Positions 1 through 64,000 of a stretch of DNA of 64,000 nucleotides are shown here, piece by piece. The notes under the pieces are model-generated. The model was not told where the DNA came from. It was given only the letters and a program-made list of their open reading frames with translations, and made no database searches. The translations under genes were made by a program, and so were the position numbers. Position 1 is the first letter of the stretch; every line of letters begins with the position of its first letter. The DNA comes from Alphaproteobacteria bacterium (lineage in GTDB: Bacteria > Pseudomonadota > Alphaproteobacteria > Rs-D84), in assembly GCA_017617915.1 (NCBI GenBank), contig JAFZVH010000053.1, positions 355 through 64,354 on the forward strand, in the 5' to 3' direction.

Positions 1-2
1 CA

Positions 3-2939
3 AAACTTGGCCATCCTTTCACATTCTATGATGGACCACCGTTTGCCAATGGGTTGCCGCATTGGGGGCATTTGGGGGTGTCAGCCGTCAAAGACATGGT
101 TTCGCGTTTTCAAACTATGCATGGAAAGTATGTTGAACGCGCACTGGGATGGGACTGCCATGGATTGCCAGCCGAAGCATCTGTTGAGAAAAAACAAGGC
201 CGCACCGCAAAAACAATTGTTGCAGATGACGGCATTGCGGCATTCTGTGATTTGTGTCGCGCGGATGTTATGACCTATTCCAATGAATGGTTAAAGTTTA
301 TTGAACGCGTCGGCCGTTGGGTTGACGGTGGCGATGAATATGGCTATCGCACAATGGACAAGAATTTTATGGAATCTGTTCTGTGGGCTATTAAGGCGCT
401 GTATGAAAAAGGCTTGCTGTATAAAGATTTCAAGGTCAATCCGTTTGATTGGAAATTGGGAACTGTGCTGTCTAATTCCGAAGCGTCCAGTGAATATCAA
501 GATATTGTTGATGATACTGTGACGGTTTGGTTTGAATTAGAAAATGGCGACCGTGCACTTGCATGGACAACAACGCCATGGACATTGCCGGCAAATTCTG
601 CATTGGCGGTGAATAATAAAATGAAATATGTCCGTATGCGTCATGATGACGGCCATGTTTATGTCTTGGCTGAATCGCGGCTTTCTGCATATGAAAAAAT
701 ATTTGCAACATCTGAAAAAGTTGGCGAATATATGGGTTCTGAATTGGTCGGATTGCGCTATACGCCGATTTTCCCTTATTACAAAGATTTGGCCGAACAA
801 GGTCATGGCCTGTATACAGTGATTTCTGGGGACTATGTTTCAGACAGTGATGGTACCGGTATCGTCCATATTGCACCGGCCTATGGTGAAGACGACTATA
901 TCGTGGCCAAGGCGATTGACCCGCAATTCCCTGTGATTTTAAATGTTGATGATTATGGCAATTTTGATTCAACTGTTGCTGATTGGGCGGGCGAAAATAT
1001 ATTTGTGGCCAATCCAAAAATTATCGATTGGTTGCGTGCCAATGGCATCTTGGTTAAAAAAGATCAACATAAACACAGTTATCCATTTGGCCCACGCAGC
1101 AAAGAAAAACTTATTTATCGTGCAACCGATGCATGGTATGTAGATGTTCCAAAAATTCGTGACCGCTTGGTTGAAATAACCAAGAATGAAACAACATGGA
1201 CATCGGCGGGCAATCGATTCTTGTCTTGGATTGAAAATGCGCGCCCATGGGGTATTTCACGCAACCGTTTCTGGGGTGTGCCATTACCAATTTGGGAAAA
1301 GAACGGTGAATACAAAATCTTTGGTTCTATCGCAGAATTGGAAGAATTCTTTGGTGTGAAAATCGATGATCTGCATCGTCCAACGCTGGATGCGCTGACC
1401 AAAGACGGATGGAAACGCATTCCAGATGTTTTGGATTGTTGGTTTGAATCTGGTTCTATGCCTTTTGCATCACTGCATTATCCGTTTGAAAACAAAGAGC
1501 TGTTTGAAAAAACTTTCCCTGGCGACTATATCATCGAAGGCCAAGATCAAACGCGTGGTTGGTTTTATTCTCTGATGGTTTTGGCGGTTGCATTGTTTGA
1601 CCGGCCAGCGTTCAAGGTTGTATCTGCGAACGGTATGATTGTTGATGAAAACAAGCGCAAGTTTTCAAAATCGCTTGGAAACTTTGTAAATCCAGAGCAA
1701 CAATTGGATGCCTATGGCGCAGATGCAATCCGCCTGTTTATCTTGGGCAGCAATTTTATGAAAGCCGAACCTGTGCCTGTTGATAAAGAAGGCAAAGTTT
1801 TTGCAGAATCTATCAAAACAATACTTACGCCACTGTGGAATGCGTATCACTTCTTTACGTTGTATGCAAATGCAGGTAATGTGACGGCACGCGAAACATC
1901 ATACAGTGCAGCACAAAACGCATTGGATAAATACATCTTGGCGGAATTAAATGTACTGATAGATGTTGTTGAAAAATCTTTGAACGAATATAAACCAGAT
2001 GTTGCAGTCAAAGAATTTGTGCGTTTCTTGGATGTGTTGAATAATTGGTACATCCGTCGGTCGCGCGCAAGATTCTGGGATGAAGACCAATTAGCGTTTG
2101 ATACGCTGTATACAGTGCTTACAGCCGTATGCCGCGTTTTGGCACCATTGGCACCATTTGTTTCAGAATATATCTATAAAAACCTGACGGGCGCAGAATC
2201 TGTTCATCTGACAGATTGGCCGATTGCAGAAAAGGTTGATACAAAAATCGTTGAAGATATGCGGCGAGTTCAGGAAATCGTATCTGTCGGAAAACAGCTG
2301 CGCGAACAATATAAATTGCGCAATCGTTTGCCACTTTCAAAACTGATTGTTGCGGGTGGCGCGGCAATGAACGAATACACCGATATTATTCGCGATGAAT
2401 TAAATGTGAAATCTGTGGAATGGGTGGACAATACAGCCAAAGTCGCAGACAGTTTCTTGTATTTAATCACGCCAAAGATTGGCGCGCGTTTGGGTGGTGC
2501 ATTGCGTGATATTGTGCCGGCCGTAAAACGCGGTGAATATGAAATTGTTGGCGATAAATTAGTTGTCGGTGAATATACACTGAATTCAGATGAATTTGAA
2601 AATCGCCTTACCGTCAAAGATGGCATCACCGGTCAGGCTTTGCCAGATAACACATCGGTTGTGATTTTGGATACAGAATTAAATGCGGAACTGATCGCCG
2701 AAGGTTTAGCAAACGATGCATTGCGCTTTATCCAAGACACGCGTAAAACAATTTGTTTGGATGTCTCAGACAGAATCAAATTGACCTATACGGCGGATTT
2801 GGCGGTGTCTGGCGCAATCGAGCAATATCGTAAACGCATAATGTCGGATGCACTTGTTGTTGAAATGGCGCCAGGTAGCGCAGAACATTTTACCGAAATC
2901 GAAGGTTATAACTTTGGTGTGTCCATAGAAAAGGCATAA
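3..2939 (+). CDS. ileS: isoleucine--tRNA ligase; the 5' end lies outside the window
   Basis: The frame is open from the window edge (KLGHPFTFYDGPPFANGLPHWGHL, a HIGH-type motif). KFSKS (KMSKS motif) is present. More than 960 aa with class Ia synthetase architecture. Confidence 0.95.
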   Translation, partial: KLGHPFTFYDGPPFANGLPHWGHLGVSAVKDMVSRFQTMHGKYVERALGWDCHGLPAEASVEKKQGRTAKTIVADDGIAAFCDLCRADVMTYSNEWLKFIERVGRWVDGGDEYGYRTMDKNFMESVLWAIKALYEKGLLYKDFKVNPFDWKLGTVLSNSEASSEYQDIVDDTVTVWFELENGDRALAWTTTPWTLPANSALAVNNKMKYVRMRHDDGHVYVLAESRLSAYEKIFATSEKVGEYMGSELVGLRYTPIFPYYKDLAEQGHGLYTVISGDYVSDSDGTGIVHIAPAYGEDDYIVAKAIDPQFPVILNVDDYGNFDSTVADWAGENIFVANPKIIDWLRANGILVKKDQHKHSYPFGPRSKEKLIYRATDAWYVDVPKIRDRLVEITKNETTWTSAGNRFLSWIENARPWGISRNRFWGVPLPIWEKNGEYKIFGSIAELEEFFGVKIDDLHRPTLDALTKDGWKRIPDVLDCWFESGSMPFASLHYPFENKELFEKTFPGDYIIEGQDQTRGWFYSLMVLAVALFDRPAFKVVSANGMIVDENKRKFSKSLGNFVNPEQQLDAYGADAIRLFILGSNFMKAEPVPVDKEGKVFAESIKTILTPLWNAYHFFTLYANAGNVTARETSYSAAQNALDKYILAELNVLIDVVEKSLNEYKPDVAVKEFVRFLDVLNNWYIRRSRARFWDEDQLAFDTLYTVLTAVCRVLAPLAPFVSEYIYKNLTGAESVHLTDWPIAEKVDTKIVEDMRRVQEIVSVGKQLREQYKLRNRLPLSKLIVAGGAAMNEYTDIIRDELNVKSVEWVDNTAKVADSFLYLITPKIGARLGGALRDIVPAVKRGEYEIVGDKLVVGEYTLNSDEFENRLTVKDGITGQALPDNTSVVILDTELNAELIAEGLANDALRFIQDTRKTICLDVSDRIKLTYTADLAVSGAIEQYRKRIMSDALVVEMAPGSAEHFTEIEGYNFGVSIEKA

Positions 2940-2943
2940 GGCA

Positions 2944-3594
2944 ATGATAACGCCACAGCGATTTTTTGAAATCGTACCGAAAAATTTAAATATGAATATT
3001 CGGTCGGAACTGTATTCTACAAACGATTTCACTTTTGCTGTGGCGGTTATTTTGTCGGCCCAGGCGACTGATAAAAAGGTCAACGAAGTAACACCTGCTC
3101 TGTTTCGCGTTGCGCCAACGCCAAAGAAAATGTTGGATTTGGGCTTAGATGGGCTTAAAAAACATATTCGTGTCATATCTTTCTTTAATAACAAGGCGAA
3201 AAATATCATCGCATTGGCAACGGAACTGTCGCAATATGATTTGGGCGAAGATAAATTCGTTTTTCCAAAAAAATATCACAGTCGCGATGAACTTATGACA
3301 TTGGCCGGCATCGGTCAAAAGACCGCAAATGTTATAATGAATGTGCTGTGGAATGCACCGATGATAGGCGTTGATACGCATGTTTTCCGCCTTGCACACA
3401 GGTATGGTTGGGTTGATGAAAATGCAAACACGCCCGACAAAGTTGAACAAGAATTATTACGCGTAATTCCAAAAAAATATCACGATATTACAAACCATGT
3501 AATGGTTTTGTTCGGTCGTTATACTTGTACGGCACTGCGCCCAAAGTGCGACAAATGCCCGCTTGCAAAATATTGCACAGCCAGCAAAGACTAA
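2944..3594 (+). CDS. nth: endonuclease III
   Basis: Helix-hairpin-helix motif LAGIGQKTANV and a C-terminal 4Fe-4S cysteine cluster CTALRPKCDKCPLAKYC. Confidence 0.9.
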   Translation: MITPQRFFEIVPKNLNMNIRSELYSTNDFTFAVAVILSAQATDKKVNEVTPALFRVAPTPKKMLDLGLDGLKKHIRVISFFNNKAKNIIALATELSQYDLGEDKFVFPKKYHSRDELMTLAGIGQKTANVIMNVLWNAPMIGVDTHVFRLAHRYGWVDENANTPDKVEQELLRVIPKKYHDITNHVMVLFGRYTCTALRPKCDKCPLAKYCTASKD

Positions 3595-4922
3595 CTTTCA
3601 AACGGATTTTCTGATTTTTCGTATTCAATGGTAATTGGCAAGTGTTCCAAATGCAGCGCAGTTGCAATACCGCGACGCAGATAACGTGTATAAGATTCAG
3701 GTATATCAGATGCACCACCAACATTTATTGTTATGCGCATTGGATGACGCCCAGTTTGCCGCGCAAATTTTATTTTCATCGGGCGTTTAAGACGCGACAT
3801 AGGTGGCTGGCGCAGATTTACGAGTTCCCCAACGATTTTATTTATTAAACTGGTTGGTGCGGTTGCGCCTGCGATATCAAACTGTTCATAAATTCTTTTG
3901 AACATATTTTGTACACCTGTTCCCTTTTCTGCAGAAATCGCCAAAATCATAGGCTTTATAATCTGGTGAAAAGAATTTGCAAATTTGTGTTTTAACTTTA
4001 ACAATTTTTCGTCGCGTTCGTCTGGTTCTATCAAATCCCATTTGTTTAGTGCCACACATAAAATCTTGCCCGCATCGTAAACACGCGCCGCAATCCCCAA
4101 TGCCTGATTTTCAATATCACGCGTTGCATCAACAACCAAAACAACAACATCAGATTTTTCAATGGCGTCCAAAGATTTTAATGCAGACAAAGTTTCAACA
4201 TCATCGCGAACATTCGATTTGCGGCGCAAGCCCGCAGTGTCCATCAACAAAATATCGCGTCCATAAAAACGCGTAGGAATTTTAACGGTGTCGCGAGTGA
4301 CCCCAGGCAGGTCTTTTACAATCTGGCGATTTTCGCCCAAAACACGATTTACCAATGTGGATTTTCCAACATTTGGCTGACCTAAAATTGCGATTTTTAC
4401 GCGTCTGTCGGGTTCGGTAGTTTCGGTTTTGCTGTCTGGTATATTTTTTTCCAAAAATTCAAAAATTTCATCAAAACCAGCCTTGTGTTCTGCGGAAATC
4501 ATCACAGGATCGCCAAACCCCAATTTATAAAATTCGTGTACATCAGACAGCCTTTTACTGGATTCTGCTTTGTTTATCAGCAGTAATATTGGTGCCCGCG
4601 TTTTGCGGCGAACGGCACGTGCCCAAGACATATCTTCGGCAAGCAATCCTGCGCGCCCATCAACAACAAATAAAATTGCGTCGGCATCCGATATCGCGTC
4701 CATTGCCATATTGGTTGAATCTGCGGCAATGCCATCGCGTGCGGATTCTAATCCTGCCGTATCAAACAGTTGATATTCTGGATGCCCAGAAACAGTGCCA
4801 CCAATTGTGTCGCGTGTAACCCCGGGGCGATCGTGAACCAGTGCATCACGCGTTCCAGTTAGTGCATTAAACAAAGTCGATTTGCCGGTATTTGGCCGAC
4901 CGGCGATAGTTATTTTTGCCAT
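3591..4922 (-). CDS. der: ribosome-associated GTPase Der/EngA
   Basis: Two tandem GTPase domains with P-loops GRPNTGKS and GQPNVGKS. The ORF-track TTG start at 4958 runs through a TATAAT-like box, so I prefer ATG 4922 (MAKITIAG). Confidence 0.9.
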   Translation of the reverse strand: MAKITIAGRPNTGKSTLFNALTGTRDALVHDRPGVTRDTIGGTVSGHPEYQLFDTAGLESARDGIAADSTNMAMDAISDADAILFVVDGRAGLLAEDMSWARAVRRKTRAPILLLINKAESSKRLSDVHEFYKLGFGDPVMISAEHKAGFDEIFEFLEKNIPDSKTETTEPDRRVKIAILGQPNVGKSTLVNRVLGENRQIVKDLPGVTRDTVKIPTRFYGRDILLMDTAGLRRKSNVRDDVETLSALKSLDAIEKSDVVVLVVDATRDIENQALGIAARVYDAGKILCVALNKWDLIEPDERDEKLLKLKHKFANSFHQIIKPMILAISAEKGTGVQNMFKRIYEQFDIAGATAPTSLINKIVGELVNLRQPPMSRLKRPMKIKFARQTGRHPMRITINVGGASDIPESYTRYLRRGIATALHLEHLPITIEYEKSENPFES

Positions 4923-4989
4923 GTCTTTTTCCGTTGATTTTTTTTTATTATAAAGCAAAAATATAAATAATCAAATAAAGGACGCGCAA

Positions 4990-5583
4990 ATGAGCAAAAT
5001 AAAAAAATGGTATAAATCAATCAAAGATATCATTATCAATCCGCGCCGCTTTTTTTCCAAGATTGTGGCTGACGGCGATATAGAAGAATCTATGTTGCGT
5101 GCATTTATATTCGGCCTGATTGGTGGAATTTTGGTTTTAAGTATGCATTTAATTGGCGGTGCCGAAGTGACGGTCAGTTCTGTGTTTTCGGCGCTTGTGA
5201 TAGTTCCTGTGGTTGCGGTTGCGTTGTTGTTCGTTGGCGGTGGGCTTATGATGTTGGTTTCTGAAATTACAGGCGGCGAACGCGATTGGGAAATTGCTAT
5301 CAAAGGTTTGGCGTCAATATTCTTTATATACCCTGTGATTCTGGTTTTGAACGCGGCGGCCTTTAATTGCACCAGCCTGTGGGTGGTCAGTATAGTTGGT
5401 GATGCATATGTTTTGTTCTTGTTCTATAATATTGCATTGTATTGCATGCATGGTCGGCGTGGTGCGGTAATGATGGTTGTTGGTGTATTTGCAATCTTTA
5501 TGATAACGGTTTATTTAACGAATTATCATGTGGGCTGGTTTTTGTTAAAAAACACAACTGCGGCGCTATCTTGCCTGTTGTAA
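4990..5583 (+). CDS. multi-pass membrane protein, possibly Yip1-domain family
   Basis: Soluble N-terminus (INPRRFFSKI) followed by 4-5 hydrophobic helices. Divergent from der. The family call is from memory of Yip1/DUF1282 N-termini. Confidence 0.5.
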   Translation: MSKIKKWYKSIKDIIINPRRFFSKIVADGDIEESMLRAFIFGLIGGILVLSMHLIGGAEVTVSSVFSALVIVPVVAVALLFVGGGLMMLVSEITGGERDWEIAIKGLASIFFIYPVILVLNAAAFNCTSLWVVSIVGDAYVLFLFYNIALYCMHGRRGAVMMVVGVFAIFMITVYLTNYHVGWFLLKNTTAALSCLL

Positions 5584-5593
5584 TACTTATTTC

Positions 5594-5621
5594 TTGCAAT
5601 TGAGAATTTCTTTGTTATAAT
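5594..5621 (+). promoter_or_regulatory. sigma70-like promoter for tRNA-Val
   Basis: TTGCAA (5594-5599), a 16-nt spacer, then TATAAT (5616-5621), 12 nt upstream of the tRNA 5' end. Confidence 0.5.
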
Positions 5622-5633
5622 GCGTTGCGCCTT

Positions 5634-5710
5634 GGGTGGTTAGCTCAGTTGGTTAGAGCGTTACGTTGACATCGTAAAGGTCGTTGGTTCGAGTCCAATA
5701 CCACCCACCA
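5634..5710 (+). tRNA. tRNA-Val (anticodon GAC)
   Basis: Hand-folded cloverleaf: acceptor GGGTGGT/ACCACCC, D arm GCTC..GAGC, anticodon stem TTACG/CGTAA with loop TTGACAT, T arm GTTGG-TTCGAGT-CCAAT, encoded CCA. 77 nt. Confidence 0.93.
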
Positions 5711-5782
5711 ATTTTTCAGAGAAATAATACAATGAAACGAATGCAAAGATAATTTTGAACAAACATAAAAACGGGAATTCTT

Positions 5783-5809
5783 GGGACGCCCCGTTTGGCG
5801 TCCCTTTTT
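5783..5809 (+). terminator. intrinsic terminator after tRNA-Val
   Basis: GGGACGCC-ccgttt-GGCGTCCC followed by TTTTT. It lies inside the upstream extension of the metG ORF (start 5795), which argues for the 5828 start. Confidence 0.7.
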
Positions 5810-5827
5810 CATAAAAAAGGATGTGCG

Positions 5828-7453
5828 ATGTCGAAAAAATATCTTATTACTTCTGCCCTGCCCTATGTGAACAATAATTTGCACATTGGGCATTTGATAG
5901 GTTGTTTGTTGCCCAGTGATGTTTATGCGCGTTTTTGTCGTGCGATGGGGCGTGATGTTTTGTATGTTGGCGGTTCTGATGAGCATGGCACAACCAGTGA
6001 AATTGGCGCACAAAAGGAAAATATGCCTGTTGAAGACTATGTTGAAAAATATCGCGCAAATCATCTGAATGCGGTGCGTGATTTCAATTTGTCTTTTGAT
6101 TTATATGGTCGTACACATACGCCGCAGCACGAAAAACTGATTCACGAATTGTTTAATCGTCTGGATTCTTTGGGAATGATAGAAGAAAAAGTATCAAAGC
6201 AACCATATTCTGTGGATGAAAAGAAGTTTTTGGCGGACCGCTATGTTATTGGTACTTGCCCACATTGTGGAAATGAACGCGCATATGGTAACGAGTGTGA
6301 AAAATGCGGTGCATCCCTTGACCCGTCCGATTTAATAAGCCCGCATAGCGCGATTGACCCAACGTCACCTGTGGAAATGCGCGAAACCAAACACCTATAT
6401 TTTAAATTGAGTGCTATGCAAGATAAGTTGCGCGCATGGGTAAATTCGCGTCAGGGTTGGCCAAAAACCGCGGTCACAATTGCGAATAAATGGCTTGATG
6501 AAGGTTTGCGCGATAACCCAATTACGCGTGATTTAAAATGGGGAATTCCGGTGAATAAAGAGGGTTATGAAGACAAGGTTTTCTATGTTTGGTTTGATGC
6601 GCCATGGGGCTATGTTTCTATTTCCCAGATTGCGAACCCCGATTGGGCGTCTTGGTGGAAAAATCCAGATTGCCATTACACACAATTTATGGCCAAAGAT
6701 AATGTATCTTTCCACTCGGTATTTTTCCCGGCCCAAGAATTGGCAATGGATGATAATTGGAAAACAGTTGATGTATTAAAAGGACAAAACTTTTTGAACT
6801 TTAACGGTGCAAAAATTTCTAAATCAACCGGCAATGGAATCTTTTTGGATCAGGCATTGGATATAGCGCCAAGCGATTGCTGGCGTTATGCGCTTTTGGC
6901 ATCGGCACCTGAAACAGATGATACAGATTTTACTCTTGTGCGTTTTGCTGAAATCGTGAACAAAGATTTGAACGGTTTGCTTGGAAACTTTGTGTCGCGT
7001 GTTTGCAAACTGTCGAATAAAAACTTTGGTGATACTGTGCCGTCTGGCGCGGCAATGGATGAAACCCTTGCACACCAAGTGAACGAAAAATTGGCGGAAT
7101 TGACCGGTGCATTAGAGGCATGCGAATTTCGTAAATCTATCGTTGCATTGCGTGAAATTTACGGCATTGCAAATGAATATATGACGGCCAAAGAACCTTG
7201 GGCCTTGGTAAAGAATGGCGATATGGCGGGCGCAGCGGCGGTTTTGAACGAATGTTTCCAACTGATTGATTTGTTTGCACGTATATCTGCACCGTTTATC
7301 CCAGACGCGGCGGCCAAGATTCAAAACATATTTGAAATCAAACACGATTTATCTTGGCCAACAATGTATGAACACAGAATTGAAGCGCAAGAAAAATTCA
7401 CAGTACCAGAAAATCTGTTCAGCAGGATTGAAATCGAATTAAATAAAGAATAA
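5828..7453 (+). CDS. metG: methionine--tRNA ligase
   Basis: ALPYVNNNLHIGHL (HIGH), KISKS (KMSKS), and the zinc knuckle CPHCGNERAYGNECEKCG. ATG 5828 is preferred because 5795 overlaps the terminator hairpin. Confidence 0.93.
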   Translation: MSKKYLITSALPYVNNNLHIGHLIGCLLPSDVYARFCRAMGRDVLYVGGSDEHGTTSEIGAQKENMPVEDYVEKYRANHLNAVRDFNLSFDLYGRTHTPQHEKLIHELFNRLDSLGMIEEKVSKQPYSVDEKKFLADRYVIGTCPHCGNERAYGNECEKCGASLDPSDLISPHSAIDPTSPVEMRETKHLYFKLSAMQDKLRAWVNSRQGWPKTAVTIANKWLDEGLRDNPITRDLKWGIPVNKEGYEDKVFYVWFDAPWGYVSISQIANPDWASWWKNPDCHYTQFMAKDNVSFHSVFFPAQELAMDDNWKTVDVLKGQNFLNFNGAKISKSTGNGIFLDQALDIAPSDCWRYALLASAPETDDTDFTLVRFAEIVNKDLNGLLGNFVSRVCKLSNKNFGDTVPSGAAMDETLAHQVNEKLAELTGALEACEFRKSIVALREIYGIANEYMTAKEPWALVKNGDMAGAAAVLNECFQLIDLFARISAPFIPDAAAKIQNIFEIKHDLSWPTMYEHRIEAQEKFTVPENLFSRIEIELNKE

Positions 7454-7464
7454 GAGGCTAAATA

Positions 7465-8052
7465 ATGAATTTGAAAATGTTAGTAGTGTTTTCTTTTATG
7501 GATCACGACGAATATGTTCCGGCGCATAGAAAACTTGATAACATAAATCAGTTAAAAGATTATATCGCGGGTTGCTGTCAGGCAAATCAAAAGAAAATAC
7601 ATAAAATTGAAATAATACGTGACCTTTGCCTTATCAATTTGGATGAAGGTGAAAAACGTTTTATGGATTTTAATCAGGATTCAATAGATGGACACAAGGT
7701 TTTAAGCAGGATAGAGGACGGAAAAATTACACTTATTACGCCACAATACTACTATCCAAAAGATGTAAGAAAATTGTTGAAAAAAGAATACGGTTCTGTA
7801 TTAAATTTTAACCCAGCAGATGAGAAGAAGCCTGGCATTTACACTGTTTATGAACACACATCCAGAGGGTTAATGAACCAAAAAACTTTCTGTCCATGTA
7901 TAAATACTTGGAATGATGTGTCATGGAAACCCCTCACAACAAAAGACATTGTTGTTGATAAAAATTGTAATCAGATTTGGCCGACTGCGACAAAACAACC
8001 ACCAATTGGCTTGATCGAATTATTAAGCAAGAAAACAGAAAAAGTGTATTAA
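7465..8052 (+). CDS. hypothetical protein (orphan, paralog of 8182-8661)
   Basis: 195-aa ORF in an AT-rich stretch (about 30-35% G+C in hand-counted lines). Shares KDVRKLLKKE and IWPTATKQPPIGLIELL patterns with the next orphan. Confidence 0.6.
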   Translation: MNLKMLVVFSFMDHDEYVPAHRKLDNINQLKDYIAGCCQANQKKIHKIEIIRDLCLINLDEGEKRFMDFNQDSIDGHKVLSRIEDGKITLITPQYYYPKDVRKLLKKEYGSVLNFNPADEKKPGIYTVYEHTSRGLMNQKTFCPCINTWNDVSWKPLTTKDIVVDKNCNQIWPTATKQPPIGLIELLSKKTEKVY

Positions 8053-8053
8053 A

Positions 8054-8185
8054 ATGAAACTTGTATCGGTATCTTGCTGTGCACCGTGCAGTGCGGGCGC
8101 GATAAAAGAACTGGCCGACGGCAAAATTGCCAGTGTGGACGGTGAGAGTGTAGCAATAATCCGAAACACGCGAGGCACAAAATGA
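8054..8185 (+). pseudogene. stranded 5' fragment of queH (43 codons, open frame)
   Basis: 8054-8140 matches the true queH start 8658-8744 at 77 of 87 nt (MKLVSVSCCAPCSAGAIKELADGKIASVD). It then diverges and stops at a TGA overlapping the ATG at 8182. Confidence 0.7.
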
Positions 8186-8661
8186 GAAAACTAAAATTTA
8201 ACAGAATTTGCCCATCTTATGATGATTATGGTTATACTGTGTACGATTTGAATCATAATATTTTGCATAACGATGGGATGATTTTAAATTCGGTATATTG
8301 GGCAAAAGAGATTTCTGATCTAAAAATAACAGAACCTTTTGAGGTGTCGGCGTCTTATACAATCAACTATGTTGATACATGGGGCAGACATCTGTTGCCG
8401 CACGAGATAACAAACCCAGAAAAATACAACAGTTTTGGTTATCCCATTGTACACAGTGTTAAACGTCATATACAATTTTGGGTGGCTCCAGATTACAGTG
8501 ATACAAAGAATCTGATTAAACAATTAAAGAAACAAAATAGAAATACAGACGAATTGTTGATTGTGAACAATAATTTGCACGAAGTGCACCCAGACCCTTC
8601 GGTTTGTATTCCATTCAAAATACTTCGGTTCTTAGAGTGTTTGCCAAGAAAAAAAAGATGA
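8182..8661 (+). CDS. hypothetical protein (orphan, paralog of 7465-8052)
   Basis: 159-aa ORF. ATGA overlaps at both ends (8182/8185 and 8658/8661). Carries the KNLIKQLKKQ and VHPDPSVCIPFKILRFL patterns. Confidence 0.6.
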   Translation: MRKLKFNRICPSYDDYGYTVYDLNHNILHNDGMILNSVYWAKEISDLKITEPFEVSASYTINYVDTWGRHLLPHEITNPEKYNSFGYPIVHSVKRHIQFWVAPDYSDTKNLIKQLKKQNRNTDELLIVNNNLHEVHPDPSVCIPFKILRFLECLPRKKR

Positions 8662-9182
8662 AACTGGTGTTAGTATCTTGCTGTGCGCCGTGCAGTGCGG
8701 GCGCGATAAAAGAACTGGCGGATGGCAAAATTGCCGGCGTGGATGATTTCATTGTTTTATTTTTTAACCCTAATATTTTTCCCGAAAGCGAATATACGCG
8801 CAGGATGCAAGAACAGATTAAATACTGTGAAAAGATGGGTGTAAAATATAAAATTGGCGAATACGACCACGATGCGTGGCGTGTGGCGGTGCGTGGTCTG
8901 GAAAGTGAACCAGAACGCGGCGGTCGCTGCAGTATTTGCTTTGCATACCGCTTTGAATATGCCAAAAAATTTGCACGCGAAAATGGCTATGATGCGGTTG
9001 CATCTGTATTGGGCGTGTCGCGGCATAAAAGTCAGGCACAGGTTGATGCGGCCGCCGCGTCAGTTTGTGATGACATAAAATATTTACCGATTAAATGGGA
9101 TGAAAGTTTGCGTCAAAAAATTGGTCGCGAATCTGATTTTTACCGTCAAAATTATTGCGGTTGTGAATTTAGTATTAGAGGT

Positions 9183-9185
<3 letters not shown>
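8658..9185 (+). CDS. queH: epoxyqueuosine reductase QueH (DUF208 family)
   Basis: MKLVLVSCCAPCS..., CSICFAYRF, YRQNYCGCEFS cysteine motifs and a size of about 175 aa. The ORF-track start at 8604 lies inside the preceding gene. Confidence 0.8.
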
Positions 9186-10366
<1,181 letters not shown>

Positions 10367-10438
10367 TTATGAAAAATCAAGTAATCGGAAGTGTTTTTTT
10401 GTTTGACTTTGCATATATTTTGCTATTATTTTGGAACT

Positions 10439-10807
10439 ATGCGAGATACTATAAAAAAACATGCAGATTTTATAACGGCTGACACCGACCCAATGGCGCG
10501 TTCGGCGTACTTTATTGTGCGTGCGAAAAATGCGCGTTTTGCAGAGAATCCACGCATAGGTTTTACGGCGACCAAGCATACATTTAAATTGGCGGTTCAT
10601 CGTAACAGGGCAAAGCGCCTTATGCGTGACTGGGTCAGATTTTATTCCGATTTACTTGCGCCAGAATTTGATTATGTTTTTATTGCGCGCGCACCAATTT
10701 TAGAAGCAACCCGCGACCTTGGACGCGAAGCAATGTTCAAAGCACTGAAACACATAATGCGAAAATATGCACCGAAAAATGAGCATAATCGTGAAAAATT
10801 TAAATAA
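10439..10807 (+). CDS. rnpA: ribonuclease P protein component
   Basis: About 120 aa and basic, with FGFTATKHTFKLAVHRNRAKRLMR (RNR motif region), followed by yidD. Start chosen at MRDTIKK. Confidence 0.8.
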   Translation: MRDTIKKHADFITADTDPMARSAYFIVRAKNARFAENPRIGFTATKHTFKLAVHRNRAKRLMRDWVRFYSDLLAPEFDYVFIARAPILEATRDLGREAMFKALKHIMRKYAPKNEHNREKFK

Positions 10808-11027
10808 AATTCCGCGGAAAATCGGTATTGGTTTGATAGTTTTTTATCAAAAATGTATATCGCCGATATTCGGCGGCCGTGCGGTTTGCCGCTTTAGCCC
10901 AACTTGCAGTGAATATACTAAAATAGCTATTTCGCGTTATGGACTGGTGCGGGGAATAATAATGGGTGCGCGGCGGATATCGCGTTGCCGGCCTGGTGGG
11001 GGATGTGGTTTTGACCCTGTGCCTTGA
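10779..11027 (+). CDS. yidD: membrane protein insertion efficiency factor YidD
   Basis: FYQKCISPIFGGRAVCRFSPTCSEYTKIAISRYG and CRPGGGCGFDPVP. Overlaps the rnpA 3' end. Start is uncertain (10767, 10779 or GTG 10791). Confidence 0.88.
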   Translation: MSIIVKNLNKIPRKIGIGLIVFYQKCISPIFGGRAVCRFSPTCSEYTKIAISRYGLVRGIIMGARRISRCRPGGGCGFDPVP

Positions 11028-11102
11028 CAAGTTGTGGTTTTATGCTAAAATTTATGTAATAATGTCTAGTGACACAAAGTAATTTTACAAAAGGATAATA
11101 AA

Positions 11103-11543
11103 ATGTCATTTCGTGCAACCGTAGAATCCATGTCTAAAATTATGGATGATATGGGGATAACAGAGTTAGATTTAGAGCGTCAGTTTTTATTCGGCTTATA
11201 TCGCAAGCATATACATTTATCGAAACAATCTGGCGTTGTGATGCCGTCTTTTCCGACATCTGATTCAACAAAACAAACAAACAGTGAACCAACAAGTGCC
11301 GGCATTTCTGGCTATGCATTGAAATCACCAATGGTCGGTGTTGCGTATCTTGCACCGGAACCGGGCGCAAAACCGTTTACCAAGGTTGGTGCGCAAATCA
11401 AGGCGGGTGATACCGTTGTTTTAGTAGAGGCGATGAAAACCTTTAACCCGATTAAATCTGACAAAGACGGTGTGGTCAAAGAAATCTTGGTCACCGATGG
11501 TCAGGCGGTTGAATTTGACCAGCCTTTAATCATTATTGAATAA
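11103..11543 (+). CDS. accB: acetyl-CoA carboxylase biotin carboxyl carrier protein
   Basis: Biotinylation motif VEAMKTFN in a C-terminal lipoyl-like domain. Directly upstream of accC. Confidence 0.92.
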   Translation: MSFRATVESMSKIMDDMGITELDLERQFLFGLYRKHIHLSKQSGVVMPSFPTSDSTKQTNSEPTSAGISGYALKSPMVGVAYLAPEPGAKPFTKVGAQIKAGDTVVLVEAMKTFNPIKSDKDGVVKEILVTDGQAVEFDQPLIIIE

Positions 11544-11551
11544 AGATTATC

Positions 11552-12910
11552 ATGCCAAAAATTAAAAAAGTTTTAATTGCCAATCGTGGCGAAATCGCGT
11601 TGCGTATAATTCGTGCGTGTCGCGATATGGGTATTCGAACTGTTGCGGTCTATTCAACCGCAGACAAAAATGCAATGCATGTGCAACTGGCGGACGAGTC
11701 TGTATGTATTGGTCCGGCCGCTTCACGTGATTCTTATTTAAATGAATCTGCTATTTTAACGGCGGCGTTGTTGACCAATGCGGATGCAATTCACCCTGGG
11801 TATGGTTTTTTATCTGAACGTGCAGACTTTGTGCAAAAGGTTGAACAACATGGCCTTATATGGATTGGGCCGGATGCCGCGATGATAAACAAAATGGGCG
11901 ACAAAGTGAACGCCAAGCGGACTGCGATAGAATGCGGGCTGCCGGTTGTTCCGGGCTCTGACGGTGCGGTTGATACATTGGAAGATGCGCTTAAATGGGG
12001 CGAAAAAATTGGATACCCCGTTATGTTAAAGGCGGCGGCTGGTGGTGGTGGTCGTGGTATGCGGCCGGTAATGAATGCTGATGAAATGGCCGAGGCTTTT
12101 GAAATCACCAAGAACGAGGCGCGCAGTGGTTTTGGCGATGATACATTGTATATGGAAAAACTGCTGTTGCATCCGCGTCATATTGAATTTCAGGTCTTGG
12201 GCGACAAGCATGGCAATGTTGTGATTTTTGGTGAACGCGATTGTTCATTGCAACGCAAGAACCAAAAGGTTATGGAAGAATGTCCTGCGGCGGCGCTGAC
12301 CCAGAAACAACGCGACGATATGATTGAAATCTGCAAAACAGCCGCGAAAAAGATGGGCTATACAAATGCCGGTACTTTTGAGTTTATGTACGAAAACGGT
12401 AAATTCTATTTCTTGGAAATGAATACGCGTCTTCAGGTTGAACACCCTGTGACCGAAATGGTATATGGTGTCGATTTGGTTCGTGAACAGATTCGCATTG
12501 CGGCGGGCGAAAAGTTGGGCTATACACAGGCAAATGTTATTCCGCATGGCCACGCGATTGAATTCAGAATCAACGCAGAAGACCCCGAAACATTTGTGCC
12601 CTGCCCTGGAAAAATCACATTGTATGCGCCATCTGGTGGTTTAGGCGTTCGCGTGGACAGTGCGGCCTATACTGGATACACAATTCCACCAACGTATGAT
12701 TCTATGATTGCAAAACTGATTGTGCATGCGCATTCGCGTTCTGCCTGTATAATGCGTGCAGATCGCGCTTTGGACGAATTTGTTATCGAAGGCGTAAAAA
12801 CGACAATCCCATTGCAAAAGAAATTATTGGGCAACCATGATGTCAGAACATTGGAGTTTGATAACCATTGGTTGGAAGGGTATTTGAGTAAAGAAAATAA
12901 AAAGAAATAA
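11552..12910 (+). CDS. accC: acetyl-CoA carboxylase biotin carboxylase subunit
   Basis: KVLIANRGEIALRIIRAC, ATP-grasp motif GGGGRGMR, EMNTRLQVEHPVTE. 452 aa. Confidence 0.95.
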   Translation: MPKIKKVLIANRGEIALRIIRACRDMGIRTVAVYSTADKNAMHVQLADESVCIGPAASRDSYLNESAILTAALLTNADAIHPGYGFLSERADFVQKVEQHGLIWIGPDAAMINKMGDKVNAKRTAIECGLPVVPGSDGAVDTLEDALKWGEKIGYPVMLKAAAGGGGRGMRPVMNADEMAEAFEITKNEARSGFGDDTLYMEKLLLHPRHIEFQVLGDKHGNVVIFGERDCSLQRKNQKVMEECPAAALTQKQRDDMIEICKTAAKKMGYTNAGTFEFMYENGKFYFLEMNTRLQVEHPVTEMVYGVDLVREQIRIAAGEKLGYTQANVIPHGHAIEFRINAEDPETFVPCPGKITLYAPSGGLGVRVDSAAYTGYTIPPTYDSMIAKLIVHAHSRSACIMRADRALDEFVIEGVKTTIPLQKKLLGNHDVRTLEFDNHWLEGYLSKENKKK

Positions 12911-12914
12911 AAAA

Positions 12915-12938
12915 TACCGGCAAACGCCGGTATTTTTT
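12915..12938. terminator. bidirectional intrinsic terminator
   Basis: TACCGGC-aaac-GCCGGTA flanked by an A-run and TTTTTT. Sits between accC and a convergent small ORF. Confidence 0.75.
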
Positions 12939-12946
12939 AAACAGAA

Positions 12947-13153
12947 TCATCCTTTACAGCGACTATTTCTGTTTGATATATTTTTTGGAAAATAATAAAT
13001 CGTTTTCGGCAGGGGCAAAAAACCAAACAACCAATATTTTGTTTCAATAAATGATTCAGTTTCTGTGATATTAAAGACAACCAGTGGTATAAACCAAAAC
13101 AACCAGACAACCCCGCGTTTTCTAATGGGGTTTGTGTTTTGTAATTTTCTCAT
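12947..13153 (-). CDS. small hypothetical membrane protein (68 aa)
   Basis: SD-like AAGGAT 5 nt upstream of the ATG and one hydrophobic helix (VVWLFWFIPLVVF). No recognisable family. Confidence 0.35.
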   Translation of the reverse strand: MRKLQNTNPIRKRGVVWLFWFIPLVVFNITETESFIETKYWLFGFLPLPKTIYYFPKNISNRNSRCKG

Positions 13154-13178
13154 TTTTTATCCTTTGTTTATGAACATA

Positions 13179-13430
13179 AAAAAACACCGCCAAAATATGA
13201 CGGTCGGGGTGTTCATAAATCAACAAACACAGTGACTCTGATGGTATTCATGTATACACCACCAGCACCCCGACAGAAATCGGGGAATAAATTTTTACGG
13301 TGCAAAAACATGAAAATCTAAACGATAGATTACGATGCTATGCACCGGTGTTTGTTGGGTTTATGACAACCCAGAACCGAAATCTCATTTGGTTCACTGG
13401 TAATTTTATCAGAAATACTATTTCTTGCAA
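13179..13430 (-). promoter_or_regulatory. candidate promoter plus structured leader/sRNA ending in an intrinsic terminator
   Basis: Minus strand: TTGCAA (13430-13425), a 16-nt spacer, TAAAAT (13408-13403). Several hairpins follow, for example CUGGUGGU/ACCAUCAG and CCCCGA/UCGGGG. A terminator-like stem CACC-CCGA.../GGCGGUG plus U7 lies just before the SD of the 68-aa ORF. Confidence 0.35.
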
Positions 13431-13458
13431 GGTTTTTATACATAGAAATATCTATGCG

Positions 13459-15099
13459 CTATTTTATGCTGCGCAAAACAACCATTATTCCGGCAGGGGT
13501 CATCCCAGGGATACGATTCAAATCTGCAATAGTTTCTGGGCGCGCGCGTTTTAGTTTTTCACGCAATTCGTTTGTAAGCCCAGACAGCGAGTCGTAGTCA
13601 AAATCTGTCGGAATTTTTATATCTTTATCGCGACGATAAGATTCTATTTCCCGATTGTTTCGCATAATATATCCGGCATAAAATTTATCATTTTCGGAAA
13701 TTTTTCCGGCTTTTTCTTGCATTTTATGCAAAAAAGCCGGCAATTCTATCAAACCTAAATCAACGCCCATTTGCCCAAGGCGTGCAATCGCATTATCGGC
13801 CCGCAGATTCAATCTGTATTCTGCACGCGATGTAAACATACGATACGGTTCATCCACGCCAAGGGTTGTTATGTCGTCAATCATTACGCCAATCATTGAA
13901 TTAGTCCTGTCCAAATTCAATGTTGGCAAATTTAATGCGAATGCCGCGGCATTCGCGCCCGCAACCAAACCTTGGGCGGCGGCTTCCTCGTACCCCGATG
14001 TCCCGTTGATTTGCCCCGCAAAAAAGAGACCATGATTATCACGCGACATTAAACAAGAATTCAATGCGCGCGCGTCAATCGCATCGTATTCTATCGCATA
14101 GCCATATCGTGCAATACGCGCATTTTCTAACCCTGGAATAGTCCGAATCCATTTGTCTTGAATGTCGCGGCCAAAACTGGTTGAAATGCCATTTGGATAG
14201 ATTAAATCACTGTTCAAGCCTTCGGGTTCAAGAAACACATGGTGCGAAGTATGCTCGGGGAACCGCATTACTTTATCTTCCAATGACGGACAATAGCGCG
14301 GCCCAATTCCACGAATATCACCATTGTACATCGGCGCATTTGCTATGTTTTCACGAATAATAGTGTGTGTTTCTTCGGTTGTATGCGTGATATAGCAAAC
14401 CGCAGTATTATTGTTTTCATTGCAGCCATCGGAAAACCAATCATGCGGGGTATCAGGTAATTGTTCTTCGCATACCGAAAAATTTATTGAATCACGATAG
14501 ATTCGTGCAGGCGTTCCGGTTTTAAGGCGCATAATATCAAAACCAAAATCACGCAATACGCCGGAAATCGCCGTATCGGGCGATTGGTACTCACCATCAT
14601 CCATTATTCGCCCCGATGGAATTTTTTCATTTCCCATCGTAACCAAGCCATGCAAAAAAGTACCTGTTGTAAAGACCAGTGCTTTTCCGCTGTATACGCC
14701 ATTTATGAGTTTATTTTTTAAATCAACGCTTTCAATTTTTTCATACACAATGGTCAGATTTTTGTGTTCTGACAAAATTTGTTTTACCGCATTATGATAA
14801 AGTGCGCGGTCAATTTGTGCACGCAAAGCCTGCGTTGCCGGTCCATGCGACGCGTTCAGTGTTCTGAAATGAATTCCCGCCGCATCGGCCGCACGTGGCA
14901 TTGCACCACCCAAAGCATCCATTTCCGCAACCATTTGCGATTTACCTGGGCCACCAATAGACGGATTACACGACATTGCACCCAAGTCAGATTCACGCAT
15001 TGTAATCAGCAATGTACGCGCGCCGCGCCGCGCGGATGCGGCCGCGGCTTCGACACCGGCGTGTCCACCACCAATAACAATGACATCAAAATCTTTCAT
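13459..15099 (-). CDS. mnmG: tRNA uridine 5-carboxymethylaminomethyl modification enzyme MnmG/GidA (short form)
   Basis: FDVIVIGGGHAGVEAA FAD motif, MSCNPSIGG, GPRYCPSLEDK, GQINGTSGYEEAAAQG. At 546 aa it is shorter than the roughly 620-630 aa I recall for E. coli; the missing part appears to be in the C-terminal helical domain. Confidence 0.92.
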   Translation of the reverse strand: MKDFDVIVIGGGHAGVEAAAASARRGARTLLITMRESDLGAMSCNPSIGGPGKSQMVAEMDALGGAMPRAADAAGIHFRTLNASHGPATQALRAQIDRALYHNAVKQILSEHKNLTIVYEKIESVDLKNKLINGVYSGKALVFTTGTFLHGLVTMGNEKIPSGRIMDDGEYQSPDTAISGVLRDFGFDIMRLKTGTPARIYRDSINFSVCEEQLPDTPHDWFSDGCNENNNTAVCYITHTTEETHTIIRENIANAPMYNGDIRGIGPRYCPSLEDKVMRFPEHTSHHVFLEPEGLNSDLIYPNGISTSFGRDIQDKWIRTIPGLENARIARYGYAIEYDAIDARALNSCLMSRDNHGLFFAGQINGTSGYEEAAAQGLVAGANAAAFALNLPTLNLDRTNSMIGVMIDDITTLGVDEPYRMFTSRAEYRLNLRADNAIARLGQMGVDLGLIELPAFLHKMQEKAGKISENDKFYAGYIMRNNREIESYRRDKDIKIPTDFDYDSLSGLTNELREKLKRARPETIADLNRIPGMTPAGIMVVLRSIK

Positions 15100-15827
15100 T
15101 AAAAACGTCCAAGTCCACCGTTTATATGTAATGTTTGACCGTTGATATAAGATGCTTCGTCAGACGCCAAGAACACACATGCATTCGCTATATCTTCGGG
15201 TTCACCAAAGCGACCCGCAGGAATTTGTGCAAGATAAGTTTTCTTTAATTCATCTGGCAATACATCGGTCATTGGTGTTTTGATAAAGCCTGGTGCAATT
15301 GCATTTGCGGTAATTCCGCGTGATGCGACTTCGGCGGCAATAGACTTTGTCATACCAATCATACCGCCCTTACTGGCCGCATAATTCGCCTGACCTGCAC
15401 CACCTATAACCCCAATAATTGACGCCATATTTATAATGCGACCGAACCGTTGTTTCATCATAGGCATAATTGCCGCGCGACACATTTTGAAACAAGAACG
15501 CAAGTTTGTGTTTATAACATTATCAAATTGTTCGTCTGTCATACGCATCAAAAGTGTATCGGCTGTAATGCCTGCGTTATTTATCAACACATCTATGCGG
15601 CCGCATTTGTCCAGTGCCGCCGCAACTAAATCCACCGCACCATTTTCAGATGCTAAATCACATGGAATTTTGACATAGTTATCATCAAAATCTGCGTTCA
15701 GTTTTTCCATATTTCGACCAGAAACAATCACGCGTGCGCCTGCATCCCGCATTTTGCGCGCGATTGCGCCACCAATTCCGCCTGTTGCGCCCGTTATTAA
15801 AACAACTTTATCTTTTAATTCAAACAT
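15099..15827 (-). CDS. fabG: 3-oxoacyl-ACP reductase
   Basis: SDR motifs TGATGGIG and YAASKGG. Directly downstream of fabD. Its stop overlaps the mnmG start (TAATG). Confidence 0.9.
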   Translation of the reverse strand: MFELKDKVVLITGATGGIGGAIARKMRDAGARVIVSGRNMEKLNADFDDNYVKIPCDLASENGAVDLVAAALDKCGRIDVLINNAGITADTLLMRMTDEQFDNVINTNLRSCFKMCRAAIMPMMKQRFGRIINMASIIGVIGGAGQANYAASKGGMIGMTKSIAAEVASRGITANAIAPGFIKTPMTDVLPDELKKTYLAQIPAGRFGEPEDIANACVFLASDEASYINGQTLHINGGLGRF

Positions 15828-15829
15828 AA

Positions 15830-16714
15830 TTATACCTCCAATTTTTTACCTTCCATATCCGCACAAATGCGTTTTGTTAAACCCGTTAAAACTGCGCCTG
15901 GGCCAACTTCTATTGTTTCGGTTATACCCAAATCATGCATAGCCAAAACGCTTTCACGCCAGCGCACACCATGTGTTATTTGATACACCAAGCACCCGCG
16001 AATTTCATCAGGGTCACTAATCGGTGTGCAAGTCTTATTGGAAATCAACGCTGCCATCGGTGTTTTTATTTCTGTATTTTCAAGCGCCGCACGCATTTCT
16101 TCGGCGGCCGGTGCCTGAATTCTGCAATGAACCGGCACAGATAATGCAAGTGGCATTGCGCGTTTTGCACCCGCATTTTTTGCATCTTCTAATGTTTTTT
16201 CAACAATATCGCGTGCCCCAGAAATCACAACCTGACCTGGGCAATTATCATTCGCCAAATCACAATCATTTTTTGCGTAAATATCACGCACAGTATCTAT
16301 ATCCAATCCCAAAATAACGGCGGTAAGGCCTGCACCAACGGGAACCGCGCGCTGCATCGCATCCCCGCGCAAACGCAGCAACCGCGCCGTATCTGCAACC
16401 GATAACGCGCCCGCCGCACACAGCGCCGTATATTCACCCAGTGAATGTCCTGCAACATATTCGGTAAGGGCCGCGCCAGATGCACGCAACATTGCGATTG
16501 AGGTTGCCATAATCGCAGGCTGAACATTTGTTGTCAGTGTTAAATCTTCCATTGGCCCATTAAAAATAATGTCCGAAAGTTTCTGATTTAACGCATCATC
16601 AACTTCATCAAAAACCGCGCGCGCGGCGGCATTAGTTTCATACAATTCACGTCCCATTCCAACAGTTTGCGAACCTTGACCTGGGAATACAAGTATAGAT
16701 GACATAACTGTCAC
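15830..16714 (-). CDS. fabD: malonyl-CoA-ACP transacylase
   Basis: FPGQGSQ and active-site GHSLGEY motifs. SD AAAGGAG upstream. Confidence 0.92.
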   Translation of the reverse strand: MTVMSSILVFPGQGSQTVGMGRELYETNAAARAVFDEVDDALNQKLSDIIFNGPMEDLTLTTNVQPAIMATSIAMLRASGAALTEYVAGHSLGEYTALCAAGALSVADTARLLRLRGDAMQRAVPVGAGLTAVILGLDIDTVRDIYAKNDCDLANDNCPGQVVISGARDIVEKTLEDAKNAGAKRAMPLALSVPVHCRIQAPAAEEMRAALENTEIKTPMAALISNKTCTPISDPDEIRGCLVYQITHGVRWRESVLAMHDLGITETIEVGPGAVLTGLTKRICADMEGKKLEV

Positions 16715-16753
16715 TCCTTTTTGTTAAATTATAGCAAGGAAATTCATCTATGC

Positions 16754-16782
16754 AAGTGGAAGTGGGTAGTGTTGGTGGTCAG
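16754..16782. repeat. TAGTG-rich repeat (left-arm type copy)
   Basis: AAGTGGAAGTGGGTAGTGTTGGTGGTCAG resembles the arms at 9183, 28423, 50325 and 60232. Confidence 0.5.
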
Positions 16783-16812
16783 TTTTTTAATATTTGCTTT
16801 TTTTTACAATAG

Positions 16813-16985
16813 TGGTACAATCTCTATGTTGATGGGTGTTCCATCAATGAGTTTCAGAAAGCTCGTGCAGCCGCAAAGATTGCGTTAAATCTCCAGCCGT
16901 GGGTTGGAGTGTGTGAATATATCGAATAAACACAACAATGCTGCATTGTTTTCTGAACTCCAACCAGTTTTTTACTGGTTTTTTT
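16813..16985 (+). promoter_or_regulatory. candidate extended -10 promoter plus attenuator-like leader ending in an intrinsic terminator
   Basis: TGgTACAAT (16813-16821). GGGTTGGAG (16901-16909) can pair with CTCCAGCC (16891-16898) or with CTCCAACC (16958-16965). The latter overlaps the terminator stem AACCAGT-ttttt-ACTGGTT plus T5 (16962-16985). Confidence 0.35.
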
Positions 16986-17010
16986 AATTCAATATCCAAA
17001 GGAGAAAACA

Positions 17011-17166
17011 ATGGTAAAAACCCTCGCAAAGCCAGATTCTAACAAAGAAGAACTGATTATGGCAGTTTTAGATTTTTATCGTAAACATCCCAAATACAGG
17101 ATGACACAAGGTGAATTTGTTAGTTTGATTTGTGCAATAAGTCAACAAATGTTAAGCGATATCTAA
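17011..17166 (+). CDS. small hypothetical protein (51 aa, not on the ORF track)
   Basis: Strong SD AAAGGAGAAAACA-ATG. Translation: MVKTLAKPDSNKEELIMAVLDFYRKHPKYRMTQGEFVSLICAISQQMLSDI. Confidence 0.4.
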   Translation: MVKTLAKPDSNKEELIMAVLDFYRKHPKYRMTQGEFVSLICAISQQMLSDI

Positions 17167-17168
17167 CG

Positions 17169-17636
17169 CTAACCATTTCTTTTTTTTCTAAACTCGTCCA
17201 GTGAAACCACGCGGCCTTCGTCTGGGATAGTATCGCCATTGCCGTCCAGTGGCAGTTCTATATCATTATCGGGTGCGGCAACCGATGCGCGTTGTTGAAA
17301 AGACAGCATAAAATCCACAGATGGGTCTTTGAATTCAACCAATGCCGAAAAGGGGACACGAATAAAGAACGGCCGACCATCAAAGGTCAGTTGCACACCG
17401 AATTCTTTTTCAGATACATGCAGGTTGTTATAAGAATACTGCAACACAATCGTCATCAAATCAGGATATCTTATGCGTAAAAAATCTGGCAAAACTACGC
17501 CTGCATCATGCGTGCGGAAAGTTATAAAAAAGTGCATTCCATCACCAAGACCGTTGATTTGTGCGTGAATTAGCGCTTCGCGTACTACTGATTTCAGGGC
17601 GTTGTCTAATAATGCTTGATAATCTATTTTTGCCAT
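17169..17636 (-). CDS. sspB: ClpXP adaptor SspB (alphaproteobacterial type)
   Basis: HFFITFRTHDAGVVLPDFLRIRYPDLMTIVLQYSY...FIRVPFSALVEFKDPSVDF matches my recollection of Caulobacter SspB-alpha. Has an acidic tail ending in a basic C-terminus. Confidence 0.75.
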   Translation of the reverse strand: MAKIDYQALLDNALKSVVREALIHAQINGLGDGMHFFITFRTHDAGVVLPDFLRIRYPDLMTIVLQYSYNNLHVSEKEFGVQLTFDGRPFFIRVPFSALVEFKDPSVDFMLSFQQRASVAAPDNDIELPLDGNGDTIPDEGRVVSLDEFRKKRNG

Positions 17637-17647
17637 TTCTTCCTTCT

Positions 17648-18721
17648 TTATGGGTTGATTATATTACTTACATTACCATTTTCGCAAGCAACAAATGTTG
17701 CATTTGGAACATCGGCAAAAGTTGTTGCTTCTAATCCTGTGACCCAAACTTGTGCGTGCGCATTGCCAAGTTCATCAAACAGTTTTTTGCGCGCCGCCGC
17801 GTCCAAATGCGCAACAACTTCGTCCAACAGTACGGTTGGTTCTGCGCCTGTTTTTGTATGTACCAATTTTGCATGTGCCAAAATCAGATTTAGCAAAGTA
17901 GTTTTTTGTTGACCTGTACTGGTCAAATGCGCAGGTAAATTTAATTGTCGGTTGAATACCCCAAAGTCAGATTTATTTACACCATCAACAACCATTTTAT
18001 CGTTTACCAGTTGCCGATTTTCTTTCAGATGGGCAAGATATGCGCGTTCTGCTTCGGCGGCATTTGTTTTCATTATCATAGATTCCAACATACCATCAAC
18101 AGAAATCGCCGCGTCATGCAAAAAATAGTTTATTTCGCCGGCATATTGAAGTCTTGCCGCCGCAACCGCGGTTGCGATGGCGGCGATTTGTTCATCAATC
18201 GCATTCAACCAGTGTGCATCTGCGCCATTTTTTAACGCCCCTGCCCTTTCGGTCATAAGTTTTGCATGGCGCGCGACGCGTCCAAAGTGCGCGGAATCGA
18301 AACCTGCGGCAAGTCTGTCAAAAAAAGTTCTGCGTTCAGATGCGCTGTCCACAAATATTCTGTCTTCACGTGGGGTAATCCAAACTATGCGTAAATGCGC
18401 CGCTAAATCGGCCAGTGGGGCAGATTCACCGTCAATTTTTGCGCGCCGATTTGTGTCGCCAGAATTAAAATATATGCAGAGTTCTGTATCATCGGCAAGG
18501 TTTGCAAATACAGAAAATCCGCCTGACCCATCAAAACGCGTAATATCTGACATAGGGCCCCCGCGCATTCCACGATCGCCCGCCAGCATGGATACAGCCT
18601 CCAATATTGCGGTTTTGCCCGCTCCGTTTGGACCAGTAATGACAATATTCCGCCCATTGCCAACATTTATACGGCAAGTTTTATGATTTCGAAAATCAGT
18701 AAGTACTAGGTCTTGTATCAT
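17648..18721 (-). CDS. recF: DNA replication and repair protein RecF
   Basis: MIQDLVLTDFRNH..., Walker A GPNGAGKT, and LLDEVVAHLD (Walker B). The ORF-track start at 18847 reads through tRNA-Cys and is rejected. Confidence 0.9.
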   Translation of the reverse strand: MIQDLVLTDFRNHKTCRINVGNGRNIVITGPNGAGKTAILEAVSMLAGDRGMRGGPMSDITRFDGSGGFSVFANLADDTELCIYFNSGDTNRRAKIDGESAPLADLAAHLRIVWITPREDRIFVDSASERRTFFDRLAAGFDSAHFGRVARHAKLMTERAGALKNGADAHWLNAIDEQIAAIATAVAAARLQYAGEINYFLHDAAISVDGMLESMIMKTNAAEAERAYLAHLKENRQLVNDKMVVDGVNKSDFGVFNRQLNLPAHLTSTGQQKTTLLNLILAHAKLVHTKTGAEPTVLLDEVVAHLDAAARKKLFDELGNAHAQVWVTGLEATTFADVPNATFVACENGNVSNIINP

Positions 18722-18787
18722 AAGTCCTAGGTTAAAATTTTTGGTGTTTTTTTGCAAGAAAAAACCGCGCAAACCGCGGATTACAGT

Positions 18788-18861
18788 TGGAGGCCTGGGT
18801 CGGAATCGAACCGGCATACAAGGATTTGCAGTCCTCTGCATAACCACTCTGCCACCAGGCC
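18788..18861 (-). tRNA. tRNA-Cys (anticodon GCA)
   Basis: The reverse complement folds as acceptor GGCCTGG/CCAGGCC, anticodon stem GAGGA/TCCTT with loop CTGCAAA, T loop TTCGATT, discriminator U, and encoded CCA. One C-A mismatch in the T stem. Confidence 0.85.
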
Positions 18862-18948
18862 ACCTAGCAGTAGGCAGATTCTATACAAAAAAAAATTGAA
18901 TTTCAACATAAAAAAATATATAATTCAGTCCAAGAGAGTGACGAGAGA

Positions 18949-20271
18949 ATGAAAATCAGCAGATTATCGATTTTGTGCGTATTTTTGCCGACCTTGGCGT
19001 TTGGTGCGGACGAAAATTGTGCAACATTGAAAACGGTTCCAACCGGTGTTTTGGACTTGGAAACGGTGATTGAATTGGGACTATGTCGTAACCCAGAAAC
19101 AGCGTCCTCTTATTATTCTTATGAATCTGCGCGATTTAATAAAAACGCTGGGTATGCCAGTTATTTACCATCACTGGACGCATCAGCAAATATGAACAAA
19201 AGTTATCAAAATCATGATTGGCATGATTGGAAGTATGGTGCATCACTGTCTGCATCTTATTTGATATTCGATTTTGGACGGCGCTTGGCGGATGTGAACA
19301 GGTTAAATTCTGTATGGCGCGCCACAGGTTTTGAATATGACGATCGTGTACAAAACTATGTCTATGGCGTTATTGGTGCGTATTATTCTTTGCTAAACGC
19401 GGACGCGGATGTGGAAAGTGCGCGTTCATTGCGCGCGGTTGCAAAAACAGCGTTAGATACTGCAAATAAAAAGTTTAAGGCCGGTGTTGTGGCCAAGGCC
19501 GATGTGTTAAAGGCCGAAACAACAATGGCAAGTCGTGATTTAGATTTGGAACGTGCGAAAAACAATCGTGAAATTGCCAAGGGAACATTGCTTAAAAAAC
19601 TTTCTTTCCCTGCAAATCAAGAAATTACTATTGCGGATATGCCGGCGGAGTTTGGGTCGGTTTCTGAAAACGCAACAATAGACGAACTGATAGAAATTGC
19701 GCGTGAAAAGCGGCCAGATTTGCTGCGTGCGTCTGCAAACCAAGATGCCGCATGGCATCGGCGCAGTGCGGCATTTTTAAAGAACTTACCTTCAATAAGT
19801 GCAACAGGGTCTTTATCGTGGAGTGATAATAATGATCAATATACTGGTAATTCACATACCAGTGGCACAATTGGAATTCGTGCATCTATGCCGATATTTG
19901 CGGGTTTTGCGAATATGTACGGTTTGCGTTCGGCCGATGCAGAATATCAGGCGGCCAAAGAAAATTTGCGCAATACGCGGGACACCGCGATGTTGGATGT
20001 GTTCACTGCATATCAAAATTATAAAACCGCCCAGACTGTATTGGGGCAAACAGAAACATTGTTAAAATCTGCAACTGAAAGTGAAAAAGTAACTGCGGGT
20101 ATGTACAAGGTTGGTCGCGCGACAATGCTTGATTGGCAAACGGCGCAGTCTGAATTAGTATCGGCCCAGCGTCAAAATAATGCGGCCAAATATGATTTGT
20201 TCACTAAACGCGCGGCGGTTGCGCTGGCGATTGGTGATATAAAGTCTGAAATAGAAAAGGATAAAAAATGA
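18949..20271 (+). CDS. TolC-family outer membrane efflux protein
   Basis: Signal peptide MKISRLSILCVFLPTLAFG, two repeated coiled/beta halves, 440 aa. First gene of the efflux operon. Confidence 0.85.
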   Translation: MKISRLSILCVFLPTLAFGADENCATLKTVPTGVLDLETVIELGLCRNPETASSYYSYESARFNKNAGYASYLPSLDASANMNKSYQNHDWHDWKYGASLSASYLIFDFGRRLADVNRLNSVWRATGFEYDDRVQNYVYGVIGAYYSLLNADADVESARSLRAVAKTALDTANKKFKAGVVAKADVLKAETTMASRDLDLERAKNNREIAKGTLLKKLSFPANQEITIADMPAEFGSVSENATIDELIEIAREKRPDLLRASANQDAAWHRRSAAFLKNLPSISATGSLSWSDNNDQYTGNSHTSGTIGIRASMPIFAGFANMYGLRSADAEYQAAKENLRNTRDTAMLDVFTAYQNYKTAQTVLGQTETLLKSATESEKVTAGMYKVGRATMLDWQTAQSELVSAQRQNNAAKYDLFTKRAAVALAIGDIKSEIEKDKK

Positions 20272-21464
20272 AAGAAGTAAAAGTGGCGCGCCCATCATTC
20301 TTGCGTCGTTTTTTTGGATGGTTTTGGCGGCATAAAGTTTGGTCAAGTTTGATTTTGTTGTGCTTGATTGGGGGCGGCGCATGGTGGTTCCTTTCGTCCA
20401 GACCTGAAAAGCCAGAATATGTGACGGTCAAAGTTTCGCGTGGTGATTTACGTCAGATTGTAACAGCAACTGGTGAAATAAATCCTGTGAACACCATTAG
20501 TGTTGGTTCCCAGGTTTCTGGCACGATTGCCGATATTTTTGTAGATTATAACTCGCATGTAACCAAGGGGCAAAAATTACTTGAAATAGAACCATCTGTG
20601 TTGCAGGCATCTGTAGATGAAGCCAAAGCATCGTTGGAATCTGCGCAATCGCAACTAAACTTGGCCAAGAATGATTATGAACGCAGTAAAACTCTTTATG
20701 ACGAAGGTTTTATTGCGCGCGCAGAAATGGAACAGTCGCAAACGAATTATGAACAGGCTGTTCAGTCGGTTAAGCGTATGCAGTCACAATATGACCGCGC
20801 AGTGACTAATCTTGGGTATGCAACGATTACTTCACCGGTTGATGGTACAGTTATTTCGCGCAAAGTTGATAAAGGTCAAACGGTTGCGGCGTCTTTCCAA
20901 ACACCAGACTTGTTTGAAATCGCCGAAGACCTTACAAAAATGCAGATTGAAACCGCAGTGTCCGAGGCGGATATTGGTGTTATTAAAGAAGGTCAACAAG
21001 TGAACTTTACCGTTGACGCATATCCGCGCAAAACATTTAATGGCGTTGTAAAGCAGGTTCGCCTGTCGCCAACAACAACATCAAATGTCGTTGTTTATAC
21101 TGTTGTGATAGATGTTGATAACACAGATTTACATCTGATGCCTGGGATGACCGCTTTCGTGACGATACTGGTTTCTGAACAGCGCGATGTGTTAAAATCA
21201 CAAAACGCGGCGTTTTTGGTACGGAACTTCAAGAACATAATTTCTGATGCGCCAGAAGATATAAGACCAGAAAGCCATATTGCAGTTCTGCGCAATGGCA
21301 AGGTCGAATATATAAAATATACCAAGGGTCTTAGCACTGCGACAGAAACAGAAATAGTTTCAACAGAATTGCAACCTGATGACCAAATAATCGTTGGTCG
21401 TGTTGGTCAATCGACAAGTTCTGCGGCAACGCAGGCGCGTCGTCGTGGTCCGGGTCCAATGTAA
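20268..21464 (+). CDS. efflux periplasmic adaptor (HlyD/MacA-like)
   Basis: N-terminal TM, lipoyl-like GEINPVNTISVGSQVSGTI, coiled-coil hairpin, ITSPVDGTV. ATGA overlap with the TolC-like gene. Confidence 0.88.
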   Translation: MKEVKVARPSFLRRFFGWFWRHKVWSSLILLCLIGGGAWWFLSSRPEKPEYVTVKVSRGDLRQIVTATGEINPVNTISVGSQVSGTIADIFVDYNSHVTKGQKLLEIEPSVLQASVDEAKASLESAQSQLNLAKNDYERSKTLYDEGFIARAEMEQSQTNYEQAVQSVKRMQSQYDRAVTNLGYATITSPVDGTVISRKVDKGQTVAASFQTPDLFEIAEDLTKMQIETAVSEADIGVIKEGQQVNFTVDAYPRKTFNGVVKQVRLSPTTTSNVVVYTVVIDVDNTDLHLMPGMTAFVTILVSEQRDVLKSQNAAFLVRNFKNIISDAPEDIRPESHIAVLRNGKVEYIKYTKGLSTATETEIVSTELQPDDQIIVGRVGQSTSSAATQARRRGPGPM

Positions 21465-21475
21465 AGTTGGCACAC

Positions 21476-22222
21476 ATGAAAAAAAACGAAACAATTATTT
21501 CTATGAACAAAATCTGTAAAAGTTTTCCGCTGGAAATCGGTGGGGTTCAACAGGTTTTGTTTGATATCACCTTTAATATTCAGGCGGGTGAGTTTGTTGC
21601 AATTATGGGGCCTTCGGGTTCGGGCAAATCAACCTGTATGAATATTGTTGGTGCGCTGGATACACCGACATCTGGGACTTACGAATTGTACGGTCAAAAC
21701 ATATCAAATATGACATCGGATGATTTGGCGCGCGCGCGAAATGAACATATTGGTTTTGTGTTTCAGAATTTTAACTTGCTGCCAAAGCGAAATGTGCTGG
21801 ATAATGTAATGTTGCCACTGATGTATCGTGGTATGTCGCCCGAAGAAAGAATTCGCCGTTCACGTGAAATGCTGCACAGGGTTGGATTGGAAAACTTTGA
21901 AACATATTTGCCAACGCAACTGTCGGGCGGTATGAAACAGCGTGTTGCAATTGCGCGTGCACTTGCGGGCGAACCTAAACTGATTCTTGCGGACGAACCA
22001 ACGGGCGCATTGGATTCAAAGATGGGTAACGAAATATTAAAATTCTTTAAGGAATTGAATAAAGATTTAGGCATAACAATCGTTATGATTACGCACGAGT
22101 TTGATATTGCACGTTATGCAAATCGTCTTATACACATTTATGATGGTCGTATAAACTATGACGGCCCTATTCCGGCAAGCGAAGCGGTTCTTGTCAAGAA
22201 AACAAACAAGGGGCAAAAATGA
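21476..22222 (+). CDS. ABC transporter ATP-binding protein (MacB/LolD-type)
   Basis: Walker A GPSGSGKST, signature LSGGMKQRVAIARAL, Walker B ILADEPTGALD. The alternative TTG start is at 21467. Confidence 0.92.
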   Translation: MKKNETIISMNKICKSFPLEIGGVQQVLFDITFNIQAGEFVAIMGPSGSGKSTCMNIVGALDTPTSGTYELYGQNISNMTSDDLARARNEHIGFVFQNFNLLPKRNVLDNVMLPLMYRGMSPEERIRRSREMLHRVGLENFETYLPTQLSGGMKQRVAIARALAGEPKLILADEPTGALDSKMGNEILKFFKELNKDLGITIVMITHEFDIARYANRLIHIYDGRINYDGPIPASEAVLVKKTNKGQK

Positions 22223-23436
22223 CACTGAATGATATTTTTAAAGAATCGTGGCTGTCTATTGGGGGAAACAAAGTTCGGTCTTTCCTGACGGTTCTGGGTA
22301 TCATTATTGGTGTTATGGCGGTCGTTATAATGGTCGCAGTTGGCGAAACTGTTGAAAAAGAAATTACAGACCAATTTTCTTCATTGGGGACAAATACTGT
22401 GGTTATTCGCGCAGGCGCGGCACAAACAGGTGGTGTCCGCAGCGGCAGTCGCCAAACCCTTACCATCGATGATGCCGAAGTTATTGCAAAATTACCAGAT
22501 GTCGCGGCGGTTTCGCCGGTACAAACATCTGGGGCCCAGGTTGTTTATGGAAATAAAAACTGGTCAACATCCATGATGGGTGTGTACCCTGATTATACAA
22601 CGGTTCAGAACATAGAAATTGAATATGGTTCGTTTTTTGATACCACTGCGGTCAGAAACGCCTCTACTTACGCTGTAATTGGCCCTAAAACAGCGACAGA
22701 GCTGGGGATGGACAAGAACCCCGTCGGACAAGTTGTGCGTGTCCAGAACGTTCCTTTCGTTATTATCGGCGTTGCCAAAGAACGTGGCGACAGCGCTATG
22801 GGGTCCCAAGACGATATGATTTTAATCCCTATAACCACGCTTAAAAAGCGCGTCCAAGGCAGCCGTTTCCCAAATGCGGTCAGTATGATTGCACTTAAAT
22901 TGTTCCAAGATGCAGATAATTCAGTTGTTATTGACCAGATTTCTGCTATGTTGCGCGATCGCCATCGTTTAAGAGCTGGTGATGATGATGATTTTCAAAT
23001 TATGGATATGAAACAGATTATGGAAACCATGACAACTGTCACAGGTTATCTAAAATTGCTGTTGATTGCGATTGCAGCGGTATCACTGCTTGTTGGTGCG
23101 ATTGGTATTATGAATATGATGTTGGTGTCAGTTGCAGAACGCACACGTGAAATCGGCATACGCAAGGCAATTGGTGCGCGCGAACAAAATATTATTATCC
23201 AATTTTTATCAGAATCTATCATGATATCTTTCATTGGTTCTATGATAGGTCTGGTAATGGGTGTTGGCTTATCCCAAGGCGTTGGGCGTTTTATATTGGG
23301 ATATAACGTACCATTTAGTGCATGGCCTGTCGTTTTATCTATATCAGTTGCAGTAATTGTTGGTTTGGCGTCTGGCGTTATGCCTGCAATCAAGGCGGCA
23401 AAATTAAACCCAATTGACAGTTTAAGATACGAATAA
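22219..23436 (+). CDS. ABC transporter permease (MacB/FtsX-type)
   Basis: N-terminal TM, large periplasmic domain, C-terminal FtsX-like region with RTREIGIRKAIGA. ATGA overlap with the ATPase gene. Confidence 0.9.
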   Translation: MTLNDIFKESWLSIGGNKVRSFLTVLGIIIGVMAVVIMVAVGETVEKEITDQFSSLGTNTVVIRAGAAQTGGVRSGSRQTLTIDDAEVIAKLPDVAAVSPVQTSGAQVVYGNKNWSTSMMGVYPDYTTVQNIEIEYGSFFDTTAVRNASTYAVIGPKTATELGMDKNPVGQVVRVQNVPFVIIGVAKERGDSAMGSQDDMILIPITTLKKRVQGSRFPNAVSMIALKLFQDADNSVVIDQISAMLRDRHRLRAGDDDDFQIMDMKQIMETMTTVTGYLKLLLIAIAAVSLLVGAIGIMNMMLVSVAERTREIGIRKAIGAREQNIIIQFLSESIMISFIGSMIGLVMGVGLSQGVGRFILGYNVPFSAWPVVLSISVAVIVGLASGVMPAIKAAKLNPIDSLRYE

Positions 23437-23451
23437 AAAATACGCAAAAAA

Positions 23452-23475
23452 GACCGGCAAATGCCGGCTTTTTTA
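23452..23475. terminator. bidirectional intrinsic terminator
   Basis: CCGGC-aaat-GCCGG with a flanking A-run and T-run, between the convergent permease gene and gpsA. Confidence 0.65.
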
Positions 23476-24339
23476 CTTTGAAAATTTCTTTTGCATATTG
23501 AACAACAGTGGCGTATCAACTTTAAATTTATTTGCGCGTGCAATCAATGCATCCAACGCAGATAACCCTTCGACCGTTCCAGATGGTTTTTCGCCGTTTG
23601 CTATGGATATTCCTGCGGAAAAATTACGACTGGTTTGTGATGTGGCGGTAAGCAGTAAATCGCCAATGCCACAAAGGTCAGAGAAAGTTTCCAATTTTGC
23701 ACCCATTTTGCGCCCTATTTTAATGACTTCGCGCCATGCATTTGTCATATACAGCGCAGATTCGTTTTCACCTTTACCTTTGACCTTGATATAACCCGCA
23801 ATCACAGAAACCGCATTTTTGCCAACACCACAAATTTCTGTGCCGATAATATCGCGTGTGGGACTGATAAACATTTTATTAAATATTTGCCCGCCAATTA
23901 TTTGGATCTTTTTCCCGCCTGCAAGTGTCGAACCTGTTGGAACGCCACTCGCAACTTCGCCCGCAAATTGTGGTCCAGACAAAACCCCAACATTTGATTT
24001 TTTAGGCTTTATCGTTTCATGCAAAACTTCTGTCATAAATTTATGAGTTTTTGGTTCTGCGCCCTTGGTGCAAATGATAATCGGTTGCTGGTTGTAAAAA
24101 CGCCCCGCCCTTATCAAAGTTTCGCGAAAAAATGCCGCAGGTGTTACCGCAATCCAAGCATCGCAAACTTTCAAATCTTGCATATCTGTGGTCAGCCGAA
24201 TATTCTTTTTTGCCTTTACATTATCAAAATGCGCGGCAAGTCCATCAAAGGACCACAGAATAACATCTGCCCCGCCACGCGCAATAATATGCGCAAGTCC
24301 TGTACCCCATGCGCCCGCACCAATAATACCAACCTTCAT
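23473..24339 (-). CDS. gpsA: NAD(P)H-dependent glycerol-3-phosphate dehydrogenase
   Basis: MKVGIIGAGAWGT Rossmann motif, GPQFAGEVA, GVGKNAVSVIAG, GIGDLLLTATSQTSRN. Confidence 0.88.
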   Translation of the reverse strand: MKVGIIGAGAWGTGLAHIIARGGADVILWSFDGLAAHFDNVKAKKNIRLTTDMQDLKVCDAWIAVTPAAFFRETLIRAGRFYNQQPIIICTKGAEPKTHKFMTEVLHETIKPKKSNVGVLSGPQFAGEVASGVPTGSTLAGGKKIQIIGGQIFNKMFISPTRDIIGTEICGVGKNAVSVIAGYIKVKGKGENESALYMTNAWREVIKIGRKMGAKLETFSDLCGIGDLLLTATSQTSRNFSAGISIANGEKPSGTVEGLSALDALIARANKFKVDTPLLFNMQKKFSK

Positions 24340-25937
24340 TGTATTTTCCTTAGTTTTTTCTTTATTTTTGGAATGACGCTGAATCCATCATCCGCCAGAT
24401 TTATTGCGCGACGATACGCCTCGACCGCTTTGTCATTTTGACCGTTTTTTACATATGCATCACCCAAATGTTCAAACAGTGCGGAACAATTCTTTGCGGA
24501 TGATCCTATTTTTTCAAGTATTTCCAGTGCAGCATCGTTGCCTTCGCGCACCGCAACAACAACAGCAACCGTATCCCACGCTAAAACATCTGTTGGGTCG
24601 CGTTTTACGAGTGACATGGCATAAGTGTACGCATTTTCAATTTCACGATTTTGTGCCGCCCAGATACGCGCCTGCAGTGCCAAAATTTCGCCATCTTTAT
24701 CAAGTGTTTTTGACGCTGTATGAATATCTTTTTGTGCTGCCTTTAAATCGCCAAACAATAAATGTACCAATGCGCGCCGTTTAATCAAATACGCCCTGCC
24801 CCCGTCCGATAACCTTTTGTTTTTCAGTGCTTGGTTTATTGTGTCTAATGCAAGATGCTTGCTGCCCTGACCTGTATAGTAAGCAACAAGTTTATTTAAT
24901 GCAGGAATAAACAAAGGCTGATGCTTTAAAACATTTTGAATTTCTTTGACCGAATTCGCGCTTTTCATCTTGGCGAATAAATAGAAAGGACTGGCTTTGT
25001 CTATTTTATCAAAATAGACCGAAAAATTTCCACGCGTATTCACCAAAAACTGTCCGATATAATAGTGTACAGCGTCTTGAAAGAATTGTGCGTCTGGGCC
25101 GATTATTTGCGCAAAACGCAGCATCAAAATGGACAAGTCGGAATACAGCATAATTTGTGTATGCGAAACATTTTGCAGCAGATTAAACGCCAAAGATTTT
25201 TGCGGACCCTTGAAATTGTCCCAATTTGGAATGTTATCAAAGTCTGCCATAAACATTCCGCCCGGCGCAGATGAAAATTCTTGACGCAATTTGTCCGCTT
25301 TGGGCTGCATATCGTGCCCAATATAGAACGACATAATATATACATAATCACCAATATTCATAAAATCTGTTTTTACATTGGCAAATTCTTCCGCTGCGCG
25401 CGTATCTTCATCATAATGCGCATAAATTTGCCCGCGCACAAAAGCCTTCCATGATGGGTTAGATTCCGCGCTGTCGATATATTTTAATGTTTCTGTTTTT
25501 CTGTTTTTTGCAATTGCCGACCATATACGAAAAGGTGCGTATACGGCAGATTTATTGGTTTTATGCCGATTATATAATTCATCCCATTTCTGATTCTTGG
25601 CAAGCGATGCATCATAAATCATTCGCCCTGCGGTATCTTTGGCGTCGTTGAAACAAGCTGTGTTTGTTGGCAATTTGCCGCCAAGAAATTCGGCAAGTTT
25701 TTTTGTCTTGGAAATGGTGCCATAATCTTTATCTGAAATCTTTTCGGCAAATTTCGCGGCTGAATCAAAGTCGTTGGTATAAATCGCATGTTGACCCGCC
25801 AAAAACGCACCGTACGAAGTCTCTGTTACGCGATATGTTTTTTTTGGCATGTTGATTGGACGATCAAATAGTATAAATACCGACAAAAGAATCGCCGTAA
25901 GCCCCAAACAATAAAACAAAGTTTTTCTTTCAATCAT
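24336..25937 (-). CDS. membrane-anchored TPR-repeat protein
   Basis: N-terminal TM (LFYCLGLTAILLSVFILF). C-terminal TPR-like helices (ALFEHLGDAYVKNGQNDKAVEAYRRAINL). ATGA overlap with gpsA. Confidence 0.6.
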   Translation of the reverse strand: MIERKTLFYCLGLTAILLSVFILFDRPINMPKKTYRVTETSYGAFLAGQHAIYTNDFDSAAKFAEKISDKDYGTISKTKKLAEFLGGKLPTNTACFNDAKDTAGRMIYDASLAKNQKWDELYNRHKTNKSAVYAPFRIWSAIAKNRKTETLKYIDSAESNPSWKAFVRGQIYAHYDEDTRAAEEFANVKTDFMNIGDYVYIMSFYIGHDMQPKADKLRQEFSSAPGGMFMADFDNIPNWDNFKGPQKSLAFNLLQNVSHTQIMLYSDLSILMLRFAQIIGPDAQFFQDAVHYYIGQFLVNTRGNFSVYFDKIDKASPFYLFAKMKSANSVKEIQNVLKHQPLFIPALNKLVAYYTGQGSKHLALDTINQALKNKRLSDGGRAYLIKRRALVHLLFGDLKAAQKDIHTASKTLDKDGEILALQARIWAAQNREIENAYTYAMSLVKRDPTDVLAWDTVAVVVAVREGNDAALEILEKIGSSAKNCSALFEHLGDAYVKNGQNDKAVEAYRRAINLADDGFSVIPKIKKKLRKIQ

Positions 25938-25961
25938 TAAAAGTTATGCTACAATAATAAT

Positions 25962-26534
25962 ATGAATAGTAAAGAAAAATTTGCGCGTTATGCGGAACTT
26001 TTGCGAGATTGGTCAACAAAAATGAACCTTGTTGCCCCCAGCACCTTGTCCGATATTGAAAATCGGCATTTCGCCGATTCGGCACAGTTGGCGGACGTTT
26101 TACCAAAAGATGCAGAAATATTGGATTTTGGAAGTGGTGCGGGATTTCCTGGTGTTGTTTTGGCAATTTTAGGTTGGCGTGTGACCTGTATTGAATCGAT
26201 TGGAAAAAAAGTTTCTTTTTTAAATGCAGTTCGTGATGAATTGAAATTGGATAATTTGACAATTTATCATGGTCGGTTGGAAAACTTTTTGCCGGCTTTT
26301 TTGAACAAAAATGCAAAAAAGGCCGGTAAATTTGTTATAACTGCACGTGCGTTTGCACCACTTGTTAAGATTTTAGATTATGTTCGTGGTATAAATTGCC
26401 GGCTTTTTTTGCTAAAAGGCCGGGAAATTGAAAATGAAATTGCGGTTGCAAAGGTCAAATATGATTTTGATTATGAACTCGTTCCATCAAAAACCGGTGA
26501 TGGTTTTATAATAATTGTGAATTTTGGCCGGTAA
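25962..26534 (+). CDS. rsmG: 16S rRNA (guanine527-N7)-methyltransferase
   Basis: WSTKMNLVAPSTL...HFADS and the SAM motif DFGSGAGFPGVVLAI. Located upstream of parAB. Confidence 0.88.
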   Translation: MNSKEKFARYAELLRDWSTKMNLVAPSTLSDIENRHFADSAQLADVLPKDAEILDFGSGAGFPGVVLAILGWRVTCIESIGKKVSFLNAVRDELKLDNLTIYHGRLENFLPAFLNKNAKKAGKFVITARAFAPLVKILDYVRGINCRLFLLKGREIENEIAVAKVKYDFDYELVPSKTGDGFIIIVNFGR

Positions 26535-26547
26535 TTTCATATGAAAT
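26534..26547. promoter_or_regulatory. parS-like palindrome, copy 1
   Basis: ATTTCATATGAAAT is a perfect 14-bp palindrome abutting the rsmG stop. In the 16-nt frame it matches 11 of 16 positions of the parS consensus TGTTTCACGTGAAACA. Confidence 0.4.
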
Positions 26548-26593
26548 AAACTTTATTTTATTGAAATTAGTGTGTTTTTTTGTTTTGCAGAAT

Positions 26594-26609
26594 TGTTTCA
26601 TATGAAATA
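26594..26609. promoter_or_regulatory. parS-like palindrome, copy 2
   Basis: TGTTTCATATGAAATA matches 13 of 16 positions of the canonical parS. The central CG is replaced symmetrically by TA. About 110 nt upstream of parA. Confidence 0.45.
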
Positions 26610-26716
26610 AGCGACAATATCTTGAAATTACTGTGTTTTTATTATATAAAAATTATTGTCTTGATTTGTGTGTTTTGTTTATATTATAGTATTTTGCGAT
26701 AAAAGGAATGGTTTTT

Positions 26717-27490
26717 ATGACAGAAATAATTGCATTTGCGAATCAAAAAGGTGGGGTTGGCAAGACAACGACGGCGATAAATTTGGGTGCGTCGCTTGCG
26801 GCGATAAAAAAGCGTGTTTTGTTGGTGGATTTGGATCCCCAGGGTAATGCTGGTACGGGACTTGGTTTTGTACGGTCGTCACATCGTCAAAGTGTTTATG
26901 ATGTTTTGATGGGGCGTGCGTCTGCGGCGGAAAATATACTTTCTACGGCGGTGCCAGGGTTGCATATCTTGCCGTCAACGCAGGCGTTATCTGGTGCCGA
27001 GGTTGAGTTGTTAGATATGGAAAACAAAGAATATCGCCTGCGCGAGGCTTTGCGTCCTATAATGGAACATTATGATTATATTTTGCTGGATTGTCCCCCT
27101 GCCCTTGGTTATATAACTTTGAATGCTCTGACGACGGCGAATCATGTTATTATACCGCTGCAGTGTGAGTTTTTTCCACTAGAGGGCGTTTTGCACCTTA
27201 TAAATAATATCAAAGGTGTGCAACAGAAATGGAATCCAAACCTTGAAATTCTGGGCGTTTTGCTGACTATGTACGATCGGCGTTATGGTATGACGCGCGA
27301 TGTAGAAGAAAACGTGCGCGCAACATTTGGCGACAAAGCGTTCAAGACGGTTGTACCGCGTAATGTTCGTGTGGCCGAAGCGCCCAGCCATGGTAAACCT
27401 GCCCTGTTCTATGATTTTAATTCAACCGGCGCCCAGGCGTATTTGCGTGTGGCAACCGAAGTTGTTCAAAAATTAGCCAAAGGTGAATAA
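26717..27490 (+). CDS. parA: chromosome partitioning ATPase ParA/Soj
   Basis: Deviant Walker A NQKGGVGKTTTAINL, then DLDPQGNA and LLDCPP. ATG 26717 has better SD spacing than 26708. Confidence 0.93.
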   Translation: MTEIIAFANQKGGVGKTTTAINLGASLAAIKKRVLLVDLDPQGNAGTGLGFVRSSHRQSVYDVLMGRASAAENILSTAVPGLHILPSTQALSGAEVELLDMENKEYRLREALRPIMEHYDYILLDCPPALGYITLNALTTANHVIIPLQCEFFPLEGVLHLINNIKGVQQKWNPNLEILGVLLTMYDRRYGMTRDVEENVRATFGDKAFKTVVPRNVRVAEAPSHGKPALFYDFNSTGAQAYLRVATEVVQKLAKGE

Positions 27491-27491
27491 A

Positions 27492-28367
27492 ATGTCGAAA
27501 TTTGGACTTGGACGTAATTTGACAGATTTACAAAATGAAATAGGCATCGCGCCAGATATTTCTATATTGTCGGGTACTGAACGCGTTGTTGTACGTCAAG
27601 TACCTCTTGCACAAATTGGCGTGAATCCAGACCAACCGCGCAAGACCTTTACTGCGGCGGAATTGGAAGATTTGGCGGCATCTATTCGCGAAAAGGGCGT
27701 ATTGCAACCGATTTTATTGCGCAGTGTTAAAAATCGTCCATACAGTTATGAAATTGTTGCAGGTGAACGGCGTTTCCGCGCCAGCAAAATGGCGGGCTTG
27801 ACGGAAATTCCGGCATTGGTAAAGAATTTGGCGGATGAAAACGCGATGGAAATCGCGCTGATAGAAAATGTTCAGCGCGAAAACCTGAATCCGATAGAAG
27901 AGGCCGCGGCCTATGTGAACCTTATGAATAAATGTAAGTATGATATGTCGGATGTATCGCGTTTGATTGGAAAATCGGAAAGTTATATTCGGAATTTGAT
28001 TCGTCTGAATGCGTTGCCGGCATCGGTAAAAAAACTGGTAGAGCAGGGCGAATTATCTGCATCGCACGCACGCGCGATTGTTGTAGCGGATGATCCTGAA
28101 AAAATGGCGCAAGAGATTATAAAAGGCAAACTGTCGGTTGCAGATGTAACCGCGCGTGTTAAAAACGGCCCACGCGCAAAGCGTGCGCGCGCATTTGTTG
28201 ATACAGGAATTGACGCGGCGACATTGAAAAAGATGTCAGATAATATTTCGCATACTTTGGGCGCAAAAGTAAAAATTACGGGTCGTCGTGGTGGTGCGGG
28301 CGTGATAAATATTTCATTTGCAACGCGTACGCAGTTGAACGAAATAGTTGACAAAATTTGTAAGTAA
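27492..28367 (+). CDS. parB: chromosome partitioning protein ParB/Spo0J
   Basis: NPDQPRK, GVLQPILLR, IVAGERRFRASKMAGL (ParB box), and an HTH region. Confidence 0.93.
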   Translation: MSKFGLGRNLTDLQNEIGIAPDISILSGTERVVVRQVPLAQIGVNPDQPRKTFTAAELEDLAASIREKGVLQPILLRSVKNRPYSYEIVAGERRFRASKMAGLTEIPALVKNLADENAMEIALIENVQRENLNPIEEAAAYVNLMNKCKYDMSDVSRLIGKSESYIRNLIRLNALPASVKKLVEQGELSASHARAIVVADDPEKMAQEIIKGKLSVADVTARVKNGPRAKRARAFVDTGIDAATLKKMSDNISHTLGAKVKITGRRGGAGVINISFATRTQLNEIVDKICK

Positions 28368-28422
28368 TTGCCGGCCGAATCGAACAAAAATATCAAAAAA
28401 GCCGGCAACACTTGACAAAATA

Positions 28423-28452
28423 TTAGTGGCCAGTGTAAGTGATTATTCACTT
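28423..28452. repeat. TAGTG-rich repeat (left-arm type copy)
   Basis: TTAGTGGCCAGTGTAAGTGATTATTCACTT contains a small hairpin AAGTGA-ttat-TCACTT. Confidence 0.5.
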
Positions 28453-28720
28453 TAGCATCAGCCACAAAAAACTTTTATTTTTATATGGTATGATGCCACA
28501 GCAAGACAAGATAAAAACACCGCAGAAATGCGGCGTTTTTTATGCAAAAAACCGGTCAAAAAAACGTTCCTTTTTTTGACCGCCTCCCTTAAAGAAAACT
28601 GAAAATAAAAAAGTCCAGAAATCTGGGATTTTTTATTTTTAATTTTTTTGAAAAAACGGTTGATTTAAACGTACGTTTTTTTGTACATTGTTTGTGTGAT
28701 AAAAACCCAAGGAGAAAAGA

Positions 28721-29260
28721 ATGAACAAAACAAGTAAATTCATTATTGCGGCGGCATTGTCGGTTGTGTCGGCGGGTGCATACGCGGCGGGCGAAAACAT
28801 CCCAACATCGCGGGCATACGTGGACAGTAATGTTGCAACCAAACAGGCGATATTGAGTGCGAATGGCGCCAATACCGCGGTAACATTTCCAACAACAACT
28901 GGCGGAACCCCAGGGACCAGAACAATAAATACCAGTCTGGGTAGCAGTACATCTGATACAGGCTTGGCAACCACCGGTTCGATAAACACAGAATTAAATA
29001 AAAAGCAGGGGAATATAAACGGCACCGCGAATACAGTTGTGACCTATACAGGAACATCGGGTGGCGTATCATCCAAGGGTGTGTACAGCAGTGGGTCTGC
29101 ATACAGCGGTCAAACATCCAATTTGACCGAGGCACAACATGTGAACGCGGCGGTTCAGAACGGGTTTAACGCACATTTAACCTGCGCGAATCAAGATTGC
29201 ACATTGTGGAACGTGAACACATTGTCCGGTACATACGTCCCACAACCGGCCAATCCGTAA
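28721..29260 (+). CDS. secreted fibre-like protein (small paralog)
   Basis: SD AAGGAGAAAAGA. Signal peptide MNKTSKFIIAAALSVVSAGAYA. T/S/G/N-rich. Shares a domain of about 120 aa with 29448-30830. Confidence 0.75.
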   Translation: MNKTSKFIIAAALSVVSAGAYAAGENIPTSRAYVDSNVATKQAILSANGANTAVTFPTTTGGTPGTRTINTSLGSSTSDTGLATTGSINTELNKKQGNINGTANTVVTYTGTSGGVSSKGVYSSGSAYSGQTSNLTEAQHVNAAVQNGFNAHLTCANQDCTLWNVNTLSGTYVPQPANP

Positions 29261-29397
29261 AATTCCCCTTCGCTGGCGAAGGGGAGGGCCACTGGAAGTG
29301 GCAGGGTAGTGGTTCACGCGCAGCGTGAATAGTCGGTGTTGCCGACAACAACTACCCCGTCGGGTGCTACCCGCCACCCCTTCTTGATAAGAAGGGG
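29261..29397 (+). repeat. multi-hairpin element, copy A
   Basis: P1 CCCCTTCG-ctgg-CGAAGGGG (29265-29284). P2 CCACT-gga-AGTGG (29289-29301). Conserved GGGTAGTGG. P3 TTCACGC-gca-GCGTGAA (29313-29329). GTCGG-tgttg-CCGAC (29332-29346). CCCCTTCTT-gat-AAGAAGGGG (29377-29397). Confidence 0.7.
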
Positions 29398-29447
29398 ACT
29401 TGTGGGCAGGGTGTCGCCAAAGAAATAAGAAGAAAGGAGAAAGGAAC

Positions 29448-30830
29448 ATGAAAAAACTTTTACCAATATTTACTGTATTTGCATTGCTTGGCACAAATGC
29501 ATTTGCAACATATTGCTCGGTTGAATTTTTTTGTCAGGACGTTGAGGAATTGGGGTGCGAGATAAGCCAGTTTGGACATCCTATTTGTAATGATCCTAAT
29601 GGTAGTAACGGTCCTTTTGCTGATTATGAAGAATACCCAGAATCCGGGGAAACATCGTTCACAGCGCCGGCGGGCAGTATTTGTACGCCACCCGAAGGTA
29701 AATCGTTAGTTGGTTGGCGTATTGTTATAGATCCAAATGGTTCAGGTGATGGCACTATTTCTGGCTATTCTATGAATGCGAACCCTGGTCAGGTATATAA
29801 TATACAGTTTTCTACATCAGAACTTGCGGCCGCTGGGTGTGATGGCATTGATAATCATGGACCGTTGGAATTCAGATTTGCGGCGGTGTATGGTGATGCG
29901 GAAAGTAGTGCTGACACAGTTATATCATCAAAAAAATATGTTGATGCGGAAATGGCAAAACTGCAACCACAGTTTGCGGGTTTGGGGAACAATAAACTTA
30001 TGACTTACAGTTCAACAACAAATGGTGCAGTAGGCAGCCGTGATATTGTGACAACATTGGGCACCAGCACAACGGATACAAGCGTTCCAACAATTGGTGC
30101 GATAAATACCGCACTGGCCACAAAACAAAATACTGTAAACGGAACGGCGGGATATGTTATGACAAATACAGGAACCGCGGGGTCTGTTGGTGAAAAGCCA
30201 GTATATAGTTCCACCGCCAAGAAAGCGGACGCATTGGTAGAAGCGGGCACATTAAACCAAACAATCATAGATGCGGTGAACAGCGAATTAACAGAAGTAG
30301 CGGGCATAGGTTGGCAAATAAATACAGCGAACAACCTTAGCCTGTTATCATTTGGCATACAATTGCCCGATGCAAGTATCAATGGAACCAGTTATTGCTC
30401 TCGCAATTTAGAAAGTAAAACTGATTATGATGGTCAGTGCAGTGTAACCACTAAAACCGCAATTGGTGCCAGTGGCAGCAAGACTGGCAAATGGGGCGCG
30501 GTAATGCCGTATGGTGATATAGTAGGTAAGAGTGTATGCAGTGCAACAAATGGGACAAATAATACTGCGGCAACAGATGCCCAGGAAAGCAGCCTGACCA
30601 CCGAATTTAACAATCAAACGGGTGTGGGTACCAGTGCGCTAAGCAATGGACAGTTAAATTGCTGGTGCAAGATGGAGAGCATTGCTGGCGAACCTGCTGT
30701 CTCCCGCTGGGTGTTCTTCAGCTCGATCTCGTCGGTGTCCGATTGTGCGTACGCCTGTGCGGGCTACTGCGCTGGCAACGTGCGGGCCCACTCCGCCTTC
30801 CGGTCGGGATTGTTTAACAGCGTGCAGTAA
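29448..30830 (+). CDS. secreted Cys-containing fibre-like protein (large paralog)
   Basis: SD AAAGGAGAAAGGAAC-ATG. Signal peptide MKKLLPIFTVFALLGTNAFA. The central region is homologous to 28721-29260. The Cys-rich C-terminus is encoded by a GC-rich segment. Confidence 0.8.
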   Translation: MKKLLPIFTVFALLGTNAFATYCSVEFFCQDVEELGCEISQFGHPICNDPNGSNGPFADYEEYPESGETSFTAPAGSICTPPEGKSLVGWRIVIDPNGSGDGTISGYSMNANPGQVYNIQFSTSELAAAGCDGIDNHGPLEFRFAAVYGDAESSADTVISSKKYVDAEMAKLQPQFAGLGNNKLMTYSSTTNGAVGSRDIVTTLGTSTTDTSVPTIGAINTALATKQNTVNGTAGYVMTNTGTAGSVGEKPVYSSTAKKADALVEAGTLNQTIIDAVNSELTEVAGIGWQINTANNLSLLSFGIQLPDASINGTSYCSRNLESKTDYDGQCSVTTKTAIGASGSKTGKWGAVMPYGDIVGKSVCSATNGTNNTAATDAQESSLTTEFNNQTGVGTSALSNGQLNCWCKMESIAGEPAVSRWVFFSSISSVSDCAYACAGYCAGNVRAHSAFRSGLFNSVQ

Positions 30831-30858
30831 TGATAGAAATTCTTTCTCCAAGAAAAAC

Positions 30859-30884
30859 ACACCGGCATTTGCCGGTGTTGTTTG
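30859..30884 (+). terminator. intrinsic terminator
   Basis: ACACCGGC-attt-GCCGGTGT followed by a T-rich tract. Confidence 0.7.
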
Positions 30885-30888
30885 TCAT

Positions 30889-30915
30889 TAAAAAATGCCC
30901 CGAAGGGCATTTTTT
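30889..30915. terminator. bidirectional intrinsic terminator
   Basis: AAAAAATGCCC-cgaa-GGGCATTTTTT. Overlaps the pal stop codon. Confidence 0.75.
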
Positions 30916-31330
30916 ATTTAACTGTTGTAGTTGCGTTACGATTATATTTCCAAACGCTTTCGCCGGTACCTTTGACCAATGGGCGTTCTTTACCATAGGA
31001 AATGGTAGAAATGCGTTTCGGACTAATACCGTCGTTAACCAAAACTTTCTTGGCCGCGTTCGCACGACGTGCACCCAATGCCAAGTTGTATTCGGTTGAA
31101 CCGCGTTCGTCGCAGTTACCCGCAATTTGAACTTTCACATTTTCGTGTGACTTCATGTACAGAGCCTGACCCAGCAGGTTGTCGTTCGCCGCGTCGGAAA
31201 TTTCCGCCGAGTTAAACGCAAAGAACACACGTTGATTGTTCAAGTCTTCTGGTTCAACAATGTTTGAACCACCGCACGCCGCCAGAACACCAGCCGCGCC
31301 CGCCAATAAAGCAAAGTTTTTTATTTTCAT
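30914..31330 (-). CDS. pal: peptidoglycan-associated lipoprotein
   Basis: Lipobox LAAC after the signal peptide. OmpA-like domain FAFNSAEI...GNCDERGSTEYNLALGARRA. Confidence 0.88.
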   Translation of the reverse strand: MKIKNFALLAGAAGVLAACGGSNIVEPEDLNNQRVFFAFNSAEISDAANDNLLGQALYMKSHENVKVQIAGNCDERGSTEYNLALGARRANAAKKVLVNDGISPKRISTISYGKERPLVKGTGESVWKYNRNATTTVK

Positions 31331-31421
31331 GAAAATACTCCCTTGAGTTTCTGTTGCTCGTGTTATAGTCTATAATAAAATTTGCAATAAATCAAGGTAA
31401 AACGAATCAGAGATTTGAATT

Positions 31422-32162
31422 ATGAACGAAATGTTAAAAGATTTACTGGCCGCAGGTGTGAAATGGGAATTGGGCGATACCGCCATAGGCTTTTTGTCTG
31501 ATGTTGGGGGCCAGCCACCGGCGCCCGCCCGCACAAAAGTTTTTTCGGTTGTTCCACCTGTGTCGCCTATTGCGCCAGTGTCAATTGAAACTGCGCGTGC
31601 ATGCGCGGCGCGACCAACAACAACCTGTGCGCTGAATCGTATGATTTCAGAATTTAATCATCCGCTGCGCGCGGGTGCGACAAATGTTGTCTTGCCGCAT
31701 GTTGCAGACAACCCAAATGGCATACTGATTATAACCGATATCCCGTCCAGTGAAGATGATGCATCGGGAAAAATCCTGTCGGGTGGGGCAGGGGAGTTGT
31801 TGGATAAAATGCTGAACGCGATTGGAATGTCGCGCGAAAACGTTCATATTTCGCCGATTGTTTTTTGGCGCACGCCTGGGGGGCGCACACCTGCGCGGGG
31901 CGAACTTGATTTATCGCGACCATTTTTGGACCGATTTATAGAATTGACCGAGCCGCGAATAATTATAACGTTGGGGACGGTTGCCGCGGCGGAAATATGC
32001 GGTGTTGATTTGATGAAACAATTTGGGGCAGAAACGAATCTGGACAGTGGTGTGCATGTGTTTTCGATATACCATCCGAACTATTTGATTTTAAAGCCCG
32101 CCGCCAAAGCGTCTGTTTGGACGGTTTTGCAAAATGTTCAAAACTTGTTGAAAAGTCTGTAA
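31422..32162 (+). CDS. uracil-DNA glycosylase, family 4-like
   Basis: ILIITDIPSSEDDASGKILSGGAGELLDKML and a C-terminal HPNYLI motif. Has a long N-terminal extension. Confidence 0.75.
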   Translation: MNEMLKDLLAAGVKWELGDTAIGFLSDVGGQPPAPARTKVFSVVPPVSPIAPVSIETARACAARPTTTCALNRMISEFNHPLRAGATNVVLPHVADNPNGILIITDIPSSEDDASGKILSGGAGELLDKMLNAIGMSRENVHISPIVFWRTPGGRTPARGELDLSRPFLDRFIELTEPRIIITLGTVAAAEICGVDLMKQFGAETNLDSGVHVFSIYHPNYLILKPAAKASVWTVLQNVQNLLKSL

Positions 32163-32204
32163 AAATATTTAATAATTCGCACATATCAATAAAAGGAGTA
32201 CACA

Positions 32205-32762
32205 ATTAAAAACCAAAATAATCGTGATAACCGTCGTGATATGGGGCCGCGTACAAATGGTCGCATAACTGCGAAAACGGTGCAAGTAATTGGTGAAGAT
32301 GGTCAAAATCTGGGCATAATGCAAACGGCCGAGGCCTTGCAGATGGCGCAAGATAAAGGACTGGACCTGGTTGAACTGAACGCTGCAGGTACACCACCAA
32401 TCGTCAAAATGATGGACTTTGGCAAGTACAAGTACGAACAGAAAAAGCGTGCGAACGAAGCCAAGAAAAAACAAAAGACCATCGAGATGAAAGAGGTTTG
32501 GATAAAGCCTTTTATTGAAGAAAATGATTTGCAAATTAAACTGCGCAAGGTTTTCGAATTCTTGGACGAAGGAAATAAAGTTAAAATCGCCGTTATGACG
32601 CATGGTTCTAAACGCGTTTTGGCGATGGGTAAAGATGCAATTCCAGGGCTGTTTGCGCATGTGGTTGAACTGATTGGTGAACGCGGCACATTGGAAAGTC
32701 GTTCTAAACCCGATGAACGCACCAAGTCCATTGTAATCGCGCCTGCGAAACCTGCAAAATAA
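32205..32762 (+). CDS. infC: translation initiation factor IF-3 (ATT start)
   Basis: INGRITAKTVQVIGEDG...VELNAAGTPPIVKMMDFGKYKYEQKK. SD AAAAGGAG lies 6 nt upstream of an in-frame ATT at 32205. ATG 32241 has no SD. Confidence 0.9.
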   Translation: MKNQNNRDNRRDMGPRTNGRITAKTVQVIGEDGQNLGIMQTAEALQMAQDKGLDLVELNAAGTPPIVKMMDFGKYKYEQKKRANEAKKKQKTIEMKEVWIKPFIEENDLQIKLRKVFEFLDEGNKVKIAVMTHGSKRVLAMGKDAIPGLFAHVVELIGERGTLESRSKPDERTKSIVIAPAKPAK

Positions 32763-32767
32763 TAAAA

Positions 32768-32790
32768 ACACCCGTCTGGGTGTTTTTTTT
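32768..32790 (+). terminator. intrinsic terminator after infC
   Basis: ACACCC-gtct-GGGTGT followed by T8. Confidence 0.8.
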
Positions 32791-32841
32791 ATGGAACATT
32801 CAAATTTTATTTTGTATCGTGTTTGGCACAAGGGGTTTATT

Positions 32842-33048
32842 ATGGAACAAGAAAAATTGTCTTTTGAAGAAGCGTATAAGCAACTGACAGAATTGGTTAA
32901 AAAAATGGAATCTGGCGAAATGCCATTGGCGGATTCGGTTGCCGCATACGAGCAAGGTATAAAGTTAAAGGCTTACTGTGAACAATTGCTGAAAGAAGCC
33001 GAACTGAAAATCGAAACACTGAAAGTTACAACAACGACTAACGCATAG
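32842..33048 (+). CDS. xseB: exodeoxyribonuclease VII small subunit
   Basis: MEQEKLSFEEAYKQLTELVKKMESGEMPLADSVAAYEQGIKLKAYCEQLLKEAELKIE. The ORF-track start at 32791 overlaps the infC terminator. Confidence 0.85.
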   Translation: MEQEKLSFEEAYKQLTELVKKMESGEMPLADSVAAYEQGIKLKAYCEQLLKEAELKIETLKVTTTTNA

Positions 33049-33058
33049 GCAATCGCAG

Positions 33059-35578
33059 ATGGCTGATAAAAGTAAATTGACACCAGTAATGCAGCAATAT
33101 GTGGATTTCAAAAACGAAAATCCGGATGCTTTGCTGATGTTCAGACTGGGTGATTTTTACGAATCTTTTTTTGAAGATGCGGTTGTTATAAGTGAAAAGT
33201 TGGGCTTGGTCCTGACTGCACGCGGCACAGATGCCGATGGCACAGATATTCCAATGTGTGGGATTCCATGGCATGCGTCTGAAAATTATTTTGGGCGTCT
33301 GGTGCGCCAAGGATACAAATTGGCGTTGGTTGAACAAATGGAAACGCCCGCCCAAGCCAAAGAACGTGGACATAAGTATATTGAACGAAAAATCACGCGT
33401 GTTTTGACACCTGGAACACTGACCGATGAAAATTTGCTGTCGCCTAAAAGTTCGAATTTCTTGGTCGCGATTATAGGAACGGGGGCGAACGAGTTTGACT
33501 TTGCAGGTTGCGATATTTCAACTGGGGAATTTTTTGTTGGGCGCACAAATAATATCACAGATGACCTTGTGCGGATTTCGCCGGCCGAGGTTATATATCC
33601 TTCAACCGATGCAGAAAATAAAAATATTTTGTCTGTGCGTGATATGTTTAAATCAACACCTGTGTTTGACAAGATTTATCGGCGCGCAGATATAGATACA
33701 ATTATCTCTTGTGTTTTTGGTGATAATGCGGCGGGTACAGATGGTACAAAAAATGCGGCGGTTGGATTACTGGCGGCATATTTGTTTAATACTCAGCGTG
33801 GAACTGCGCTGACATTTCGCGCACCGTACCAGTTTAGCGCAGGAACACAATTGCTGATAGATTCTGCAACTTGGAAAAGTTTGGAAATAGATGCGCCGAT
33901 AAACGAAGGTGGGCGATGCTTGCTGGATGTTCTTGATAAAACAAAAACGGCAGCGGGGGCGCGCAGATTACGCTCGTATTTGCGAACTCTTACTGGTGAT
34001 GCGGCGGAAATCCGTCTGCGCCAAGATCATATTGCGCATATGGTGCATAATAACGATGTTCGGACTATGGTTTCGGATGCGTTGGCACGTGTGCCTGATG
34101 TTGGGCGCAGTGTAGCGCGTTTGTTGTCTGGGCGCGGAATGCCGCGCGATATGCGCAGTGTATCTGAATTTTTAATCAGTTTGCCAAATATTAAAATGAT
34201 GGCTACACATCTGGATGCAGGGTTGGCGACATACCTTGGGCGTATAAAAACAAACGATAGGTTGGCATCGCGGTTGAAAAAAGCATTGGTCGATGAATTG
34301 CCAACATTTTTCCGCGATGGTGGTGTTATTTGTGATGGTTTTGATGTGGCGCTTGATAATATGCGCAAGTTATCACATGGTGGCAAAGAAACGGTTGCTG
34401 CAATGCAGGCTGAATACGCCGCACAAACCGATATTCACACACTGAAAATTAAATTTAACAATATGTTGGGGTATTTTATTGAGGTTCCGTCCGCTCGTGC
34501 AGACGCCTTGTTGCAACCTGAATCTGGTTTTATACATCGCCAAACTTTGGCAGGTAATGTGCGGTTCACTACATCGCGTTTGATAGAACTGGATAATGAC
34601 ATTCGTTCTGCATCGGACAAAGCCGCCGCCATAGAAGAATCTTTAATAGATGGGTTAATAGAGCAAATTCGTGAATGCAGTAATGATATTTTATTTGCCG
34701 CCGAAGCATTGGCAGATTTAGATGTATGGTGTGCGCTGGCAACCTGTGCGGTGTATATGGACTGGACACGTCCAGAGATAACAAATGGGCGTGATTTTGA
34801 AGTGCGTGCAGGCAGGCATCCAGTTATCGAGGCGGCATTACGCGAAAACGGCAATAATTTTGTTAAGAATGATTGTAATTTATCGAATCAACCTGTGGCA
34901 TTATTGACTGGTCCAAATATGGCGGGCAAATCGACATATCTGCGCCAGAATGCGCTGCTTGTTGTGTTGGCGCACTTGGGGTCTTTTGTGCCGGCTGAAT
35001 CCGCAAAAATCGGCATTTGCGACCAATTGTTCAGTCGCGTTGGTGCGTCAGATAACTTGGCGGCGGGGCAATCGACATTTATGGTGGAAATGAGTGAAAC
35101 TGCCAATATCTTGCGTCGTGCAACACCGCATTCGTTTATAATCTTTGATGAAATAGGGCGCGGAACGGCGACCTATGACGGTATGGCAATTGCCCAGGCG
35201 GTATTAGAGCATTTGGACGCTTTGGGGGCGCGGACATTGTTTGCAACACACTATCATGAATTGACGGGTTTAGTGGCAGGTCAGGGCGGCAATCTTAAAA
35301 ATGTGACTTGTTTGACCATAGATGTGCGCGAACATAATAATGAAATTGTATTTATGCATCGCATTATCGCCGGTGTCGCGAACAGGTCCTATGGAATTCA
35401 TGTTGCTAAAATGGCGGGAATGCCAGAATCTGTGGTGGCGCGTGCGGAATCGGTTTTGTCTTCATTGGAAGTAACAAATGTTTCAATTGAAGCGAATGCG
35501 AAATTGCCAACAGACAGGCAAAAATCGCACCTTGAATCACCAGACGCACAAAAATCACAATTATCTTTGTTTGGATAA
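33059..35578 (+). CDS. mutS: DNA mismatch repair protein MutS
   Basis: TPVMQQY...GDFYE, Walker A GPNMAGKST, STFMVEMSE, FATHYHEL. Confidence 0.95.
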   Translation: MADKSKLTPVMQQYVDFKNENPDALLMFRLGDFYESFFEDAVVISEKLGLVLTARGTDADGTDIPMCGIPWHASENYFGRLVRQGYKLALVEQMETPAQAKERGHKYIERKITRVLTPGTLTDENLLSPKSSNFLVAIIGTGANEFDFAGCDISTGEFFVGRTNNITDDLVRISPAEVIYPSTDAENKNILSVRDMFKSTPVFDKIYRRADIDTIISCVFGDNAAGTDGTKNAAVGLLAAYLFNTQRGTALTFRAPYQFSAGTQLLIDSATWKSLEIDAPINEGGRCLLDVLDKTKTAAGARRLRSYLRTLTGDAAEIRLRQDHIAHMVHNNDVRTMVSDALARVPDVGRSVARLLSGRGMPRDMRSVSEFLISLPNIKMMATHLDAGLATYLGRIKTNDRLASRLKKALVDELPTFFRDGGVICDGFDVALDNMRKLSHGGKETVAAMQAEYAAQTDIHTLKIKFNNMLGYFIEVPSARADALLQPESGFIHRQTLAGNVRFTTSRLIELDNDIRSASDKAAAIEESLIDGLIEQIRECSNDILFAAEALADLDVWCALATCAVYMDWTRPEITNGRDFEVRAGRHPVIEAALRENGNNFVKNDCNLSNQPVALLTGPNMAGKSTYLRQNALLVVLAHLGSFVPAESAKIGICDQLFSRVGASDNLAAGQSTFMVEMSETANILRRATPHSFIIFDEIGRGTATYDGMAIAQAVLEHLDALGARTLFATHYHELTGLVAGQGGNLKNVTCLTIDVREHNNEIVFMHRIIAGVANRSYGIHVAKMAGMPESVVARAESVLSSLEVTNVSIEANAKLPTDRQKSHLESPDAQKSQLSLFG

Positions 35579-35582
35579 AGTT

Positions 35583-36452
35583 ATGGACGGTTGGATAATT
35601 CTTGATAAAGCATCAGGCGTGTTTTCAAAAAGCGCGGCATCACGTGTGGCACGCATTTTTAGTACGAAAAAGAACGGACACATTGGAACATTGGACCCAA
35701 TGGCGACAGGTGTTCTGCCGATTGCACTTGGAAACGCGACCAAGATGATTCCATTTTTAGAAGAATTTTGTCCGCGTGATAAAGAATATTTGTTTTCATT
35801 GCAATTTGGTTTTGAAACAGACACTTTGGATATTACAGGTAATATTACTGTGCGCGATGATTTTGTGCCAGACAGCGAACAGGTTAAATCTGTATTATCA
35901 AAATTTATCGGACATATAACGCAAGTGCCGCCGGCATTCAGTGCGGTGCATATAGATGGCCGTCGTGCATATGAATTGGCGCGCAAAGGCTATGCCCCAG
36001 AAATGCCACCGCGCAATGTTGATATATATGAATTGGAATTTTTGGGAATAACTGATAAATCTTGGCAATTTCGGGTGCGCTGTGCGGCCGGTACATATGT
36101 GCGCAGTCTGGGACGTGATATTGCACTTGCATGCGGCGCACATGCAACTGTTGATATGATAAGGCGCACACGCACAGGATGCTTTACGATTGAAAATGCG
36201 GTTAAACTTGATTTTTTAGAAAATCTGTTTAATAATAGCGGCGATGCAATGCAATATCTTGCATCGGTCGATTCGGGACTGGGGGGCATTCCAGTTTTGA
36301 ATTTGACTGATAAAGTTGTCGGTTTGTATAAAAACGGTGGTTTTATCGATTGGAATGGTGCAGACGGCATATATCGCGTTTATTCTGGCAAAGATTTTGT
36401 TGGAATTGGTGCGGTTTCTGGTGGTGTCTTGCGCCCAAAAAGAACAATTTAA
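35583..36452 (+). CDS. truB: tRNA pseudouridine(55) synthase
   Basis: MDGWIILDKASG...GHIGTLDPMATGVLP catalytic Asp motif. The ORF-track start at 35478 lies inside mutS. Confidence 0.9.
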   Translation: MDGWIILDKASGVFSKSAASRVARIFSTKKNGHIGTLDPMATGVLPIALGNATKMIPFLEEFCPRDKEYLFSLQFGFETDTLDITGNITVRDDFVPDSEQVKSVLSKFIGHITQVPPAFSAVHIDGRRAYELARKGYAPEMPPRNVDIYELEFLGITDKSWQFRVRCAAGTYVRSLGRDIALACGAHATVDMIRRTRTGCFTIENAVKLDFLENLFNNSGDAMQYLASVDSGLGGIPVLNLTDKVVGLYKNGGFIDWNGADGIYRVYSGKDFVGIGAVSGGVLRPKRTI

Positions 36453-36466
36453 AAAAGGAAAAATAA

Positions 36467-36739
36467 ATGTCCATTACAAAAGCAAAAAAAACTGAAATCA
36501 TCAACGCATATAAGGCGAGTGATAAGGACAATGGTGGTTCTGTTGAATCTCAGGTTGCGATTCTTACTGAACGCATTCGCAATTTGACCGAACACATGAA
36601 AAACAACCACAAAGATGAACATTCTAAACGTGGCTTGTTGAAAATGGTCAATCATCGCAAAAAGTTGTTGATGTACATCAAAAAACGCAATGCGTCTGAA
36701 TACGAAGAACTGATTAAGAAATTGGGTCTGCGTAAGTAA
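36467..36739 (+). CDS. rpsO: 30S ribosomal protein S15
   Basis: 90 aa, with [35 protein letters not shown]. Upstream of pnp. Confidence 0.95.
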
Positions 36740-36746
36740 GCAATTT

Positions 36747-36774
36747 GGCCGGCGTTTTGTCGGCCTTTTGTTTT
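36747..36774 (+). terminator. intrinsic terminator after rpsO
   Basis: GGCCG-gcgttttgt-CGGCC followed by TTTTGTTTT. Confidence 0.65.
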
Positions 36775-36791
36775 AATTTGTGATAATTTAT

Positions 36792-36901
36792 TTGCAAATG
36801 CATAAATTTATCGTATAATGCGACCGCGGCAGGGAAGAGATTGTTCTTTCTTGTGTTTGTTGGTTGAACACAATAATGAATAATTTTTCTTCGTGCCGCG
36901 G
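36792..36901 (+). promoter_or_regulatory. pnp promoter and long leader hairpin
   Basis: TTGCAA (36792-36797), a 16-nt spacer, TATAAT (36814-36819). Then CCGCGGCA (36824-36831) pairs with TGCCGCGG (36894-36901), enclosing an imperfect extended stem. Confidence 0.5.
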
Positions 36902-36936
36902 AAAGTATAACAAAACCAAAAAAACGGAGGAAAAAT

Positions 36937-39123
36937 ATGTTATTTGGTTCAAAAAAGAAAAAAGATGAAACAACTCATCTGAATAACCCTGTTGTGGTTG
37001 AAATTGAATATGGTGATGAAAAACTGCGCCTGGAAACTGGTCGTATGGCGAAACAGGCGAATGGCGCGGTGTTGGCAACGATGGGTGGCACAATGGTTTT
37101 GGCGACCGTATGTGCAGAAAAAACCGCGGTTGAAGGGCAAGACTTTTTCCCATTGACGGTTGATTACCAAGAAAAATTTGCGTCTGCGGGTCGTATCCCT
37201 GGTTCGCGTGATCGTCGTGAAGGCAAAGCCAGCATCGGCGAAACCCTGATTGCGCGTTTGATTGACCGTCCAATTCGTCCATTGTTCCCAGAAACATTCA
37301 AAAACAAAGTCCAAGTTATTGCCCAGGTTTTTTCTTATGACAGAAAGAACCAACCTGATATTTTGGCAATGATTGCGTCTTCAGCGGCACTTGCACTGTC
37401 TGGTGTTCCGTTTGCAGGTCCAATTGGTGCAGCACGTATTGGTTATATGAACGGTAAATACATTTTGAACCCGTCAAAAAAGCAGGTTGAAGATTCAGAA
37501 ATGGATTTGGTTGTTGCAGCAACAAAAGACGGTGTTTTGATGGTTGAATCTGAAATTGGTGAATTAGACGAAGCAACAACACTTGGCGCGGTCAAGTTCG
37601 GCTTTGATGCACAACAGGCTGTTATCAAAGCGATAAACGAACTGACTGAAATGGCGGGTAAAGAACGTTGGGCAATTCCAGAAAAGACACCTGAATATGT
37701 CGAAATGGAAAAGCGATTTGAACAATTTGCGGGTGATATTGAATCTGCACTGGCAATCAAGGAAAAATTGCATCGTTTGGAAACATTGGCGGAAATTCAT
37801 GCATCGGCCAAAGCACTTATTCCAGAAATGTTCCCAGATACAACTGTTGCAACATCAACATTGGAATCTGCGGCGGATGAAATTATTGAAAATCTGACTG
37901 CGCGTATCATGCGCTCAAACATTTTGGCGGGCAAGCCACGTATCGATGGACGTGATACAAAAACAGTACGCCCAATTGAAATTGAACTGGGTGTATTGCC
38001 ACGTGCACATGGTTCTGCACTGTTCACACGCGGTGAAACCCAGGCTTTGGTTTCTCTGACGCTTGGTGGCGGCAAAGATGCCCTGCCAATCGAATCTTTG
38101 GATGGTGCCGACGAACGTGATTTTATATTGAACTATAATTTCCCTGGCTTTTCTGTTGGTGAAGCCAAAGGTTTAAAGGCCCCAGGTCGTCGTGAAATTG
38201 GTCATGGCAACTTGGCATGGCGCGCAGTTCATCCTATGATTCCACCACGCAGTGAATTTGATTATGTAATTCGTGTGTGTTCAGATATTTTGGAATCGAA
38301 CGGTTCATCATCTATGGCAACAACATGTGGTGCTACACTTGCGATGATGGATGGTGGTGTTCCAATGAAGCGTCCTGTTGCAGGTATTGCGATGGGGCTT
38401 ATCAAAGAAGGTGATGATTATGCGATTTTGACCGATATCTTGGGTGATGAAGATCATCTTGGCGATATGGACTTTAAGGTCACAGGTACAGATCAAGGTG
38501 TTACCGCATTACAGATGGATATTAAAATCACATCCATTACATTCGAAATTATGGAACGCGCACTGGCCCAGGCAAAAGAAGGTCGTATGCACATTTTGGG
38601 CAAGATTAAACAGGCAATTGAAAAGCCGCGCGATCATGTTTCTGAATATGCACCACAAATGTACACGATGAAAATCAACCCAGACAAGGTTCGCGAAGTT
38701 ATCGGCAAGGGTGGTGTGGTTATTCAGGCACTCACACGTGACACAAACACAACCATTGATTTGGAAGATGATGGTACAGTCAAGATATTGGCGGTCACGC
38801 GCGAAGACGCAGATGCAGCGATTGCCAAAATTAAAGAAATTGTTGCCGAACCCGAGGTTGGCCAGATTTATGCTGGTACGGTTTCTGGGGTCAAAGATTT
38901 TGGGCTGTTTGTAAAGATTATGAACGGCTTTGAATCCATGGTTCATATTTCTGAAATCACCGGCAAGCATTTAAAGAAAATTGAAGATGCAGGTCTGAAA
39001 GAAGGCGATCAAGTGTTCGTCAGGTATCAAGGTGTCGACAAACGTGGTAAAACACGTCTGTCTATGGTTGGTATTGACCAAAAGACCGGCGAAGAAGTAA
39101 AAAAAGAAAAAACAGAAGAATAA
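36937..39123 (+). CDS. pnp: polyribonucleotide nucleotidyltransferase (PNPase)
   Basis: Two RNase PH domains, then KH (VIGKGGVVIQAL) and S1 (GQIYAGTVSGVKDFGLFV) domains. SD GGAGG. Confidence 0.95.
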   Translation: MLFGSKKKKDETTHLNNPVVVEIEYGDEKLRLETGRMAKQANGAVLATMGGTMVLATVCAEKTAVEGQDFFPLTVDYQEKFASAGRIPGSRDRREGKASIGETLIARLIDRPIRPLFPETFKNKVQVIAQVFSYDRKNQPDILAMIASSAALALSGVPFAGPIGAARIGYMNGKYILNPSKKQVEDSEMDLVVAATKDGVLMVESEIGELDEATTLGAVKFGFDAQQAVIKAINELTEMAGKERWAIPEKTPEYVEMEKRFEQFAGDIESALAIKEKLHRLETLAEIHASAKALIPEMFPDTTVATSTLESAADEIIENLTARIMRSNILAGKPRIDGRDTKTVRPIEIELGVLPRAHGSALFTRGETQALVSLTLGGGKDALPIESLDGADERDFILNYNFPGFSVGEAKGLKAPGRREIGHGNLAWRAVHPMIPPRSEFDYVIRVCSDILESNGSSSMATTCGATLAMMDGGVPMKRPVAGIAMGLIKEGDDYAILTDILGDEDHLGDMDFKVTGTDQGVTALQMDIKITSITFEIMERALAQAKEGRMHILGKIKQAIEKPRDHVSEYAPQMYTMKINPDKVREVIGKGGVVIQALTRDTNTTIDLEDDGTVKILAVTREDADAAIAKIKEIVAEPEVGQIYAGTVSGVKDFGLFVKIMNGFESMVHISEITGKHLKKIEDAGLKEGDQVFVRYQGVDKRGKTRLSMVGIDQKTGEEVKKEKTEE

Positions 39124-39132
39124 TAAGAAAAT

Positions 39133-39154
39133 TGTCCGACCGTTTGGTCGGACA
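39133..39154 (+). terminator. stable 3' hairpin after pnp (no U-tract)
   Basis: TGTCCGACC-gttt-GGTCGGACA, a 9-bp stem. No T-run follows, so it may be a stabiliser or a weak terminator. Confidence 0.45.
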
Positions 39155-39184
39155 GTTAGTCTTGATAGATTCATGGGGGTCAAA

Positions 39185-39484
39185 ATGGATGTAGATGCTT
39201 TAATGGCTCAGGCAAGCGATTTGCAATCCAAGGTTGCCGCCGCCCAAGAAAAATTGGGTGGAATGCGCGTCAAAGGTATCGCGACTGGTGGTGCATGCGT
39301 CATAGATATGTCGGGAAAATACGATATTATTTCTGTAAAGATAAATCCTGATGTTTTGGCAAATGGTACCGCTGCGGTCGAAGATGCGGTTTTGGCGGCA
39401 ATGCGTGATGCCAAGGCCAAGGCCGATACATTGATTGATGATGTGATGGCGGATGCGACGGCGGGTTTGCCACTGCCGCGGTAA
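39185..39484 (+). CDS. ybaB: nucleoid-associated protein YbaB/EbfC
   Basis: About 100 aa, with MAQASDLQSKVAAAQEKL...VKGIATGGACVIDMSGKYDIISVKINPDV. The alternative start is at 39173. Confidence 0.85.
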   Translation: MDVDALMAQASDLQSKVAAAQEKLGGMRVKGIATGGACVIDMSGKYDIISVKINPDVLANGTAAVEDAVLAAMRDAKAKADTLIDDVMADATAGLPLPR

Positions 39485-39532
39485 AAAAATCTGGACAATC
39501 GTAAAAATATAATTTATGATTGGCGGGCAGTT

Positions 39533-39609
39533 GGATGTTTAGCTCAGTTGGCTAGAGCATCTGCTTTACACGCAGAGGGTCAGGGGTTCGAGTCCCTTAA
39601 CATCCACCA
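39533..39609 (+). tRNA. tRNA-Val (anticodon TAC)
   Basis: Acceptor GGATGTT/AACATCC, D arm GCTC..GAGC, anticodon stem TCTGC/GCAGA with loop TTTACAC, T arm AGGGG-TTCGAGT-CCCTT, encoded CCA. Confidence 0.92.
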
Positions 39610-39616
39610 AGTTTCT

Positions 39617-39647
39617 TAAAAAAATCCGCCGAATGGCGGATTTTTTA
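39617..39647. terminator. bidirectional intrinsic terminator
   Basis: An A-run, then ATCCGCC-gaat-GGCGGAT, then TTTTT. Overlaps the stop of the convergent TrpF-like gene. Confidence 0.8.
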
Positions 39648-40391
39648 TTTCGTGCGTCGGTTATACCAGTTAATAGCGTTTGCTAAATATGTGCGTGCCA
39701 AACTAATATCCATCGCGCCAGTTCTGTCGCGCAGACGACCTTCGGCGTCAATCCATGTTTCATAACCATCTGGTAATACAGTATCTATCTTTGCAAGGTT
39801 ATCTGCAACATTTTCTGGCGACAATCCACCCGCATAACCGAACTGTATATCTTTATAAACAGGCACTTGCCAATTTGTTGGGGCAATGCCGGCACCATAA
39901 GAACCATCAAACAGCAGATTAAACTTTGCACCCCTTGCTTTTAATTGTTCTATTTTTTGTTTAATGTTTTGGTTAAACGGTAAGATAACTTCGTATTTAT
40001 CCCAAGTTTTAATAAGTGTTGCTAATCTTTTCGCATCGAACACGTAAGTACAATCACCAATGTTTAATTGAATCCGCCTAATCAAAGGCTCGTTTGTTTT
40101 TGGATGCTGGTGCTTTAAAAATTGTTGAATTTCATCTGGTACATGGCCAAGGCAGATTTCATCACACCATCCATAGTTCACATGTAATGCAATATTTAAT
40201 GGTGTTTTGGATGATTTTACGGCATCTAGTAATTCATTGAACCATATATTACGCGGTTTGCCTTGTGCCATAGCCGATGGATGTGCTTGAACACCCAATT
40301 CCGCCAGTGGCGAAAGTTTTAGCAAATCAATCACACTTGCGGTTGGCAAATTTTCGCGTGGATCAGAACAAGTTATATATCGCAGTTTCAT
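39645..40391 (-). CDS. TrpF-like (phosphoribosylanthranilate isomerase fold) protein, paralog 1
   Basis: N-terminal YITCSD. LLFDGSYGAGIAPTNW...YAGGLSPENVADNL...WIDAEG parallels the TrpF motifs LLD..GGSG..FDW...GGLNPENV...VDVSSG. Confidence 0.6.
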   Translation of the reverse strand: MKLRYITCSDPRENLPTASVIDLLKLSPLAELGVQAHPSAMAQGKPRNIWFNELLDAVKSSKTPLNIALHVNYGWCDEICLGHVPDEIQQFLKHQHPKTNEPLIRRIQLNIGDCTYVFDAKRLATLIKTWDKYEVILPFNQNIKQKIEQLKARGAKFNLLFDGSYGAGIAPTNWQVPVYKDIQFGYAGGLSPENVADNLAKIDTVLPDGYETWIDAEGRLRDRTGAMDISLARTYLANAINWYNRRTK

Positions 40392-40403
40392 TTTATCTCC
40401 TTT

Positions 40404-41144
40404 TTAATGTTCTAATACATACTTCAATGCGTTTTGGATATAGAGTTTTGCGCGTGCAACATCGAATTGTTTAGTGTCGGTTGTTTTTAATTTCCCTTCG
40501 GCGTCAATCCATGTTTTATAATTCCGCGGCAACAGGGCATCTATCTTGGCCAAATTATCCGCAATATTTTCTGGCGACAGGCCACCGCTGTATCCCATTT
40601 TATGTTTTTTTGAAACTGGTGCCTGCCATGCATCTGGCGAAACTCCACGCCCGCCCGATGCATCAAACAGCATTGAAAATTTTGCGCCCGTTTTATCCAG
40701 TTTTTGCAATCTTGTCGCTTGGGCTGGTGTATATTGAAATATAAATTCTATGTCTGGATATGCGCGAATAATTTGTGAAACTTTGTCCGCGTAAAAACGA
40801 TATTTTTCTTTGCCACCGTTGATATTTATCTGAACGCGTCTGATAATCGGTTTTCCATTTGCACGTTTCATATCCCACATACGGTGCAATTCATAAGGAA
40901 TACGTCCATGGCAAAGTTCTGTACGCCATTCGCTGTTCACATGCATGGCCAGATTTACATCTGTATCGCGTGCCGCATGCATTAGCGTATCAAACCAAAC
41001 ATATCGTGGCATATTGGCCGAGAATTTTGACGGATGTGCCTGAATCGCAAACTCTGACATTGGATAGCGTTCGCCAAGTGCGATAATATCATCGACATAA
41101 TTATATTCGCGCATATCACTGCAAGTTATTTTTTCAAGTTTCAT
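40404..41144 (-). CDS. TrpF-like protein, paralog 2
   Basis: KITCSD, MLFDASGGRGVSPDAW...YSGGLSPENIADNL...WIDAEG. SD AAAGGAG. The start lies 11 nt inside the rlmN 3' end. Confidence 0.6.
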   Translation of the reverse strand: MKLEKITCSDMREYNYVDDIIALGERYPMSEFAIQAHPSKFSANMPRYVWFDTLMHAARDTDVNLAMHVNSEWRTELCHGRIPYELHRMWDMKRANGKPIIRRVQININGGKEKYRFYADKVSQIIRAYPDIEFIFQYTPAQATRLQKLDKTGAKFSMLFDASGGRGVSPDAWQAPVSKKHKMGYSGGLSPENIADNLAKIDALLPRNYKTWIDAEGKLKTTDTKQFDVARAKLYIQNALKYVLEH

Positions 41145-42240
41145 CTGACACTCCTTTTGTATTATTCAATCGTAATTGCCCGCAAGCCGAACCAATATCA
41201 TTACCGCGTTCGCGTCTTATACGTGCATGAATTCCGTTTTTGATTAAAATATCTTGGAAACGATGAACTGCATTACCCGATGGCGATGTGAATTCGCGTT
41301 CCGCGACCGCATTCCAAGGTATTAAATTCACCATGCAGTTTTTCCCGCGCAACAATTCAGACAACTCATTCGCGCATTCTGTGGTTGCGTTTAGTAAATT
41401 GCCGTTTGCATCCCCTACCAGTAAATATTCAATCATCAGTTGGCGGTTGTGTGTGTCTGTAAAGCGCCATGCGGCATCCATTACTTGGGCAATAGTATAT
41501 TTATTTGCAATAGGCATTAGTTTTTTGCGCAATTCATCATTTGGCGCGTGCAAAGATATTGCCAAATTTATTGGTCGTCCCCAAGCAATCAAATCTTCTA
41601 TCCCTGGCACAATCCCGCATGTTGAAACAGTGATTCGCCGCCAACCAATTCCCATATCTGTGTTTGCGCGTTCGATAAAGCCAATCACATTTTGCGTGTT
41701 CTGTAATGGTTCGCCTGTTCCCATAACCACAATATGCGAAACATCATTATTATTTGCATCGCCGTTAGGGCGAATTGGTTTTTCAGAAAACTTATCACCG
41801 CGCAGTTCCCATTGGGCAACCAAGATTTGTGAAAAAATTTCGTTCACCGTCAGATTGCGTTTAAGCCCCAGCAGAGTGCTTGCACAAAACTTGCACCCCA
41901 TTGCACAACCGGCCTGTGAGCTGACGCAAACGCTGTTGCCATAACTGGTGCGCATCAGAACGCACTCTATTTTTTCGCCATCAGAAAGTTCCAACAAAAA
42001 CTTTGTTGTTTCGCCATCAGATGATTCCAGTTTTTTGATAACACGCACAAGTAAGGTTTGTGCGCATTCATCTAAATCTTGGCGCAATTTTTCAGGTAAA
42101 TTTTTCATAACCGAAAAATCCGGCGCACCACGCGACATCCATTCAGAAATTTGTTTGGCGCGAAATTTTGGTTGCCCCATATCGGTTACAAACTTTTCAA
42201 GTTCCGCGTTTGTTAAATCAAAAAGAATCGTTTTTGTCAT
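41134..42240 (-). CDS. rlmN: 23S rRNA/tRNA (adenine-C2)-methyltransferase RlmN (radical SAM)
   Basis: FRAKQISEW and the radical-SAM cluster CVSSQAGCAMGCKFCAST. C-terminal GSACGQL. Confidence 0.92.
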   Translation of the reverse strand: MTKTILFDLTNAELEKFVTDMGQPKFRAKQISEWMSRGAPDFSVMKNLPEKLRQDLDECAQTLLVRVIKKLESSDGETTKFLLELSDGEKIECVLMRTSYGNSVCVSSQAGCAMGCKFCASTLLGLKRNLTVNEIFSQILVAQWELRGDKFSEKPIRPNGDANNNDVSHIVVMGTGEPLQNTQNVIGFIERANTDMGIGWRRITVSTCGIVPGIEDLIAWGRPINLAISLHAPNDELRKKLMPIANKYTIAQVMDAAWRFTDTHNRQLMIEYLLVGDANGNLLNATTECANELSELLRGKNCMVNLIPWNAVAEREFTSPSGNAVHRFQDILIKNGIHARIRRERGNDIGSACGQLRLNNTKGVSDET

Positions 42241-43061
42241 AGTTTATATCTGTTGTCGTTGATAACAACCACCGCCTTGCGGCGCAGTTGTTTCAGTTGC
42301 TGGTCTGCAATGAACATTGCCTGACGATACATTGCATTTTGTTTTATTACTTTGTCCAAGTCGCCATATTCTGATGTTTTTTTAGACGAGCATACCAAAA
42401 AGACATTTCCATCAACGGCATCTGACCAAGTCAAATTACCAATGCCAGCGATTTGTTCGCGAACCTCGGGCGCGATTTCATATTGCAGTGCAGTGAACTT
42501 TTGTGGCGTGCCACCAAGTTTTTCCGCCATATCGACCGCATCATCGCAACTTTTGGGTTTGGTCAATTTTTTTACAACGCTGTCTGGGACATCCACAAGG
42601 CGTACCATTGTAAGTTCCAATGGCAGTCCATGTTCACGCTCCAATGAAATTTTTTCATTCTGAATATCTTCTTTGGTTACATCGATAGTTGGCATAATCG
42701 TTCTTGCAATAATCATTTGCCATGCGATATCTGCGCGCATCGCATTTCGTGCCATTTCACGCATAGATGCAGACATTTCACCAAGATTCATACGCGCCAG
42801 TTCACTGTCCACATCGCGGTCGCTGGGCACTGCGCCAAAATTTGCGGCATAGTTTAATTTTACAGTGTCATCTATAATGTTCTGCAATGCTTGGTGGCGA
42901 TTATCGGTTGCAGTATTACCTTGACGCGACATCAGTTCAGTTCTTGCAGTGATATCTGTGTCGGTAATTGGTTTCCCGCCAACAGTTGCAACAACTGTTG
43001 CCGCATTCGCAATTTCTGTGTTCAATAAAATCACAGATAATAATACCCAAATTTTTTTCAT
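42237..43061 (-). CDS. SurA N-terminal-domain periplasmic chaperone-like protein
   Basis: Has a signal peptide. ATVGGKPITDTDITARTELM matches the SurA N-terminal pattern. I recognise no parvulin domain. Positioned downstream of lptD. Confidence 0.6.
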   Translation of the reverse strand: MKKIWVLLSVILLNTEIANAATVVATVGGKPITDTDITARTELMSRQGNTATDNRHQALQNIIDDTVKLNYAANFGAVPSDRDVDSELARMNLGEMSASMREMARNAMRADIAWQMIIARTIMPTIDVTKEDIQNEKISLEREHGLPLELTMVRLVDVPDSVVKKLTKPKSCDDAVDMAEKLGGTPQKFTALQYEIAPEVREQIAGIGNLTWSDAVDGNVFLVCSSKKTSEYGDLDKVIKQNAMYRQAMFIADQQLKQLRRKAVVVINDNRYKL

Positions 43062-43072
43062 TCCTTTCCCCT

Positions 43073-45082
43073 TTAATAATGTTTGCCTTCCACGCTTATG
43101 CCGAAACGGAATTGAAAAGTAGTGTTTCCGACATAGTCGCCTTTTATTGCATTATCGCGTTTATATCCCAAACTCAAATAATAACATGGGTGTTCGTAAT
43201 AAAGTGTTCCATTATGGTTTTGAAATCTTGTGTCGGTCATATTATATACAGAATTCCAACGCAAAGACAACCTGTCGGTCAATGCCAGCCCGATACCGCC
43301 GGCGATTTCATTTATAGTTTCTTCTTGAACCAAAACATTTGCAAATTGTTTTGACCAAATATGTCCAACATTTATAAAGTTTTTAGATTTATACAGGCGC
43401 GCATTAGTTTCAACATGCCGTAGCCCAAAATTGTTGCGATCAAGACGGAAAGTGCTGTACATATTTAACCATCGCATATTGTTATAGGCCAACCGCCCAA
43501 CATAATCCGAAGCACCATTATAAAAACCACTGTTTATATCGGTATTTGGGCGCGTAGTAAAATCGTATGTTTGGCCAAGGAAAGTTTCAAATGTGCGCCC
43601 GCGGGAATCAAATGTCGCAAAGCGCACGCCATAATCTGCAAATGTTCCGTTTTCCCACAAGTCTAAACCAGAAAACCTGTTGTTCGAAAACAATGTTAAA
43701 TCTGAAAGCAATGCACCAACAGAATCATTGTTTGCGGCAAATTCATTGTCAGAAATATGGCGCATAACAGTTAAACGTGCGCGGGGTTCTATGACATTAG
43801 TCCAAGTGTTGCCAGCTTTGAACATTGGCAAACCCCATTCTAAATAACCACTGGGCAGAAAGCGTGTTTTAAGGCCAGAATACACAGTACCATCAACCAT
43901 GGTCGTATTATCAAAATTATACACATCGTATCTGGTCGCTAAACTTGCAGTAATACGATTTCCGCCCCACAGAGTCCACGGCGAAATCACCCGTGCTTCA
44001 CCAATCAAGCGTTGGGATGCAACACCATCGCCTTCTATTCCCAACACATCCCCAGTAAATGTTGCATAAGTTTCAGAAAAAAATGGGTCCGTTTGATATG
44101 TGCCGCGGATGTTTGGCAAAATATTTCCACTTGGCAAGGCGCGTGTGTTGCTGTATTTACGCAGTTCTTGGAAGATATGAGCATCGGCAACAACATAACC
44201 AGATTGACCAAAAAGTTCAAGTCTTGCACCAGAATCCAAATATGGTTGCCCACTGTAAAATCCATACTTTTGCAAGTATGTTTTATCCGATGCGCGCGCA
44301 AGAAATACGGTGGCGCGGGCGTTGTCGCCAAGTTCGATAATGTCATTGTTAAACAAGTGCCAACGATTTTCACCCTCGCGATTATGCGTAAAGGAACCTG
44401 TTGTTCTAAACTCTGAATGCGGGGCATTCAGTCTATGATTTAACTGCAATAAAGGATTTTCTTTGGTTAAATATGAAAATGTGACCGTCATATCGTGCGT
44501 ATCAGACAAATAAATGTACAGCGGTAAATTTATCTGGGTCCCCATTTTGTTTGTAGAGCCCAAATTCGGCATCAACAATCCAGTTTTATGTTTGACGCTG
44601 GGGTCTGGCATACTGAAATAAGGCAGCCACATAACGGGTATATCATAAACCCAAAATGCCATATTATAAAAATACAACATTTTTTCATCCAGTTCGTGTT
44701 TTGCGCGTGCGGCGGTAATTTCCCACGCTTCACCAAAACTGTCACAGTTTTTACATGCGGTGAACAGTGCATCATAGGCGGTTGTTGTATCACCTTGGCG
44801 AACGATATTATCAGATTCCATATACACGTTTTTCCCAAGCCATATTTGAATATCACTGCCTGAAACATCTTTTCCGCCCTTGGAAATATATGAATCAACC
44901 AAGGTCATTTTTTGACCTGATTTATTGGTAATTTCTGTTTTGCCAACAGTTTTTATTGTTTCAGATTTTACATTGTATTCGATTTTGTCGGCTTTGATTG
45001 TTGCAGGCTCGTTCACATCAACCGATAGAGCAAACGCGGATGTGCAAAACAGAACAGAAAAGATCAAACAAATTTTTTTCAT
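43073..45082 (-). CDS. lptD: LPS-assembly protein LptD
   Basis: Signal peptide MKKICLIFSVLFCTSAFA, an OstA-like N-terminus (IKADKIEYN), and a large beta-barrel ending in an aromatic residue. 669 aa. Confidence 0.85.
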   Translation of the reverse strand: MKKICLIFSVLFCTSAFALSVDVNEPATIKADKIEYNVKSETIKTVGKTEITNKSGQKMTLVDSYISKGGKDVSGSDIQIWLGKNVYMESDNIVRQGDTTTAYDALFTACKNCDSFGEAWEITAARAKHELDEKMLYFYNMAFWVYDIPVMWLPYFSMPDPSVKHKTGLLMPNLGSTNKMGTQINLPLYIYLSDTHDMTVTFSYLTKENPLLQLNHRLNAPHSEFRTTGSFTHNREGENRWHLFNNDIIELGDNARATVFLARASDKTYLQKYGFYSGQPYLDSGARLELFGQSGYVVADAHIFQELRKYSNTRALPSGNILPNIRGTYQTDPFFSETYATFTGDVLGIEGDGVASQRLIGEARVISPWTLWGGNRITASLATRYDVYNFDNTTMVDGTVYSGLKTRFLPSGYLEWGLPMFKAGNTWTNVIEPRARLTVMRHISDNEFAANNDSVGALLSDLTLFSNNRFSGLDLWENGTFADYGVRFATFDSRGRTFETFLGQTYDFTTRPNTDINSGFYNGASDYVGRLAYNNMRWLNMYSTFRLDRNNFGLRHVETNARLYKSKNFINVGHIWSKQFANVLVQEETINEIAGGIGLALTDRLSLRWNSVYNMTDTRFQNHNGTLYYEHPCYYLSLGYKRDNAIKGDYVGNTTFQFRFGISVEGKHY

Positions 45083-46137
45083 TTTCTAAACAACAACACC
45101 ATAATTACGACTAACACAGTCAATTCTGCGCAACCCAAAGCAATCAAACTTGTCAAACTGGTCAGCATATTCGAAGCCGACATAAATCCCGCCATTAAAC
45201 AAGACATTGCGACCACACTTGCCGCCGGCGCAAAACTGGCGCGCCGCCGCAGTAGAGAAGAACGCAATAATATTGTTAAACACAGTGCCGCAAGAATAAT
45301 ATTCATAAATGGCATCAAGATTCTGTTGCAGATTTCAGACATAACCGTTTTATATTGTTTTTTACTAACATTTTCTTTCTTTACGCTGAACAGTTCCATG
45401 GTTGACATACGGCGCGCCCTGAAAGCAGAATCATTATTTTTTTCCGAAACACTTAAATCCATATCAAATGTATCAAAAGTTCCAATAATTTCGCCATTGC
45501 CAGTTGCTTGCAGTGAACCATCGGTCATAACAATAGAAAGCCCACGCATAGTCGTCACCAGTTTGCCATTATTTGCAAATATTGTAATTTGTGACTTTTT
45601 ATCGCGCGTATCAGACAGCATAACCTGGCTAAGGTCGTGATTAGAAACCTTGTCAACATATACAACCAAGCCGCGCGCCATATCTGTAAATGATGCTTCT
45701 TGCAATTTTAGATGCGCAAGTCCATACCGCAAATTCCACTGGGTGTCGTAAAACTTTGCCTGACTTGCCGGTACAAGCCATAAATTTAAAATCAAATTCA
45801 TTACGGTCATAACGCCGGCAAAAATTAGGGCAGGTCGTGCAAGTTTCGCGGGCGAATACCCCGCGGACGCCATAACCACAACTTCGTTGTCGCCAATCAT
45901 TTTGTTATACACAAACAGTATCGCTATAAATGTTGCAAATGGTACAATAATAGATACGATAAATGGAACCATCAAAGCGGTAAGTCCCAAAAAATCCGTG
46001 AACTTTACGCCATAATTCATCAAGAATTTCATCATAGACATAATCTGGACCATCCATGCCAGACCAGTTAAAACCATCAACAGCATAACAAAAACCGCAA
46101 CCTGTTGTCGTGTAAAATATTTATCTATGATATTCAT
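45079..46137 (-). CDS. LPS export ABC permease, LptF/LptG family
   Basis: MNIIDKYFTRQ... N-terminus, six TM segments with a central periplasmic domain. Overlaps the lptD start. The ORF-track start at 46209 is less likely. Confidence 0.8.
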   Translation of the reverse strand: MNIIDKYFTRQQVAVFVMLLMVLTGLAWMVQIMSMMKFLMNYGVKFTDFLGLTALMVPFIVSIIVPFATFIAILFVYNKMIGDNEVVVMASAGYSPAKLARPALIFAGVMTVMNLILNLWLVPASQAKFYDTQWNLRYGLAHLKLQEASFTDMARGLVVYVDKVSNHDLSQVMLSDTRDKKSQITIFANNGKLVTTMRGLSIVMTDGSLQATGNGEIIGTFDTFDMDLSVSEKNNDSAFRARRMSTMELFSVKKENVSKKQYKTVMSEICNRILMPFMNIILAALCLTILLRSSLLRRRASFAPAASVVAMSCLMAGFMSASNMLTSLTSLIALGCAELTVLVVIMVLLFRK

Positions 46138-46222
46138 CTTAAACCAAAGTATAGAGCCCAAACTCTCGCCCGTCAAATATTTAATTAAAGTAATAAAAAA
46201 CATTTGCATTTGTCCGATTCGG

Positions 46223-46282
46223 TGTTATAATCGGATTGTTCTTAAAAGTTAAATTTTAAGGGCGGGGCGAAAAACCCCGCCC
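46223..46282 (+). promoter_or_regulatory. nusA promoter (extended -10) and 5'-UTR hairpin
   Basis: TGtTATAAT (46223-46231), then GGGCGGGG-cgaaaaa-CCCCGCCC (46260-46282) with no U-tract. Confidence 0.4.
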
Positions 46283-46327
46283 TTATAGGTAAAGTAAGAC
46301 ATCAAACAAATAACAAGGAGAATATAA

Positions 46328-47896
46328 ATGTCTTTCGTTTCTATGCCGCGTCAGGATTTATTGTTGGCCATCGATTCTTTGGCCAGTGAAAAGCAAATTG
46401 ACCGCGAAACTGTGTTCAGTTCACTAGAGGCGGCTATCGCAAAAATCGCAAAACATAAGTATGGTGAAGAATTTAATATTACGGCCAGTATTGACCGCAA
46501 AAATGGCGCAATTTATGTTAAAAGATTGTTTGATGTAATTGAATCGCCCTCGGCGGCAGGTGAAGAATATAATCCATCTACTATGTTGACGCTTGAAGAA
46601 GCCAAAAAATATTCCAAAAATCCGTCTGTTGGCGATGTGGTTGAAGACCCACTGCCAGAACCTGAATTTGGTCGTATGGCGTTTCAAACTGCACGTCAAA
46701 TTATGACCGCACGTGTTCGCGATGCAGAAAAAGGTCGCCAATATGAAGAATTCAAAGATAATATTGGTGATATTATAAATGGTGTTGTAAAACGTATCGA
46801 ATTTGGGAATGTCTATGTTGATATCAATGGCAAAGCCGAAGGTTATATCAAAAACAGTGAACTTATTCCGGGTGAACGTTTAGCGGCGGGCGACCGTGTG
46901 CGTGCACTTATTATGGATGTTGCGCGTTCTAATTCTGGACCACAGATTTTCTTGACCCGTACGCATCCAATGTTTATGGAAAAATTGTTTGTTCAAGAAG
47001 TGCCAGAAATCTATGAAGGCATTATTAAAATTAAATCTGTGTCGCGTGCACCTGGGTCGCATGCAAAAATCGCGGTTGAAACCGCCGACCCATCTGTGGA
47101 TGCGGTTGGTATGACCGTTGGTATCAAGGGTACGCGTATTCAGCCAGTTATAAACGAATGCCATGGCGAAAAAATCGATGTTATTTTGTATTCCGAAGAC
47201 CCTGCGGTCTATATCGTCAACGCTATGCAGCCGGCCAAGGTCGCAAAAATTATCGTTGATGAAGATACACGCAGTGCGGTTGTTGTTGTCAATGATGATC
47301 AGCTGTCTTTGGCAATTGGTCGTCGTGGCCAGAATGTCCGTTTAGCATCTCAATTGACCGGTTGGAATATTGATGTAATGAACGAAGTGGAAGAACAAGA
47401 ACGCCGCAGCAAAGAAATCAAAGAAAAAACAGAGTTGTTTACTACTGCTCTGGATGTTGATGAAATGATTGCGCATTTGTTGGTTTCCGAAGGTTTCCGT
47501 ACGATAGAAGAAGTTGCCTTTGTTGAATTGAAAGAATTGGAATCTATCGAAGGCTTTAATACCGAACTTGCGGTTGAATTGCAAAATCGCGCCAAAGCAT
47601 ATTTGGCCAAGGTTGAACAAGATTATTTCGATGCAGGTCACAAATTAGGTATGACAGATGACCTGTTGCGGTTTGACTTTATCAAACGCCCAATTATTAT
47701 GAAACTGGGCGAAGCCGGCATCAAGACATTGTCTGATTTGGCAGATTTGGCATCGGACGAATTGGTCGAAATCTTGGGCGAAGAAACAATGAGTGCGCGT
47801 TTGGCTGGTCGTGTAATTATGAAAGCACGCGAAATCGCTTTTGGTATAACAGTATCTGAATCAGATGAAAATGCGGAAGTCGTAGAAGCAGAATAA
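46328..47896 (+). CDS. nusA: transcription termination/antitermination factor NusA
   Basis: S1 domain (GDIINGVVKRIEFGNVYVDI), KH domains (AIGRRGQNVRLASQLTGW), and C-terminal acidic repeats. Confidence 0.95.
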   Translation: MSFVSMPRQDLLLAIDSLASEKQIDRETVFSSLEAAIAKIAKHKYGEEFNITASIDRKNGAIYVKRLFDVIESPSAAGEEYNPSTMLTLEEAKKYSKNPSVGDVVEDPLPEPEFGRMAFQTARQIMTARVRDAEKGRQYEEFKDNIGDIINGVVKRIEFGNVYVDINGKAEGYIKNSELIPGERLAAGDRVRALIMDVARSNSGPQIFLTRTHPMFMEKLFVQEVPEIYEGIIKIKSVSRAPGSHAKIAVETADPSVDAVGMTVGIKGTRIQPVINECHGEKIDVILYSEDPAVYIVNAMQPAKVAKIIVDEDTRSAVVVVNDDQLSLAIGRRGQNVRLASQLTGWNIDVMNEVEEQERRSKEIKEKTELFTTALDVDEMIAHLLVSEGFRTIEEVAFVELKELESIEGFNTELAVELQNRAKAYLAKVEQDYFDAGHKLGMTDDLLRFDFIKRPIIMKLGEAGIKTLSDLADLASDELVEILGEETMSARLAGRVIMKAREIAFGITVSESDENAEVVEAE

Positions 47897-47924
47897 AACA
47901 AACATAAAAACCAGAGGTTGAACT

Positions 47925-50327
47925 ATGGCGACATTAACACTTGGAAAATCGGTGACTTTGGACGCAGTGCAGAGCAAAAAGGGTGATTCCGTTTTTGTAG
48001 AACGCCGTCGTCGTGTTGTTGCCCCCGGCAGTAACGAGTTGCGTGAAGAACCTGTGGCGCCTGCTCAACCAAGGAATCCTGCGGATGAAAAGTTGCGCGC
48101 GGTCCTAGAGGCGGCGCACGCCCGCGAAGAAGAACGTAGAAAACGCGAAGCAGAAGAAGCCGCGGCGCGTGCCGCACGCGAGGCGGAAATTGCCCGCGAA
48201 ACGCGCGAATACGAGCAAGTTAAAGAACAACTTGCAGCACGTGAAAACGCGGCAAGTGCCACAACCGAAGCAGAAGAAGAATATGCGCAAGAACCTGCTG
48301 TTGCGGCCAAGCCTGTGACAAAAAAATTTAGTACGCGCCACAATGGGGCAGATGTTGATGAAGATATGCCCCAGAATTCACGGCGCAATAATAAATTTGG
48401 CGGTGCAAAAAAAGATTTTTCTCGTTCTGGCAAAATATCGCTGAAAGATATTGTTATGGGCGGTGATGACGATGATGACGAAATCGGTCTGCGTGGTGCA
48501 AATCGCCGCCGGTCCGAAGCATCGCTGAAACGTTTCCGCGAAAAAGCGCGTGCTATGTTTAATGCGCCGCAAAAGGTCGCGCGCGAAGTCACAATTGGCG
48601 AAACCATTGTTGTGAAAGATTTGGCGATTGCGCTGGCAGAAAAGGTCGGTAATGTTATAAAAAAACTGATGGAAATGGGCATGATGGTTTCCCAGAATCA
48701 GTCGATTGATGCCGATACCGCAGAAATTATTGCAACTGAATTTGGCGCAACGGTAAAACGCGTAGTTGTAAAACCTTATGCCGAAATTTTGGAACGCGAA
48801 CCAAATCCAGAACATTTGCAACCGCGCGCCCCTTTGGTTACGGTTGTTGGACATGTTGACCATGGGAAAACATCTTTGTTGGATGCGTTTCGTAACGCGA
48901 ATGTTGTTGCAGGCGAAGCGGGCGGCATTACCCAACATATTTCTTCGTACGAGGTTAAAACAAAATCTGGTGCGATAATTACATTTTTGGATACTCCGGG
49001 GCACGAAACATTTACTGCTATGCGTGCGCGCGGTGCACAAATGGCGGATATTGTGGTTTTGGTGGTTGCGGCAAATGATTCTATTATGCCCCAGACTATC
49101 GAGGCGATAAATCACATTCGTGCGGCCAAGGTTCCGTTTATCGTTGCAATAAATAAAATCGATTTACCTGAAGCAAACCCACAAAGGGTTAAGACAGACC
49201 TGTTGCAACAGGAAGTCCAGGTTGAAGAAATGGGTGGCGATGTTCAATGCGTAGAAATTTCTGCAAAGCAAAAAATTGGTCTTGATAAATTGGAAGAAGC
49301 AATATTATTACAGGCTGAAATGATGGACCTGCGTGCGGACCCTGATATGCCGGCGGTTGCCAGTGTGGTAGAGGCAAAAATGGAACGCGGTCTGGGTGCG
49401 GTGGCAACGGTTATCATTCGCCAAGGCACATTAAAGGTTGGCGATGTATTCGTTGTTGGTGAAACATTTGGTCGCGTGCGCGGTCTGATTATGTCAAATG
49501 GCGAACGCGTAAAGTCTGTAAAGCCTGCACAGCCTGTGATGGTTTTGGGGCTTGATTCTGTGCCTGCGGCGGGTGACCAGTTAAATGTTATGGAAACCGA
49601 AGCCCAAGCGCGCGAGGTTGCTGCGTGGCGTACAAATGCGGCGCGCGATAAAGCAAATGCAGTAAAGCGTTCATCACTGGAAGAATTGTTTGCACGTCAG
49701 ACGGACGACAAGAAATTGACTTTGCCGGTGGTCCTGCGCGCTGATGTTCAAGGCAGTGTAGAGGCCATTACCGACATGTTGCGCGATATTAAAACAGACA
49801 AAGCATCGGTTGAGATTTTGTCTGCGGGCGTTGGCCAGATTACCGAAGGCGATGTTCGTTTGGCAACTGCATCTGGTGCGGTTATAATTGCGTTTAATGT
49901 CCGTGCAGATGCACTGGTGCGCGATATGGCGCGTGCGGGTGGTGTGGATATTCGCTATCACAGTGTTGTGTACCGTATCACTGATGAAATAAAAGAAATT
50001 TTGTCGGGAAAACTTGCCCCCGAACGCAAAGAAAACTTTATCGGCTATGCGGATGTTATTGCATTGTTCACTGTGGGCAAGGGGATTCGCGTGGCGGGTT
50101 GCCGTATGACCGAAGGTACGATAAAGAAAGATGCTTTTGTTCGTTTGCTGCGCGACAATGTTGTGATTTACGACGGAAAAATTGGCGAATTGCGCCGCGA
50201 AAAGAACGAAGTCAAAGAAGTCAGTGGCGGTGTCGAATTCGGTATGAGTTTTGATAAGTATAACGACCTGAAAGAAGGCGACCGCGTTGAATGTTACGAG
50301 GTTCAAGAAATCAAAGCAAAGTTATAG
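47925..50327 (+). CDS. infB: translation initiation factor IF-2
   Basis: G domain [22 protein letters not shown]. Charged N-terminal region. 800 aa. Confidence 0.95.
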
Positions 50328-50385
50328 TGTAAGTGATTAGTATGCGGGCGCATCTGCGCCCGTTTTTTACTAATCACTAACACTA
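50325..50385 (+). repeat. TAGTG-rich inverted-repeat element enclosing the infB intrinsic terminator
   Basis: Outer stem AGTGATTAGTA (50332-50342) pairs with TACTAATCACT (50368-50378). Inner terminator CGGGCGC-atct-GCGCCCG plus T6. The tail CACTAACACTAATTTTC is identical to the one at 60256-60272. Confidence 0.8.
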
Positions 50386-50438
50386 ATTTTCTTGAATTTT
50401 GATATATGTTTGCTATTCTTGTGTCAAAAGGAAGATGC

Positions 50439-51965
50439 ATGGACACGAATTACACAGTTTTAGCACGCAAGTATCGCAGTCAAGATTTTGAATCCCTGAT
50501 TGGTCAAGATGTTTTGGTTAAAACACTGACGACTGCAATCAAAACTGGGCGCATCGCGCACGCATATATTTTTACTGGTATTCGCGGAACCGGAAAAACC
50601 AGTACGGCGCGTATTTTGGCCAAGGCGTTGAATTGTTTGTCATCCGATGGACCAACAGCGACACCATGTGGAAAGTGTGAAAACTGTCGTGCGATTGCCG
50701 CGGGCCAGCATATAGATGTTATGGAAATCGATGCGGCGTCACATACTGGCGTTGATAATATGCGTGAAATCTTGGACGCGGCGCAATATCGCCCAACAAA
50801 TGGTCGCTATAAAGTCTATATCATCGACGAAGTTCACATGTTGTCGTCCAGTGCATTTAATGCATTGCTTAAAACACTGGAAGAACCACCTGCACATGTT
50901 ATCTTTATTTTGGCGACAACCGAAATAAGAAAAGTGCCAGTGACTATACTGTCGCGTTGCCAGCGGTTTGATTTGGTTCGCGTGCCCGTTGAAACTTTGA
51001 AAAAGCACTTTGCGTGGATTGCTGAACAAGAACAAGTGGAACTCAGCGACGAAGCAAATGATTTGTTGGCGCGTGCGGCGGACGGTTCGGTGCGTGATGG
51101 GCTGTCGCTGCTGGACCAAGCGATTGCGCAAACAGGTGGTCATGTGGACGAGACGGCGGTTATGGATATGCTGAAACGCGCAGACCGCGGTGTTGTTGTG
51201 GACTTTATGCAAACGATTTTATCTGGCAATGTCGCAAATGCAATTGCCAAAGCAGATGACATTTATACCAATGGCGCAGATTTAACTATGTTGCTTTCTG
51301 ATATGATGGAATGGACACATTGGGCAACGCGCATGCACCCTGTGTTGCGTATCGGCGACAGCGAACATATTCCATACACCGCTGACCAGCGTGAACGCAT
51401 AAATAATATAAATAAACATGTATCATTGAATACTTTGTCCAGACTATGGCAGGTTATGGTTGCGGCGGTCCCAGAAATGCAGGCGGCAACGAACCAGAAG
51501 CAGTGTTTTGATATGTTGATTGTGCGTTTGATGCATATTGCGGATATGCCACCAATTTCTGAAATGATAAAGCAAGAAAAAACATCTGCGCCTGTGGCGC
51601 CTGTACAAAAAGCCGAACAAAAGAAAGTGGAAATCAAAACCGCGACAGATTTGGCAAATGCGTTATCAAATGCGCGTGAAATGTTGATGTATTCTTATTT
51701 TACTAAAAATATAGAGGTTTCAGAAATTGCAAACAACAAAATTGCCTATTTTGACAGGGGCGATGATGGAGACTTTCAAAAGAAACTTATCGTTTGGCTG
51801 AATACGAATACTGGGGCAAATTGGACATTGGAAAAACTTGAACAATCGGGCCAGCAACAAACTGTTGGCGAACAAGAAAAGATTGCGGTTGAATCGGATC
51901 CAATGGTTGCGGACGCAATGTCTTTGTTTGAAAACGCAGAAATTGTCGGTGTTTCCAAACAATAA
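50439..51965 (+). CDS. dnaX: DNA polymerase III subunit gamma/tau
   Basis: LARKYRSQDFESLIGQD, Walker A GIRGTGKTS, zinc module CGKCENC, IIDEVHMLS. Confidence 0.93.
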   Translation: MDTNYTVLARKYRSQDFESLIGQDVLVKTLTTAIKTGRIAHAYIFTGIRGTGKTSTARILAKALNCLSSDGPTATPCGKCENCRAIAAGQHIDVMEIDAASHTGVDNMREILDAAQYRPTNGRYKVYIIDEVHMLSSSAFNALLKTLEEPPAHVIFILATTEIRKVPVTILSRCQRFDLVRVPVETLKKHFAWIAEQEQVELSDEANDLLARAADGSVRDGLSLLDQAIAQTGGHVDETAVMDMLKRADRGVVVDFMQTILSGNVANAIAKADDIYTNGADLTMLLSDMMEWTHWATRMHPVLRIGDSEHIPYTADQRERINNINKHVSLNTLSRLWQVMVAAVPEMQAATNQKQCFDMLIVRLMHIADMPPISEMIKQEKTSAPVAPVQKAEQKKVEIKTATDLANALSNAREMLMYSYFTKNIEVSEIANNKIAYFDRGDDGDFQKKLIVWLNTNTGANWTLEKLEQSGQQQTVGEQEKIAVESDPMVADAMSLFENAEIVGVSKQ

Positions 51966-51985
51966 TTAAAAAGTGGGGGGAAGAT

Positions 51986-52441
51986 ATGAAAACAGAATCA
52001 GGTCGTTCTTTGATAGAAATAGTCGGTGTTTTGGCGGTGACGGGTGTAATGACGGCCAGTGCGATAGGGATATATAATTCTATACGTACTAATCAACACA
52101 ATACGATTGCAACTGCAGAATTGCGGGAAGTTGCCAAGAATACAAAACTGTTGATGGAAATGCGCGGCGATTACAGTGGCGTTTCGGTTGATTATTTAAT
52201 CAAGGCAGGTGCATTGAAAAACGAAAAGCCGCCAGTTGGTACATCGTGGGATGTTGATGTTGATATAGATAAGACCGCGTTCGTAATCAAACTGTATGGT
52301 TTATCGCGCAGCGAGTGTGAATATTTTGCGGTTGCGGTGCCTGCGTGGGCAACGGATGTTTTGGTCAATGGCTATCATATCGACAAAGCGCCAGATTGTT
52401 TTTCTGGTTCTGAAAATGAAATATTTTTTAAGGTAAAATGA
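51986..52441 (+). CDS. type IV pilin-like protein (class III signal peptide)
   Basis: MKTESG|RSLIEIVGVLAVTGVMTASAIGIY: a 6-aa leader, Gly, Glu at +5, then a hydrophobic helix. 151 aa with two C-terminal Cys residues (SECEYF, PDCFSG). Confidence 0.7.
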   Translation: MKTESGRSLIEIVGVLAVTGVMTASAIGIYNSIRTNQHNTIATAELREVAKNTKLLMEMRGDYSGVSVDYLIKAGALKNEKPPVGTSWDVDVDIDKTAFVIKLYGLSRSECEYFAVAVPAWATDVLVNGYHIDKAPDCFSGSENEIFFKVK

Positions 52442-53109
52442 AGCGAATATTAGTCCTTTTGTCGGTGATTCTTGGCGGGTGCGCAGGATATCAAAGTCCG
52501 GATAGAGCGCAGTGGCAGATGTACCTGAAAGGTGCAAGTTTTATGGAAATGAACGAAACTGCGCGTATAGCCAAAAAACCAATATTCCAAGGCGATGGTG
52601 GACGCACAGTCGCAGAAAGTGTAAAACAAAGTGCGACTACGGAATATGGCGACAAAACGCAAAACGAAAATGCAATGTATATCGGCTATATGTCCAAATT
52701 AGAAAACGAATTATATGACGCATTGCGGCGCCCTGGGTTGTCGGTTCAGCGCGCGGGTACAGATGTTGTTGTATTGATGATTCGTGATGCGCTTATGGAA
52801 CTAAATGCGCCAGAGATTTCAGCCGATGGTGATAAAAATCTGAAAATTGTGTCAGATATACTGAAAAAATACGATGCAACATTTATAGAGATTGCAGGCT
52901 ATACAGATTCTATGCGTGATACATCTGCGGCAAATGCGCTTTCATTTGATATGGCGTCGCGTGTTGCAGTTTATTTGGCGCGCGCAGGGGTAAAACCAAC
53001 GCGAATGTTTATTGTTGGTCGTGGTGCGGCGCGTCCTATTGCCGCCCAAGATGAATTGGGTCGTCTGACCAACAGACGCGTAGAATTGCGCATACTGCCG
53101 GTGCGGTAA
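52438..53109 (+). CDS. OmpA-domain lipoprotein
   Basis: Lipobox ILGGC. C-terminal OmpA/MotB-like IEIAGYTDS...NRRVELRILP. ATGA overlap with the pilin-like gene. Confidence 0.8.
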   Translation: MKRILVLLSVILGGCAGYQSPDRAQWQMYLKGASFMEMNETARIAKKPIFQGDGGRTVAESVKQSATTEYGDKTQNENAMYIGYMSKLENELYDALRRPGLSVQRAGTDVVVLMIRDALMELNAPEISADGDKNLKIVSDILKKYDATFIEIAGYTDSMRDTSAANALSFDMASRVAVYLARAGVKPTRMFIVGRGAARPIAAQDELGRLTNRRVELRILPVR

Positions 53110-53188
53110 AAAAGAATAAGTTTCTCTTTCTTTTTATTTTTTTTGTTGCTATAGTAACTCTGTCAATTACAAACCAAAAGGATGGAAT

Positions 53189-53848
53189 ATGGAAAAGACT
53201 AAAAAAACAAATGAAACAAAATCATATACAAAGTTCGGCATCATTGCAGCGATTGTTGTTGCGGTTGCGGTAATCGGTGCTTTTGTAATTCGTGGTGTTG
53301 GGACTAAATCTGTTGGGACCCAGACCGCAATTTCAGAAGTATCTGCGGATGCGGCAAATGGTGCAGACTTGCGTTTTGCGGTTTTGCGTATGGACGCTAT
53401 TCAAAACGAAGCCAAGGCTTTAAAAGACTTGCGTAAACAACGCGAAAATTATGAAGAAAAACTGCGTAAGGATTTAGAAAAACAACAGAAAGCATTGGAA
53501 AAAGAAAAGACAGAAATCGAAAAATCTCAAGATGTACTGTCGCGTGATGCATTGCAACGCCGCGTTGTTGATTACCAAGGCAAGGTTTCTAAATTACAGC
53601 GCGATTTAACAGAACGTGCTCAGTCAGTTGAGGCGTCTTTCCAAAAGGCGTTGGCGACAATCCAAGAAAAACATCTGGACCCGATTATCGAAGCGGTTAT
53701 TGAAAAGAAAAATTTGTCTTTGGTTATAGATGGTCGTTTTGCACGTATGGGTGCATCTGCGGCAAATTTAGATATTACAGATGAAGTTGTCAAAGCATTG
53801 GATAAAAAAGTTTCATCTGTTAAGATGGAAAAACCAAAAGGTTTCTAA
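53189..53848 (+). CDS. OmpH/Skp-family periplasmic chaperone-like protein
   Basis: N-terminal TM or signal sequence, then a long charged coiled coil (LKDLRKQRENYEEKLRKDLEKQQKALEKEKTEIEK) flanked by short beta segments. Confidence 0.65.
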   Translation: MEKTKKTNETKSYTKFGIIAAIVVAVAVIGAFVIRGVGTKSVGTQTAISEVSADAANGADLRFAVLRMDAIQNEAKALKDLRKQRENYEEKLRKDLEKQQKALEKEKTEIEKSQDVLSRDALQRRVVDYQGKVSKLQRDLTERAQSVEASFQKALATIQEKHLDPIIEAVIEKKNLSLVIDGRFARMGASAANLDITDEVVKALDKKVSSVKMEKPKGF

Positions 53849-53866
53849 TCGTCAAAACGATATTAT

Positions 53867-53900
53867 AAAAACCGCCAAATGGCGGTTTTTATTTTTTTTT
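53867..53900. terminator. bidirectional intrinsic terminator
   Basis: AACCGCC-aaat-GGCGGTT followed by a long T-run. Sits between convergent genes. Confidence 0.8.
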
Positions 53901-53908
53901 AAAATAAA

Positions 53909-54244
53909 TTAGTTCAAATTTGTTAAAAACATTGGCAAAGCGGGTTCTTCCTCTTCGGAATTTTCTGTGTTTTCACTATTTTCAGATTCTGCGGCGGCGA
54001 CTTGGGCCTCGATTGCTTGAACTGTCTTTTTGTTTTTATCGTGTGGGTCACGCGTAGAATCGATTTTGCTCTGTTCTTCGTTGACTATGCGACCGTAATG
54101 TTCCGCCGTTTGCAGCAAACGTTCGCGTTCAACCTCGTCGGTTGCCTGACGCGCTTGGTCAATATATTGTTTTCTTTTCATACGCCATTTATGACAACGT
54201 TGAATCATAACAGTAATCTGGTTTTGATTTTTTTTATTCATCAT
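53909..54244 (-). CDS. DUF4167-like protein
   Basis: MMNKKNQNQ..., LLQTAEHYGRIV (resembles the DUF4167 AEHY core), and an acidic tail. The family call is from memory. Confidence 0.55.
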   Translation of the reverse strand: MMNKKNQNQITVMIQRCHKWRMKRKQYIDQARQATDEVERERLLQTAEHYGRIVNEEQSKIDSTRDPHDKNKKTVQAIEAQVAAAESENSENTENSEEEEPALPMFLTNLN

Positions 54245-54380
54245 TTTTATATTCTTTGTCTGGAGATAAAGTCTGGACAACCACTGTCCAAATCTAAACG
54301 ATTTGATATTAAAACATCTTAAAACCAATTGCAATATTTTTTTTCAATTGCTATGCTGTTGTTCAAGGAGTGGGGTCGAT

Positions 54381-55748
54381 TTGCATTTAGAACGTGGAAA
54401 TTTTTTATTGCAATCGCTGTTGGCATTGACGCTGGTCTTTATGTTTATCCCGTTTTTCGCCAATCGCTTGGCATCGCGCAATATAGATGCCCAGTTATAT
54501 TCCGCAACACATCAGGTTGAAACTGCGCAAACTGCGGCGAAATTGTTTATTCAAGAAAATGCAAATTCTTTACCTTTTGCCCAGACGCGCATTGCAGGGA
54601 CCGAGTTTTCAGATAAACTGGAACCATATGGCTTGCCTTTGGGTTTTGTCCCGCGTACTGCATTAGGCCAAGATATTGCGTTGTATGTTATCAAGGATGA
54701 AAACGGTGTGGCGGCATTTTTGCGACTTTCAGGTGGCAGGTTGAATGGTCTGCAAAGGGCGGAATTGGCGAGACGCATCGGATTCTTTGCCGCCTATGAT
54801 TCAACAAATTCGAATGGTGATATAGATGTAGGTGTTCAACTTGGTGAAACATATTCTGATATTGTTCGCAGAAATGAACAGAATTATTCTATGACTGGCT
54901 TTTTGACTGATCTGGATATGGGGAATTTTAAGTTAGATAATGCCGCTAATATTTTTGCAAATCGTCTTGCATCAGATACAGGCGAAATAACAACGCTAAC
55001 GATTACAGGCAGTGAATCCGGTCGGCGTGAGCGCAGCAAGATTGCACAGATAAACACAAATAAAACAGTCTTTCAATCCAGTGGCGGCGAAGCGGCACTT
55101 TCTTTGACACGTGGCACACTGAAAGCAGACAGTGTTGTAGGTCGAACAATTTCAAAGTTCGGTGAAACTGGAAATCTGACGGCGGTGGATGCGGCGGTGG
55201 ATGCTTTTGATATGTCTGTTGGGCGTATTGGTTTTACAGGCCCCAGTAAATGGAACATTGGTTCGGATTTAGTGACCAGTCGTATAAGTTTCAGCACAGA
55301 AAGATTGGATGTTTCGTCTTTTATAAATGTCACGCGCGGGCAAGATGTGTATATCGATTATGATACTTTGTCATACAGCAATTCCAGTGGCATAGACACA
55401 GATGTTATAAATACTTCGCATATAACATTGCGCGACCAAACATCCAGCAGTCTGTCGCGCGGTGGTGATGGTGCGGTTATTTTGGATATCAGACCTGCCG
55501 GTACATCTGTATTGCCAGACGCATTGGTTGATGGTATAAACAATGGCGCATTTGCGATACTTGCAAACCCAACTAAAGATGACGCCACAACAATAGACTG
55601 TAATTCTGTGATATCATCGCTTGGTGGTGTGTACAATCAAAAATCTTTGGCGCACAATATTATTTGTCAGTATGTCTTTTGGCAAAGGTTAGAGCGCAGA
55701 ATAAATATCAAACAATGTTTAATCGAGGGCGGCAGTGATTGTAAATAA
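54381..55748 (+). CDS. giant prepilin-like protein 1
   Basis: SD AAGGAG, then TTG 54381. (M)HLERG|NFLLQSLLALTLVFMFIPF, followed by about 430 aa. Motifs TDLDMGNFKLDN and GEITTLTITG are shared with the next two genes. Confidence 0.65.
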   Translation: MHLERGNFLLQSLLALTLVFMFIPFFANRLASRNIDAQLYSATHQVETAQTAAKLFIQENANSLPFAQTRIAGTEFSDKLEPYGLPLGFVPRTALGQDIALYVIKDENGVAAFLRLSGGRLNGLQRAELARRIGFFAAYDSTNSNGDIDVGVQLGETYSDIVRRNEQNYSMTGFLTDLDMGNFKLDNAANIFANRLASDTGEITTLTITGSESGRRERSKIAQINTNKTVFQSSGGEAALSLTRGTLKADSVVGRTISKFGETGNLTAVDAAVDAFDMSVGRIGFTGPSKWNIGSDLVTSRISFSTERLDVSSFINVTRGQDVYIDYDTLSYSNSSGIDTDVINTSHITLRDQTSSSLSRGGDGAVILDIRPAGTSVLPDALVDGINNGAFAILANPTKDDATTIDCNSVISSLGGVYNQKSLAHNIICQYVFWQRLERRINIKQCLIEGGSDCK

Positions 55749-56934
55749 ATGGCGAATTTTTTCTGGTACAAACGCGGTGCGCGCCCAATGTGGTGGCGGA
55801 TTGGTAGAGGTCTTGTTGGCCATGGTAATAATTGCAGTTGCAGCGCCATTTACTTACTCTATGATTGCTGATACTACGCATATGATACACGATATGGCGG
55901 TGGCAAATGATATTTTAAGTCTGCGTGATGGTGTGTTAAACTTTGTGCGCATAAATCAAGACTTGTGGCCAGATGTCATCCAGATAAAAATGTCAGATGA
56001 AGAATTAGCAAAGTTTTCGGATGGCATATCTTCGGGCTTTATTGACAAGTACACTTATAAAAGTGGTACGGTCATAGATGTCTATTTGGCGTTTGATTTG
56101 CAAATCAGTCCGCGCCGCGCCGCACGTATCGCGGCAAATGTTGGTTCAAACGCGGCGATTGTCGGAACAGATGGTATTGCATATGGCGATACTTGGGCGG
56201 TGACGGCACCAGATTACAAGTTTGGGACACTGGTGTATAAAATCAGTCGTAATTTGACAGACTTTGATACTTCGCGCTTTTTGCATCGTGGTTCTTCGGG
56301 TGAAGAAAACCTGAATGTTATGGAACGCGATTTGAATATGGGTGGTAATGATATCTATAATGTGGGCGAGATAGATGCACACTCGGTACGTGTCAGAAAT
56401 TTAAATGCAACGTTTGTAAATGCCGATACAATAGATGCACGAAATGTTTATTTTTCATCTGGTGCAAATATGAACGGTGATAATGTCAATATAAACACTT
56501 TGCGCGTGTCTGGCGATATCAGTGGTTTTAGAAATATCGAAGCACAAAAATTAAATGGTTCTAATTTTACGGTAAACGGTCGTATTATTGCGGACAGGGC
56601 AACGATAAATGAATCTATCAACATCGGACGCAATTTAAATATTAAATCAACAAGTTTGAAAACCATAAGCGGCTTTACAGGGATGACGGTTGGTTCTGTC
56701 TATGCGCCGTATATTTCAACAAGTGAAATAACCTTTTATGATAATTTTGGTTTGACGGTATCGGGTGAATTACTGATGTCGTCAAACGCACCCATCAAGA
56801 TTGGTTCATGGGTTTTCCCATCCAAAGATGCGCCAAGTTTTAATGCGTTGAGTTTGGCGCGTGCACCAATACCACAAATACCAAACAAAGACGAATTCAA
56901 AGAGATAATGGAAAGCGGTTGGCAAACAAAATGA
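55735..56934 (+). CDS. giant prepilin-like protein 2
   Basis: The GTG start overlaps the previous ORF by 14 nt. ...IFSGTNAVRAQCG|GGLVEVLLAMVIIAVAAPF. N-rich beta-repeat body with RDLNMGGNDIYN. Confidence 0.65.
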   Translation: MIVNKWRIFSGTNAVRAQCGGGLVEVLLAMVIIAVAAPFTYSMIADTTHMIHDMAVANDILSLRDGVLNFVRINQDLWPDVIQIKMSDEELAKFSDGISSGFIDKYTYKSGTVIDVYLAFDLQISPRRAARIAANVGSNAAIVGTDGIAYGDTWAVTAPDYKFGTLVYKISRNLTDFDTSRFLHRGSSGEENLNVMERDLNMGGNDIYNVGEIDAHSVRVRNLNATFVNADTIDARNVYFSSGANMNGDNVNINTLRVSGDISGFRNIEAQKLNGSNFTVNGRIIADRATINESINIGRNLNIKSTSLKTISGFTGMTVGSVYAPYISTSEITFYDNFGLTVSGELLMSSNAPIKIGSWVFPSKDAPSFNALSLARAPIPQIPNKDEFKEIMESGWQTK

Positions 56935-58244
56935 GAATAAAAACAAAAATCTTTTCCGGGCTAAATGCGCAGCGTGGAACAGTGCTGATAGAATTTTTGT
57001 TGACGATTGCGTTGGCGGCAACACTGATGCCTTTTATATACAGTTTCCAAATGCGTGCTGTCACGCGCGCAGAAAATGTTCGTGTGTCGCGCGAAATGCA
57101 AAGAATACAAAGCGTGTTTGAACATTATATAGTTCAGAACAAAGACAGTTTTCTGGGGTCGGTTGGGCGCAGCATAATTCGTGTAAATTTGTCTGATTTG
57201 CAAGATTATGGTTTGGATGAAAATTTTGTGTCTGCCGCCGCCGATAAGTACCAATTGCGTGTTTTAAAGTCCAAAGATGCAATGGGGCAGGCGACTTTAC
57301 AGGGCGCAATAGTTTTGAATAATCCAGAAATAACACCGTTGCGGACGCGCGAAATAGTATCACTAGGCGATGATAAAATTGGATTCATAGACGGCACACG
57401 TGCATACGGCGGTTTTGGTACATGGCGCGCAAACACCGCAGATTTTGGTATAGATGCGTCTTCGGGTATTATTCAAATGACCGCGATAAATCGTGATAAT
57501 TCGCTGTATTTGTGGCGGTTGCCAAGTAATAATCAAAGCGATGCAACAATGATGTCGGCATTGAATCTGGGGGCGCGCGATATTAAAAATGCGTCTTTTA
57601 TAAATGCAGGTGGGTTTTCACTGCAAGAAACATACGAAGCACAAAAGTTAGTTGTAAATGATTTGATATTTAACAACCGTACAACAATAGATTCTGAATA
57701 TAAAACCCAGAGTGCATTGGTTTCTGGCGCTTTGTCAGGTGATTCAAAAAATATCTCTGTTAGTGGAACATTTAATCTGGCAGATTTGGCCAAGGTTTCT
57801 TCGTTTACCGCGGATAATTTGTGGACAAATACTCTGACATTATCTGGGCTGTCGACACCATCTGGCGAAATTACAACTCTGCGCGCGGCAGGTGCTTTGG
57901 ATATGACCGAAGGTCGTGTAAATGCGCTTTATGTTACGGTCGGGTTCACAGGTTCAATAACATCGCGTCTTGGGGTGCGTGACAAGATTGTTGATTCGGT
58001 TGATCCTAACTTTTATTGGGATGCTAAATCCAAAGTTGCCAATCTGGTTGATATAAATTCACCGACTTTATCTGATTTGGCGGTCAAAGTTTTACGGCGT
58101 GAATCTGTATCTGGAACGATTGCAACGCGAGTGTTCTCTGCCGCGGCCGCAAACAAAAACGCAACAATGGGGGATTTTTTGAACGCAATAAACGAAATAG
58201 GAACAAATGTTCGTGCAAAATATCGGATGTTGAATTTACAATAA
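56931..58244 (+). CDS. giant prepilin-like protein 3
   Basis: ATGA overlap with the previous stop. MRIKTKIFSGLNAQRG|TVLIEFLLTIALAATLMPF. Motifs SALNLGARDIKN and GEITTLRAAG. The ORF-track TTG start at 56919 is possible. Confidence 0.65.
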   Translation: MRIKTKIFSGLNAQRGTVLIEFLLTIALAATLMPFIYSFQMRAVTRAENVRVSREMQRIQSVFEHYIVQNKDSFLGSVGRSIIRVNLSDLQDYGLDENFVSAAADKYQLRVLKSKDAMGQATLQGAIVLNNPEITPLRTREIVSLGDDKIGFIDGTRAYGGFGTWRANTADFGIDASSGIIQMTAINRDNSLYLWRLPSNNQSDATMMSALNLGARDIKNASFINAGGFSLQETYEAQKLVVNDLIFNNRTTIDSEYKTQSALVSGALSGDSKNISVSGTFNLADLAKVSSFTADNLWTNTLTLSGLSTPSGEITTLRAAGALDMTEGRVNALYVTVGFTGSITSRLGVRDKIVDSVDPNFYWDAKSKVANLVDINSPTLSDLAVKVLRRESVSGTIATRVFSAAAANKNATMGDFLNAINEIGTNVRAKYRMLNLQ

Positions 58245-58275
58245 TTTGTGGTATATCTATTACCAAGGGGTGACA

Positions 58276-58800
58276 ATGATGAAAGTAAAATGCGAAGTTT
58301 GTAAAACAGAATATTCTTTGCCAAATGCACCAAGTGGCGCTGTTCGCTGTGCGGTTTGTGGCAATGTTTGGCGTATTCAGTCGGGATCGCGCCGCACAAG
58401 CTTTATGGTTTTCTTTGCGTCACTCTGTGCGTTGCTTGCGGCGACGGTATTCGCGGTTGCGGTTATTGTTTCTTCGCGGCGTGATGATCCGGCAAAACGG
58501 CCATTGGTTGCGAGTATAGATAAGGTTGAAACGCTGCCAGAATCCGAAGGTTCGGCGCGCATTCGCGTAAATGGAACAGTTGTAAATCGTTCTGATGATA
58601 TCTATGGCTTGCCAGATTTAATAATAGTTCTGCACGATGAAAGTGGCACGCCAATCGCGCGTCAGCGGTTTATGCCATCGGCAACACTGTTGGATGCAGG
58701 TCAATCTGTACGATTTTCGCATGAATTGACGGGTGATGCATCGGCGGTCAAGAAAGTTTCTGTAGAGTTATTGGATGTAGATACAGGGGGGCAAAAATGA
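58276..58800 (+). CDS. zinc-ribbon (MJ0042-type) membrane protein with DUF3426-like C-terminal domain
   Basis: MMKVKCEVCKTEYSL...VRCAVCGNVW (CxxC...CxxC), one TM, then IRVNGTVVNRSDDIYGLPDLIIVLHDESG. SD AAGGGG. Confidence 0.65.
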   Translation: MMKVKCEVCKTEYSLPNAPSGAVRCAVCGNVWRIQSGSRRTSFMVFFASLCALLAATVFAVAVIVSSRRDDPAKRPLVASIDKVETLPESEGSARIRVNGTVVNRSDDIYGLPDLIIVLHDESGTPIARQRFMPSATLLDAGQSVRFSHELTGDASAVKKVSVELLDVDTGGQK

Positions 58801-59273
58801 AAAGACTTTTAATCGCATTGTTGTTTTGTGTGCCAATGATTGCGGGTGCGACTGATACACCACAAACCCCGCCACCACCGGCGCCAACGCCACGGATAAG
58901 CATTTTTTCAACAACGACTGATTGGGCGGCTTTGACGGGGCTGCCATTGCGTCAGTTCATTGGAAAGTTTAGTTGGACAAATTCAGATGTGTCGCGTGGG
59001 CTGGTGATGTACTATTTGGATGCGTTTCCTTGCTATGGCGAAGCGGACAGCGTCCGCATTTGGCTTGGGCCAAACAAACAGTCGACCGGTACACTGCGTT
59101 TGGTCTGTGTGCACGCACCCAAGACCATCAGTTTTACTTGGCGCAATGCAACGCGTGATGCAGATCAGGCGGTCAGTACAGGAATTTTGAATTGCCCTGT
59201 GACTGGCGAATACGAATTGGACATAGATATTTCAAAATGCACCCGCGGCCCTGAATGGAAGGAATACAAGTAA
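58797..59273 (+). CDS. small secreted protein with Pro-rich linker
   Basis: ATGA overlap. Signal peptide MKRLLIALLFCVPMIAGA, then TDTPQTPPPPAPTP. Four Cys residues. Confidence 0.55.
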   Translation: MKRLLIALLFCVPMIAGATDTPQTPPPPAPTPRISIFSTTTDWAALTGLPLRQFIGKFSWTNSDVSRGLVMYYLDAFPCYGEADSVRIWLGPNKQSTGTLRLVCVHAPKTISFTWRNATRDADQAVSTGILNCPVTGEYELDIDISKCTRGPEWKEYK

Positions 59274-59274
59274 T

Positions 59275-60234
59275 ATGGCGGACACAGTGCGTGAATTTAT
59301 TGTTTCTGGTGATGCAGTTGGCACGCGGTTGGATAAGTTTTTAGCGACCGCGATGCCAGAATTTTCGCGCAGCGAGATTCAGCGTTTTGCGGTAACGCGC
59401 AACGGCACCGCGGTAAAGTTTTCTGAAAAGACAAAACAGGACGATAAAATCACAGTTAAAATTCCGCCACGCGAAACAGATGTTGCAACCGATAATATTT
59501 CCGATGAACTGGATTTAGAAATTTTATACCAAGACGATGACATTATCGTGGTGAACAAGCCGCGTGGTGTGGTTATGTATCCGTCTGCGGGCAACAAGAC
59601 TGGCACATTGGTGCAAAATATTTTGTCTATAACGCATTTATCTGCGTTGGGTGGGCGGGTGCGCCCTGGGGTGGTGCATCGCTTGGATAAAGATACAAGT
59701 GGTGTTGTGGTTTTGGCAAAGTCTGACGCGGCGTATCGCGGATTGGTTCAGATCTTTTCTACGCACGATTTGACACGGCGATATATTGCTTTTGTTTGGG
59801 GTGTCCCAAATTGGACAGGTGCCGACATAACGGGCAATATTGCGCGGTCTTCGCGAAATCGGCAAAAAATGACAATGGTTAAATCTGGGGGCAAGCCGGC
59901 GCACACTTCGGTCGAGGTTTTGTCCGCATGGCCGCGCGCAGGGGTGTCAGAGTTTCGCTGTACCTTGTTGACTGGGCGTACACACCAAATCAGGGTGCAT
60001 TTGTCTTCGCATGGTTTTCCTGTTTTGTGCGACCCGATATACGGTCGTGCGGGTGCGCGTCTGGGGTCGGTTCGCGATGGCGATTTGTTGGAGTTTTTGC
60101 GGACACATTCCGGTCAGATGCTGCATGCCCAAATTTTGGAGTTTAATCATCCGATAACTGGCGAAAAAATGAAGTTCAAAACAGATTTGCCAGATGATAT
60201 GCAGGAATTGCGATATATTTTGGAACAGTGTTAG
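59275..60234 (+). CDS. rluD: RluA-family 23S rRNA pseudouridine synthase (RluD-like, S4 domain)
   Basis: S4-like N-terminus (RLDKFLA), catalytic HRLDKDTSGVVVLAK, GRTHQIRVH. Confidence 0.88.
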   Translation: MADTVREFIVSGDAVGTRLDKFLATAMPEFSRSEIQRFAVTRNGTAVKFSEKTKQDDKITVKIPPRETDVATDNISDELDLEILYQDDDIIVVNKPRGVVMYPSAGNKTGTLVQNILSITHLSALGGRVRPGVVHRLDKDTSGVVVLAKSDAAYRGLVQIFSTHDLTRRYIAFVWGVPNWTGADITGNIARSSRNRQKMTMVKSGGKPAHTSVEVLSAWPRAGVSEFRCTLLTGRTHQIRVHLSSHGFPVLCDPIYGRAGARLGSVRDGDLLEFLRTHSGQMLHAQILEFNHPITGEKMKFKTDLPDDMQELRYILEQC

Positions 60235-60275
60235 CAACCACTAACCATTTACACTAACCACTAACACTAATTTTC
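60232..60275. repeat. TAGTG-rich repeat (two tandem right-arm copies)
   Basis: TAGCAACCACTAACCATTTACACTAACCACTAACACTAATTTTC. Begins at the rluD stop codon. Confidence 0.7.
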
Positions 60276-60332
60276 ACTTTTCTTTTCTTTATCTGTATGA
60301 TATAATAAATTGATATCAAAAGAGGATAGGGA

Positions 60333-62165
60333 ATGAACGTTCTTTCTAAAATAGTCAGTTTTTTGGCGGTTTTCTGCGTGAGTCAGGCGGCAGATGCGGC
60401 GCTGCGTGCGGGCGGTGCGGCCACAAATTCGGCGACATCGCGTGTATCGGTTGCGACCCCTGGGACAACCAGTATTGCATCACCGCGGCGTATGGCCGTG
60501 ATGACGCCGACATCGACAACCGCTGCGACAAGTGCGTCGCTTTTGGCGCAAACAGAGTGCGTTGATTCCTATACTTCTTGCATCAAAGAATCAAATGCTT
60601 GTGGTGAAAATTTTGAAGAATGCACAACAAACGAACTGTTTTACGCGCAAATGCCAAAATGTAACAGTGTTTTGATGCAATGTTCATCTGCGGGGATTTC
60701 GACCTTGTTCGGAACATCAAATACAGCCTATTTATCGGCCGAATATGCAAATTCATATCCCGCCCCAGGCAGTGTGATTGGCCAGTATATTTCGGCAGGT
60801 GAAATACTAAATCGTCTTGATACCGGCAAATGCGTGCAAAGATATACACTGTGTTTGAACGGATCTTCGGTTTGTGGATCGGATTTTGAATTATGCACAA
60901 CTAATGCTGAATTTAAAAAACAGAAGGTTTTCTGCGCGTCTACACTGGCACGGTGTCAGGACGAAGGAAAAATAGAATTATTTGGCACCACCGATACAAC
61001 CCAAGACCCTGTTGCGGACAGTCGGCTAAACCTCTTGATTGTTGCTGGTCGCGATTATGCGGCGGCGCATGCGGTGGATACTTGCTATAAAAAGGCGGAT
61101 ACTTGTATTTTAAGAGAATGCAAAAGCAATCCTCTGATGTGTATAGATGGCACGAACAAGTATCTGGCAGAATTGGCCGGTCAGATAAACAGTAATTCAA
61201 CGGCGGATCCTGAATCTGCAGGTGACACGATTCGTAAAACGGATATAGAAACGCGTTTGAAAAAACTGTGTGCCGATGACATTGGTGGCAGTTCTGAATG
61301 CCACATGGTTGCGAATAACAAAACAACACCACCGTCCAAGAAAGACTTGGTAGATGAGTATAACCGTGGAATTGTTTTGGATACAATTTATAATTTACGC
61401 ACAAATTTCGTTTCAGAAAAGATAGCGGCGGAATACGATGAATTCAATAACACTGCCAAAGATACATGTGCGGAAACGCTTAAATCTTGTGTGGTGCGTA
61501 CATGTGGTGATGGTGTTATGCCGGTTTGCTATCAAAAGGCGTTCAAGACCAATGATCAACCACTGTCGGTAAGTAACAATGAAACACGTGAAACCATCAA
61601 GACTGGCTGCGAATACATTGTAAATTCAGATGCAAGTTGTCAGTATATTGCGGCGAAAGCCAAGAATATTGGTGATTATACACCGGACAAAACATTTGAT
61701 ATCTTGTTCCCTGAATGGACGGCTAAATCCAGCAAAGATCCAATTGGGGTAATAAACTTGCTGAATGCGGATTTGCAAGCGATATACAGTGATGCTGCGA
61801 TTGCACAAATGGAAAAGAACTGCAAACAAGATGTTGTAGATTGTGTTCGTTCAAAGTGCGGTTCAGATTTTGCAAAATGCTATCGCAACAGAAGTGATAT
61901 TATGGGCGACACATATAACACAAGTGGTTCTGGAAATTCCGATGCTGTGGCCAGTTCGGTTGCGCGTAAGTTTGATGCCAGCATGAACAAAGTCAGTGGT
62001 ATTTTGGACTTTACCATTATTCGTGGGCTTTGTGAAAACGAAGTTCAAAACTCGTCTGCTTGTGAACAGCATTTACAGATTCAAAGGGCTAAAAATAGTT
62101 CTGGTCTGAAAACAAAACTTCAAACAAGTTTTGGTGTTCAGCAAACACAAACCAATGCGAAATAA
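60333..62165 (+). CDS. secreted cysteine-repeat protein
   Basis: Signal peptide ...VFCVSQAADA. Two repeats of about 90 aa (ECVDSYTSCIKESNACGENFEECTTNELF... and KCVQRYTLCLNGSSVCGSDFELCTTNAEF...). Three C-x6-C-x4-C-x6-C modules. Confidence 0.75.
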   Translation: MNVLSKIVSFLAVFCVSQAADAALRAGGAATNSATSRVSVATPGTTSIASPRRMAVMTPTSTTAATSASLLAQTECVDSYTSCIKESNACGENFEECTTNELFYAQMPKCNSVLMQCSSAGISTLFGTSNTAYLSAEYANSYPAPGSVIGQYISAGEILNRLDTGKCVQRYTLCLNGSSVCGSDFELCTTNAEFKKQKVFCASTLARCQDEGKIELFGTTDTTQDPVADSRLNLLIVAGRDYAAAHAVDTCYKKADTCILRECKSNPLMCIDGTNKYLAELAGQINSNSTADPESAGDTIRKTDIETRLKKLCADDIGGSSECHMVANNKTTPPSKKDLVDEYNRGIVLDTIYNLRTNFVSEKIAAEYDEFNNTAKDTCAETLKSCVVRTCGDGVMPVCYQKAFKTNDQPLSVSNNETRETIKTGCEYIVNSDASCQYIAAKAKNIGDYTPDKTFDILFPEWTAKSSKDPIGVINLLNADLQAIYSDAAIAQMEKNCKQDVVDCVRSKCGSDFAKCYRNRSDIMGDTYNTSGSGNSDAVASSVARKFDASMNKVSGILDFTIIRGLCENEVQNSSACEQHLQIQRAKNSSGLKTKLQTSFGVQQTQTNAK

Positions 62166-62201
62166 CAAACGGTACCAAATAAGAAAACAAGGGTGAACGA
62201 A

Positions 62202-63548
62202 ATGAAAAAATCGCTAATCTATATATTTCCTGCTATTATGTGCTTAGTGGGAACACATGCAGATGCTGTAACGGGTTGGGGAAACAATAAATCTGTTGCC
62301 AATGCATGGGGGACCGTTGCGCGTGGTTACACAATGAGCGAATACAAGTATGCTGATACAGATGAAAATTTGTGCATTGCAAATGCTGATCCTGACAACG
62401 GTTGTACAGAAGAAGAAGCAAACGAATTGTATGAATGTGGTACATCGGCAAATGGTTGCAAGTATAATGTAAAGATAACCTACACTGACTATCAGTTAAA
62501 ACTTGCCACCGATACCTTGTTTCAACAGGTTTTGGGTACCTTGGAACGCGAGGCCCAAGCGCAATATAATGCCAAACTGACCGAAGAACAAAATATGTGT
62601 GTCGCGGCAAACAGCGGTGGTGTTATGGGGCGCAAAGATATGACCGGTACATATCGCTGGGTAAAATTGAAAAAGAATAAAGTTCCAAAAAGTTATGCGA
62701 CCGCAGGTCTGACAGACAAAGATATAGATAAAAGTAATGATTTGTATGGCTCGTTCTGTGCGGCGCGTGTAACACTGCAATCGGACGATGCAGATATCCA
62801 AGAAGCGATTCGTTCGGGCTCCGCTTGGGCAACAACATATTTTGCGGTTGGCGATGTGTTCACTTGCGGTTCTTGGATTCCACAAGATGAATTGCGGAAT
62901 ATTGCAGAGACAGTTGCGAAAAGAAAATATGGCACAAAAAGCGATGCAACAGATTTAAGTTTGGAACAAATGTGGTGGACCGCGGGTGCCACATTGTTGG
63001 GAACAGGACTTTTTGCCGGTGGTGCAGATTTGTTACAGACCAAAACAGGACTGGGCGGTTTGATTAAGACAAGCAATCCACTGTCAAGTGACCAGCAGAA
63101 AGTTATTGGCTCTTATCAGGATGCTATGAGTGTTTACAGTACCGCGAAGTGTTCTGCTGGCAGTGAATCTAAGTTTGTTGAGTCGTATGATGGCTTTGCT
63201 GATGGAAAGACTCTGCGTAGTTATAGGAAAGACGCTAATGGCACAGCAACTTGTGGAGACGTCAAAACTTATTATACAGACTTAGAATCCAAGGTGAATG
63301 GTTATAATACGTCTTCGAATGATAAAAGGCGCCGTTGGGTTGATGTGGGTTTTGGTGCGGCGGGTGGTATTACGACTTTGTTAGCAACACGTGCATCTAT
63401 GCGGGAAGCAAATGCTAATCAGTGGGATAAAGATACCCAGGCGGCCGTTGATGAATTTATGGCCAATGTAGGCAGTCATATATTCTGCTTTATTGGTGCC
63501 GAGGAAGCCGGTACCTTTGGTGATGTCGTAGAAGTCGGCATGGAATAA
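62202..63548 (+). CDS. exported/membrane hypothetical protein
   Basis: Signal peptide MKKSLIYIFPAIMCLVGTHADA. Two Gly-rich hydrophobic segments (WWTAGATLLGTGLFAGG, VGFGAAGGITTLLA). Several Cys pairs. Confidence 0.7.
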   Translation: MKKSLIYIFPAIMCLVGTHADAVTGWGNNKSVANAWGTVARGYTMSEYKYADTDENLCIANADPDNGCTEEEANELYECGTSANGCKYNVKITYTDYQLKLATDTLFQQVLGTLEREAQAQYNAKLTEEQNMCVAANSGGVMGRKDMTGTYRWVKLKKNKVPKSYATAGLTDKDIDKSNDLYGSFCAARVTLQSDDADIQEAIRSGSAWATTYFAVGDVFTCGSWIPQDELRNIAETVAKRKYGTKSDATDLSLEQMWWTAGATLLGTGLFAGGADLLQTKTGLGGLIKTSNPLSSDQQKVIGSYQDAMSVYSTAKCSAGSESKFVESYDGFADGKTLRSYRKDANGTATCGDVKTYYTDLESKVNGYNTSSNDKRRRWVDVGFGAAGGITTLLATRASMREANANQWDKDTQAAVDEFMANVGSHIFCFIGAEEAGTFGDVVEVGME

Positions 63549-63617
63549 AATCCCCTTCGCTGGCGAAGGGGGGGACCGCGGGACGCGGTGGGGTAGTGGT
63601 GTCACACGCAGTGTGAC
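63549..63617 (+). repeat. multi-hairpin element, copy B
   Basis: P1 CCCCTTCG-ctgg-CGAAGGGG (63552-63571). P2 CCGCG-gga-CGCGG (63576-63588). Conserved GGGTAGTGG. P3 GTCACAC-gca-GTGTGAC (63601-63617). Confidence 0.7.
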
Positions 63618-63996
63618 AGTGATGTATGTTATGAAGATACCTGCTAATAAATCTTTGCGTGGACGTGCGCGTGAGTTGCGCAAGAATTCCACTTTGGCCG
63701 AAGTGTTGTTTTGGAATGTTGTTAAAAATAAACAATTAAATGGTTTAGATTTTGACAGGCAAAAGGTAATAGGAAATTATATCGTTGATTTTTATTGCCC
63801 ACAATTGAATGTTGTGATAGAGATTGATGGTTGTTCGCATGCAACTAAACAAGAATATGATAAGTCACGTGATGAATATTTGAAGTCTTTGGGGATGCAT
63901 ATATTGCATGTGTATGATGAAGATGTAAAGCGTGATATGGACGGTGTTTTGCGTATGGTGTCTGGTTTTTGTGAAAAGTATTTGCAAGATAAATGA
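63613..63996 (+). CDS. DUF559 (Vsr/restriction-endonuclease-like fold) domain protein
   Basis: ARELRKNSTLAEVLFWNVVKNKQLNGLDFDRQKVIGNYIVDFYCPQLNVVIEIDGCSH is the typical DUF559 core. The start is uncertain (GTG 63613, ATG 63622 or ATG 63631) and overlaps hairpin P3. Confidence 0.75.
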   Translation: MTVMYVMKIPANKSLRGRARELRKNSTLAEVLFWNVVKNKQLNGLDFDRQKVIGNYIVDFYCPQLNVVIEIDGCSHATKQEYDKSRDEYLKSLGMHILHVYDEDVKRDMDGVLRMVSGFCEKYLQDK

Positions 63997-64000
63997 ACCC

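Follow-up and report, generated by a model that had tools for sequence, protein, structure and literature searches.

A dispersed, structure-conserving DNA repeat whose inverted pairs form the ends of a small DUF559 cassette

Two multi-hairpin loci in the 64,000-nt window (the whole stretch of DNA that was analysed, C29:355-64354) belong to a dispersed repeat and are not an RNA gene. The unit of this repeat, two hairpins followed by a linker (H1-H2-linker, ~46-52 nt), is scattered through the reduced rumen/gut alphaproteobacterial genus Candidatus Enterousia. A small cassette with a DUF559 (Vsr-like) nuclease gene has inverted pairs of units as its ends; elsewhere the repeat is found with no such gene. 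The window, from a MAG of 726 kb (58 contigs, 88% complete), shows the gene-bearing and gene-less forms of one repeat frame; the genus adds hundreds of copies that keep their pairing and a base-triple relation, filled and empty sites, and identical variants at unrelated loci. The best explanation, and one that we consider rather likely, is that the element is a DNA-level repeat whose inverted units serve as the terminal repeats of the cassette, and that it is selfish DNA dependent on its structure.

One repeat frame with and without a gene

The two loci, copy A and copy B (Table 1), had been described in an initial annotation as sharing an ordered set of hairpins, and a direct read agrees: both have the same 20-nt H1, then H2, the linker GGGTAGTGG and a second variable hairpin (P3). 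The claimed identity of H1 is not due to chance, since the 20-mer occurs twice in the window and 0 times in 100 shuffles; the linker, said to be conserved, is a 9-mer found twice in the window against a shuffle mean of 0.09. Both copies directly follow a stop codon, as had been noted, beginning 3-4 nt after it. The reported compensatory changes are also present, with three pairs differing in H2 (two if the stem is read as 5 bp) and two in P3, and pairing is kept throughout.

Our covariance model matched the window at three places, 29265-29310 (+), 29351-29397 (-) and 63552-63597 (+). The first two matches make copy A an inverted pair of units separated by a gene-free spacer of 36 nt. The second H1-like hairpin that the initial annotation saw in copy A is thus real, but it is part of a complete inverted unit. 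The spacer sits where copy B holds a DUF559 ORF, and the right-end sequence of copy A is found again 3' of that gene, just beyond the window. Copy A is a gene-less version of the copy B frame, comparable to a MITE or REPIN doublet. Like a MITE, it has terminal inverted repeats around a short non-coding element; inspection of the sequence at its ends revealed no direct repeat or short target-site duplication. As single-stranded DNA, copy A folds at -45.3 kcal/mol, compared with -22.3 for shuffles (z = -8.7). Directly 3' of it, at 29402-29420, GTGGGCAGGGTGTCGCC is similar to TGCCCGCAGGGCGGGGTGTCGC, the H2 and linker portion of a different unit subfamily (contig C21:15700-15722), and is probably the remnant of a second element.

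Table 1. Features of copy A, copy B and the copy B cassette (window positions unless stated)
Feature	Sequence	Position	Strand	Basis
Copy A left unit		29261..29312	+	Direct read; covariance-model match, E 5.7e-10; 20-mer and 9-mer counts above all shuffles
Copy A left unit, outer end	AATT	outside H1
Copy A H1	CCCCTTCG-ctgg-CGAAGGGG	29265-29284
Copy A H2 (variable hairpin)	GCCACT-gga-AGTGGC	29288-29302
Copy A linker / G-rich mirror block	GGGTAGTGG	29304-29312
Copy A central spacer with two more hairpins, P3 and P4		29313..29348	+	Sequence and fold
Copy A P3	TTCACGC-gca-GCGTGAA	29313-29329
Copy A P4	GTCGG-tgttg-CCGAC	29332-29346
Copy A right unit, inverted		29349..29401	-	Covariance-model match, E 1.4e-8
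Copy A right unit, C-rich linker	CAACTACCCC	29349-29358
Copy A right unit, H2' hairpin	CGGGT-gct-ACCCG	29361-29373
Copy A right unit, H1' hairpin	CCCCTTCTT-gat-AAGAAGGGG	29377-29397
Copy A right unit, outer end	ACTT	outside H1'
Last 63 nt of gene upstream of copy B, including stop codon and AAT		63489..63551	+	Repeated after the right end of the cassette
Copy B left unit (left terminal repeat of DUF559 cassette)		63548..63599	+	Direct read; 20-mer and 9-mer counts; covariance-model match, E 3.5e-10
Copy B H1	same as copy A	63552-63571
Copy B H2	ACCGCG-gga-CGCGGT	63575-63589
Copy B linker	GGGTAGTGG, same as copy A	63591-63599
Copy B P3	GTCACAC-gca-GTGTGAC	63600..63617 (hairpin 63601-63617)	+	Direct read
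DUF559 ORF (Vsr-like PD-(D/E)XK nuclease)		63622..63996	+	Pfam PF04480; PDB 3HRL
Cassette right terminal repeat	CCCTACCCC-GTCGGGTTTCACCCGCC-A-CCCCTTTCCAGAGGTAAGGGG	window-equivalent 64001-64050, outside the window		Contig read; covariance-model match in L021 1873-1919 (-)

Copy B is the left end of a cassette with the DUF559 nuclease ORF at its centre. The likeliest start of this ORF is the ATG at 63631 (MKIPANK...), which gives a protein of 121 aa, and it ends at the TGA at 63994-63996. It matched Pfam PF04480, which places it in the Vsr fold, with an E value of 4.7e-32 (110.5 bits; cut-off 20.6), and PDB entry 3HRL, an 'endonuclease-like protein', with an E value of 3.8e-16. The right terminal repeat directly follows the ORF and has the arrangement of the right half of copy A. 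In the DUF559 proteins of the unit subfamilies CCCCTTC and CCCCTCC, His replaces the Arg of the motif G-x-x-V-L-R-F-W (MHILHVY in the window protein). Canonical members, including 3HRL and the copy in the queA gene of the source genome, have the Arg version (...VLRFW), so the nuclease activity of the His-bearing subfamily (...ILHVY) is not assured.

The end of the gene upstream of copy B is repeated exactly (63/63) at C29:64405-64467, 51 nt past the window end. Equivalent pairs occur in relatives (58/63 identical in G129, 35/38 in G054 and 79/84 in G007), and behind intergenic DUF559 cassettes the final 38-84 nt of the upstream gene appear a second time (loci L066, L024, L045 and L064). The differences within pairs are mostly synonymous (in G007, 4 of 5 differences; in G129, 3 of 4 codons), which suggests that the two copies evolved in separate lineages, each as a genuine gene end. 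A serS-like ORF of G054 now terminates at a TAA within the H1 loop.

Past the 63-nt repeat, a second, gene-less element adjoins the cassette. This doublet is identical to copy B through H1*, H2, linker, P3 and 'AGT', and then has a 23-nt spacer exactly at the position of the ORF; its H1 is split by a nested terminator-like insert. The insert (C29:64476-64522, window-equivalent 64122-64168) consists of CGGGCCCCG, an A/T-rich stem-loop ending in a T-run, and TGGGTG. Elements of the form CGGGCCCCG...TGGGTG occur inside H1 loops and elsewhere, in both orientations across the genus (L022, L008, L040, L139, L144, L145, L153), and may represent a mobile terminator-like module. A 16S rRNA gene, within which the contig ends, begins ~1.2 kb 3' of copy B (C29:65240-65331), placing the repeat cluster between a 451-aa exported-protein gene and the rRNA operon.

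Pairing and a mirror block define the unit

The covariance model, built on H1-H2-linker, was run on 150 genus genomes with at most 42 copies scored per genome. It found ~650 copies in 73 genomes, including 10 in the source genome, and none in the other 77. A search for the pattern H1...GGTAGT in 151 genomes gave 70 matches, spread over 25 of them, and 0 for the pattern reversed as a control. The source genome is low-copy for the family, yielding only module-sized BLAST matches to copy A and ~15 C4...G4 hairpins; its third copy is a solo unit on the minus strand (C45:37137-37182). As in REP/REPIN families, short palindromic units are scattered as singlets and inverted doublets. They also form tandem arrays, lie in both orientations, and occur between genes as well as in frame within them.

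Several variants of this organisation were observed. The P3 hairpin is confined to the sub-lineage G000/G129/G055. G019 carries tandem arrays (L007 / L025, G019:C2:1-2177; G019:C31:26483-26823), one with a period of 148 nt comprising one unit and the first ~33 DUF559 codons, and another with a period of 72 nt comprising H1 and a 52-nt spacer in alternating orientation. In G104 (L139-L152), the unit is one module of a ~200-nt mosaic repeat with BIME-like organisation and at least 14 copies, in the order AGAGAGCA runs, GCGCGCC hairpin, unit, GTCCCTGCGGGGCAATGGA, TACCGGC hairpin.

Each unit comprises a pyrimidine/purine hairpin (CCCCTTCG/CGAAGGGG), an H2 of free sequence and kept pairing, and a G-rich block, GGGGTAG(TGG). 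H1 and the linker are almost invariant within a subfamily. The 47 distinct H2 sequences analysed (at least 47 are known) almost all fold, at a mean of -5.4 kcal/mol compared with -1.5 for shuffles. The proposed conservation of structure was borne out, the sequence of the hairpins meanwhile drifting: among 96 distinct copies from many genomes, in an alignment fitted to the model and therefore favouring the structure, all six H2 pairs change on both sides and covary, 90.5% of cells pair, and the covariation score is 0.299, compared with 0.091 for shuffles and at most 0.069 for slid controls.

A conserved fold of this kind could belong to a functional structured RNA, such as a 3'-UTR stabiliser, an atypical terminator or an sRNA derived from the 3' ends of exported-protein genes. 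REP-type repeats stabilise upstream mRNA, the fold of copy A is strong, and copies A and B and the third copy in the source genome all begin 3-5 nt after a stop codon on the coding strand. We nevertheless regard an RNA element as highly improbable. At gathering score, Rfam returned only tRNAs; on the element itself, two matches (E up to 1) reached 19.5-21.9 bits against cut-offs of 50-54.6, and we take them as chance. The hairpins have no U-tract, as had been stated, and intrinsic terminator and promoter scans gave nothing above shuffle expectation. Units lie in either orientation, sit within queA and nth in frame, and bracket a nuclease gene as its terminal repeats. The supposed tie to 3' ends of exported-protein genes fails because other copies follow unrelated genes or lie within genes. 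Where the initial annotation had left open an RNA or a DNA hairpin, the structure is supported and the discrete multi-hairpin RNA element is not. An RNA role could still arise as a side effect of the DNA repeat. The case also serves as a caution that hairpins which covary and follow a stop codon are not necessarily RNA elements.

The G-rich block that follows H2 mirrors the H1 purine arm (CGAAGGGG and GGGGTAG), giving the triplets G.G-C, T.A-T and A.A-T. Under the published rules for intrastrand triplexes (ITxF; PMC4666352), a pyrimidine block, the purine block complementary to it and a third strand yielding G.G-C, A.A-T or T.A-T triplets follow one another, each 6-15 nt long, with at most one mismatch; CCCCTTCG, CGAAGGGG and GGGGTAGT give 7 compatible triplets and 1 mismatch. 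Loop 1, at 4 nt, conforms to the 1-6-nt loop rule. Loop 2 consists of the H2 hairpin (15-25 nt) and spacers, which means that the unit would escape the published finder. The base triple covaries within the genus, T-A going with A in 61 rows and C-G with G in 27, with 3 exceptions, a relation that rests on two main states. Across 76 units that span many sequence types and come both from the genus and from further families of Alphaproteobacteria, mirror compatibility was 0.905, compared with 0.78 for permuted partners, and 0 of 200 permutations were as high. By sequence, then, the unit has the grammar of the BoxC/PIT/TM (TMECO) intrastrand-triplex DNA repeats (Hoyne et al. 2000; defined in Holder et al. 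2015, PMC4666352), with the second loop grown into a hairpin; the triplex itself is a prediction. According to Holder et al. (2015, PMC4666352), RNA does not form purine-motif triplexes; the conserved mirror relation, if functional, points to single-stranded DNA and weighs further against an RNA element.

This structure suggests how selfish DNA of this type might be maintained. With good probability, the units persist and spread because their propagation needs a folded single strand, made up of the hairpins and possibly a purine-motif triplex. Copies with broken stems would then found no new copies, and propagation through a folded single strand would explain why pairing is kept while sequence drifts.

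Units, DUF559 genes and movement between sites

The association between units and nuclease genes extends well beyond copy B. We examined 30 DUF559 loci, from 23 of 61 genus genomes: nearly all full-length genes are preceded by [H1][H2][G-rich block] and followed by the reverse complement of that arrangement, and most of 29 DUF559 loci in other alphaproteobacterial families are bracketed likewise. The H1/linker subfamily tracks the nuclease clade, with CCCCTTC/GTAGTGG accompanying proteins of at least 63% identity, CCCCTCC most of those of 47-57% identity, and CCCCGCC those of ~35% identity. Mapped onto a nuclease tree that contains near-duplicate rows, flank type required 16 changes, compared with a mean of 34.6 after shuffling (0 of 200 shuffles as low), a degree of clustering that physical linkage alone would predict. 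Among the 150 genus genomes, 45 carry both units and DUF559, 28 units only, 7 DUF559 only and 70 neither, counts that do not amount to a statistical test because the genomes are related. Outside the genus, DUF559 has been grouped with Vsr and I-Bth0305I (PMC3424549, Table 1), appears in one table row as enriched among predicted inversion targets (PMC9881135), and includes a Caulobacter protein that causes an SOS response and is active on DNA in vivo (PMC12907096). The papers searched on DUF559, COG2852/PF04480 and Enterousia yielded no description of a pairing with repeats.

Comparison of relatives revealed sites with and without the element. In G129 the site orthologous to that of copy A is empty: the two genes are separated by 16 nt there, compared with 187 nt in the source genome. 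Exact searches for both flanking gene ends in metagenome and genome collections gave no matches. In queA, cassettes consisting of units and nuclease lie in frame at two positions, after ~residue 33 and ~residue 250. At either position some species have no cassette and others have one, drawn from different cassette subfamilies; in G057 both are filled. The source genome itself carries one in-frame DUF559 cassette in queA (C26: about 4180-4690, L050), and interrupted queA genes remain open frames of 503-626 aa (relatives L026, L027/L044, L029, L036, L041, L046). No intron family was found with Rfam, and by inspection of the alignment the in-frame queA cassettes lack intein junction residues. A solo unit with the H2 of copy B lies in frame in nth (endonuclease III) of G163 (L060, G163:C4; L158, L159), where it adds ~18 residues, IPFAGEGGDRGTRWGSGE. 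In-frame units of this kind explain odd annotated peptides, such as PFAGEG, inside queA and nth.

Identical units also recur at unrelated places. The exact copy A unit, its own H2 included, is present in two other contexts, on rumen metagenome contigs where its flanks are unrelated. For copy B, the exact unit is present in at least 4 further contexts in other MAGs (at least 5 with the window locus), which include the flank of a DUF559 gene, an in-frame position within nth and a doublet lacking the gene. Lineages of a unit copied from locus to locus can therefore be told apart by their H2 variants.

These observations bear on whether the repeat might instead be a non-mobile DNA motif maintained by the host, for example a replication-pausing or recombination site, shaped by concerted evolution and with DUF559 merely a frequent neighbour. 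TM repeats do mark unstable E. coli loci without known mobility genes (PMC4666352), and the tandem arrays and duplicated gene ends beside units suggest local errors of replication or recombination. A host motif is nonetheless very improbable given the identical 46-nt variants at unrelated loci in different MAGs, the filled and empty sites among relatives and the insertions nested in H1 loops. In addition, the 77 of 150 genus genomes that have no copy argue against a housekeeping role.

What drives the copying is a separate matter. A RAYT/Y1 (HUH) transposase was rejected as the engine, since PF01797 had no match in the source genome while controls were positive in 6 known genomes. The DUF559 nuclease may recognise or nick its own flanking units, perform the step that needs the folded strand and so drive copying or homing, although we consider this rather unlikely. 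An extended form of the idea, and a doubtful one, is that DUF559 proteins are dedicated partners of BoxC/TM-type folded repeats and that each would recognise the hairpin-plus-triplex ends around its own gene and, through nicking, spread the cassette and the forms derived from it without the gene to further places, among them in-frame positions within housekeeping genes such as queA.

Alternatively, units and nuclease could be separate players, the units spreading or arising through host processes or an unknown enzyme and the DUF559 gene homing into the centre of an inverted doublet, so that copy A would be an 'empty' target and copy B an occupied one. Units outlive or outnumber the gene, as 28 of the 98 genus genomes in which no DUF559 was detectable carry them. 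G104, which has at least 14 units of the copy A/B subfamily, has no cognate DUF559: the two DUF559 genes found there do not adjoin them, and the one that was read has flanks of another subfamily. The 23-nt spacer of the doublet near copy B lies exactly where the ORF sits in the copy B cassette, homing endonucleases of the Vsr fold exist (I-Bth0305I, grouped with DUF559 in PMC3424549; PMC3239194), and Holder 2015 (PMC4666352) found no mobility genes beside E. coli TM repeats. Against independence, almost every DUF559 gene comes with its own pair of units, even in queA, where empty alleles show no prior doublet, and flank type tracks nuclease clade. We judge separate players, the main rival reading, to be unlikely too.

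Under the preferred reading, that of a selfish, structure-dependent DNA repeat, the data offer a candidate pairing, testable in itself, of one small protein with one ~50-nt DNA. To our knowledge, BoxC/PIT/TM repeats have been recognised for ~30 years with no partner protein or mechanism, and we know of no settled role for DUF559, a large nuclease-fold family of 'unknown function'. Were the partner-enzyme reading true, the cassettes would constitute a new class of mobile element, one that has a PD-(D/E)XK nuclease as its driver and is recognisable by the shape of the DNA and not by its sequence.

Comparison with known repeat and homing systems

In REP/REPIN-RAYT systems, reportedly described by Nunvar in 2010 and by Bertels and Rainey in 2011, short palindromic units are found singly or as inverted doublets throughout the genome, inverted cognate repeats flank an enzyme gene present in single copy, and repeat subfamilies go with enzyme subfamilies. 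All three features recur here, with the difference that the putative enzyme is a Vsr-like PD-(D/E)XK nuclease (DUF559) in place of a Y1/HUH transposase. The initial annotation had counted a match to a REP/BIME or MITE family with terminal repeats against its proposal and had suggested testing for insertion polymorphism, and in substance such a family is what we found. No counterpart was found for the short target-site duplications and transposase-encoding IS of MITEs; instead, cassettes are accompanied by 38-84-nt duplications of the upstream gene end, and the gene-bearing form encodes DUF559 and no transposase.

The likeness to BoxC/PIT/TM repeats lies in the succession of a pyrimidine block, a complementary purine block and a mirroring G/A/T-rich third block with G.G-C, A.A-T and T.A-T triplets, and in the occurrence of multiple dispersed copies, often as inverted pairs, at variable loci with no transposase nearby. 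The Enterousia units differ in having loop 2 enlarged from 1-6 nt to a variable 15-25-nt hairpin, in their sequence (CCCCTTCG... compared with CCCTCTCCC...), in lying also in frame within genes, and in forming pairs that bracket a DUF559 gene, a link not stated in PMC4666352.

Rickettsia palindromic elements (RPEs, PMC10969869), which we compared by description, are likewise palindromic, reside in a reduced alphaproteobacterial genome, and are inserted in frame in housekeeping genes and read through, as are the units in queA of the source genome and its relatives and in nth of G163. RPEs differ from the present family in carrying no gene for a nuclease, and descriptions of them mention no triplex-type mirror block.

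Finally, Vsr-like (EDxHD) homing endonucleases such as I-Bth0305I (PMC3239194, PMC2677866) share a superfamily clade with DUF559 (PMC3424549, Table 1), and they too are small selfish genes that are present or absent at fixed sites in host genes. Those enzymes are housed in group I introns or inteins, whereas here there is no intron or intein, and hairpin/triplex inverted repeats enclose the DUF559 ORF, which may stand free or be translated through.

Follow-up and report, generated by a model that had tools for sequence, protein, structure and literature searches.

The minor pilins of type IVb pili are large proteins located at the pilus tip, CofB acting as a trimeric initiator and TcpB starting assembly, and the first subunit of a type IV pilus can be assembled without Glu5 (PMC6048534; PMC5207764). 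TcpB of Vibrio cholerae and CofB/LngB of ETEC join a pilin domain to extra C-terminal domains, the tips made by CofB and TcpB are homotrimeric, and next to them lies a gene for a secreted partner protein. PilV (Pfam PF04917, Shufflon_N), which belongs to the thin pili of the IncI1/IncI2 plasmids R64, TP114 and pEA60, is an adhesin that binds the LPS of recipient cells (PMC9045228). In other systems three different minor pilins or pseudopilins are encoded in one operon, as is the case of GspK-GspI-GspJ in type II secretion (T2SS) and of PilX-PilV-PilW in type IVa pili, and the apical GspK is devoid of Glu5 (PMC5207764). Here we describe three consecutive genes, named P1, P2 and P3, whose products are remotely related to plasmid PilV and probably form a pilus tip.

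The window analysed comprises 64,000 nt (GCA_017617915.1, contig JAFZVH010000053.1, positions 355 to 64,354 of the forward strand) and its relevant features are collected in Table 1. It comes from Candidatus Enterousia, a gut bacterium with a tiny genome that belongs to the order Rs-D84, in which genomes measure 0.75-1.0 Mb (PMC12306168). The three ORFs lie where an earlier note on this DNA had placed them, and independent gene calls on an ENA contig yield products of the same 455, 399 and 437 aa. P1 starts at a TTG codon (54381) preceded by an AAGGAG box, this position being occupied by TTG, GTG or ATG in the orthologues (83 loci). The translational coupling that had been proposed is also present, as the GTG of P2 (55735) overlaps the end of P1 by 14 nt and P2 and P3 are joined through an ATGA at 56931. 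An intrinsic terminator closes the upstream dnaX-pilin-OmpA-Skp unit and divides it from the trio operon.

Table 1. Features of the trio locus, numbered within the window; a slash follows the Gly at the putative cleavage site
Feature	Position	Strand	Remarks
Small prepilin, 151 aa	51986..52441	+	MKTESG/RSLIE..., conserved C-terminal Cys pair
OmpA-family (peptidoglycan-binding) lipoprotein	52438..53109	+	Pfam OmpA E=2e-12; NCBIfam YiaD-like 6.9e-28
Intrinsic terminator, bidirectional	53865..53892	.	12-bp stem, T-run on both strands
P1	54381..55748	+	455 aa, PilV-like minor pilin
P2	55735..56934	+	399 aa, PilV-like minor pilin
P3	56931..58244	+	437 aa, PilV-like minor pilin
ZitP-like bitopic protein	58276..58800	+	Pfam DUF3426, Zn_ribbon_4; NCBIfam FxLYD
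Small exported protein	58797..59273	+	Sec signal, Pro-rich flexible N-terminal tail, 4-Cys globular domain

According to profile comparison, P1, P2 and P3 are remote homologues of PilV, which in type IVb pili of the R64/TP114 type is both tip adhesin and minor pilin. When the three families were compared by hhalign with an alignment of plasmid PilV proteins, full-length probabilities of 97.5% (E=5.3e-12), 97.7% (E=2.1e-12) and 98.5% (E=2e-15) were obtained for P1, P2 and P3, respectively, and values of 89.0%, 94.8% and 96.8% after trimming, which takes off the generic N-terminal pilin helix; the trimmed families were negative against PilS, used as control (0.1-0.6%). Furthermore, a tblastn search of 72,556 plasmids with P3 gave 170 matching records, in which all among the matches listed were pilV (the best at E=2e-4, covering residues 14-344), and bona fide Shufflon_N proteins come within reach of an HMM built on the P3 family. 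The trio and PilV have in common the hallmark LYR..VPG.P.LN.M.TAINM.GNDI.N; they also coincide in size class (400-450 aa), in a prepilin N-terminus with Glu5, in a homologous N-terminal region of ~230 aa in which the hallmark takes the general form LYR...N.M.T.(I/L)(N/D)(M/L).G(N/D).I.N, and in the company of a PilS-like small pilin.

However, the distance to the plasmid proteins is considerable. Identity is just ~20-23%, and the Pfam model PF04917 did not match any of the 19 P3-family members even at E<=10, being matched only by more distant relatives (P0254 at 1.9e-15 and P0248 at 2.4e-9). PilV systems contain a single gene whereas here there are three fixed paralogues, with unrelated C-terminal modules, which reside on the chromosome of a lineage with reduced genomes, are passed on vertically and show no linkage to pilL-pilU biogenesis or conjugation genes. 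They also have neither shufflon nor Rci recombinase: a search for invertible 3' segments and sfx repeats found only chance-level short repeats in the trio, and no recombinase was detected in its conserved neighbourhood. As profile comparison puts the three proteins in the PilV/Shufflon_N superfamily, the idea of a surface fibre of an undescribed kind is not supported; and because PilV is a pilin family, the alternative raised in the earlier note, that all three might belong to a characterised family other than pilins, does not apply.

The paralogy among the three proteins, already noticed from the sequence, was corroborated by BLASTP (P2/P3 3e-11, P1/P3 1e-5, P1/P2 0.13) and by hhalign (98.6%, 96.6% and 95.7% for the three pairs), and the positions of their common motif L[DN][ML]G..[IL].N do align. 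In contrast, the GEITTL.. strings that had been considered a shared element are found around residue 200 in P1 and 320 in P3, which are non-equivalent positions and therefore not homologous columns, and the N/T/S/G-rich repeats attributed to the bodies were not detected by any tool. In our reading all three are large type IV minor pilins, in which a C-terminal module specific to the lineage comes after a ~230-aa N-terminal pilin domain. In the AF2 monomer model of P3 (pLDDT 74), a long N-terminal helix (13-69) and a beta-sheet extending to residue 183 are predicted at pLDDT 75-88, and the chain runs extended over a long stretch (residues 210-320) devoid of intrachain secondary structure, a feature that would suit a requirement for partner chains but is no proof of it. 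Foldseek did not give a significant pilin match.

P1, P2, P3 and the 151-aa pilin all begin with a short basic leader ending in Gly that is followed by a hydrophobic helix of ~20 aa, and the class III (prepilin-type) N-termini described earlier for the trio proved to be real and conserved across loci. The leader of P1 has 6 aa (MHLERG/NFLLQ) and Gln in place of Glu at +5; neither G6 nor Q11 varies in 83 loci or in sister genera, and the C-terminal Cys 407, 429, 446 and 454 are invariant too. P2 (...AQCG/GGLVE) and P3 (...AQRG/TVLIE) carry Glu at +5, with G20 and E25 invariant in the former and G16 and E21 in the latter. The leader Gly of the trio is invariant in 83-85 loci and the invariance of Gly(-1)/Glu(+5) spans >80 genomes despite an overall identity of ~50%. 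General prepilin models did not reach their cut-offs, the best scores being those of P2 with N_methyl (PF07963; 14.6 bits vs 21.2) and with TIGR02532 (12.3 vs 16.3), neither of which matched P1 or P3.

Relatives of the trio are present in 223 species-level genomes of the order Rs-D84. In each of the 85 loci examined, as well as in sister genera, the trio occupies one chromosomal position, between DUF4167/dnaX and rluD; P1, P2 and P3 co-occur in essentially every locus and their conservation is even along the gene length. Exactly three consecutive giant PilV-like genes, coding for 1,100-1,200 aa, were also found in a second, unrelated uncultured lineage.

A small pilin gene that had been overlooked sits 2 kb upstream of the trio. 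Judging from its sequence, its product is a candidate for the type IVb-style major (shaft) pilin: all 16 orthologues keep G6, E11, C111 and C138, and its best matches among PDB sequences are TcpA (8uhf, E=0.0033) and CofA (9iuf, E=0.022). Comparison with plasmid PilS by hhalign gave 95.1% (E=3.2e-8, 148 columns) but just 18% without the N-terminal helix, so that the PilS-like assignment is largely carried by this helix; tblastn against plasmids gave weak matches, nearly all of them bearing the annotation 'type 4 pilus major pilin'. The genes of the small pilin and the OmpA-family lipoprotein overlap in an ATGA, by which the second is translationally coupled to the first, and 52-54 loci keep the gene order dnaX, pilin, OmpA, Skp. 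This lipoprotein is possibly part of the pilin system, a role that we regard as uncertain.

Directly after the trio, in 85 of 85 loci, there is a gene coding for a protein with a cytoplasmic CxxC...CxxC zinc ribbon, a single TM segment and a periplasmic DUF3426/FxLYD domain (DUF3426 29.2 bits, cut-off 27.7; Zn_ribbon_4 E=1.4e-6; FxLYD 28.9 bits, cut-off 23). The earlier note had named it as a zinc-ribbon/DUF3426 gene and missed its resemblance to ZitP of Caulobacter crescentus, to which we liken it by architecture, as both consist of the same three parts. The two proteins differ in length (174 aa vs 311 aa in Caulobacter), and neither the ZitP partner CpaM nor Cpa/Tad genes were seen at the trio loci. 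Homologues of ZitP occur in alphaproteobacteria also for reasons unrelated to pili. In Caulobacter, pilus biogenesis requires ZitP through its DUF3426 domain (PMC5182063). The next gene, which all 85 loci contain and which sister genera have as well, codes for the small exported protein, which has no family match in Pfam or NCBIfam and could, speculatively, be a partner of the tip.

The search for an assembly machinery speaks against a pilus. Within the 64 kb it turned up no ATPase, platform protein, secretin or A24 prepilin peptidase, in agreement with the earlier note, and the same searches were negative in ~1.6 Mb of orthologous loci and their variable neighbours; tblastn with 10 pEA60 biogenesis proteins found no match in the window and 84 loci, and no machinery genes were found beside the similar trio of the second lineage. 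Moreover, in a survey of Rs-D84 genomes type IV pili come up only in connection with another lineage (PMC12306168), the genomes have just 0.75-1.0 Mb, and the neighbours that flank the trio (OmpA, Skp, LpxD and FabZ) are envelope-biogenesis genes. All this would fit pilin-derived proteins that no longer build a filament, their machinery having been lost in genome reduction, in which case the trio would be inner-membrane-anchored periplasmic or envelope-spanning structural proteins, whose possible associates are the ZitP-like protein and the lipoprotein of OmpA type. We consider this unlikely, because the invariant Gly(-1) and Glu(+5) serve peptidase cleavage and subunit docking and are of no importance for mere anchoring in the membrane, because conservation extends to the separate small pilin and its D-region-like disulfide, and because the machinery search covered ~8% of any one genome.

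The short leaders and the G....E(F/V) motif could also suggest counterparts of GspH-K or TadE/F/G, the minor pseudopilins of a T2SS or a Tad/Flp (type IVc) pilus, a resemblance that had been pointed out from the sequence. Caulobacter ZitP serves a Tad-type pilus (PMC5182063), one JGI annotation reads 'pseudopilin PulG', and there are weak NCBIfam matches to GspK (E=0.047) and ComGG. However, the GspK match has 13.2 bits for a cut-off of 130, the TadE, Tad_N and T2SS pseudopilin models of Pfam and NCBIfam stay far below their cut-offs (none of TadE/Tad at E<=1), the globular domains match PilV specifically with negative controls, and the small pilin has its nearest solved relatives in TcpA and CofA, both type IVb pilins, and not in GspG or Flp, so that we find this identity quite improbable. 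As PilV is elsewhere a characteristic component of MPF_I conjugative plasmids, and a related alphaproteobacterial protein (P0361) adjoins DotD, TraI and T2SSE genes, the trio might be thought of as cargo or a remnant of an integrated IncI-like element devoted to mating-pair stabilisation, as in R64 and TP114. The fixed position between DUF4167/dnaX and rluD in 85/85 loci and sister genera, a GC content equal to that of the flanks, and the failure to find an integrase, a relaxase, Dot/Icm genes, shufflon repeats or Rci at the trio loci leave very little room for such an origin. The same protein P0361 joins N_methyl to the tail-fibre chaperone domain Peptidase_S74, and the modelled middle segment of P3 looks extended and fibre-like, features that might suggest that the bodies are phage tail-fibre-like modules gained from a prophage. 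This origin is extremely improbable, since there was no PHROG match, no BFVD structural match at E<0.09 and no relative among 2.9 million viral contigs (IMG/VR), and the L.MGGN.I.N motif, in which the earlier note had seen a likeness to tail-fibre-like proteins, is the hallmark of the PilV constant region.

We therefore favour, as the probable explanation, that the three paralogues are very divergent minor pilins of the PilV superfamily that act as tip or initiation complex in a type IVb-like pilus, and tip or adhesin subunits of a filament with its machinery encoded elsewhere, much as first proposed in the earlier note, still seem the best reading. P1, P2 and P3 would be cut after the conserved Gly by an A24 prepilin peptidase, with the machinery presumably encoded elsewhere in the genome, and would then make up the tip complex. 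P1, with Gln for Glu at +5, would be its apical subunit because the first subunit needs no Glu5. This complex would prime the polymerisation of the 151-aa type IVb-like pilin, and the co-transcribed ZitP-like protein may help to position the outer-membrane channel. That P1, P2 and P3 form a heterotrimer is suggested purely by analogy. The number of genes equals that of the chains in the CofB trimer, and three different subunits from one operon are found in GspK-GspI-GspJ and PilX-PilV-PilW, although these are small, non-paralogous proteins (130-330 aa) with no profile similarity to the trio; a profile search of PDB sequences did not retrieve any CofB or TcpB chain at E<=10. Unlike the tips made by CofB and TcpB, the one envisaged here would combine three different gene products, one of them naturally devoid of Glu5.

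The C-terminal modules could be displayed at such a tip as an adhesin, by which Candidatus Enterousia, a sub-1-Mb and probably partner-dependent bacterium, would attach to another cell or to a host surface. Two further-reaching possibilities, to which we jointly assign only a slim chance, follow the same line. In the stronger one, Enterousia and the second lineage would have kept a pilin set of three giant PilV-like proteins and a small one without the canonical type IV filament machinery, and some unrecognised route would process the set and build from it a fibre for cell-to-cell attachment. In the milder one, the trio would be an obligate heterotrimer, the first one known at the tip of a type IVb pilus, with which an obligate bacterial symbiont may hold its partner.

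The three large open reading frames described in the earlier note proved to be real genes, with separate gene calls for products of 455 (P1), 399 (P2) and 437 aa (P3). P1 starts at a TTG codon (54381) with an AAGGAG box nine bases upstream, and a start codon is kept at this position in the orthologues of 83 related loci. The coupling of this trio was also as proposed: the GTG start of P2 (55735) overlaps P1 by 14 nt, an ATGA (56931) couples P2 and P3, and 32 nt separate P3 from the next gene start. Furthermore, their N-termini do resemble class III signal peptides and are under selection, with invariant residues (see the table) despite an overall identity of ∼50%; G6 and Q11 of P1 are conserved in two sister genera too. 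A conserved (K/R)IF is common to the predicted leaders of P2 and P3, and Phe8 of the P3 leader does not vary among 19 diverse orthologues, an unusual feature in a segment that a prepilin loses on cleavage. The three proteins are indeed paralogues according to both BLASTP (3e-11 for P2/P3, 1e-5 for P1/P3 and 0.13 for P1/P2) and profile-profile comparison (98.6%, 96.6% and 95.7%, respectively), although the GEITTL strings that had been listed as shared do not occupy equivalent positions in the different proteins.

None of the Pfam, NCBIfam or PHROGs models scored over its cut-off with P1, P2 or P3, and no more than 234 relatives emerged when 1.84 billion representative proteins were searched in full with an HMM. 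Two profile searches for distant relatives mostly returned Enterousia proteins again, and a profile search of PDB sequences with the P3 family returned nothing. In the distant HMM relatives the similarity is confined to the first ∼230 residues, and P0254 and P0248, two of these proteins, match Shufflon_N, the Pfam model of the constant region of PilV, which is the tip adhesin of R64/TP114-type type IVb pili. When 72,556 plasmids were searched by tblastn with P3, 170 records matched (best E=2e-4, residues 14-344), and every match inspected carries a pilV annotation ('shufflon system plasmid conjugative transfer pilus tip adhesin'); P2 by itself also matches pilV, weakly. Comparison by hhalign with a reference alignment of PilV from seven plasmids gave 98.5% for P3 (E=2e-15), 97.7% for P2 (2e-12) and 97.5% for P1 (5e-12), and in all three families the match spans from the leader through LYR..VPG.P.LN.M.TAINM.GNDI.N. 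Without the generic N-terminal pilin helix these values were 96.8%, 94.8% and 89.0%, while cross-controls gave 0.1-0.6%. As judged from these profiles, the trio proteins are members of the PilV superfamily. They differ from PilV in that they fail the curated family model, have no shufflon and lie in another genetic context. No repeats were found at the trio, and the hypothesis of a shufflon was dropped for this reason. The earlier interpretation stands as regards pilins with a tip or adhesin role and has to be changed as regards the family named.

A first AF2 model of P3, from 19 sequences, was too poor (pLDDT 54), and a second one, from 149 sequences, reached a pLDDT of 74. It predicts a pilin-type domain made of a helix (residues 13-69) and a sheet up to residue 183 (pLDDT 75-88), an extended region of moderate confidence that lacks intrachain secondary structure (residues 210-320) and a compact C-terminal sheet plus three-helix unit (residues 350-437, pLDDT 81-90). 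This fold is supportive only, because Foldseek gave no match at E<=0.001 for either model against PDB or for the second one against BFVD. P1 has four invariant cysteines at its C-terminus, which fits an exported protein. Unlike hypervariable adhesins, P1, P2 and P3 are evenly conserved over their full length.

We have also found a fourth prepilin gene, overlooked before, which encodes a small pilin of 151 aa (MKTESG/RSLIEIVGVLAV...) in which G6, E11 and a pair of C-terminal cysteines are invariant. Among solved structures it comes closest to two type IVb pilins, TcpA (E=0.0033) and CofA (E=0.022), and it aligns end to end with plasmid PilS (95.1%, E=3.2e-8). The support for a type IVb-like major pilin is moderate, since the PilS signal falls to 18% without the helix. 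The small pilin and the OmpA-family gene are translationally coupled and are kept as a pair behind dnaX in >50 genomes. The product of the gene 3' of the trio includes a zinc ribbon, a single TM segment and a DUF3426/FxLYD domain, an architecture like that of Caulobacter ZitP. Caulobacter needs ZitP for pilus biogenesis, since the periplasmic DUF3426 domain of this protein brings in CpaM and the CpaC secretin (PMC5182063). The 158-aa exported protein, whose gene is the next one after P1, P2, P3 and the ZitP-like gene in 85/85 loci, is reminiscent of CofJ and TcpF, secreted proteins whose N-terminal tail docks into type IVb minor-pilin trimers, and we speculate that it could be a partner of this kind. 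The two Cys-rich proteins further downstream are represented in most relatives by a single fusion of 1045-1239 aa, directly 3' of rluD.

Features of the window and their coordinates (a slash marks the predicted cleavage site)
Feature	Position	Strand	Remarks
Secreted S/T/G/N-rich pair	28721-29260, 29448-30830		No family match
Tandem paralogues, ∼247 aa	39645-40391, 40404-41144	-	Beside rlmN; faint PRAI-like matches (E=0.014-0.1)
Small pilin	51986-52441
OmpA-family peptidoglycan-binding lipoprotein	52438-53109		Start overlaps small pilin stop (ATGA); Skp next
Strong bidirectional terminator	53865-53892		Parts trio operon from upstream unit
P1	54381-55748		RG/NFLLQ; invariant G6, Q11
P2	55735-56934		G/GGLVE (relatives G/ASMLE); invariant G20, E25
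P2 predicted leader	55735-55795
P3	56931-58244		RG/TVLIE; invariant G16, E21
P3 predicted leader	56931-56980
ZitP-like gene	58276-58800
158-aa exported protein	58797-59273		Sec signal, Pro-rich flexible N-terminal tail, 4-Cys domain; no family match
Cys-rich secreted proteins, 610 and 451 aa	60333-62165, 62193-63548		No family match
DUF559 gene	63613-63996		Vsr-like endonuclease fold; window end

The order DUF4167 (on the - strand), P1, P2, P3, ZitP-like gene, 158-aa gene, rluD and large Cys-rich protein is the same in all 85 loci compared and in the sister genera, where the trio proteins measure 531/455/653 and 444/393/498 aa. The dnaX-pilin-OmpA-Skp block adjoins the trio operon and is inverted in most genomes. 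Another uncultured lineage (L096:10001-20383; ENA ERZ27257204 k141_660222) has three consecutive genes for giant PilV-like prepilins (1203, 1150 and 1092 aa), preceded by a tRNA-synthetase gene; each begins with KGG/xLLE and the first matches Pfam Shufflon_N. No pilus machinery was found within 10 kb upstream of them, nor downstream to the end of the DNA examined. The giant PilV-like triplet is therefore not unique to Enterousia, and this second case supports that the number three is functional rather than accidental. A 505-aa alphaproteobacterial protein (L097:4609-6126; GCA_033763555.1, JANRKK010000012.1), with a prepilin N_methyl and a Peptidase_S74 domain, is a pilin-tail-fibre chimera related to the trio family, and it has the conjugation genes DotD, TraI and T2SSE nearby. 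Trimeric phage tail fibres and endosialidases have Peptidase_S74 as their intramolecular chaperone.

Several other origins have to be weighed. Minor pilins of Tad or T2SS type, to which the N-termini had been likened, get no support from the family models, as there was no TadE/Tad match and N_methyl, TIGR02532, GspK and ComG scored far under their cut-offs. The motif L.MGGN.I.N, which had been compared with phage fibres, is the PilV hallmark, and a phage fibre is left with no support, as PHROGs, BFVD and IMG/VR revealed no relationship; this lead was dropped when the viral contig scan gave no relative. A remnant of a conjugative element is contradicted by a chromosomal synteny that is fixed in all the loci examined, which come from a set of 223 species-level genomes that have a relative, and by the lack of mobility genes at the trio loci.

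The main rival is that these are pilin-derived envelope proteins that function without a filament, and the missing machinery argues for it. We detected no assembly ATPase, platform protein, secretin or prepilin peptidase in the window, and a lenient Pfam scan of its unannotated ORFs gave no A24 peptidase. The sequence followed past the window ends yielded no pilus machinery either, as it led just to pheT and ileS on the left, while the contig stops on the right. A tblastn search with the type IVb biogenesis proteins of pEA60 found none in the window and 84 related Enterousia loci (1.61 Mb), a local result that covers the same ∼25-30 kb region of each genome. When the neighbouring ORFs were clustered, none of the 20 largest families lacking a window member was pilus-related in a Pfam scan (they included sigma factor, UvrD, PPDK, integrase, reverse transcriptase, BspA-LRR and BamB-like proteins). 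However, the conserved processing and docking residues speak against a filament-free role, and since Gly(-1) and Glu(+5) do not vary, we infer that the genome encodes both a peptidase and a system for assembly at some other place. A pilus tip and shaft remains our preferred reading.

The entry identical to P3 is a 'hypothetical protein' of 'MAG: Alphaproteobacteria bacterium' (locus tag J5611_03500). With each species represented by a single genome, 223 genomes proved to have a relative, and the best 80 of these 223 are all rumen or gut MAGs assigned to Candidatus Enterousia or to unclassified (Alpha)proteobacteria. The GC content is flat (∼0.42-0.45) over the trio, and the rest of the window is housekeeping (ileS, metG, mreB, accBC, mnmG, fabDG, recF, a TolC-MacAB pump, parAB, mutS, pnp, lptD/F, surA, nusA, infB and dnaX). 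The secreted S/T/G/N-rich pair has a common motif (T.LG.S.TDT..PT.GAIN..L..KQ), with Cys-rich N- and C-terminal parts in the second product, and they may be lineage-specific surface proteins. The DUF559 gene also ends an independent 68.6-kb ENA contig; its position is possibly an assembly break point.

In known type IVb pili, a single large minor pilin (PilV, TcpB or CofB) is located at the tip, starts assembly and bears an adhesive or partner-binding domain (PMC6048534; PMC5207764; PMC9045228). CofB initiates as a homotrimer, and Glu5 is dispensable in the very first subunit, as in GspK of the T2SS, which lacks it (PMC6048534; PMC5207764). By analogy, P1, with Gln5 and in apical position, could form a three-paralogue tip complex with P2 and P3. 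Such a complex would prime the polymerisation of the small pilin and would present the lineage-specific C-terminal modules for attachment. In contrast to the CofB homotrimer, the trio consists of three different paralogues, one of which (P1) naturally lacks Glu5. A fixed triplet of this kind offers a natural test case for the model of a trimeric initiator complex that was derived from CofB.

Finally, putative adhesins of PilV type occur beyond conjugative plasmids, without shufflons and undetected by current family models. The interest comes mainly from the host symbiont lifestyle and from the machinery question. Enterousia belongs to the order Rs-D84. The published genomes (0.75-1.0 Mb) are devoid of most biosynthetic pathways and also of respiration and flagella, and an obligate symbiotic or parasitic life on other cells has been proposed, in a study where the one lineage mentioned as having genes for type IV pili is unrelated (PMC12306168). 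Candidatus Enterousia is common in gut and rumen and is thought to depend on other cells because its genome is <1 Mb and most biosynthesis is missing; no attachment or uptake device had been identified for it. About 1.5% of the Enterousia genome likely encodes a type IVb-style pilus tip and shaft. The trio and the small pilin, four universally conserved genes annotated as 'hypothetical' until now, are thus a concrete and testable candidate for how Enterousia cells grip their partner.
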